Positions 1 to 30,710 of a DNA stretch of 30,710 nt are shown piece by piece. The translations under genes and the position numbers were made by a program. The notes below the pieces were generated by a model, which was not told the origin of the DNA, did no database searches, and saw nothing but the letters and a program-made list of their open reading frames with translations. The first letter of the stretch is position 1. Each line of letters opens with the position of its first letter. The stretch spans positions 1-30,710 of the IMG/VR virus record IMGVR_UViG_3300012665_000488; one strand, written 5' to 3'. Origin of the DNA: a virus. Its lineage: Duplodnaviria; Caudoviricetes.

Positions 1-823
1 AATCGTCAGGCACAATGTAGAAACAATACACGCGTGACTTAGGCGAATAAATAGGAAACGCTGTTTCTTTTCCAATTTGAATCGTATAAAATTTAACGTC
101 AGTAAAATCCAAACCGCCTCCAATCAAATTCATTGGATAAGCACCAATGACGTTGACTATATTATCGTCGTCGTTTAAATCTACTTTAACCGTGTCAATC
201 AAAGTACTATTTTCATCGTATGTTGAAAAAACTGCAATGTCAAAATCGTTATCTGGAAGCAATGTCGTTGCTGAAGGTGTGTACATTACACCATAGTCAG
301 CTAATCGCGTAGGAATATAAACGATGTCGGTAGAAAAAAATCCTGTAGGTGCTTCAAGCCATTTGTGCGTTTCGTTCGTGCGTTCGCTCATTAAATACTT
401 CGTCGTTCCGTCCAACGCATATCGAACATTTGGGTCTGGTTTGTAGCCGTCTCTCACTTGATATTCAGCTAAGAACGCGTACACATCGTCAATGTCAGCC
501 ATTCCGCTACCGCTTACTGTGAACACTCCGTCAACTAACCACCCCTCTTTTATCGTGCAAGAAATAACCGCGACGCTTGAAGTCTCTGTTGTGTTGGAAG
601 TCATTAAAATGGAAGGGTTGTGCGTCAACGATTCACGAAAGATTGGTGCAAGGTCTAACATTCCCTTGTTTTGTGCGTTGGGTTGAACGTTGACTTGGAA
701 AGAACCGAAGTCGAACACGAATCTAAACCCTGCATTTGTCACGTTGGTTGAAGATGCAACGAGCATAAGTCGCTGACCGATGGGTGTGTATTGGTATGGT
801 TGATCGTTGATTGTAATTGCCAT
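1..823 (-). CDS. Tail structural protein, partial (runs off window edge; missing from ORF track), homologue of 28713-29993
   Basis: Manual translation from ATG 823 gives MAITINDQPYQYTPIGQRLMLVASSTNVTNAGFRF...VQPN...YQVRDGYKPDP, aligning with MAITIHQQPYVFTALKQKLIVVATSSNIGQPGFRY...VQPN...FQISDGFNPNP. Confidence 0.85.
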   Translation of the reverse strand, partial: MAITINDQPYQYTPIGQRLMLVASSTNVTNAGFRFVFDFGSFQVNVQPNAQNKGMLDLAPIFRESLTHNPSILMTSNTTETSSVAVISCTIKEGWLVDGVFTVSGSGMADIDDVYAFLAEYQVRDGYKPDPNVRYALDGTTKYLMSERTNETHKWLEAPTGFFSTDIVYIPTRLADYGVMYTPSATTLLPDNDFDIAVFSTYDENSTLIDTVKVDLNDDDNIVNVIGAYPMNLIGGGLDFTDVKFYTIQIGKETAFPIYSPKSRVYCFYIVPDD

Positions 824-826
824 ATT

Positions 827-1363
827 TTAAATGTCTTTTAGTTGATTTTCTAACGTTGCCGTGAAGTCTTTTTGATATGCTGCTACCACTTGCGCTTCGT
901 ATTCGTCCCATATGTTCTCCATCGCATAATCGAAAGCGTGCCATCCCTTGATGCCTTGTTTGCCTATCTTTCGAGCAATAAGAAAAGCGACTTGTCTTTT
1001 GAGTGCTTCCGTTGGTTTCTGAAACTTACCGCTTTCCTTGTCGCGTAGTTTTATTGGTTTGATTCTCATCCATTCAAGAATCGCGTCAACAGGCGGTTGC
1101 TTTCCTGGTTTCCTTCCGTTCTCACGCGCAAGAAAATAGTTTGATGCCTTGCCCTTCGCGTAAATTGAAATATTGATAGATTGCCCTTTTATTTGCAACC
1201 TATACTTCAAAGACTTTTCGAGCGTTCCACTTGCCACCGCGTTCGTGAAGTTGCGACCGACCTTTCGCTTCATGCGATAGTCGGACTGCATCAATTCGAC
1301 AAAGCGTTTTGCCATATCGTTGACCACAGCGAAGAAGTTTGGTGCGCTCGATTCGTTAGGCAT
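827..1363 (-). CDS. Putative tail completion/neck protein, homologue of 29996-30619
   Basis: Shares SGTLEKSLKY/TGTLAASLYY, PPVDAILEWM/PPVDAILNWM and ARKIGKQGI/AKSIEKKGI with the 207-aa ORF; basic protein in the tail module. Confidence 0.7.
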   Translation of the reverse strand: MPNESSAPNFFAVVNDMAKRFVELMQSDYRMKRKVGRNFTNAVASGTLEKSLKYRLQIKGQSINISIYAKGKASNYFLARENGRKPGKQPPVDAILEWMRIKPIKLRDKESGKFQKPTEALKRQVAFLIARKIGKQGIKGWHAFDYAMENIWDEYEAQVVAAYQKDFTATLENQLKDI

Positions 1364-1481
1364 CTTTCTCTGATTCCTCTTTTATCTTGTTGAAGAATTG
1401 AATCAATGGTAAGCCAAACTTTGTAGGCATCTCTTGAATGAAAGCATCTAACTGCTTCAAATGTTCCTCTGTTAGTTGCAT
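1356..1481 (-). CDS. Small 41-aa protein downstream of the tail fibre (MQLTEEHLKQLDAFIQEMPTKFGLPLIQFFNKIKEESEKDA)
   Basis: Manual translation; fills the gap between ORFs; the second copy at 30616-30710 differs by two synonymous changes across 1374-1453. Confidence 0.8.
   Translation of the reverse strand: MQLTEEHLKQLDAFIQEMPTKFGLPLIQFFNKIKEESEKDA
1374..1453. repeat. Direct repeat copy 1 (80 bp, 2 mismatches; last 55 bp exact) of the window end
   Basis: 1374-1453 vs 30631-30710, mismatches at 1395/30652 and 1398/30655. Confidence 0.95.
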
Positions 1482-1482
1482 A

Positions 1483-1752
1483 TTAGAAAGATAAAATTGT
1501 TACTCCTATTGCGTTCGCTACGCATTCTGCGACATACTCGTTGTCAAAGCCCCACGCTGCGAACTCTTCTTCGGTTAGCGTGTAGTTACCATTGCTTAAA
1601 ACCTTTGAAGGCACTTCCTCAGTAGCCTCAGATTTCAATTCATAGTAGGTAGTGCAAGTTGTTGCGCTTGTTTCAAAGTTGAGAATGAGAACGCTCATTT
1701 CGGTTGCTGTTCCTGCGTTTAGCGGGAATGTGATTGGTTGAATTTTAGCCAT
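1483..1752 (-). CDS. Small acidic tail-fibre-associated protein (possible fibre chaperone)
   Basis: 89-aa ORF immediately downstream of the fibre gene; function inferred from position only. Confidence 0.55.
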   Translation of the reverse strand: MAKIQPITFPLNAGTATEMSVLILNFETSATTCTTYYELKSEATEEVPSKVLSNGNYTLTEEEFAAWGFDNEYVAECVANAIGVTILSF

Positions 1753-1759
1753 TTGTTTA

Positions 1760-4270
1760 TTATATTAAAGTGAATGTTTTTGTTACTCCTCCAATTCTCA
1801 TTTTTATATCTGTTCCATCAAACCAAATGTCACCGTTCACAGGTGAGGTAGGTGCTGTTCCGCTCGGTATTCTCAACGAAGCTCTTGCAGTTACTGAAGG
1901 TGCTAAAACAGTTGTTCCTGCCGTTACTTCAATCGCTCTGAAATCTGCAGCAGCTGTTAGCGTTGGATTGATGTAAAGACCTCGCGTAATTCCGTTTGCA
2001 CCACCTGTTTGGTTTACTGTAAAAGATAAATTACAACCGTTAAATACAGCTGTTCCACTTGTTGGAACTATTGAGCCTGTATAACTATAAACAGAAGTAG
2101 TTCCTGAAGTTGCAGAAAAAGATGAACTCGTTGTAAATTGTTGTGCGGATACAAGCCCTGTGAATAATGCTGTAAATCCATTTGTAAAAGAAACAAGAGT
2201 TGTATTATCACTATTTCGAAGAATAAGAGCGTTTGTACCAGTTGTATTTCCTCCTCCTGTTATTCTTGTATTTCCATTCACATCAAGCTTGTACCCAGCG
2301 TCTGTTGTTGTGCCGATGAGAGTATTACCGCTTGAAGTGTTTAAGCAAACCTTACCAACAGTTGTTTCTAACGCTCTAAAATCTGCTGCTGCTGTTAGTG
2401 TTGGTACTATGTAAATACCTCTGCTTATTCCACTTGCTCCCCCTGTTTGATTGATGGTAGGCGCAATTTGAAATATATTATAAACACCAGTACCACTTGT
2501 TGGGTTAAAGCCTCGGTCAATATTTACTAACGCTCTTGTTCCGCTTAAATTAGCTACGTTACCTTGAGCATTGGTGATGTAAAAATCTGTTCCTGTTTCA
2601 CTTGGAATAAGACTACTACGCAAAATTAAACCTTCGCGGCTTCCTACTCCTGTTGGAAACACACCTGCTAAAGTTGCAGTTGTTCCGATGTAAACTCCTG
2701 TTGTACTTCTGATATCACTTACAAAGCGAGCCGTGCCATTCACATCCAACCTATATCCTGCGTCTGTTGTTGTGCCGACTGCAAAATTTCCGTTGGCGAA
2801 TAGACGCATTCTTTCAGCACTTGAAGTGCCATACCAAATATGGTTACCACCTGCGCCATAAAATCCAATGCCACTATTACCACGAAGTTCGGGAGTGCCA
2901 CCTGTTAAATCTAAATAAGTGCTGCTAAATGTAGCACCTCCAATTTGTCCGTTTACTGCTAATCGAATTGAGCCTACAAAATTGCTTGTTCCTATTCCTA
3001 ATTTATTGCTCGTATTATCCCAAAAGAAGTTAGCACTCTCCTGCAATACATTGCCCGTTCCTTCGAATAGAACTCGCCCAACCGTTCCGCTTGTGATAGG
3101 TGTAGTACCAACCGTTAAGCCTGTCGCTATAGTGAATGTTCTATCTGCGCTTAAGTCTTGTGTCGTGCCGTTGATCGTTAGCGTGCGAGTTGTTGGAACT
3201 TTGCTGCTATCTAAATGCTCAAGCGCATCGTCTGCGTTTGTTCCTGTAACTGTGCTATCGTTTTGTACTTGCGATGTCTTGAGTTTGCTATGCTGCCATT
3301 GAAAAGGTTGTGGTCCTAATGGAGTGCTAACGTATATCCAAGTATCGTCAACCGCAGGAGTACCACTTTGGAAGTCTACTCCGTGAACACGATGTACTGT
3401 TGGATTAGGATAAGTGCCTTGCAAGTCTCCACCTGCTGCGCCGTTTGGAGGTAGTGAAGTTGGTATAGTTGGCTTGTTGTCTAAGTCATCATAGTCATTG
3501 CTAAAAGCAGTAGCTCCTAAATCAGCAGTGTTAGCCTTTAGAGCTACATCAGTTTGCAGAGCTGCAATGTCATCTACTATAGATATAATAGTAGCGCATT
3601 CGGGTAAAGTCTCGCAAGTCAGCCCTATGTTATCTACTATTGCATGCCATCCTTTTACTCCTGCCTCATCAGTACCATAGTAGTAAGAGTTACCCGGTGC
3701 TTCTTCGTCATTAAGTAGGCTAACAAATACTCCATTTTGATCTAAGCTCTCAATAAACTGCAAAGCTCCCCATCCATCTGAAGGCGAATCTGTAGGAGTA
3801 TTATAGTTCCAGCTTGCAGGAATGCTGCATGCTGACCAATCGTAATCTAAGTTAAGCTCTATTGTTCCTGTTACACCCGTTAGCGTGTGAGTGTATTGCT
3901 CAACGAATGGCTCAGAGCTGACAGGGCGAGTAAGCACTACATCAGTGCCAAACATATTGCCCAAGTAAATCTCGTTAATTAAGTCTTGAAAGATTAGTGA
4001 GCAATCAGTAATGCTCTCCGCTTGGTAGCCTGTCTTATCTTCTTTGTCGCGAGGAAGGTCACTAATGAATATCTCAAATTGAAATGAACGTGTACCTGGA
4101 GCGTAGTTAATAGCGCGAGGCTTAACGTGCAGCCACGGCCACTCTGCCTCTTTCTCTAAATCGGCTTGGCTAATCTCACCATGTGTAAACCTACGCAATT
4201 GGAAATGCCCTGCTGCGAACTGTCTAAACCTATCTACTATTACGTTGTATGTGTAGTTAATTGTGCTCAT
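1760..4270 (-). CDS. Tail-terminator-like N-terminal domain fused to a long Gly/Thr-rich fibre
   Basis: First ~152 aa resemble a compact tail-terminator-type domain ending in CSIP; followed by YDDLDNKPTIP, GGDLQGTYPNPT, repeated GTTTDAGYxLDVNG and NQTGGAxGIxRG..PTLTAAADFRA units, and C-terminal APTSPVNGDIWFDG typical of fibres. Confidence 0.75.
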   Translation of the reverse strand: MSTINYTYNVIVDRFRQFAAGHFQLRRFTHGEISQADLEKEAEWPWLHVKPRAINYAPGTRSFQFEIFISDLPRDKEDKTGYQAESITDCSLIFQDLINEIYLGNMFGTDVVLTRPVSSEPFVEQYTHTLTGVTGTIELNLDYDWSACSIPASWNYNTPTDSPSDGWGALQFIESLDQNGVFVSLLNDEEAPGNSYYYGTDEAGVKGWHAIVDNIGLTCETLPECATIISIVDDIAALQTDVALKANTADLGATAFSNDYDDLDNKPTIPTSLPPNGAAGGDLQGTYPNPTVHRVHGVDFQSGTPAVDDTWIYVSTPLGPQPFQWQHSKLKTSQVQNDSTVTGTNADDALEHLDSSKVPTTRTLTINGTTQDLSADRTFTIATGLTVGTTPITSGTVGRVLFEGTGNVLQESANFFWDNTSNKLGIGTSNFVGSIRLAVNGQIGGATFSSTYLDLTGGTPELRGNSGIGFYGAGGNHIWYGTSSAERMRLFANGNFAVGTTTDAGYRLDVNGTARFVSDIRSTTGVYIGTTATLAGVFPTGVGSREGLILRSSLIPSETGTDFYITNAQGNVANLSGTRALVNIDRGFNPTSGTGVYNIFQIAPTINQTGGASGISRGIYIVPTLTAAADFRALETTVGKVCLNTSSGNTLIGTTTDAGYKLDVNGNTRITGGGNTTGTNALILRNSDNTTLVSFTNGFTALFTGLVSAQQFTTSSSFSATSGTTSVYSYTGSIVPTSGTAVFNGCNLSFTVNQTGGANGITRGLYINPTLTAAADFRAIEVTAGTTVLAPSVTARASLRIPSGTAPTSPVNGDIWFDGTDIKMRIGGVTKTFTLI
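1927..2779 (-). repeat. Internal duplicated modules in the fibre gene
   Basis: NQTGGAxGIxRGxYIxPTLTAAADFRA at ~1927-2020 and ~2366-2461; GTTTDAGYxLDVNG at ~2274-2318 and ~2736-2779. Confidence 0.85.
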
Positions 4271-4277
4271 ATCTTTA

Positions 4278-4286
4278 TAGTGGAAA
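4278..4286 (-). promoter_or_regulatory. Putative late promoter motif TTTCCACTA
   Basis: The same motif is upstream of gene starts at 11209, 22730 and 23356; here it lies just upstream of the fibre ATG (4270). Confidence 0.6.
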
Positions 4287-4550
4287 TTAAGTTAGCTTTT
4301 GTTGCATGCTGTTAGCGTAGTCCATCGCATAGGTCAAATGGGTGAAGATTGTTGAAGCTCTTGTTTTAGTTATAGCATCGAACTTAGTTACATCGCGCTC
4401 GGCCATCTCTTCGATAACATGCCACCACTGATAAACTGAAGCTAATGTTTCACCTCTTCTGCTAACTGACTGATCTCCTTCTTCAGCCTCTCCAGCTCCT
4501 GCTCTAAATATGCGGGTGTATTGGTCACTAAATCTTTGCTGAGTGTCGAA
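4287..4550 (-). CDS. -1 frameshift extension of the tail assembly chaperone (G-T type product, ~246 aa in total)
   Basis: T9 run at 4549-4557 (CTT TTT TTT TCG); the -1 frame is open for 87 codons (FDTQQRFSDQYTRIF...YQWWHVIEEMAERDVTKFDAIT...MQQKLT) to TAA 4287-4289 and fills an otherwise empty gap. Confidence 0.8.
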   Translation of the reverse strand, partial: FDTQQRFSDQYTRIFRAGAGEAEEGDQSVSRRGETLASVYQWWHVIEEMAERDVTKFDAITKTRASTIFTHLTYAMDYANSMQQKLT

Positions 4551-5026
4551 AAAAAAAGCAGCGCAGCATTAACATTGGCTAAGTTAAGCTTGCGCATCTG
4601 AGGCGCATACTTTAAATGCACATCACTGTCATACTCCTCTATCTTGTATTGCATATTAATCTCAGCAGTTACCGGTCTATAGAGAATACACATAAGCTCA
4701 GGTAGCTGATGAGGAAAGTTCTTACTAAGCTCAGACAAATCTAACCACTCTCCAAAGGTCATGCTCTTGAGATTCGGATGAAAGCCGAATTTTATCCCAT
4801 CTATATCTATGAACTGCTTAAATACCTTCTCATCGTTCTTTAAACCATTAGCGTAAGCTGTCACAATTTTTTCAATTTGTGTGACATCTATCTTCCTGAT
4901 ATCATCTCTCTTTAATCCTGTGATAGCTTGAATCTGTGAGACAGTATCTTCCCCTGCAGCCATAAAATCTACGTATGTGCCGAGCGTTTGATCACTGTAC
5001 TTAGTGCTTATTATTTTATCACTCAT
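4442..5026 (-). CDS. Tail assembly chaperone (gpG-like)
   Basis: 194 aa with FGFHPNLKSMTFGEWLDL and ILYRP motifs and a slippery LLFF site followed by an open -1 frame. Confidence 0.75.
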   Translation of the reverse strand: MSDKIISTKYSDQTLGTYVDFMAAGEDTVSQIQAITGLKRDDIRKIDVTQIEKIVTAYANGLKNDEKVFKQFIDIDGIKFGFHPNLKSMTFGEWLDLSELSKNFPHQLPELMCILYRPVTAEINMQYKIEEYDSDVHLKYAPQMRKLNLANVNAALLFFSTLSKDLVTNTPAYLEQELERLKKEISQLAEEVKH

Positions 5027-5201
5027 AATTAAATCTTAATCTACCTGCTTTCTTTAACTCTTCATACATTTCTATTTCCAAATCAGCTCTTTTATCCGCA
5101 GTTAATTCCTCAGGATTACTAAACATTATTGGAATCTCTTTATGAAAGTGAGCCATTATAGCTATAAACATTTCTTCGTCTCGTTTGGTTATCTCGCTCA
5201 T
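5019..5201 (-). CDS. Hypothetical protein (60 aa)
   Basis: Co-oriented ORF tightly packed between TerS and the chaperone. Confidence 0.6.
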   Translation of the reverse strand: MSEITKRDEEMFIAIMAHFHKEIPIMFSNPEELTADKRADLEIEMYEELKKAGRLRFNYE

Positions 5202-5204
5202 AGC

Positions 5205-5645
5205 TTAAATATTTGTGCCATCTATGGTTATGTTAATACTCTTTATCTCAGTGCTCAGCTCTTGCCTTTCAATGTACCCTCTTTGCTTGCCTTGAGTCTT
5301 TAAGTAAAATATCACAGCGCTTGTGTTAGGTGCATCCTTAATCGTTACTACCTCACCATCATGAGTTAGCGCCTGCCTCTCTGCTCCTTCCATTAGCTTC
5401 TTAAGCTGAGACTCTGCGAAGTCAAGTGCTACATTCTTAAGCGAAGCTACAGCGGCTGCATACTCAGCATCATCTTTGAGCCAAGCGTAATGCGTTTCTC
5501 TGCGTATGCCTATCTTCTCTGCTGCCTCAGTTACATTACCCAGTGCAGATGTCAGCGCTTGTAACATCGCATCTTTTTTGATTGTTAGATTTTGTGGCTG
5601 CTCTTCCGAGTTTGGTTCTATTTTACTTCCGACTTTGGCACTCAT
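5205..5645 (-). CDS. terS: Terminase small subunit
   Basis: N-terminal HTH (ALGNVTEAAEKIGIRRETHYAWL), LDFAESQL and AVIFYLKTQGKQRGYIERQE motifs typical of phage TerS. Confidence 0.78.
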   Translation of the reverse strand: MSAKVGSKIEPNSEEQPQNLTIKKDAMLQALTSALGNVTEAAEKIGIRRETHYAWLKDDAEYAAAVASLKNVALDFAESQLKKLMEGAERQALTHDGEVVTIKDAPNTSAVIFYLKTQGKQRGYIERQELSTEIKSINITIDGTNI

Positions 5646-5995
5646 GCTAACTTATTCTTAAAGTGTGTTATTAACTGCTCCATCTTAGAGTCATAGTATT
5701 TAGCAAAGGTAGTAAAACCTTCGTTATCAGCTTCATAAACTCTAAACATTATACCCCTTAATCTCTGAGAAGGTTTCTTAAGTGTATCTTCTAACTCTGA
5801 TTTAAGCGATTCTACTGCATCTAACTCCTCACGTCTAAAGCTCTCATCTTTAAAAGCTAAATAACCGAACTGATTGGCAGTACCGAATAGCTCAGCAGCT
5901 TGTGCCGGAGTGAGCTCATTAGTTCCAAAGGTAAGTTTAAGAGTCTTATCTTTCCTTGTGCCTACTGATTCAAGTTGTGCTGGTATTAATATCAT
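5642..5995 (-). CDS. Conserved phage hypothetical protein
   Basis: 117 aa with ATGA-type overlaps to both neighbours; TRKDKTLKLTF and PSQRLRG motifs. Confidence 0.65.
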   Translation of the reverse strand: MILIPAQLESVGTRKDKTLKLTFGTNELTPAQAAELFGTANQFGYLAFKDESFRREELDAVESLKSELEDTLKKPSQRLRGIMFRVYEADNEGFTTFAKYYDSKMEQLITHFKNKLA

Positions 5996-6228
5996 TGATC
6001 TAATAAATCTAAGTCAATGTAATATTCTTTCATTGTGTCGCTTAGTAGCTCACCCATCTCTAATATTAAAGCTTCTTGTTCAGGTGTATTAGTATCCCTT
6101 TTAAGCATTTTGTAAATCTTAGCCTCTAAACTTCCTAAGCATAATACCAAATCTAAAGCCTTAACACATCTCATGTGTTGGTCTCTATCTTCAGGTATCT
6201 CTAAATCAAATGTTAATGTAGCTTGCAT
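5992..6228 (-). CDS. Hypothetical protein (78 aa)
   Basis: MQATLTFDLEIPEDRD start; 4-bp overlap with the next gene. Confidence 0.65.
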   Translation of the reverse strand: MQATLTFDLEIPEDRDQHMRCVKALDLVLCLGSLEAKIYKMLKRDTNTPEQEALILEMGELLSDTMKEYYIDLDLLDQ

Positions 6229-6268
6229 AATTCGGTTATTTGTATAATTGATTATTGATATTTAACAG

Positions 6269-6418
6269 TTACGATCCACAATATAAGCAAGCCTCATCCT
6301 CTCCACCTTCTCCTGCATTTAAGATGCGCTCACATTCTTTATCTACTTGTTCTTCGCTCCAGTTTGGGTTAAACATTTTCACTTGTGCCTTCAAAAAGTT
6401 ATAGCTATTGTCATTCAT
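6269..6418 (-). CDS. Small 49-aa protein ending in acidic linker plus CLYCGS (below ORF-track cutoff)
   Basis: Manual translation MNDNSYNFLKAQVKMFNPNWSEEQVDKECERILNAGEGGEDEACLYCGS*. Confidence 0.7.
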   Translation of the reverse strand: MNDNSYNFLKAQVKMFNPNWSEEQVDKECERILNAGEGGEDEACLYCGS

Positions 6419-6429
6419 TAGTTAGTTAG

Positions 6430-6797
6430 TTTAGTAATTACATCTATTAGTGTAATTAACTTTAAGCTTTTGCTAATTAGCTATTAGCTTTAGCTAATTA
6501 ACTCTTTGCTTAGAGCTTAGATTCTGAGCTAATGAGAGATAGAAGTATCCAGCACAAAGATTTCTCTAAGTGTTGGGCTCTCATTAAAATGACTATCTCT
6601 CTGCTTGTCGCTTGAGTTCTTTCGCCATTATGAATTAGTGTCATCAGCAATGTGCACTAACATGGTATCTATCTTTTAGAGTAATTGCCTACCCTAAGTA
6701 ACCTGGAGCTTATACCTTAGCCATACTCCTGAGCTGTGTTACTATCCCACAGTAGCTCTTTTCATTCTTTACGCTGCCGTTAATCGCTTCCGCCCGT
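6430..6797. other. ORF-free island of clustered inverted repeats (candidate origin or structured RNA)
   Basis: TAATTACA/TGTAATTA (~6435-6458), TAATTAGCTA/TAGCTAATTA (6474-6500), TAATGAGAG/CTCTCATTA enclosing CCAGCAC/GTGTTGG (~6530-6586), TTAGTG/CACTAA (~6635-6660), GAGCT/AGCTC (~6731-6758), TTTACG/CGTAAA (~6768-6800). Confidence 0.5.
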
Positions 6798-6846
6798 AAA
6801 AAATATAGCCCTAAGGATGCAGGGTGAGGACATCCAAAGGGCATAT
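6798..6846 (-). terminator. Intrinsic terminator/attenuator hairpin
   Basis: Minus strand GCCCT-TT-GGATG-11nt loop-CATCC-TT-AGGGC followed by TATA and six U (A-run 6798-6803). Confidence 0.65.
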
Positions 6847-6891
6847 AACCTTAAATCAAATCTTATGTCTAACAGTAATCACACCCTGTAA

Positions 6892-6926
6892 CAAATATAT
6901 TTCAAGTTGGTTACAATTAGTAACCA
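6892..6926 (-). promoter_or_regulatory. Bacteroidota -7 promoter element TATATTTG with upstream palindromic operator
   Basis: TATATTTG at 6899-6892; palindrome TGGTTAC-N5-GTAACCA at 6908-6926 covers the -33 region; no clear TTTG -33 element. Confidence 0.55.
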
Positions 6927-6935
6927 TGTTAAAAA

Positions 6936-7127
6936 CTATTTCTGCTGTTGAAAACGTAGCACTGTGATGTATATCCAAAAAGGAAGCCATACAAGCCCTG
7001 TAAAGAAGATGCCCACATAAGCATACCAATGGTAAGAAGATAAGTGTCTCTGATGTCTGTAAACGTTCAGAGATAAGATTGTGAAATGAAGTAGGAAGCC
7101 TACTAAGTAGATAATGAATAGTGTCAT
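6936..7127 (-). CDS. Small membrane protein (two TM segments)
   Basis: 63 aa with two hydrophobic stretches; 4-bp overlap with the upstream gene. Confidence 0.65.
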   Translation of the reverse strand: MTLFIIYLVGFLLHFTILSLNVYRHQRHLSSYHWYAYVGIFFTGLVWLPFWIYITVLRFQQQK

Positions 7128-7642
7128 AGTTTTTTTCTTTTGGCTCTTCGTTTTTTTTGTATCGGCTCAGGAGTGAGCTCTAAGTTAGTTAATTCAATTA
7201 GTGCTTGAGCTGATTCCAATTTACTTAGCTCAGATAACAAGCGCTGCTCTACATCATCTACGTATTTCTTGGCGCATGGGCCACAGCTTGTACCAGGGTA
7301 ATTTAAGTTAGTATACTTCTTTCGCATCTCACCTATGACCTTCATATCTTGGCTCGTTACTTGATTCTTTCTCTTTGTAGATTCAATGAAGGCAAGCATA
7401 TTCTCAATTACCAATCTATCATCTAAGATGGGCCATTTCTTCGCAGGACAATCCTTAACTGCATACATTGCCAAGTGATCAATAGGGCAGCCGCATGGCT
7501 TAAATAGATGGCCATTAAGCTCAGTTGGTTTAGCGAATGGATTGATGGCATTAGTTGGAGGCCCGCACGTTTTATAGCGAGTATTAAATACTTCGCACTT
7601 ATTGCAGATTTCAATCCTCGCAGCGTAGTTTTCTTTGGTCAT
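7124..7642 (-). CDS. Cys-rich, probably Zn-binding protein with basic C-terminal tail
   Basis: CNKC, CGCP, CPAKKW and TSCGPC motifs; ends QKKRRAKRKKL. Confidence 0.7.
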   Translation of the reverse strand: MTKENYAARIEICNKCEVFNTRYKTCGPPTNAINPFAKPTELNGHLFKPCGCPIDHLAMYAVKDCPAKKWPILDDRLVIENMLAFIESTKRKNQVTSQDMKVIGEMRKKYTNLNYPGTSCGPCAKKYVDDVEQRLLSELSKLESAQALIELTNLELTPEPIQKKRRAKRKKL

Positions 7643-8139
7643 ATTTGTAACGAATTTCTAAGTGTTATTTTAGCTTTCTTAATTGTGCGATAAAGATAGT
7701 TCAAAGGTATGCCAGTCTCTTTAGCTAACTCCTGATAAGAGAAATCATCTAAGGCATAAAGAAAGAATAGCTCCCTCTCAAAGTATGGTAAGCGACTGAT
7801 AAAGATATCTAACTGCTCATTCTCTAATCTCATCCCTACGCTTTTATTCACATCGTCTATAATATCATCTTTTAGATCGTTGCGTATCTTTTCGAATCTT
7901 AACCGGGTATAGTTGAATGAGCTATTACTGCATCTTGCAGAGAGTCTAATAGCATTGCTCACGTAATTGTTTAGCTTGCCTCTATCATGGATTTCTTGAA
8001 GCTTATCTTTATCTGATTCTAATATCTTAAGCAGCGTGTCATGGAGCAGCTCATCAGCCAAGTCTAAGCGAGTAACAGTTGCTGCTACTCTGCGCCATTC
8101 ATTATAGCATCTATCTATTTCACTGCGCCATGTAGTCAT
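7639..8139 (-). CDS. ECF-like RNA polymerase sigma factor (probable late-gene activator)
   Basis: Region 2-like LADELLHDTLLKI and region 4 HTH RLPYFERELFFLYALDDFSYQELAKETGIPLNYLYRTIKKAK. Confidence 0.8.
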   Translation of the reverse strand: MTTWRSEIDRCYNEWRRVAATVTRLDLADELLHDTLLKILESDKDKLQEIHDRGKLNNYVSNAIRLSARCSNSSFNYTRLRFEKIRNDLKDDIIDDVNKSVGMRLENEQLDIFISRLPYFERELFFLYALDDFSYQELAKETGIPLNYLYRTIKKAKITLRNSLQI

Positions 8140-8464
8140 CTATAACTTTTTTAGCCTCATCGAAGCTCTTGCATGTAACTGCTTCATAGCCATTGTTAAT
8201 AAGCTTTGCTTGCCAATCCTTTTGGCTCTGACTCATTACACCCTTAGCTGTTTTCATTTCTATAGCTAATCCAAAAAATGGGCCCTTAGCATTGTAGATA
8301 AAGATATCAGGGAAGCCTTTAACATATCCTGTTTTCTTCATCTTTACTGCCTGCTTCATAGACGTGCGAACACCTCCAGCTGAAGCACAGTAAAGTAAAC
8401 GCGGATATTGAGCGTTAATGTAGTTAATAACAGCCTCTTGTATTAAGGCTTCCTCATTCTTCAT
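8120..8464 (-). CDS. VRR-NUC domain nuclease (PD-(D/E)XK; Holliday junction resolvase-like)
   Basis: EEALIQ...GVRTS...GFPDIFI...AIEMKTAKGVMSQSQKDW. Confidence 0.88.
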   Translation of the reverse strand: MKNEEALIQEAVINYINAQYPRLLYCASAGGVRTSMKQAVKMKKTGYVKGFPDIFIYNAKGPFFGLAIEMKTAKGVMSQSQKDWQAKLINNGYEAVTCKSFDEAKKVIDDYMAQ

Positions 8465-8468
8465 GATT

Positions 8469-8501
8469 CAAAATTAGTCTATTAACTTACTTGCTTTCAA
8501 C
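8469..8501 (-). promoter_or_regulatory. Bacteroidota promoter, probably near-leaderless, for the VRR-NUC/sigma operon
   Basis: TAATTTTG at 8476-8469, 4 nt before ATG 8464; GTTG 21 nt upstream. Confidence 0.55.
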
Positions 8502-8504
8502 ATC

Positions 8505-8525
8505 TTATTCACATACTTATTCACA
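8505..8525 (+). promoter_or_regulatory. Two tandem DnaA boxes (TTATTCACA x2)
   Basis: Exact TTATNCACA consensus at 8505-8513 and 8517-8525, 3 nt apart, intergenic, between divergent promoters. Confidence 0.65.
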
Positions 8526-8540
8526 TAGCATTAAGCACTA

Positions 8541-8548
8541 TATCTTTG
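8541..8548 (+). promoter_or_regulatory. Plus-strand -7 promoter element TATCTTTG
   Basis: TAnnTTTG consensus followed ~50 nt later by a plus-oriented terminator. Confidence 0.6.
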
Positions 8549-8552
8549 ACTC

Positions 8553-8630
8553 ATGAATTTGCTTTTGGTTTAGCAATGATTATTGATTTTCTCTGAGATA
8601 GGCTTGCAAACGTGCAGGCCTATTTTAGTT
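8553..8630 (+). ncRNA. Putative trans-acting antisense small RNA (~75 nt)
   Basis: Promoter plus terminator; contains TTTGGTTTA (8564-8572) and TGATTATTGATTTT (8577-8590), complementary to the 5' end of the 13187 gene mRNA and partly to other early-gene start regions. Confidence 0.6.
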
Positions 8631-8632
8631 TT
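8598..8632 (+). terminator. Intrinsic terminator
   Basis: ATAGGCTTGCA-AACG-TGCAGGCCTAT 11-bp stem (one G-U pair valid only on + strand) followed by TTTAGTTTT. Confidence 0.75.
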
Positions 8633-9950
8633 AGATAAATGCGTACTTTGTGTAATTCCTATTAAGCTCAAAGTAAGCTCGCATCATTATAGCATCTGCT
8701 ATATCGGGAGAGATTCCTCCGGTGCGCTGGCTGATAGTATCTTTTGATGTTACTCTTAGCTTACCTTCCTTATCAGGATCTACTCTGCGAATAAGCTCAA
8801 GCTCCTTAACTATATCCTCTTGCCATTTAATTGGTAGCGTTATCTCATTCTTATCTATTAGCTCGCCAAGTCTAAAGTAGCAGTCTGCTTTTAAGTTCAT
8901 GTACTGAGTGCCTCTCACAGCTTTACTACCATTCATAAATTCCCTGCAGCGTAGGCTATCAACGAGACCTCCCCCCACCCCATCAGCATCTGCGAGCACG
9001 TTACTTAGTCTAATGCCATGCTGATTCATTAAGCGCTGAATCTCTGCCTTAACTTCATCCTGTCGCTTTTGGCGCAGCACTACTATATCAATACAGCTAA
9101 GGCCTCTCCAAACACAAAGCACTGTTCTATCTTTACCTAATCGCGCTATATCGGCTGTGATGTATCCCTCACCTACATTCATTGGCTCTCTAAAGCAGCG
9201 CATAAGTTCATCATAAAGGTAAAGTCTATCACTGCTGTTATCAAATTCCCAATCTCCCTCAAGCAAGCGCTTTCTATCTGCTTCAGGTAATCGGGTAAGG
9301 CTTGTAACGTAGGAATCGGGTAAGTGTATATTATCTCCAGGTAGCGCTTGAATAAAAGCTCTATGCTCAGGAAGATTCTGATTCTTGTATGGTAAATAGA
9401 ATTGGTTGTATATCCATCCTTTAGATGGGTTACATGTAAGTAATATCTTAGGCTTAAGGCCAAACTCATTAAGCTTGTAACGAATACGAGAGCTGACAAT
9501 AGAATAAGCCTTCTCAGTTATCTCAGTAGCTTCATCTATAAATGCATCTGTAATTTCAAGGCCTCCTAAATCGGTCATCATAGGATCTGATGGATAGAGA
9601 AACAAGTCAGCTAAGATAATTTCACTACCATTACTAAACTTAATGATGTGGCTCTGTTGATTATAGATAAAATCTTCCCCTGCTTTAAGCCCTATCTCAT
9701 TAGCCACCTGAAAGAAAGTAGCCATTGTAGTTTTCTTAAGAGTGTCTAACTTGGCTCGGCCTATTAATGAGCGTGTACCTGGGTACTTTAAGCGCCTAAG
9801 AATTTGCCACATGCAGCCGAGCATAGTCTTTCCACCGCCTGCTGCTCCTCCATAGAGGATAGTTTCAACATCTGAATCTACTGATAAGAATTTAAGTGCT
9901 TCGGATTGCCTTGAAAGAGGCTTAAAGTTATAATCTATTTGTCCCGCCAT
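8631..9950 (-). CDS. terL: Terminase large subunit
   Basis: Walker A YGGAAGGGKT, Walker B AFIDEA, coupling motif LTCNP, RNase H-like ITADIAR and SPDIAD. Confidence 0.93.
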   Translation of the reverse strand: MAGQIDYNFKPLSRQSEALKFLSVDSDVETILYGGAAGGGKTMLGCMWQILRRLKYPGTRSLIGRAKLDTLKKTTMATFFQVANEIGLKAGEDFIYNQQSHIIKFSNGSEIILADLFLYPSDPMMTDLGGLEITDAFIDEATEITEKAYSIVSSRIRYKLNEFGLKPKILLTCNPSKGWIYNQFYLPYKNQNLPEHRAFIQALPGDNIHLPDSYVTSLTRLPEADRKRLLEGDWEFDNSSDRLYLYDELMRCFREPMNVGEGYITADIARLGKDRTVLCVWRGLSCIDIVVLRQKRQDEVKAEIQRLMNQHGIRLSNVLADADGVGGGLVDSLRCREFMNGSKAVRGTQYMNLKADCYFRLGELIDKNEITLPIKWQEDIVKELELIRRVDPDKEGKLRVTSKDTISQRTGGISPDIADAIMMRAYFELNRNYTKYAFI

Positions 9951-10813
9951 TGTACAAAATTAGGTACAATGATGTGAGTATCAACAGGTTTTAAGATTCT
10001 TTCTAAATTTAACTCCATAAGATAAGCGCCTAATGGCTTAGGAGGTCTCATACGTTCAACGTGAAAGCCCATAAATCCCTCATCATATTCCTCTTTATAG
10101 CTTGCTGTTCTAATATGATGCACATATCTCATATTAATTCTATAGCCGTTACCTGGGCTGTGAGTTAATTCCTCTACCATATCGGCATGATGATAAAGCT
10201 CGTGAACGTGACCGCTCCAAATGCAGTCAGCACCATCTATCATTACCCCCATACGATTATTTTGAATAACTCCCTTCGTAACTACTCCACCTCCTCCTGA
10301 TCCATGGTAGTATTTTGTTTTAAATGTATAATGGCTGCTCTTACCTTTAGCTACTCTATGTATCCACCATCCGCCATATCCACCTACTAACACATTGCTG
10401 CCAGCCTCTCTGTTTAATCCGCTAACAAAGCGCTCAATTAAATCAGTCTCACAGTTCTTTATAATTGCAGTCTCGTGATTACCATAGCCCACAAATACCA
10501 TCAGGTGAGCGTATGGCTTAAACCAATCTATTGCAGTATTAACTAGCGCATCTAAATAATTAGCTACATTGTGCTCAGGTCTAATATCATTCTTATTCCT
10601 ACGCGGATCATACTTGCCCTGCATGCAGCAGAATAAATCACCATTCACAGCAAAGTAGATGTTTTCAGCTAAGCACTTATCTAAGTGTGCCTTAAGTAGC
10701 TTTCTATCGCAATGGGGGTTATCCCAGTGCAAATCGCTCATCATTAAGAATTTATCAGCGCTTTCGCACGTTGTAATTATGACATTTCTACCCTCGCGAG
10801 ATGATGTAATCAT
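9935..10813 (-). CDS. Calcineurin-like metallophosphoesterase
   Basis: Complete motif set SDLH, NGDL, GNHE, YYHG, SGHVH. Confidence 0.88.
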   Translation of the reverse strand: MITSSREGRNVIITTCESADKFLMMSDLHWDNPHCDRKLLKAHLDKCLAENIYFAVNGDLFCCMQGKYDPRRNKNDIRPEHNVANYLDALVNTAIDWFKPYAHLMVFVGYGNHETAIIKNCETDLIERFVSGLNREAGSNVLVGGYGGWWIHRVAKGKSSHYTFKTKYYHGSGGGGVVTKGVIQNNRMGVMIDGADCIWSGHVHELYHHADMVEELTHSPGNGYRINMRYVHHIRTASYKEEYDEGFMGFHVERMRPPKPLGAYLMELNLERILKPVDTHIIVPNFVQWRDK

Positions 10814-11138
10814 TTGTGATTATGTTAGATTTTAACTCCTGAAAATTCTTTTTGAATTGGTTATAAGGTACATCTATTACTATTGCATTATCTATGCCTT
10901 GCATCAGCGCTAATGTGCGCTCTCCTACGTAGTATGTACCATCCTTTCTAAACTCTACTTCTGCCTGGATGCCTACGCACTTGCGAGCATCAAACATGAA
11001 AGGAATATCCTCAGCATAAGTAGCCTCTAAACCAATGTCATCAGTGTAATTCCACTGTATAATAGTGCAGCTGCACAGCTCAGGTAACAGCTTCGCATTT
11101 AAATCTATTGGCTCCTTCTTTTTTCTAAATAGATTCAT
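10788..11138 (-). CDS. Hypothetical protein (116 aa)
   Basis: Co-oriented; first gene after the 11139-11236 intergenic region. Confidence 0.65.
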   Translation of the reverse strand: MNLFRKKKEPIDLNAKLLPELCSCTIIQWNYTDDIGLEATYAEDIPFMFDARKCVGIQAEVEFRKDGTYYVGERTLALMQGIDNAIVIDVPYNQFKKNFQELKSNIITNDYIISRG

Positions 11139-11153
11139 GTATCAAAGGTTAAT

Positions 11154-11182
11154 AAAAAAGCCAAGCAATAAGCTCAGCTTTT
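11154..11182 (-). terminator. Possible intrinsic terminator
   Basis: Imperfect hairpin AAAAAAGCCAAGC-AATAA-GCTCAGCTTTT flanked by A and T runs. Confidence 0.45.
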
Positions 11183-11208
11183 AAAGTTAGTTACTAACAC
11201 CTACTTGT

Positions 11209-11216
11209 TAGTGGAA
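11209..11216 (-). promoter_or_regulatory. Putative late promoter motif TTCCACTA
   Basis: Recurrent motif, intergenic, upstream of the phosphoesterase-terminase operon. Confidence 0.5.
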
Positions 11217-11236
11217 GAAATTGCTATTCTATTTTG

Positions 11237-11521
11237 CTATCCGTAGTTAACCCATAATTTATTAAGCATAGGTTTATAGTGCTTGACTAATTCTTTTTCT
11301 GCAATACAGCAAGCGTTATAGGTATCATATTCATACAAATTTACACTATTAAAATCTTTTGAATGTTTATGATAATGTAATCTATCATGTAAATTACGCG
11401 ATCTCCCTACGTAAATTACCGTATCATTATCTAAAAGAATATAAACAAAATGCCTTCCTTTTACCCTATTCAATTTCTGAGTAATCTCATTTCGAGAAAT
11501 TATGTACATAAACTGATTCAT
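11237..11521 (-). CDS. GIY-YIG nuclease family protein
   Basis: FVYILL...IYVGRSRNLHDRLHYH...AEKELVKHYKPMLN. Confidence 0.8.
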   Translation of the reverse strand: MNQFMYIISRNEITQKLNRVKGRHFVYILLDNDTVIYVGRSRNLHDRLHYHKHSKDFNSVNLYEYDTYNACCIAEKELVKHYKPMLNKLWVNYG

Positions 11522-11523
11522 AA

Positions 11524-11988
11524 TTAAAAATGTAATACTTCCATTAACACATTCTCGGAAGAAAATTCTATTCCTTCTTTAGTATCTATTTCAATAGTTT
11601 GAAATCCTCGTCTGACATCAGGTTTTAATAATCTAATTTCAGCTTTAGCATAATCTTCTACTATATCTGAAATATCAAAATCTACATGTTCATCTCTTGC
11701 ATCTTTATCTCTACTATCTTCAGATATGTTCCAATCATGGCGAATAAAATTTTCACGAAGAGATAAATGGTTAACTGGATAGTAAGCCAATAGCTCATAA
11801 TTCTCACCGTACATTCTCATTCTTCTTTCAATGTTTTTTGTCTTACCATATTTCCATTGAACTTCTAAACGCTCATGACCATTAATAGGATTAACCCAAA
11901 GCACTGTTTTTTTACAGCAGTAGATAAAGCCTTTTTGAGCTTTAGATTTCTTAAAGAAATAATCTACCCATGTTTTATTCTCACTCAC
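11524..11988 (-). CDS. T5orf172/GIY-YIG-like protein
   Basis: GFIY...WKYGKTKNIERRMRMY...RE pattern resembles the T5orf172 branch of GIY-YIG. Confidence 0.55.
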   Translation of the reverse strand: MSENKTWVDYFFKKSKAQKGFIYCCKKTVLWVNPINGHERLEVQWKYGKTKNIERRMRMYGENYELLAYYPVNHLSLRENFIRHDWNISEDSRDKDARDEHVDFDISDIVEDYAKAEIRLLKPDVRRGFQTIEIDTKEGIEFSSENVLMEVLHF

Positions 11989-12179
11989 AGCTTCTCCTCC
12001 CTTATCTCTATCTTAAATAGCTCTTTGAGTATTTCTATCTCATGCTCTTTCCAATTGCTAATTCCGTTTTCTCTCAGGCAGTAATTACTCTGCTCTATGC
12101 CTAACTTAAAGGCTATGTATTCCTGCTTATATCCGTAAAATAAACGGTAGCATTTAATTGATTTGTGAAATGGTATCAT
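11985..12179 (-). CDS. XRE-family HTH transcriptional regulator
   Basis: IKCYRLFYGYKQEYIAFKLGIEQSNYCLRENG. Confidence 0.82.
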   Translation of the reverse strand: MIPFHKSIKCYRLFYGYKQEYIAFKLGIEQSNYCLRENGISNWKEHEIEILKELFKIEIREEKL

Positions 12180-12922
12180 TCTTTCTCTTTGTTAATTTGT
12201 TTAATAATGTCTATGTAAATTAGTCTGCTGAGCTCAATCTTTTGTAAGCCATCAAATTCAGTTTGTGCAGATTCGCCTAAGATAACTTTATTAGATGCCT
12301 TAAATTTACCCTCTACTTTCTGCTTAGCTATATCTTCAAAGCGTGCCCATACTTCAGGTGCCCACATAGATTTCTTATAGATACCTTTTCTAAAGAGGCG
12401 CTGGCAGTTGTAAGGTGCAGATATCTCTACCCATGTTTCTTTACCTGCATTCCATCTATCTACGTCAGCGTGCAGCGCATCTATAGGATCAGTAGGTTCA
12501 GCTCTTTTTATCTCAGCTTCCGGTAAGATTAAAGCCTTATTCAGCTCTCGCCATACTTTGCTCTTATATTCCTCATAGCGCTTTAATACATCGGCCATAA
12601 ATGAGATGCTAAATAGGTTAAAAGCTTCTACCCTTTCGAAGTCTTTGCCTATAGCGTTATAGAGAAAGGCATTCTGCCAGTCTTTAATACTTGTACTGCG
12701 ATACGTATTTTGTGTAAGTTGTTGAAGCATAGTTACTTCTATGTCTGAAGGTAGAGCCTTAATCGAATTGATTACAGCTGCCTGAGCAATTAACTCTCTA
12801 AACTCCTGCTCAGATAGCGTGTGTAACTTAGGTGAGCTAATGCACTCAGCTATAGCTCTTTCTTCAGCGCTTAGTGAACGACTGAAGCTCTGCTGTACTA
12901 ATGCGGCCAATTCTTTGCTCAT
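12176..12922 (-). CDS. Putative replication-associated protein (position of helicase loader/recruiter)
   Basis: 248 aa directly downstream of and overlapping the replication-protein-like ORF; no ATPase motifs seen; function inferred from position. Confidence 0.5.
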   Translation of the reverse strand: MSKELAALVQQSFSRSLSAEERAIAECISSPKLHTLSEQEFRELIAQAAVINSIKALPSDIEVTMLQQLTQNTYRSTSIKDWQNAFLYNAIGKDFERVEAFNLFSISFMADVLKRYEEYKSKVWRELNKALILPEAEIKRAEPTDPIDALHADVDRWNAGKETWVEISAPYNCQRLFRKGIYKKSMWAPEVWARFEDIAKQKVEGKFKASNKVILGESAQTEFDGLQKIELSRLIYIDIIKQINKEKE

Positions 12923-13187
12923 CTTCTTTAGATTTATTTTGATTAGTATCTCTTGCTTTCCATTGATCGCAAGCTGCTCTCCAGCTCTTCATGGAATTTC
13001 TGCCTACCTTCCAACCGTTAGACTCGTAGAATGTATAAAAGCGCTTGGCTAATACTACATCTTGCGTATAGTCTATGATGTCGGATAAAGATGGGGGAGT
13101 GAATTTAGTAGAGGCTGAGCGCTTTTTTTCAAGCGCCCTTACCCTCTCTTCAAGCGCTTCAATGCGCTTCAATAAGATTGTTGTCAT
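12864..13187 (-). CDS. Phage replication protein C-terminal-like domain with N-terminal coiled coil
   Basis: KFTPPSL...FYTFYESNGWKVGRNSMKSWRAACDQW resembles the C-terminal domain of phage replisome organisers; N-terminus LLKRIEALEERVRALE is a heptad repeat. Confidence 0.65.
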   Translation of the reverse strand: MTTILLKRIEALEERVRALEKKRSASTKFTPPSLSDIIDYTQDVVLAKRFYTFYESNGWKVGRNSMKSWRAACDQWKARDTNQNKSKEDEQRIGRISTAELQSFTKR

Positions 13188-13212
13188 TTGGTTTAATTGA
13201 TTATTGATTTTA

Positions 13213-13243
13213 CAAAGATAGGTTATTTAGCTAATCTATCAAA
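13213..13243 (-). promoter_or_regulatory. Bacteroidota sigma-A promoter for replication genes
   Basis: TTTG (13243-13240) - 19 nt - TATCTTTG (13220-13213). Confidence 0.8.
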
Positions 13244-13711
13244 AGCTCTATTTAAATCTTGGTTATCTATGTGGTTTAAGATTTGCTCTACATGGCCTCT
13301 ATACATTCGGTCAGTTTGAATCATGTTTTCTACGGATCTAACAGCGTGCAGGATTGTAGCGTGATGCCTATTGAATATCTTGCCTACATCGTAAAAGCTC
13401 ATAGAAGTACCTTTGCGAATAATCCACATAGCTGTCTGCCTAACATCGTTTAGCTCACGCTTTCTGCACTTACCTTTAAGCTCGCTCCAATCCACCTGGG
13501 TAACGTTGCAGATAACTTTCATCATCTCATTAGTTAGCTTCTCGTTTAGACTCTCTACCTCTCCATTTATAGACTTCCAATTTAGCTCAGGTATTTGAGA
13601 TTCATTTACTACTCTTATGATGTTATCAATTCGTCTACGTGCACAGTGCTGATTTTCTGATGGAATCAGTAAGATTAAATCTGCTATTTTCTTTTCTAAC
13701 TCTCGGCTCAT
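13223..13711 (-). CDS. DnaA C-terminal (domain IV) HTH-like protein
   Basis: ELKGKCRKRELNDVRQTAMWIIRKGTSMSFYDVGKIFNRHHATILHAVRSVE matches the DnaA domain IV signature. Confidence 0.85.
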   Translation of the reverse strand: MSRELEKKIADLILLIPSENQHCARRRIDNIIRVVNESQIPELNWKSINGEVESLNEKLTNEMMKVICNVTQVDWSELKGKCRKRELNDVRQTAMWIIRKGTSMSFYDVGKIFNRHHATILHAVRSVENMIQTDRMYRGHVEQILNHIDNQDLNRAFDRLAK

Positions 13712-13941
13712 TTGCTATCTTTCATTAGTTCTAAAATGTATGGTATCTCTTCCTCAGTGATATTAGCAAGCTTACCTATGTGCGTAACCTTCATAGTGCG
13801 AGGCTGCTTAATATATTTCTGAGCTGTTGGGTAACTTACCTCAAGCACCTCCGCGAATTGGCTCACAGTCACAAAGTGACTGCGAACCCATGCGTGGAAC
13901 GGTGTTAGCTTAGAATGGCATTTCATCGTCGCTTGCTTCAT
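13708..13941 (-). CDS. Cro-like HTH protein
   Basis: TVSQFAEVLEVSYPTAQKYIKQP helix-turn-helix pattern. Confidence 0.65.
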   Translation of the reverse strand: MKQATMKCHSKLTPFHAWVRSHFVTVSQFAEVLEVSYPTAQKYIKQPRTMKVTHIGKLANITEEEIPYILELMKDSK

Positions 13942-14521
13942 CTAATTTAGTATTAATTGGTGAACTAACTTTTACCTCTTCCTCTTTAAGCCAAGCCAAG
14001 AATATCTCAGCAGTATCTAACACATCCCCTGGCTTAGCTCCTTTAGTCTCTTTGCAGAATAATACTGCATTGTTTAGAGCTACTGATCTGCTGATAGAGT
14101 TCTGCACTTCAGGTGATTCTTTGCGCGGAGCGTACGCTGATTGTACTATGCCTTTTCCTGCTCCATTAAATGGATTAGGATTCTGCAATTTAAAGTTAGT
14201 GCTCTTGCGGCCTGTTGGTCCAGTGCGCTCTTCTGATGTGTAGTGAATAGTAGCGCCTACTGCTATCTTAGGGCTGTTCATATCCTTTACACCTACCTGA
14301 CCTACTTCGCCATTCTCTAAAACTAAATCGAAGTAATAGATTGTGCCGCTTGGCCCGTTCCACTCTCTAACGAATTTCTGACTTTTTACTACTGACTGAT
14401 TCATAACTGTGTTGTTTTTATTTATGTATTTACTTAATTTATCTGCTAACTTTTCTTCCTGCTCATCCCAGTCTATCTCAGGCTTGAGCTTTTGCCAATT
14501 AGGCTCTCTCGTATAACTCAT
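13910..14521 (-). CDS. SSB-like protein (start probably 14521 or 14404 rather than 14557)
   Basis: Beta-rich N-terminal domain, low-complexity linker and acidic C-terminus DEASDDEMPF like SSB tails. Confidence 0.6.
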   Translation of the reverse strand: MSYTREPNWQKLKPEIDWDEQEEKLADKLSKYINKNNTVMNQSVVKSQKFVREWNGPSGTIYYFDLVLENGEVGQVGVKDMNSPKIAVGATIHYTSEERTGPTGRKSTNFKLQNPNPFNGAGKGIVQSAYAPRKESPEVQNSISRSVALNNAVLFCKETKGAKPGDVLDTAEIFLAWLKEEEVKVSSPINTKLDEASDDEMPF

Positions 14522-14654
14522 GTATGTTATTTTGAAAGTATGAGCGCCAAGATTCATAGACTATCTTCTCGGCTTGCTGATTAAACTCTAACTCCTCTCC
14601 CGGTAGTGAGCTTTCTACGCAAATGAATTTGCTGTTGTAGCGTTCAGATAACAT
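14499..14654 (-). CDS. Small hypothetical protein (51 aa; below track cutoff)
   Basis: Manual translation MLSERYNSKFICVESSLPGEELEFNQQAEKIVYESWRSYFQNNIHELYERA*. Confidence 0.6.
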   Translation of the reverse strand: MLSERYNSKFICVESSLPGEELEFNQQAEKIVYESWRSYFQNNIHELYERA

Positions 14655-14874
14655 AGCGGTCACTCATAAAATAGTCATGTACATTGCTCTCGCCTTCGCT
14701 CTCAAATTGGTACAAGAAAGTACCATCGTCAGGCATTACTTCACCATGCCTTTTAGCAGTTGAGAAATCAGTTAATGAGTAGTCATGGGCTGATGTGTAC
14801 AGCTTCCATCCGCAAGCTTCGGCATCCCACCGACTTACGATAACCTTACCGGTTATGTTGTTTGGTTTATTCAT
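14644..14874 (-). CDS. Early hypothetical protein (76 aa)
   Basis: Co-oriented ORF with A-rich leader. Confidence 0.6.
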   Translation of the reverse strand: MNKPNNITGKVIVSRWDAEACGWKLYTSAHDYSLTDFSTAKRHGEVMPDDGTFLYQFESEGESNVHDYFMSDRYVI

Positions 14875-14906
14875 GATATTGATTATTTAATTAAGTTGCT
14901 AATATA

Positions 14907-15143
14907 CTAAACTTTCTTTATACTAATTACCACCTCGTCATTTTCCCACTCATAAAGTGCATGCTCGTTATACTCATTGATCCATACTGGTGTATAATCG
15001 AACTTGTAGATTTTCATAAGTAGCGGTAACATCTGCTGTGCTACTTCCCAAGTGTCTGCTATGAATAGGTTAGGAGTGCCTAAGCGCTCGGCCATTGAGA
15101 TAGCTACCTCGTCTAATGGGTTTACTGTTACATGGAATTTCAT
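14907..15143 (-). CDS. Early hypothetical protein (78 aa)
   Basis: 4-bp overlap with the upstream ORF. Confidence 0.6.
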   Translation of the reverse strand: MKFHVTVNPLDEVAISMAERLGTPNLFIADTWEVAQQMLPLLMKIYKFDYTPVWINEYNEHALYEWENDEVVISIKKV

Positions 15144-15322
15144 AACTCTACCTCCTTGCTTAATAAGATTGTCTTAGTAGGCACCCATGCAATGGCTTCA
15201 TTGTATGCAGATTCTGCCTCTTCAAATGTGTTAAATGACTTGTGATAGCATCCATCAATTTTTAAGTAGTAGCGTATGCCATCGTACTTAGATTGCTCTT
15301 CGATTTCAAATAGCTTTTTCAT
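15140..15322 (-). CDS. Early hypothetical protein (60 aa)
   Basis: YYLKIDG...FNTFEEAESAY motif; follows the 38-aa ORF. Confidence 0.6.
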   Translation of the reverse strand: MKKLFEIEEQSKYDGIRYYLKIDGCYHKSFNTFEEAESAYNEAIAWVPTKTILLSKEVEL

Positions 15323-15324
15323 GA

Positions 15325-15441
15325 TTATTTAGTTGTTAAATTGGTTTCTATTTTTTCTAATTCTTGAGTGTCTGCATCGAATGATCCTCCGATGAGTAGG
15401 CCTGCGATAATCATCGCGAGAAAGAGTAGTGCTTTTTTCAT
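15325..15441 (-). CDS. First early gene, 38-aa single-TM/signal peptide protein
   Basis: Manual translation MKKALLFLAMIIAGLLIGGSFDADTQELEKIETNLTTK*, directly after a consensus promoter. Confidence 0.6.
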   Translation of the reverse strand: MKKALLFLAMIIAGLLIGGSFDADTQELEKIETNLTTK

Positions 15442-15463
15442 TTGCTTATTGATTTAATTTTAG

Positions 15464-15494
15464 CAAATGTACTACGATATTTTAGAAAAGCAAA
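15464..15494 (-). promoter_or_regulatory. Bacteroidota sigma-A early promoter
   Basis: TTTG (15494-15491) - 19 nt - TACATTTG (15471-15464); a second TAACTTTG at 15522-15515. Confidence 0.8.
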
Positions 15495-15541
15495 AGAAAC
15501 CTTACTAATTATAGCAAAGTTATTAACAAATAATTGTTAGC

Positions 15542-15940
15542 TTAGAAAAGTAGAGTGAAGATAATACCTCCCACGAATGAGATAGGAATACCTATAAGCG
15601 CAGCACTGCGCCAAGATTCTTTGCGTGCAGCTTCTTTATACAGCTCTTGCTGGACCGTTACTAACTGCTGAGCTTTCTGCTCGTTAGCTACGCTGTAGGC
15701 ATCAATAGATTTCTGCTGATCCTTAATGACAAAAGATGCAATACTATCACTTTTTGATAATAAGCCTACTTGCCCTTTCAGATAATCACGCTCGGCCTTT
15801 AGCTTGAGCAGTGCTCTTACTTGCTCAGTCGTTAAGCTGACCAGGGTATCTTTCGCTTGTAAGCTCTGAGAGTAAATTGTGCATGGCTCTGCGAAGCCCA
15901 TGCTTATCAAGAGAATCAATAGCGCTAATGTTTGCTTCAT
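15542..15940 (-). CDS. Spanin-like lysis protein (signal peptide, coiled coil, C-terminal TM)
   Basis: Overlaps the upstream ORF by 116 bp; last gene of the lysis cassette. Confidence 0.55.
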   Translation of the reverse strand: MKQTLALLILLISMGFAEPCTIYSQSLQAKDTLVSLTTEQVRALLKLKAERDYLKGQVGLLSKSDSIASFVIKDQQKSIDAYSVANEQKAQQLVTVQQELYKEAARKESWRSAALIGIPISFVGGIIFTLLF

Positions 15941-16181
15941 AAATTGCTGTATTACGTTCTAACTGTTGGTTAAGTTCCTGTATCTGAAGCATGCGCTGAA
16001 CGTTAGTAGCTTCTAAAGAATCAATAACATGATTAGCTCTATCAGCTCTGCGCTCATAACCTTCAATAGCTTTTTTGCTATCCTTTAAAGCAATATACAT
16101 TATTTGCATAATAGCGCAGATGGTTACTGTTACTACTATAACTGCTGCTCCCTTAATTTGATTCTTGGCTTGTTGAGTCAT
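15825..16181 (-). CDS. Inner-membrane spanin-like protein
   Basis: N-terminal TM then long coiled coil, downstream of holin/endolysin. Confidence 0.6.
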   Translation of the reverse strand: MTQQAKNQIKGAAVIVVTVTICAIMQIMYIALKDSKKAIEGYERRADRANHVIDSLEATNVQRMLQIQELNQQLERNTAIYEANISAIDSLDKHGLRRAMHNLLSELTSERYPGQLND

Positions 16182-16401
16182 TGCTTTTCTTTTTATTGCT
16201 AAAGATAGATTCTATCACAGTTAATCCTAATCCTCCACCGGCTAAAATAAGCAGACCGTCAAACATGTATTCAGGAGTCTTATACTCAGTGAATGTGCCG
16301 ATGTAACTTAAGTTGATGCATACAAGTAAAGCAAGTATAGAAGCCACTCGCTTAGAGCTCGCATCTGACTCGTTACTGAATATGCTCTTAAGCCATTTCA
16401 T
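16153..16401 (-). CDS. Putative holin
   Basis: 82 aa, SSKR motif, two TM segments, charged C-terminus. Confidence 0.65.
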   Translation of the reverse strand: MKWLKSIFSNESDASSKRVASILALLVCINLSYIGTFTEYKTPEYMFDGLLILAGGGLGLTVIESIFSNKKKSNDSTSQESN

Positions 16402-16571
16402 TTCTTCTTACGCATCTTATAGATGGTGAAGATGGATGCAGCTGCAGATAACAAAAGACAAAATATCTTTAGTGCAAATTCTACATCTACCATCCATGCA
16501 GGCACAGATAATAAAATACTGCTAACTGTACCGGTAACTCCCTCTGCTATCTGTTGCTGATTGTTGCTCAT
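16398..16571 (-). CDS. Second holin/antiholin-like membrane protein (57 aa; below track cutoff)
   Basis: MSNNQQQIAEGVTGTVSSILLSVPAWMVDVEFALKIFCLLLSAAASIFTIYKMRKKK*, 4-bp overlaps on both sides. Confidence 0.7.
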   Translation of the reverse strand: MSNNQQQIAEGVTGTVSSILLSVPAWMVDVEFALKIFCLLLSAAASIFTIYKMRKKK

Positions 16572-17113
16572 TGCTCTTTTAATAGAGTGTAAGTAAACGC
16601 TTTTTTATTCGATTTGATACAAGCTTGGATAAGCTCTTTGAACTGCTTAGGACTATTCAGCACTTGGCATCCCGCACTCCACTTATCTACATTTTTTGAT
16701 TCAGTAGATTCATTAGCGCGATGGATGTTAATTCCAAATAAGCCTGTATCTTCCTTACCCTGCTCCTCAGCAACGTTATCCTTATCGGCATCTCTATACA
16801 CTGTAACTTTCTTAGCTTGCTTTAAAGCAGTGTACTTTCCCTGATGCAAGCCTATAACATAAGTATCTACGTACTGCCCACACTTAAGTACTGCTGTGCC
16901 TACAGAATTGATAGGATTGTTCAGCCAAAAAGTACCTGGATTAGTAGTGCCAGTATACCAATTTACCTGATCACCTTGCACCAATCCGATAAGGTCATCA
17001 AATTGGTTAGGAATATTAGCCTTACTTCTAATTCCTACTATGTGAATAGATGGCCATTTGTAGCCAAGCTCTGTAAATTGAGCTTTAAGCTCTTCGATTG
17101 TTGGTGCTTTCAT
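16568..17113 (-). CDS. Putative endolysin with YkuD/L,D-transpeptidase-like His-Cys motif
   Basis: GINIHRA...WSAGCQV; directly upstream of holin-like genes. Confidence 0.65.
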   Translation of the reverse strand: MKAPTIEELKAQFTELGYKWPSIHIVGIRSKANIPNQFDDLIGLVQGDQVNWYTGTTNPGTFWLNNPINSVGTAVLKCGQYVDTYVIGLHQGKYTALKQAKKVTVYRDADKDNVAEEQGKEDTGLFGINIHRANESTESKNVDKWSAGCQVLNSPKQFKELIQACIKSNKKAFTYTLLKEQ

Positions 17114-17204
17114 TTTTGCGTAGTTCTTTATCGCGTTTAGTTAAGTAGACCTTGAGCTTTTTCTCATAGTCCTTGCGTGTTTGCTCTTCCTTTGTTAGTT
17201 TCAT
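17085..17204 (-). CDS. Small basic protein (39 aa)
   Basis: Manual translation MKLTKEEQTRKDYEKKLKVYLTKRDKELRKNESTNNRRA*; fills the gap after the adaptor gene. Confidence 0.55.
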   Translation of the reverse strand: MKLTKEEQTRKDYEKKLKVYLTKRDKELRKNESTNNRRA

Positions 17205-17206
17205 AT

Positions 17207-17782
17207 TTAGTTAGTAAAGTCTCGCACATTAAATCTGCTCCATGGACTCTCCATATTATTCATACTTCTGCTAAAAGCTATTTGACTCTGCCTGTTAACT
17301 ACACGAATAGGTGTAATATCAGGGCTTGTATTGTTACTGTATTCCGGATAGTCTGAATTATTAGCACATAAATAATCTACTAAACGCTGAGTGTAGTAAT
17401 TAGCATTCTCACGTGCCATATCTCTCAAGCTTGCAAGTTCACCTTGAGTAATAGCTGTAGTGTTTTCAGATTGTCGCGTAACTAAGTTACCATTGTCATG
17501 CTTATACATCAGCATTGGATACAATTCCACCATCGTCCACCACGCTGTAGGCTTAACGATATACTCATTTAATAGAGTCTCATAAACACCTGATAAAGTG
17601 CCATTCTCTATCTCACTTTTAATCTTGTTTGTAAGATTAGTACCTAACCACAAAGTAATATACTTATCCTGTGCTAAGTAAATAGCAGGGCGAATAAGAT
17701 TAGTATCTACAGCCTCATTAAGCTGAGTGTATTTCTTTAAAAACTCTTCGTTAATGAATAATATTTCGGGTGCTATTGCCAT
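17207..17782 (-). CDS. Head-tail adaptor/connector protein
   Basis: Directly after portal; LFINEE...VDTNLIRPAIYLAQD...LG...RLVDYLC helical pattern. Confidence 0.65.
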   Translation of the reverse strand: MAIAPEILFINEEFLKKYTQLNEAVDTNLIRPAIYLAQDKYITLWLGTNLTNKIKSEIENGTLSGVYETLLNEYIVKPTAWWTMVELYPMLMYKHDNGNLVTRQSENTTAITQGELASLRDMARENANYYTQRLVDYLCANNSDYPEYSNNTSPDITPIRVVNRQSQIAFSRSMNNMESPWSRFNVRDFTN

Positions 17783-17798
17783 TGTGTTTTATGTTTAA

Positions 17799-20138
17799 TT
17801 AGATTGGATTAACTCGGCCATTATCAGGCATGTCAAACGGGCGTGTATTAGCTGTAGCAAAGTCTTTAGCTATATCTTTCAAAGGCATACCTGCACGTAT
17901 TGCTTTTGCTACTGAGATTGGATTAGAAGATTCTAAGCCATTATCTGCAATGAATCGGCCCTTCTCTCTTTTACGGAAATAAACTCTGCGCTCGAAAGCA
18001 TGTTTGCAGTTAACTCCGCCCTTGTATAACCAGACTGAATAAGTAGTGCTGCCTCTTTGTGCTAAGCCTGGATTAAGCTCATTGGTATCACGCTCCATAG
18101 CTTGTAAATCTTCGTAACGATAAACAAATCCATTACGTGCAGCATTAGCCATTTGTCTGCAAAATCTTCTACTTTTAGAGCTTGTATTTTTAGAGTATGC
18201 GTATCTCACTTTATACAATCCGCTATCCATTTCAGATGGCTTATCAGGATCAGAGTAGCTTCTAACTGATGCTAAGTTAACAGGCTCAGCCTCTATCAAT
18301 TCCCACTCCTCTTCGTCTACTATCTCGCCCTTATCTTCTAAGAATTCGCACCACCAATTCTCATCCTCTTCGGTAAAGATTGGTTTCTCTTGTGGCTCAG
18401 AAGAAAGCTCAGCTTTATATCTGTTGTAAATAGCAGTAGCCCAGTCTCTTCCTGCATCTCCACCCCATAACTGCCATGCTACTCGGCCTGCAGATGGATA
18501 GCCTTGCTCACCTACTTCAAATCCTTCTGCTTCCTTATCTACAGCATGTCTTTCAAAATAGCTGTACATGCGTGTAATGGTCTCATAAGATAAGTTACGC
18601 ATATTGCTAATATCTCTTGCTCTTGCTACTCCTACCTCAGTGCCTCCTCTGCCATACTCCTCTCTCATATCTAAACCTCTCTGAGCTTCTTGAGCCATTT
18701 CTTTAGTCGGCTCAAAAGATTCAGGAATCTCTAAATTAGTCTTTTTTTTTTGAGCAGATAGTTTAGCTACAGCACTGCCTTCAGAAGGTGTGAACATAGC
18801 AGTAGCTACATCTATTGGAAGCTGTAAGAACTGAACTAAGAATACAATTGCTTGCTCCTTAGTTAATGCTCCTGTTTGAACAGCTGCTACAATTTCTAAA
18901 GCACTTGCTATCTGAGCACCATTGTAAGTTACATCACTTACTGAAGCTCCTGCTGGTGCTACGGGTGCAGCTGTGTTAGTGTCAGTTGTTGCATTATCTG
19001 CAACAGTTGTTGGTGTAGTTGCTGCTATTGCCGCATCCATTTCGTCACTGAATAAATCATTAGACTCAATGTATAAATCAGCAACAATACCCATACCCTT
19101 AAATATCTCTTCAAGTGAATCAGTTATAATTTGTTGGTAAGGCTCAATGATATTCTTGTTGAAGATGCGATAAGCTTGCTTCATTTCGTCTGCATTGCTA
19201 CCTAATCCTCCTGCATCACGAATGCCAAAAAGTAAAGGTGAAGTTACGCGATGAGCTGCTAAGATGTTCTCTCTTGACTGAGTGCTTAACTCCATCCATT
19301 GCTTATCCGCATCACTCATAGGCACAAGGTCTAAACGTGGTGCTCTATCAGCTGACTCATTAAATGTGAATACAACCTTACCTGCTTTTCTTGCACCCAC
19401 CATGGTCTCCCAATTTCTGCGGATAGCCATCTGCTCCTCAGGATCAGGGATGCCGTTGTTCATGTGTAAGAAATAGCTTGGAGCCATTCCATTACTCAAG
19501 AAAGCTCGGTAGAATTCACTTATCTCTCTTGTGATTTCAATGTAATTGATAGCACTGTAATAATCAGGCTTCGGATAGTAAGCACTACCTGGTGTCATTA
19601 CTCCAATGAAAAGCACTTGAGAAGGCTCATCTGCTTTCGTGGTAGGATTATGCATCGGAATAAATACAGGCGCATTTTTCTTTTTGCGCATATCACTCCA
19701 ATCCTTTGAGTAGTAGATACCCGGTATAATATCCTCATCATTAGCCACAGCTAATCTTACATTCTCATAAGGAAGATGATTAATCTTAGCTATACTATTT
19801 CTATCTACTGACCAAATTACCTCTAAGTAATAGCCTCCCTGCATCTTAGCATCCAATGCAATTGGTCTACGGATAGTGTTTAATTTAAGTCTATCTATCT
19901 CACGCTGAGCAGCAGGATTATTACTTCTAATCTCTTTTCCTGCAATCATGAAAGCTATGCTCATAGTAAGAGCAGAGTGAACAGGAGAGCTATAGTATAA
20001 ATCTATCAAATAATTCGGGAAGGAATTTGCCTCGCCTAAAGTCACCCATCCTTTTGGAGTTTCTTTCTCGTTAGCTTCTTGAGGCATTGCTGCGCCAAGA
20101 TTAACTAACATTGGTGCTGAGTGTGTTATCTTATCCAT
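17799..20138 (-). CDS. Portal protein with long C-terminal extension (MuF/gp7-like region)
   Basis: N-terminal ~370 aa portal core (YYSSPVHS, YYPKPDY, NGMAPS, AHRVTSPLLFGI); then linker, RGGTEVGVARA...WGGDAG domain and SRRFC...GGVNCKH domain. Confidence 0.85.
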   Translation of the reverse strand: MDKITHSAPMLVNLGAAMPQEANEKETPKGWVTLGEANSFPNYLIDLYYSSPVHSALTMSIAFMIAGKEIRSNNPAAQREIDRLKLNTIRRPIALDAKMQGGYYLEVIWSVDRNSIAKINHLPYENVRLAVANDEDIIPGIYYSKDWSDMRKKKNAPVFIPMHNPTTKADEPSQVLFIGVMTPGSAYYPKPDYYSAINYIEITREISEFYRAFLSNGMAPSYFLHMNNGIPDPEEQMAIRRNWETMVGARKAGKVVFTFNESADRAPRLDLVPMSDADKQWMELSTQSRENILAAHRVTSPLLFGIRDAGGLGSNADEMKQAYRIFNKNIIEPYQQIITDSLEEIFKGMGIVADLYIESNDLFSDEMDAAIAATTPTTVADNATTDTNTAAPVAPAGASVSDVTYNGAQIASALEIVAAVQTGALTKEQAIVFLVQFLQLPIDVATAMFTPSEGSAVAKLSAQKKKTNLEIPESFEPTKEMAQEAQRGLDMREEYGRGGTEVGVARARDISNMRNLSYETITRMYSYFERHAVDKEAEGFEVGEQGYPSAGRVAWQLWGGDAGRDWATAIYNRYKAELSSEPQEKPIFTEEDENWWCEFLEDKGEIVDEEEWELIEAEPVNLASVRSYSDPDKPSEMDSGLYKVRYAYSKNTSSKSRRFCRQMANAARNGFVYRYEDLQAMERDTNELNPGLAQRGSTTYSVWLYKGGVNCKHAFERRVYFRKREKGRFIADNGLESSNPISVAKAIRAGMPLKDIAKDFATANTRPFDMPDNGRVNPI
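18736..18751 (-). promoter_or_regulatory. Candidate -1 slippery site A_AAA_AAG with immediate -1 stop
   Basis: CAA AAA AAA AAG ACT AAT; the -1 frame reads AAA GAC TAA (stop 18738-18736). Confidence 0.5.
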
Positions 20139-20541
20139 TGTAGGCTATATCATTATCTATTGTTAAATCAGGCTCAGTAAATCGGGGAGTAGTAATATCT
20201 TCTACTATCAAATATCCCTTCTCTATGATTCCCTCTACAACAGCATTTGTAGGATCTAAATTAGTGCTGCTATTTTGCCCATAAACAATATAACTAAACC
20301 TTGCTGGGTAGTTAATTAATAGGCTCGCAGCTGTTGGTGTATTGGCATTTGTACCAATACGAATGGTAGTATACCTATCATTCTCTGCTATCTTGGTAGG
20401 GATAGCGTAAAGCTTTTGAAGTGTTTGCTCGTTAGTTAATTCGAGCAGATAATTAGTATAGGGATTAGCAAGCAAAAGCTCCCCTTCCTTGAGAGTCAAG
20501 TAGAGGAGCTGTGCTGCTGTATTTTTAAGTAAGTAAATCAT
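20131..20541 (-). CDS. Putative virion/neck structural protein
   Basis: 136 aa, beta-rich, between tail tube and portal. Confidence 0.55.
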   Translation of the reverse strand: MIYLLKNTAAQLLYLTLKEGELLLANPYTNYLLELTNEQTLQKLYAIPTKIAENDRYTTIRIGTNANTPTAASLLINYPARFSYIVYGQNSSTNLDPTNAVVEGIIEKGYLIVEDITTPRFTEPDLTIDNDIAYNG

Positions 20542-20565
20542 TGGCTAAAGATAGCTCAAATTTAC

Positions 20566-21114
20566 TTATAGAGTTGCTGTTACTACATCTACTGCAGGGA
20601 AGTTATCCCAAGCGTTATCTCCGCCATCTGCATCAAGCAAATAAGCTTTATCTTTCTCTTCGCCTGTAAAGGTAATTGTATATCCTGACATGTCACCCTT
20701 GGCTGTGCCACTTGCTGTAGTGAAGGCTGTAACCTCTACTCCATCTTTGTAACCACACATCCAAATGTTATCATTATTATCCTTTACAAATAATACGTTA
20801 CGACCTTTAGAAATGTTTTGAAGCTCAAGTGAACGTGCAGCAGTCATGCCATGAAACATAGCTACTACTGTTTGTGTGTAATATACAGTACCATTCTCGA
20901 TGCTGATAGCAGCTTCTTCAGTGAATGATCCTGTGTGCTTAGGTAATTGAAATTCGTAAACATCTCCTGCAGGTAGAGCAGTAACTAAATTACTTGTTCC
21001 ATTAATAGTAGCAGTGTTTGAGAATGTAGCGTAATCCCCTAAGTATAAGGCTTTTATGCCACCGATTGCTTCTTTACATGCAATCAATATGCCAGCGGTA
21101 GTTAGACAGCTCAT
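20566..21114 (-). CDS. Major tail (tube) protein
   Basis: MSC...CKEAIGGIK...ENGTVYYTQ...SGTAKGDMSGYTITFTGEE; follows the capsid gene. Confidence 0.7.
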   Translation of the reverse strand: MSCLTTAGILIACKEAIGGIKALYLGDYATFSNTATINGTSNLVTALPAGDVYEFQLPKHTGSFTEEAAISIENGTVYYTQTVVAMFHGMTAARSLELQNISKGRNVLFVKDNNDNIWMCGYKDGVEVTAFTTASGTAKGDMSGYTITFTGEEKDKAYLLDADGGDNAWDNFPAVDVVTATL

Positions 21115-21138
21115 AGTTATTTTTTATTTATTAATTAA

Positions 21139-21198
21139 AATATTCTTTGCAAAGAATGGGCAGCTCTTGGCATACCCACTCTTTAACAAAGGAGTATT
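21139..21198 (-). terminator. Long hairpin after the capsid gene (terminator or mRNA stabiliser)
   Basis: AAAGAATGGG...CCCACTCTTT core with flanking TATTCTTTG/CAAAGGAGTA arms, followed by a T-rich tract on the minus strand. Confidence 0.55.
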
Positions 21199-21200
21199 AT

Positions 21201-22124
21201 TTAGTTATCGAATCCGATAACGATGTCACCAAGTACAGCGTATTGAACACCTGCACGGAAGCGCATAGCCATTCTTACGTTATCTGAAGCATCAGTGAAG
21301 CTCATGTCTACAACCTTAACTTCGTTTTGGTCAGACAATAAATCTGTTCCGAAAACTAAGTTAGCAGGAGTAGATAAGATAACTACTGAATCAGAGATAC
21401 CTGGGCAAACATACACATCGTACCCGTTGAAGGTAAGTGGGAACTGAGCAGTGCCTTGGAAAGTCTGAAGGTATCCCGCAGTAGCCAAAGCTTGACGGTA
21501 TAACTGTGCAGTCTTACGGTTAACGTAGATCTTCAAATCAGGGCTTCCTACCAATGTAGCAGGCAATGCATCTGTACACAATTGCAATTTAGCAATTACG
21601 TTAGTAGCATCTAAAGAAGCAGCGAAGTCAACATCAGGTGTACCACCTTTGCCAGCATCAATCAAATACTGAAGACCATTGAATCCTGTGAATCCTGAAG
21701 ATGGCCAGTTACCTTTCCAAATGTTGCACTCAATCTCTTGTGCTACTTTAGCAGCCAAGTGAGAAATTAAGAAGTCAGCGAAGTTCGCAGGAACAACATC
21801 ATTGATGAAGCCACGTCCTGTTTGAGCAGCTTCCCAATCTTTTGTGAATTCTGCCTTACAAACTTGTACATTAACCATAAGGTCAGTAACAGTAAGTACA
21901 CGCTCTGTAAGAGTAAGAGCAGCGTCTGAGTTGTCAAAGTCGCAAGTTGCAGGTTGAACTAATCCTGTTGAAGCCAAGATTTTAAGTACTGCTTTGTATT
22001 TTACATTTTCCTTTACGGTAATGTAGTTGTTTGCAATTGTGTCACCTGAAAGGACAGCAGCTGCGATGTACGGTAGCGCTAATTCGCCAGCGTAGGTTGA
22101 AGTAATGGTCAAGTTATCAGCCAT
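21201..22124 (-). CDS. Major capsid protein
   Basis: 307 aa after protease and scaffold; TYAGE, CDF, EIECNIWKG and NLVFGTDLLSD motifs; followed by hairpin. Confidence 0.82.
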   Translation of the reverse strand: MADNLTITSTYAGELALPYIAAAVLSGDTIANNYITVKENVKYKAVLKILASTGLVQPATCDFDNSDAALTLTERVLTVTDLMVNVQVCKAEFTKDWEAAQTGRGFINDVVPANFADFLISHLAAKVAQEIECNIWKGNWPSSGFTGFNGLQYLIDAGKGGTPDVDFAASLDATNVIAKLQLCTDALPATLVGSPDLKIYVNRKTAQLYRQALATAGYLQTFQGTAQFPLTFNGYDVYVCPGISDSVVILSTPANLVFGTDLLSDQNEVKVVDMSFTDASDNVRMAMRFRAGVQYAVLGDIVIGFDN

Positions 22125-22139
22125 GTTTTTTTTATTTTA

Positions 22140-22715
22140 TTATTTGTTTTTGTATTTAGCTACGATTGCACGAGTTCTATCTTCGATATTGCTCATGGTT
22201 TTAATGTTTAAAGGTGCTGGAGCTGTAGTTTGGCGCGACTGCTTAACAGTAGTTGCAGCAGGTGCTTTAGAAAGCTCAGTAATCTTAGCTTCAGCAGCGC
22301 TTAGCTTAGCTTCGAATTCAGTGATTACGTTTTTCAACAATCCCTCTACTTGCTCTTTTGAGTAAGTCTCAGCCACTTCCTGCTCAACAGTTACCTCTAC
22401 TTCTGTAGATGGCTCTTCAGCATCAGAAATAGATGCAATTAAACCACTTGCTACAACGATTTTCTTACCGTTATCTAAAGTGTATTCTCCATCAGCTAAA
22501 GGTGAAGGATTGCCATCTGCATCCATTACGAATACTTCTACTCCCTCAGCCCATTCAGCAGCTGGTGAATAGATCATAGTACCATCCATCAAAGCGCCTT
22601 CTGCCATCATCTCTACCTTAGTAGTTTCAGGAGCAGTCTCTTCAACAGATAGCTTTACTCCATGCTTAGAAAGCTGTGGAGCGAACTTGTTTAAAATGTC
22701 TTGAATCATGTTCAT
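22140..22715 (-). CDS. Capsid scaffolding protein
   Basis: Acidic, PLADGEYTLDNG motif, C-terminal coiled coil; between protease and capsid. Confidence 0.72.
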   Translation of the reverse strand: MNMIQDILNKFAPQLSKHGVKLSVEETAPETTKVEMMAEGALMDGTMIYSPAAEWAEGVEVFVMDADGNPSPLADGEYTLDNGKKIVVASGLIASISDAEEPSTEVEVTVEQEVAETYSKEQVEGLLKNVITEFEAKLSAAEAKITELSKAPAATTVKQSRQTTAPAPLNIKTMSNIEDRTRAIVAKYKNK

Positions 22716-22729
22716 GTGTTATTATTTAT

Positions 22730-22740
22730 TAGTGGAAAAA
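22730..22740 (-). promoter_or_regulatory. Putative late promoter motif TTTTCCACTAATAAA
   Basis: Intergenic, ~15 nt before the scaffold ATG; near-identical to the copy at 23356. Confidence 0.65.
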
Positions 22741-22741
22741 A

Positions 22742-23338
22742 TTACAAATTCATTTCAAGCGCTTCAGCCAATTCAGCTAATAGCTTCTCTAAGTCTTTCT
22801 CTTTTACTTCAGTTTCAGCCATTGGAGTAAACCACCCTTCTATTGAAAAGCCTTTAACCTCGCCGTTCTTTACAGCTTCCCAAGTCTTATTATCATCTAC
22901 CTTTACTCCTATCATCCACGTGCCTTCAGGAAGCTCAAAGCCTAAGTTCATACTCTTATCATGAGCACCCATAGTAACCCAAGACTCTACAACAGTTAAG
23001 TTGTTTACAGGCATCTCATGCTGAATGGTGTGGTTATGGTGCATGTTACGCTTAAGAAATTCCTGAGCAGTTTGCTCTATTGTTTCTTTTGTGTAAGTGA
23101 TGTAATACTTCTCGCCATTACCATCATAACGGACTATAGGCTGATTAGGAATTAAGGCAGGGCCATACAGCATGCGCTTCTCTCCATCTTCTACGCGAGC
23201 TAACATTAAGCTCTGCTTAGATAGTGCTACAAAGTCTACCATTATAGCAGGCTCACTAACAAGGCTCACAGCGTATACCCCCATGTTATCCTCTTCTTCG
23301 CCTAAGCCATATTCTATTAACTTCAATTTATCATTCAT
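22742..23338 (-). CDS. XkdF-like prohead serine protease (likely start 23338)
   Basis: AVSLVSEPAI, KRMLYGPALIPN, TIQHE, VVESW, GTW, VKGFSIEG. Confidence 0.82.
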   Translation of the reverse strand: MNDKLKLIEYGLGEEEDNMGVYAVSLVSEPAIMVDFVALSKQSLMLARVEDGEKRMLYGPALIPNQPIVRYDGNGEKYYITYTKETIEQTAQEFLKRNMHHNHTIQHEMPVNNLTVVESWVTMGAHDKSMNLGFELPEGTWMIGVKVDDNKTWEAVKNGEVKGFSIEGWFTPMAETEVKEKDLEKLLAELAEALEMNL

Positions 23339-23355
23339 GTGATTGCTTTTTTTAT

Positions 23356-23366
23356 TAGTGGAAAAA
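23356..23366 (-). promoter_or_regulatory. Putative late promoter motif TTTTCCACTAATAAA
   Basis: Between the tape measure stop and protease ATG 23338. Confidence 0.65.
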
Positions 23367-23369
23367 AAT

Positions 23370-25454
23370 CTATAAATATGATTGATCAATAATCTTTTGT
23401 CTCGCTTCTAATGCATTGGCTACATTGCCTGCTAACACATAAGTCTCAACAGTACCTGGGCCATTAGGATTAAACTGCCCTCCGCTGAAGTCAATAGCCG
23501 GAGCATTGGATTGAGTAGTGCTATCAGGATTGCCTGTTTGATTCATTGAGGTATCAGGAGTTGTTCCACCGAATTGAGTCTTGGCAATCTTAGCTACATT
23601 GGCAAATCCCATTACACCCACCGCAACAGCTTGAGCTATCTTAACAGAAGTTGGAACAGTCTCAGGTGAATTAAGCGCTTTAACTATAGCTGCATAAGTA
23701 TCTACTAAAGACATTGCTATATTAAGCGCTTTGTTAGTATTGAATTGTCTCTTAGCTGTCTTCTCAGTTCGTGCAGTGAAGCTCTCGTTGAGTGCAGTTA
23801 AAGCTTGCAATCCTTGAGATACAGTATCTATTCTTAATTGAGCTTCTGCATCAGCATATTTTTTAGTTATGGCTAACTCTTCCTTAGCTTGCTTATCTTT
23901 TAAAGCTTGTGCGTTTTGGCCGTAGTATTCAGCCTCAGTGATAAGTTGAAAATAATGCTCTCTAAGTGTTTTTAATTCTAAGTCTTGAGCAGATAATCCA
24001 GCCTCATAAATACCTTCTTGAATAGTCTCAATTAAAGTACCTTCATCAGCCATAGCTTGAGCATAAGCATCATTATAAGCCTTTTGCTTCTCAAGATTTT
24101 TCTTGTTTTTAGCATCTTCTAAATCAGCCTCTCTTTGATTCTGCGCTGTAAATAATTCTATTAAAGAATTGTTGTACCACTCTTCTACTAATTTTAAAGA
24201 AGCTTTATTTTTTTTAGCCTCTTCTAACTTTTTAGTGTACTGCTGTCTGAGCATTTCTATTTCAAACTCATCTTGTGTAACAGTAGTCTTTAAAATCTCG
24301 TTACGTAGTTGTAATTCAAAATCTCTTCTTGCATCTATTATAGCTTTTTGAGCATCTGCATAAGCCTTATCTACAGTTGCGTTACTCTTCTCAATTGCAC
24401 CTAATAATCTTTTTTCATTATCTTCATAAACGCTAATATCAAATGCATTACCTACTCCACTTAAAGATAAAGTAGTATCAGCTCTTAACTGAGATAGTTT
24501 AGCTCTTGTTTCTTCTAAGGCACTATTGTATTTTTTAGCAGCCTCTATTTTTTCTTGCTCTTTCTTTGAATTATCATTAGTTAATGCAGAAGCATCTTTA
24601 ATAATATTGTAATAGTCAGCTATGTGCTGCGTTTGCTCTTGTAATTGCTGTGCTTGTAATTGCCCTCTTTTTAATCTTGCTTCATCTGCTGCTGCTGCAT
24701 CGTTTTTTAGAAGAGCAATTTTCATTTGAATTTTCTGCTGATCTATTTCATTTTCTAATAATTGTTGGGATAACAAATATTGCTGATATAAAGAATCTCC
24801 ATAAGCTTTTGCAGATGCTATTTTATTTTTAATAGCTGCATTTTGAGACTGTAATGCGCCTAATTCTTTTTGCAAAGAACGAGTCATAGCAGCATCACCA
24901 GTAATTAAATCTTTAAATTCTTTCCAATAAGAAATCAAACCTATAATTAATGGTACTAAAAGAAAAATAGGATTTTGTAAAATCACTCTGCCTAAAGTCT
25001 TAAAGCCTTGCACCCCTGCGGATATCATAGCTTTTAATCCACCTGATAAAGCTTTTACATCTATTCGCGCAAGATTACCACTGAATATTTGAATAGATTG
25101 AGTTAATCCTTCAAAGTCTAAGTTACTAAGTTGGTCACCCATGATTCCGAAAGTATTGCTCATACCTTCGATAGCTGGCCCTGTATTTCCTCTAACAGCA
25201 TCGGCTGCATCATTCATCCTATCTTTCAATTCACCCATCTTAATAGATAGCTCATTGAACTTTTCAGTACCTGGATCGTATTGGTCTTGTTCCTTTTTAA
25301 GAATCTTATACTGCTGCGCTAAAGTCTTAGTAGCCTCTTCTACTTTTTGAGTATTCTTATCAGTCTTTTCAAGCTCAGCATTAATCTCTTCTAATCCCTT
25401 AAAAGTTCCATCATCATTAAAGATGAGCTTTAATATCATTTCTTGTGCTGCCAT
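23370..25454 (-). CDS. Tail tape measure protein
   Basis: 694 aa, almost all helical/coiled coil, hydrophobic NPIFLLVPLIIGLI segment, C-terminal ANVAKIAKTQF...TYVLAGNV. Confidence 0.82.
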   Translation of the reverse strand: MAAQEMILKLIFNDDGTFKGLEEINAELEKTDKNTQKVEEATKTLAQQYKILKKEQDQYDPGTEKFNELSIKMGELKDRMNDAADAVRGNTGPAIEGMSNTFGIMGDQLSNLDFEGLTQSIQIFSGNLARIDVKALSGGLKAMISAGVQGFKTLGRVILQNPIFLLVPLIIGLISYWKEFKDLITGDAAMTRSLQKELGALQSQNAAIKNKIASAKAYGDSLYQQYLLSQQLLENEIDQQKIQMKIALLKNDAAAADEARLKRGQLQAQQLQEQTQHIADYYNIIKDASALTNDNSKKEQEKIEAAKKYNSALEETRAKLSQLRADTTLSLSGVGNAFDISVYEDNEKRLLGAIEKSNATVDKAYADAQKAIIDARRDFELQLRNEILKTTVTQDEFEIEMLRQQYTKKLEEAKKNKASLKLVEEWYNNSLIELFTAQNQREADLEDAKNKKNLEKQKAYNDAYAQAMADEGTLIETIQEGIYEAGLSAQDLELKTLREHYFQLITEAEYYGQNAQALKDKQAKEELAITKKYADAEAQLRIDTVSQGLQALTALNESFTARTEKTAKRQFNTNKALNIAMSLVDTYAAIVKALNSPETVPTSVKIAQAVAVGVMGFANVAKIAKTQFGGTTPDTSMNQTGNPDSTTQSNAPAIDFSGGQFNPNGPGTVETYVLAGNVANALEARQKIIDQSYL

Positions 25455-25651
25455 TATGCTATGCTATAAATTGTTAATGCGATTAATCCGATTACTCCTA
25501 ATAGTATAGTGTAATTAATAGCTCTTATTTGCCACACCTTCAGCCTTGCATGGTAGATGCCTGCAGCCTGCTTAAACTCTTTGCTCTTGCCTTGCACTCC
25601 TGAGCGTAGTAAAGTCATACTATAGATAATATCTTCGTAAGGATTTGTCAT
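25454..25651 (-). CDS. Small protein with C-terminal TM segment
   Basis: 65 aa with overlaps to both neighbours. Confidence 0.6.
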   Translation of the reverse strand: MTNPYEDIIYSMTLLRSGVQGKSKEFKQAAGIYHARLKVWQIRAINYTILLGVIGLIALTIYSIA

Positions 25652-28600
25652 ATTATAGGTGTACGTTGGAACTTAGATTGTGTGTATTGAAATGCCGCGC
25701 TGATTACAGCAGTCTTTCCTGTATGCTTGCACTCTACATGGGGTGCTATTTTATTGCTAACTATTGGCAAGTGCAGAGCAAATGTGTTAGATGAAAAGCC
25801 ACTTGTAAATTCATGTATCTTATGTGGTGTAGCTGAGTAGTGTGTTACCTTATCGCGCCATACCATGCAGCTATATTCAACAGCTGCTACCTTGCCTGTG
25901 AAATCAGAAACCCCATAGTCATATTCCATGACTGAGATATACACCTTTAGATTCCATACCGTCTCTGTAGGCATAGTTATGCGCCCATTGTTAATACCAT
26001 CTATGAATAAGTTTACATCCGTTGGATTGCTTACCATATTACCCACACCCATAAGCTGAATAAAGCCATGTTGTGAGCGCCCTGGTATTGTTGTTCCGAA
26101 ATCACTTGTACCATCCCACCACGTACCCCCACCAAAGTGCACCCCTCTTACATCTGCCTCTGCCCATCTGCCCATCACAGTAGTACCTTCTAAGTTAGGT
26201 CTAATGAAGTTACGATAGCCCATTGCTTGGCTGTAGTTATTGTTAGGACTAATGCCATGACCTAAGCCACTAACAAAAATGCGCTCGTTGTTATTCTCAA
26301 TTTCTGCACGAACTACATTACCCATTCCGGTAGCACTCTTTTGATTACCGCTTGTGTTGGTGATATTGCTTCCTGCTGAGTTATTTGGTGAGCCAATTAT
26401 ACCGCCTGTTCCATTCGTTGTGGTAGTAGCGTAGCATCTGCCTTTTACTGTGCTCCAATTATAGCCATAAAACTCGCAGCACTCTTGTGATCCGTAGCTT
26501 GTATCTCCATCGTAATCTAAAAACTCTACTGCTCCTGTGCTTATGTTAATAGTAGATGGTGTGTATTGGCAAAGCGCTCCAATATCAAGTAAGCGAATAA
26601 GCTTGCACTTTGTTACTTGCTCATCTGCTACAATATAATCGGTTAACTCTATTACTCTCCACCATGAATCCTTAACCCAAATCTTATCATTAAACTTTAA
26701 CCCAAATACATCAGTTACTGACAGCTTAAAATAAGCCTCCATTATCTTCTGCTCTGAATCATAAAGCTCAGAAATATACTGCCTCCAATATCTATCGAAT
26801 AGCGTGTGCAGTGGTATTGTTTCTATTGGATGCGGAGGAATCTCCTGCCCGAAGTTTAGGTCAGATGTGCCTATCTCTGTTGGAATGGATGCATAGTGAG
26901 ATAGTAATGGGATGATTGTAAAGCTCGCCTCTTCAGCTACCTCATCGTAAATCATAACTACAGCACTCTCTTCGTTAGCTCTTCGGTAAAGAATGCGCGG
27001 CCCAGGTGTCATAAACTCACCCTTCTCATTGAAGTACTTTGGGATGATGTAGTTAGTGTTAGGAATAAGGTCACAAGGTGAAGCTCCAAAAGTTAATTCA
27101 ACAGTGTAATCACTTGTGCTGAAGTCATTGCCTGGATCAGTTAAGCGAAGCTCACCATAGATGCGCTGCGCTCCTGTCTTGTACTTAGCGTTAAAGAAAT
27201 CTCCCTGCTCTTTATAGCTCCACTTAAGTAAGCGCTTTCTGATATCAGATGCAGGAGTAAGCACGATGTCTTTAGATAGGTCTAACTTACTCGTCCAATC
27301 GTAATCCTCACCGCTACCCAAATACTCCACCATTGGAATAATCTCTACTGCATTAGGCAGATTTGGATTAGGAACTAAGACAGCGTTAAACATCTTGAGA
27401 ATGTCGCGCAAGTAATCTACTTGTTTCATCTCAGGTGCATTGAGTGCTATCTGAACTGGGTAGGCATAGCTTAAGCCACTCACGTAATAAAATGAAGCAA
27501 AGCTATCTGCTTTAATTTCTACGCTTTGAGAGCTTCCCTGATGAGCAAAAATATAAAGTGTGTATACATCTCCCTGCTGCACATCTAACTGAAAATTAGA
27601 ATATACATGAAATGGATTAACAGGAGTAGTAGGCTGCCATCCTATACCTTGCGTATATTGCAAAGATGTAGGGCCTACTCCCATAGATAATGGAAATGGT
27701 ATAAATAATTCAGTTCCACCTCTTACTCTCTTACACATGATATCGTACACGTGCTGAGTATCGGCAGAATATCCTGTAGTATCTACTTCAATAGTTAAGT
27801 CAATTTCAAAAGATGCTTGAAAACTTCCTTGAGCAGTGTAAGCATTAGATGCCCAGCTGTTAGATGGATCACTTATTTCAGTCCATCCTGTAAGCTGTTT
27901 AAAATAATTACTTTGGTCACCTTGAACATTGATATTAAATGCAGTATCAGTAGCAAATTCTACCTTAAACTTCGCCTCGTCATTGCTTAATCCTTCAGTG
28001 CGCGGAGCAGTAATGTAAGGAACATACATTCGAGCAAGCTCTTCATCTAACGTATCTCCACTGTAAGTAAATCCTGCCTCTGTAATAATCTTATTTAAAA
28101 GCCATTTAGCCTGAAGCGCTAAGGTTAATTCACCAGTGTAGATAGGATTAACTGAGCTGAATATTCTTCTGCTGCCTATGGCTGTATCTTCACTCCAATT
28201 CTGCCCTCTATCAGTTAAAGTGTAACAAGCTGCGCCATCAAATAAGGTACTGTCATTTATAGCATTAACATTCTCAAAGCTATTATCATGGTCTAAATCA
28301 GAGTAGTCTAATTCTTTGAGCAGTTTATCTCCAATGCTGCGAGCTAAGTCAACAGTCTCACCAAAAAATGCTATAACAAATTCATGCATCTTACCCTGCT
28401 GAGTAATGGCCTGCTTAAATTGGATATGACCTTCAGCAATGGGTAAAGTGTCTACTGAAAGAGTTGCCTCTATCTTGCGTAGCACATTGATTTGTGTGGT
28501 ATCATCGTTAAGCAGATTAGCATTATACTGCTGCCCGAAGAAATCTACGTTAGCCTTAGTAGCGGGTATTCTAAACTCACGTGAGAAAGCACCCCTGGTA

Positions 28601-28716
28601 GTAAACTCAGAGATGCTATTAAAGTTAGACGAGTAACTAATGCTCTCGTTTTCGTATAAGTCTACTACTACAGCTGCTCCATTAGATGCTACTGTTAGAA
28701 TTACTGTTGGCCTCAT
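25648..28716 (-). CDS. Large tail tip/hub protein
   Basis: 1022 aa; DLYENESI...FSREFRIPATKAN, KQVDYLRDILKMFN, DWTSKLD motifs; Gly/Asn-rich C-terminal region. Confidence 0.75.
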   Translation of the reverse strand: MRPTVILTVASNGAAVVVDLYENESISYSSNFNSISEFTTRGAFSREFRIPATKANVDFFGQQYNANLLNDDTTQINVLRKIEATLSVDTLPIAEGHIQFKQAITQQGKMHEFVIAFFGETVDLARSIGDKLLKELDYSDLDHDNSFENVNAINDSTLFDGAACYTLTDRGQNWSEDTAIGSRRIFSSVNPIYTGELTLALQAKWLLNKIITEAGFTYSGDTLDEELARMYVPYITAPRTEGLSNDEAKFKVEFATDTAFNINVQGDQSNYFKQLTGWTEISDPSNSWASNAYTAQGSFQASFEIDLTIEVDTTGYSADTQHVYDIMCKRVRGGTELFIPFPLSMGVGPTSLQYTQGIGWQPTTPVNPFHVYSNFQLDVQQGDVYTLYIFAHQGSSQSVEIKADSFASFYYVSGLSYAYPVQIALNAPEMKQVDYLRDILKMFNAVLVPNPNLPNAVEIIPMVEYLGSGEDYDWTSKLDLSKDIVLTPASDIRKRLLKWSYKEQGDFFNAKYKTGAQRIYGELRLTDPGNDFSTSDYTVELTFGASPCDLIPNTNYIIPKYFNEKGEFMTPGPRILYRRANEESAVVMIYDEVAEEASFTIIPLLSHYASIPTEIGTSDLNFGQEIPPHPIETIPLHTLFDRYWRQYISELYDSEQKIMEAYFKLSVTDVFGLKFNDKIWVKDSWWRVIELTDYIVADEQVTKCKLIRLLDIGALCQYTPSTINISTGAVEFLDYDGDTSYGSQECCEFYGYNWSTVKGRCYATTTTNGTGGIIGSPNNSAGSNITNTSGNQKSATGMGNVVRAEIENNNERIFVSGLGHGISPNNNYSQAMGYRNFIRPNLEGTTVMGRWAEADVRGVHFGGGTWWDGTSDFGTTIPGRSQHGFIQLMGVGNMVSNPTDVNLFIDGINNGRITMPTETVWNLKVYISVMEYDYGVSDFTGKVAAVEYSCMVWRDKVTHYSATPHKIHEFTSGFSSNTFALHLPIVSNKIAPHVECKHTGKTAVISAAFQYTQSKFQRTPII

Positions 28717-29993
28717 GCGTTATAATCGTTACTAAATTTTAACATTAATTCTAAATCTGTTTTCGCGAAGCTGCGAGTTTTAATAGCCACATAATTGTTA
28801 GACTCAATTACTACTGGTGTAGCTGAGCCATCAGGATTAATCATGTAAACTGATTCGCTGTAGATTAGATTCTTTAAGTATTCAAATTGCCCCTCTGTTA
28901 AGAAGTCTGTGCGTATACGCATCATCTTTTCTACAAATGGACTGCGCTCAGTCATGCCTCGGTCATAAGTGTTAAAATCAAAGGCAGTTGTTTCATCGGC
29001 TGTACCATAGTTACCTACTACCTTTCTATATCTCTTGCGCTCTATTGAGTAATTTTCCTCAGAGCGTTTAGTAAAGTTGAAATAATCCCATCCACCTCTG
29101 CTATTTGTCCATCCTAATCTTATCTTATCGAATCTGCACTCATCTGCTGCCTTGAAGACTGCTATTGATCGTGCACATGCAGTACCTCCACTATTTCTAA
29201 AGTTAATTAGGTAGTGATTCCAAGTAGCTTGCAAGCCGAACGCATCCTCTATGTTACCCGGAAGTAGTGGAAGATGGTTAAGCGTTCCTGCTGCAATTAC
29301 GCAAGCTAAAGTATCAGTTTGAATAGGTGTGCCTGCTGCATTGAATTGCACTATCTGAATATCATCAATTGCATTCCCTGTTAAAGTTGTGCCGTCATCA
29401 GCAGGAATAGTAAGCACTCCATAGTCATCAGCAAAGCCTGTTATGCCAATCGTATTAGCTCCTAAGCTGTACTTAGTTAATACATCATCTAAGGCATAGG
29501 TGCTTCTGACTAAATCACTCATGATGTAGCTTGTACCTGATGTAAGTGCAAAGTGTGTAGCAGGATTAGGATTAAAGCCATCACTAATCTGAAACGCTGC
29601 ATTGATTAATGCGCTGCCGTCTAATGGATATTCAGTAGCCTGCACCTCAAATAAGCCAAGCACCTCATAGCCCTCTTGAATAATTGTGCTAATGCCTAAA
29701 ATATTACGCGATGTAGCAGCATCTTGCACTGTTGTAGATGCGAATAAAGAAGCTACAGCATCAGTGCTATTCACTCCTAAATCCATTGCCTGAGCTACTA
29801 CAGGATTAAGGTCAAATACTAAAGCTCCATTTAGATTTGGCTGCACGTAAAATACATTAGTAGTAGTGCCATTGCTAACAGTTATCACATATCGAAAGCC
29901 AGGCTGTCCTATGTTTGAAGATGTAGCCACCACAATAAGCTTCTGCTTTAGCGCAGTAAAAACGTATGGCTGCTGATGTATTGTTATTGCCAT
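28713..29993 (-). CDS. Tail structural protein (distal tail-like)
   Basis: 426 aa, WTNSRGGWDYFNF and LIYSESVY motifs, upstream of the tip protein. Confidence 0.7.
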   Translation of the reverse strand: MAITIHQQPYVFTALKQKLIVVATSSNIGQPGFRYVITVSNGTTTNVFYVQPNLNGALVFDLNPVVAQAMDLGVNSTDAVASLFASTTVQDAATSRNILGISTIIQEGYEVLGLFEVQATEYPLDGSALINAAFQISDGFNPNPATHFALTSGTSYIMSDLVRSTYALDDVLTKYSLGANTIGITGFADDYGVLTIPADDGTTLTGNAIDDIQIVQFNAAGTPIQTDTLACVIAAGTLNHLPLLPGNIEDAFGLQATWNHYLINFRNSGGTACARSIAVFKAADECRFDKIRLGWTNSRGGWDYFNFTKRSEENYSIERKRYRKVVGNYGTADETTAFDFNTYDRGMTERSPFVEKMMRIRTDFLTEGQFEYLKNLIYSESVYMINPDGSATPVVIESNNYVAIKTRSFAKTDLELMLKFSNDYNA

Positions 29994-29995
29994 TA

Positions 29996-30619
29996 TTAGA
30001 CAGGTTTAATATTAGTTAGTTTTCTCGTTTGATTTAAGATATAGATATAGACCGCATCCCCCATTGCCTCGTTAAATTGAGCAGCGTATTCAGGTAGTGT
30101 CTCAAGATATGCATCTCTAAAATAGTAGAGCGGAGCAATACCTTTCTTTTCAATACTCTTAGCCATTGCATTAGCCACTCTCAAGCGCTGCTTCTCATCT
30201 TTGTTAACTGCGCTCTTAGCGAACTTAGTCATCTTGCCAGTCTCACCCATTGCTCTGAGCTTAATCTTCTTTAGATTCATCCAATTAAGAATAGCATCCA
30301 CAGGAGGCTTAGCTGCTCCTGCTGCAAATCTCTTATCTATGCCTGGGTAATTGCTCTCCTTGCCTTGCCTTCCGTATTCAACCCACTTAGCATAGTCAGC
30401 TGATGAGTCAAAGCCAATAGATGGCAGTGTGCCTGTTACATCTACATCGTAATAGAGCGAAGCTGCAAGCGTGCCTGTAGTGTTAGCTCTGCGCTTCTTG
30501 CCAAATCTCGTTTGCTGGATGCGAATGTTAGAGCGTGCGCGATCAGTAACGGATTCCCCGAAATCTAAAAGCACATCGTATAGCGCTCCCTGTTCAAACA
30601 GCTCAGCAAGTATGCTCAT
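29996..30619 (-). CDS. Putative tail completion/neck protein
   Basis: TGTLAASL, YAKWVEYGR, PPVDAILNW, KGIAP motifs; homologue of 827-1363. Confidence 0.68.
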   Translation of the reverse strand: MSILAELFEQGALYDVLLDFGESVTDRARSNIRIQQTRFGKKRRANTTGTLAASLYYDVDVTGTLPSIGFDSSADYAKWVEYGRQGKESNYPGIDKRFAAGAAKPPVDAILNWMNLKKIKLRAMGETGKMTKFAKSAVNKDEKQRLRVANAMAKSIEKKGIAPLYYFRDAYLETLPEYAAQFNEAMGDAVYIYILNQTRKLTNIKPV

Positions 30620-30710
30620 TCTTTATCAGCTTCCTCTTTTATCTTGTTGAAAAACTGAATCAATGGTAAGCCAAACTTTGTAGGCATCTCTTGAATGAAA
30701 GCATCTAACT
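30616..30710 (-). CDS. 3' part of the small protein gene (second copy of 1356-1481)
   Basis: ...LDAFIQEMPTKFGLPLIQFFNKIKEEADKE*. Confidence 0.8.
   Translation of the reverse strand, partial: LDAFIQEMPTKFGLPLIQFFNKIKEEADKE
30631..30710. repeat. Direct repeat copy 2 (terminal)
   Basis: Matches 1374-1453; exact over the last 55 nt. Confidence 0.95.

Follow-up and report, generated by a model that had tools for sequence, protein, structure and literature searches.

A predicted small RNA of a freshwater phage whose guide sequence covaries with the start regions of early genes

What does a solitary plus-strand promoter-terminator unit do in a phage whose genes run on the opposite strand? The window, by which we mean the whole stretch of DNA analysed (30,710 nt), represents a complete virus record of 30.7 kb whose genes lie on the minus strand, and an earlier note on it had singled out positions 8541-8632 as a lone small RNA that might repress several early genes. 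The products identified in the window are a portal, a head protease, a tape measure, a terminase, an endolysin, a VRR-NUC protein, a sigma-70 region 4 protein and a DnaA C-terminal-domain protein. A scan of 46 window proteins revealed neither an integrase nor a partition gene, and, as the earlier note had said, no divergent CI gene was seen, but a co-directional small protein of the early region (13708-13941, minus strand) gave a weak HTH_17 match; a second small early protein (11985-12179, minus strand) appeared HTH-like by eye only. The genome also contains a free-standing small GIY-YIG endonuclease-like gene within a low-GC stretch (11237-11521, minus strand) and, near the two record ends, two related genes (827-1363 and 29996-30619, both minus strand) that both match phrog_29822 and have similar upstream sequences.

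The closest cultured terminase large subunit (terL) was that of Flavobacterium phage 11b, at 47.6% identity, and promoter words of the form TAnnTTTG, which we take to be the Bacteroidota-type promoter consensus (-7 element), recur in the window. Because of these two observations, Bacteroidota are the likely host group of this freshwater phage, as judged from sequence. We found no cultured relative of the phage sigma factor and no relative in the bacterial genomes searched, and the search for terL homologues gave near-identical proteins only, among the matches listed.

The unit lies in a gap of 166 nt that separates the terL stop (8631) from the VRR-NUC start (8464) and holds two divergent promoter elements. 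The coordinates of the earlier note proved correct throughout, and the features of the locus, together with the DnaA-like gene, are the following:

7639-8139, minus strand: sigma-70 region 4 protein, in the same operon as VRR-NUC
8120-8464, minus strand: VRR-NUC, first part of the operon divergent from the RNA unit
8469-8476, minus strand: divergent promoter element TAATTTTG of the VRR-NUC/sigma-70 region 4 operon
8505-8525, no strand assigned: two DnaA-box-like 9-mers TTATTCACA, at 8505 and 8517, between the divergent promoters
8541-8548, plus strand: promoter element TATCTTTG (TAnnTTTG) of the RNA unit, with TAnnTTT invariant in 63 distinct units
about 8553-8630, plus strand: predicted small RNA of ~75-80 nt, its start placed from the promoter position
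8553-8573, plus strand: 6-codon mini-ORF, judged incidental
8559-8576, plus strand: hairpin 1, with stem 8559-8563/8572-8576 and loop seed UUUGGUUU(A) at 8564-8572, from fold and covariation
8577-8590, plus strand: single-stranded seed UGAUUAUUGAUUUU, unpaired in the predicted fold
about 8593-8632, plus strand: intrinsic terminator hairpin of 16 pairs, with a U tract on the plus strand only (predicted terminator 8593-8628)
8631-9950, minus strand: terL, whose stop codon adjoins the terminator of the RNA unit
13223-13711, minus strand: Bac_DnaA_C domain protein (E 1.4e-17)

The word TAnnTTTG occurs four times on the plus strand of the window, and only TATCTTTG is intergenic and followed by a terminator. 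The RNA is nonetheless not 'lone', as a second promoter-terminator unit is present on the minus strand (about 6891-6800). The fold z-score of the RNA unit was -4.7 on the plus strand versus -3.6 on the minus strand. At its -33 position the promoter has no TTTG and carries a 9-mer box instead. These TTATTCACA 9-mers, which presumably are candidate DnaA sites given their resemblance to DnaA boxes, were present in at least one copy in 161 of the 162 loci with the RNA unit. The Bac_DnaA_C protein is a candidate binder of the boxes and, as these lie between the two promoters, boxes and protein together suggest a candidate switch. Further DnaA-box-like 9-mers lie at 15520 and 6935-6954, giving three promoter regions in all with such boxes nearby.

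Upon gathering relatives by terL and sigma-factor searches, we obtained 183 loci (repeats of the same contig included) that fell into three lineages, with terL identities of 89-99% (lineage 1), 76-81% (lineage 2) and 82-83% (lineage 3). The RNA unit was present in 162 of them (136/155, 15/17 and 11/11, respectively), and among the 183 we found no locus that had VRR-NUC plus enough upstream DNA and lacked the unit. In 63 distinct lineage-1 units both stems were kept, with 99.5% of 942 cells paired and 7 of 16 pairs altered on both sides, compared to 17-52% pairing in slid controls; hairpin 1 taken separately was 98.5% paired, with four of its five pairs changed on both sides. One-sided stem changes were G-U wobbles that fit the plus strand only. 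While the stems and the DNA toward terL turned over, the loop and the single strand remained nearly constant: across the 87 distinct contexts into which the lineage-1 loci merge, the loop word TTGGTTT was kept in 86 and the single-strand seed in all 87, with a +U variant of this seed in 32 of 87 relatives. From these sequence comparisons, the element is shown to be a conserved promoter-to-terminator unit with a covarying plus-strand fold. A scan of viral contigs (3 of 64 parts) for the two-seed DNA pattern yielded 120 loci, of which six had a promoter and a terminator and represented the same-lineage unit, the others being random-looking.

Such a unit might instead be a gene for a mini-peptide or a mere terminator of terL. 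As an ATG precedes the loop in only 3 of the 87 contexts, we judged the mini-ORF incidental and rejected it as a functional unit. In the window, the hairpin does adjoin the terL stop, but its U tract points away from terL, and in relatives up to a few hundred variable bases lie in between. Together with an activating role of the RNA, taken up below, we regard these explanations as very improbable. In relatives L001-L080, terL stop and RNA terminator are separated by 0 to ~350 nt made up of modular blocks, many of them palindromic, whose order varies; the window has none.

Outside the three lineages, the locus is arranged differently. In an outgroup whose sigma factor is ~47% identical to the query (L380, L389, L392, L394, L399), the whole block from the early genes to terL has the opposite orientation with respect to the VRR-NUC/sigma operon, and the first early gene directly follows the promoter that diverges from VRR-NUC. 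No comparable RNA unit was seen in the 23 partial loci of this inverted-layout group, which gave two unrelated hits, and 80 partial distant loci (terL 53-63%) held no comparable U-rich unit and four unrelated promoter-terminator matches. We may speculate that the RNA gene arose where the inversion left a promoter without an operon.

Other candidate structured RNAs were seen as well. In the second, minus-strand unit (about 6899-6800), the loop of the terminator hairpin can pair with the 5' end, the two covarying in at least six pairs of sequences. With duplicates left in, a complementary stretch of at least 6 nt is present in 107 of the 108 lineage-1 loci scored and in 10 of 11 loci of lineage 3; lineage 2 lacks the unit. 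Among the 45 start regions of the window, none stood out as a target of the U-rich middle of this unit, and the unit may, judging from its sequence, be an attenuator of whatever lies behind it. A further stretch, 6804-6701 (minus strand), gave a sub-threshold match to the Rfam family Betaproteobacteria-1 (37.6 versus 49.4 bits), and a like match recurs in lineage 2 just behind a promoter-like element (L201 11237-11354; L212 11166-11251); this is likely a third structured RNA, as far as the matches tell.

To what could the conserved loop and single strand pair? The complementarity reported in the earlier note was confirmed in full at the start of the gene at 13187, where 9+14 nt can pair (13187-13195 and 13198-13211), 13187 being the A of the AUG, and the partial matches that it listed at 14861-14884, 15446-15455, 15321-15329 and 6249-6259 were all present. 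The predicted targets in the window are:

13187-13220, minus strand: target 1, promoter 13220-13213 and short leader of the 107-aa gene 12864-13187
14861-14884, minus strand: target 2, leader, AUG and codons 2-5 of the 76-aa gene 14644-14874, the first gene behind a TAnnTTAG promoter-like element
15437-15471, minus strand: target 3 (weaker), promoter 15471-15464 and leader of the first early gene (start 15441), with the match at 15446-15455
6249-6259, minus strand: possible minor site of 11 nt, 21-31 nt upstream of 6228, in some relatives only

The predicted duplex at 13187 (-25.4 kcal/mol) ranked top among the 45 start regions and among 6093 minus-strand windows, followed by the start region of 14874 at rank 2 and then by 15441 and 6228. 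Upon shuffling the guide 1000 times with its dinucleotides kept, none of the shuffles equalled the 13187 duplex at that site and 32 did so at any of the 45 sites. The uncorrected fractions for the shorter matches, which the note had allowed might be due to chance, were 0.007 for 14874, 0.041 for 15441 and 0.027 for 6228, whereas the match at 15322 ranked 21st of 45 and falls within background. The window considered by itself thus offers modest evidence for targeting (corrected p ~0.03), and the comparative data carry the case. The perfect 14-nt match of the window is in fact atypical: its core AATCAATAATC occurs in 8 of 46 relatives' leaders, while the 13187-type leaders have TAAACCAA in 46 of 46 and TAATC in 45 of 46.

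The target genes themselves are small and poorly characterized. The protein encoded at 13187 gave no informative family, PDB-sequence or fold match (best Z 4.8), so these searches did not bear out its earlier designation as a replication gene; the sole support for such a role is that the gene follows DnaA-C, and DnaT, the nearest named cluster in the Atlas (0.77), is a lead only. Family searches assigned no function to the 14874 protein. Between the DnaA-C and 13187-type genes, some relatives carry a gene absent from the window (L019 6129, L072 6797, and the L201 and L408 equivalents), whose leader frequently ranks with the best predicted targets and whose lineage-3 versions behind DnaA-C matched no PHROG family.

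Covariation of guide and targets in relatives, which the earlier note had named beforehand as something whose absence would speak against its idea, was seen across three lineages, each with a guide sequence of its own. When start regions were ranked by cofolding in 12 genomes, the 14874-type gene held rank 1-5 in 12 of 12 and the 13187-type gene in 9 of 12, with ranks of 8, 14 and 19 in the other three (14th of 41 in L408 and 19th of 43 in L410); in L204, neither target beat the shuffles (72 and 51 of 300). We then compared cross-lineage binding with 27 of the 65 distinct guides. The guide of the own lineage bound best for 34 of 34 14874-type targets by cofold (26/26, 4/4 and 4/4 in lineages 1 to 3) and for 33 of 34 by duplex, with mean energies of -12.9, -12.3 and -14.5 for the own lineage versus -3.4 to -9.1 for foreign guides. 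For 13187-type leaders the corresponding numbers were 27 of 48 by cofold (20/40, 6/7, 1/1) and 31 of 48 by duplex, lineage-2 guides being equal to the own guide on lineage-1 leaders (-11.0 vs -11.0), and for first-early leaders they were 8 of 23 (2/15, 3/5, 3/3) and 11 of 23. Lineage specificity is therefore clearest at the 14874-type gene and weaker at 13187 and the first early gene. Of the multi-target repressor RNA proposed in the earlier note, the structured plus-strand unit, the several predicted early targets and their covariation hold, while 15321 has dropped to background and 14874, rather than 13187, is the clearest target.

The sequence words follow the same division. In lineage 1, AAACCAAA was present in 34 of 34 14874-type regions and in 0 of 22 lineage-2/3 regions, and AAACCA in 46 of 46 13187-type regions. 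In lineage 2, the hairpin is a different one and the guide is complementary to AATCT...TCAAA, with AATCT in 14 of 14 of its 13187-type and 14874-type leaders and AAACCAAA in none; its 5' segment co-varies with the first codons, AGTCATATT going with AAT ATG ACT (L201/L202/L204/L368) and GTCATGTT with AAC ATG ACT (L205/L206). Lineage 3 carries a third guide that matches ATAAACA-type leaders (ATAAACA/ATATAAC in 8 of 8) and a 5' segment that matches ATGACACAG at the start of the 14874-type gene. Codons Lys3-Pro4 of the lineage-1 14874-type gene, on which the loop match falls, read AAA CCA in 34 of 34 and are two of only four single-codon positions among 35 invariant degenerate residues, an invariance to which the A-rich bias of first codons may contribute. 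Within lineage 1, the +U guide goes with a +A first-early leader (22/0 vs 1/4) and with a +A leader of the gene absent from the window (17/1 vs 1/8). As two changes suffice on the terL and ssb-like gene trees and L072 equals L364, shared descent inflates the Fisher p values, and this association is one or two events; likewise, the three lineages amount to only about two independent switches. Overall, complementarity is shown, at the level of sequence, to track early-gene start regions across the three lineages.

These data bear on the possibility that a real U-rich RNA is aimed at host mRNAs or titrates a host RNA-binding protein, the leader matches merely reflecting the generic A-richness of Bacteroidota starts. 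Start regions in this group are A-rich as described in PMC6847099, the host-encoded FopS-type RNAs discussed in PMC11697453 have the same single strand plus terminator and bind start regions, and the weak lineage specificity of the first-early and 13187-type leaders would fit as well. However, composition-keeping shuffles seldom matched so well, all 34 of the 14874-type targets favoured the own-lineage guide, and the seeds switched jointly with phage sequences, codons included, and we consider host targets improbable.

Could the shared words instead be DNA sites, that is, operators of a phage HTH protein or repeats homogenised by recombination, with a transcript that is incidental or interferes at the divergent promoter? 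On the DNA, element and targets are direct repeats, the majority of them just 3' of promoters, one small protein has the weak HTH match described above, and gene conversion could produce concerted indels. Yet the spacing of the half-sites is variable, with gaps of 5-10 nt in the guide and of 1-3 and 5-11 nt in the targets, which is compatible with pairing because RNA pairing is flexible; a covarying hairpin separates or presents the sites, with wobbles that work on the plus strand only; and in example folds the lineage-2/3 matches run into coding sequence across an extruded hairpin. We hold this explanation to be very improbable.

We hypothesize that the predicted RNA is a trans-acting antisense repressor of early translation that serves as a delayed, dosage-dependent timing brake, a reading to which we give slightly better than even credence. 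Host polymerase would transcribe the unit from genome entry on, and the ~75-nt RNA would pair in trans with early mRNAs of the phage, at their start regions, and thereby damp their translation. In lineage 1, AAACCAAA would be the nucleation site for the hairpin loop UUUGGUUUA and (U)AAUCA that for the adjoining single strand, while in lineages 2 and 3 the 3' single strand would lie on the leader and the 5' segment over the AUG plus first codons, and the intervening hairpin would bulge out. The duplexes are A-U rich, with net energies of -8 to -17 kcal/mol in a model that leaves kissing loops aside. Initiation in Bacteroidota depends on unpaired upstream adenines (-3, -6, -12, -13) and not on Shine-Dalgarno pairing, according to PMC6847099, and as the duplex would cover -25 to +12, initiation should be blocked.

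The same 5'-end pairing could in principle protect or activate the mRNAs, as the leaders are short and the targets occupy their very 5' ends. But pairing would cover the AUG or the initiation adenines, and the leaders are unstructured, leaving nothing for an RNA to open; this is the activating role that we grouped above with the mini-peptide and the terL terminator.

As for when repression would act, each genome copy would make the constitutive RNA, such that the early operons would be repressed late and by dosage, at about the time that the divergent sigma operon takes over or starts late expression. Such a delayed, gene-dosage-dependent brake is in our view the most likely role, and exclusion of kin arriving later would be a by-product, making immunity a possible second role. 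If, by contrast, immunity or superinfection exclusion were the main role of the same pairing, a resident genome in a carrier state or as a plasmid-like prophage would hold its early genes low and block kin with the same code, yielding immunity groups like those of P1 and P7. The layout is constant while the guide differs between lineages, no divergent repressor gene was seen, and c4 produces P1/P7 heteroimmunity in such a way according to PMC12197685. On the other side, no integrase or partition gene was found among the 46 window proteins, bacterial genomes yielded no relative, and foreign guides bind lineage-1 13187-type leaders equally well, so that immunity groups would blur; we think immunity unlikely as the main role. 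A bolder picture can also be drawn, which we put forward tentatively and with more doubt than confidence: one small RNA would be the master repressor of all early operons in a phage group without an integrase or divergent repressor gene, a lineage-specific address in leaders and first codons would create RNA-only immunity groups, the pairing geometry would have been rewired between a loop seed and a two-arm clamp round an extruded hairpin, and the RNA gene would sit at the spot of the inverted outgroup's early promoter.

How does this RNA relate to what has been described? The phage antisense repressors c4 and sar act on one antirepressor message in enteric phages, as described in PMC12197685, and the word stems Bacteroid- and Flavobacter- are absent from that review. 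We found no paper on small RNAs of Bacteroidota or Flavobacterium phages, though structured-RNA catalogues (e.g. PMC8040213) could hold the motif in their supplements. In a host group that does without Shine-Dalgarno pairing, a 31-kb freshwater phage appears to use a single RNA to run several of its early operons, and the three natural guide-target sets are ready specificity swaps.

Among known systems, plasmid copy-number antisense RNAs (R1 CopA, ColE2 RNA I) are cis-encoded and fully complementary to one target. A constitutive RNA that limits a possible replication gene would likewise sense genome dosage, but the unit described here is trans-encoded and has an imperfect, split match to multiple targets. 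The CI RNA of P4 is an RNA-only immunity factor that pairs with two sites in the early transcript, is encoded in the leader that it controls and causes termination. The likeness lies in an RNA-only factor and two pairing sites in an early transcript, whereas our element (plus strand, 8553-8630) is 4.6-6.9 kb away from its targets (minus strand, 13187-15471) and hence not encoded in a controlled leader.

Closer is c4 of P1/P7, which according to PMC5320573 and PMC12197685 forms three stem-loops, is released from its precursor by RNase P cleavage and represses an antirepressor message. Like c4, the RNA is phage-encoded, about 77 nt long and, as predicted here, trans-acting, with two exposed, lineage-specific seeds near a translation start; the two seeds are predicted from sequence and covary at translation starts. 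It differs in having its own promoter and terminator, two supported helices rather than three stem-loops, several predicted early targets and a host group without Shine-Dalgarno pairing; the target genes had no antirepressor family match, and an Rfam cmscan at E<=1 (window, L201, L212, L412) gave no match at the element, c4 included. FopS and GibS of Bacteroides thetaiotaomicron, as presented in PMC11697453, are chromosomal and multicopy, target host glycan genes and bind RbpB. The resemblance covers a housekeeping-sigma promoter, binding (predicted for our unit) at the 5'-end start regions of several polycistronic mRNAs and a single-stranded seed followed by an intrinsic terminator, the order also found here, and GibS has two seeds, as predicted for the RNA unit. 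Our unit, by contrast, is phage-encoded and its predicted targets are phage genes, and the likeness to FopS is one of layout; Rfam 15, which may lack a FopS model, gave no match at the element. The RNA unit would thus act like P1/P7 c4 and FopS, yet appears, on this comparison, to be a member of neither family.
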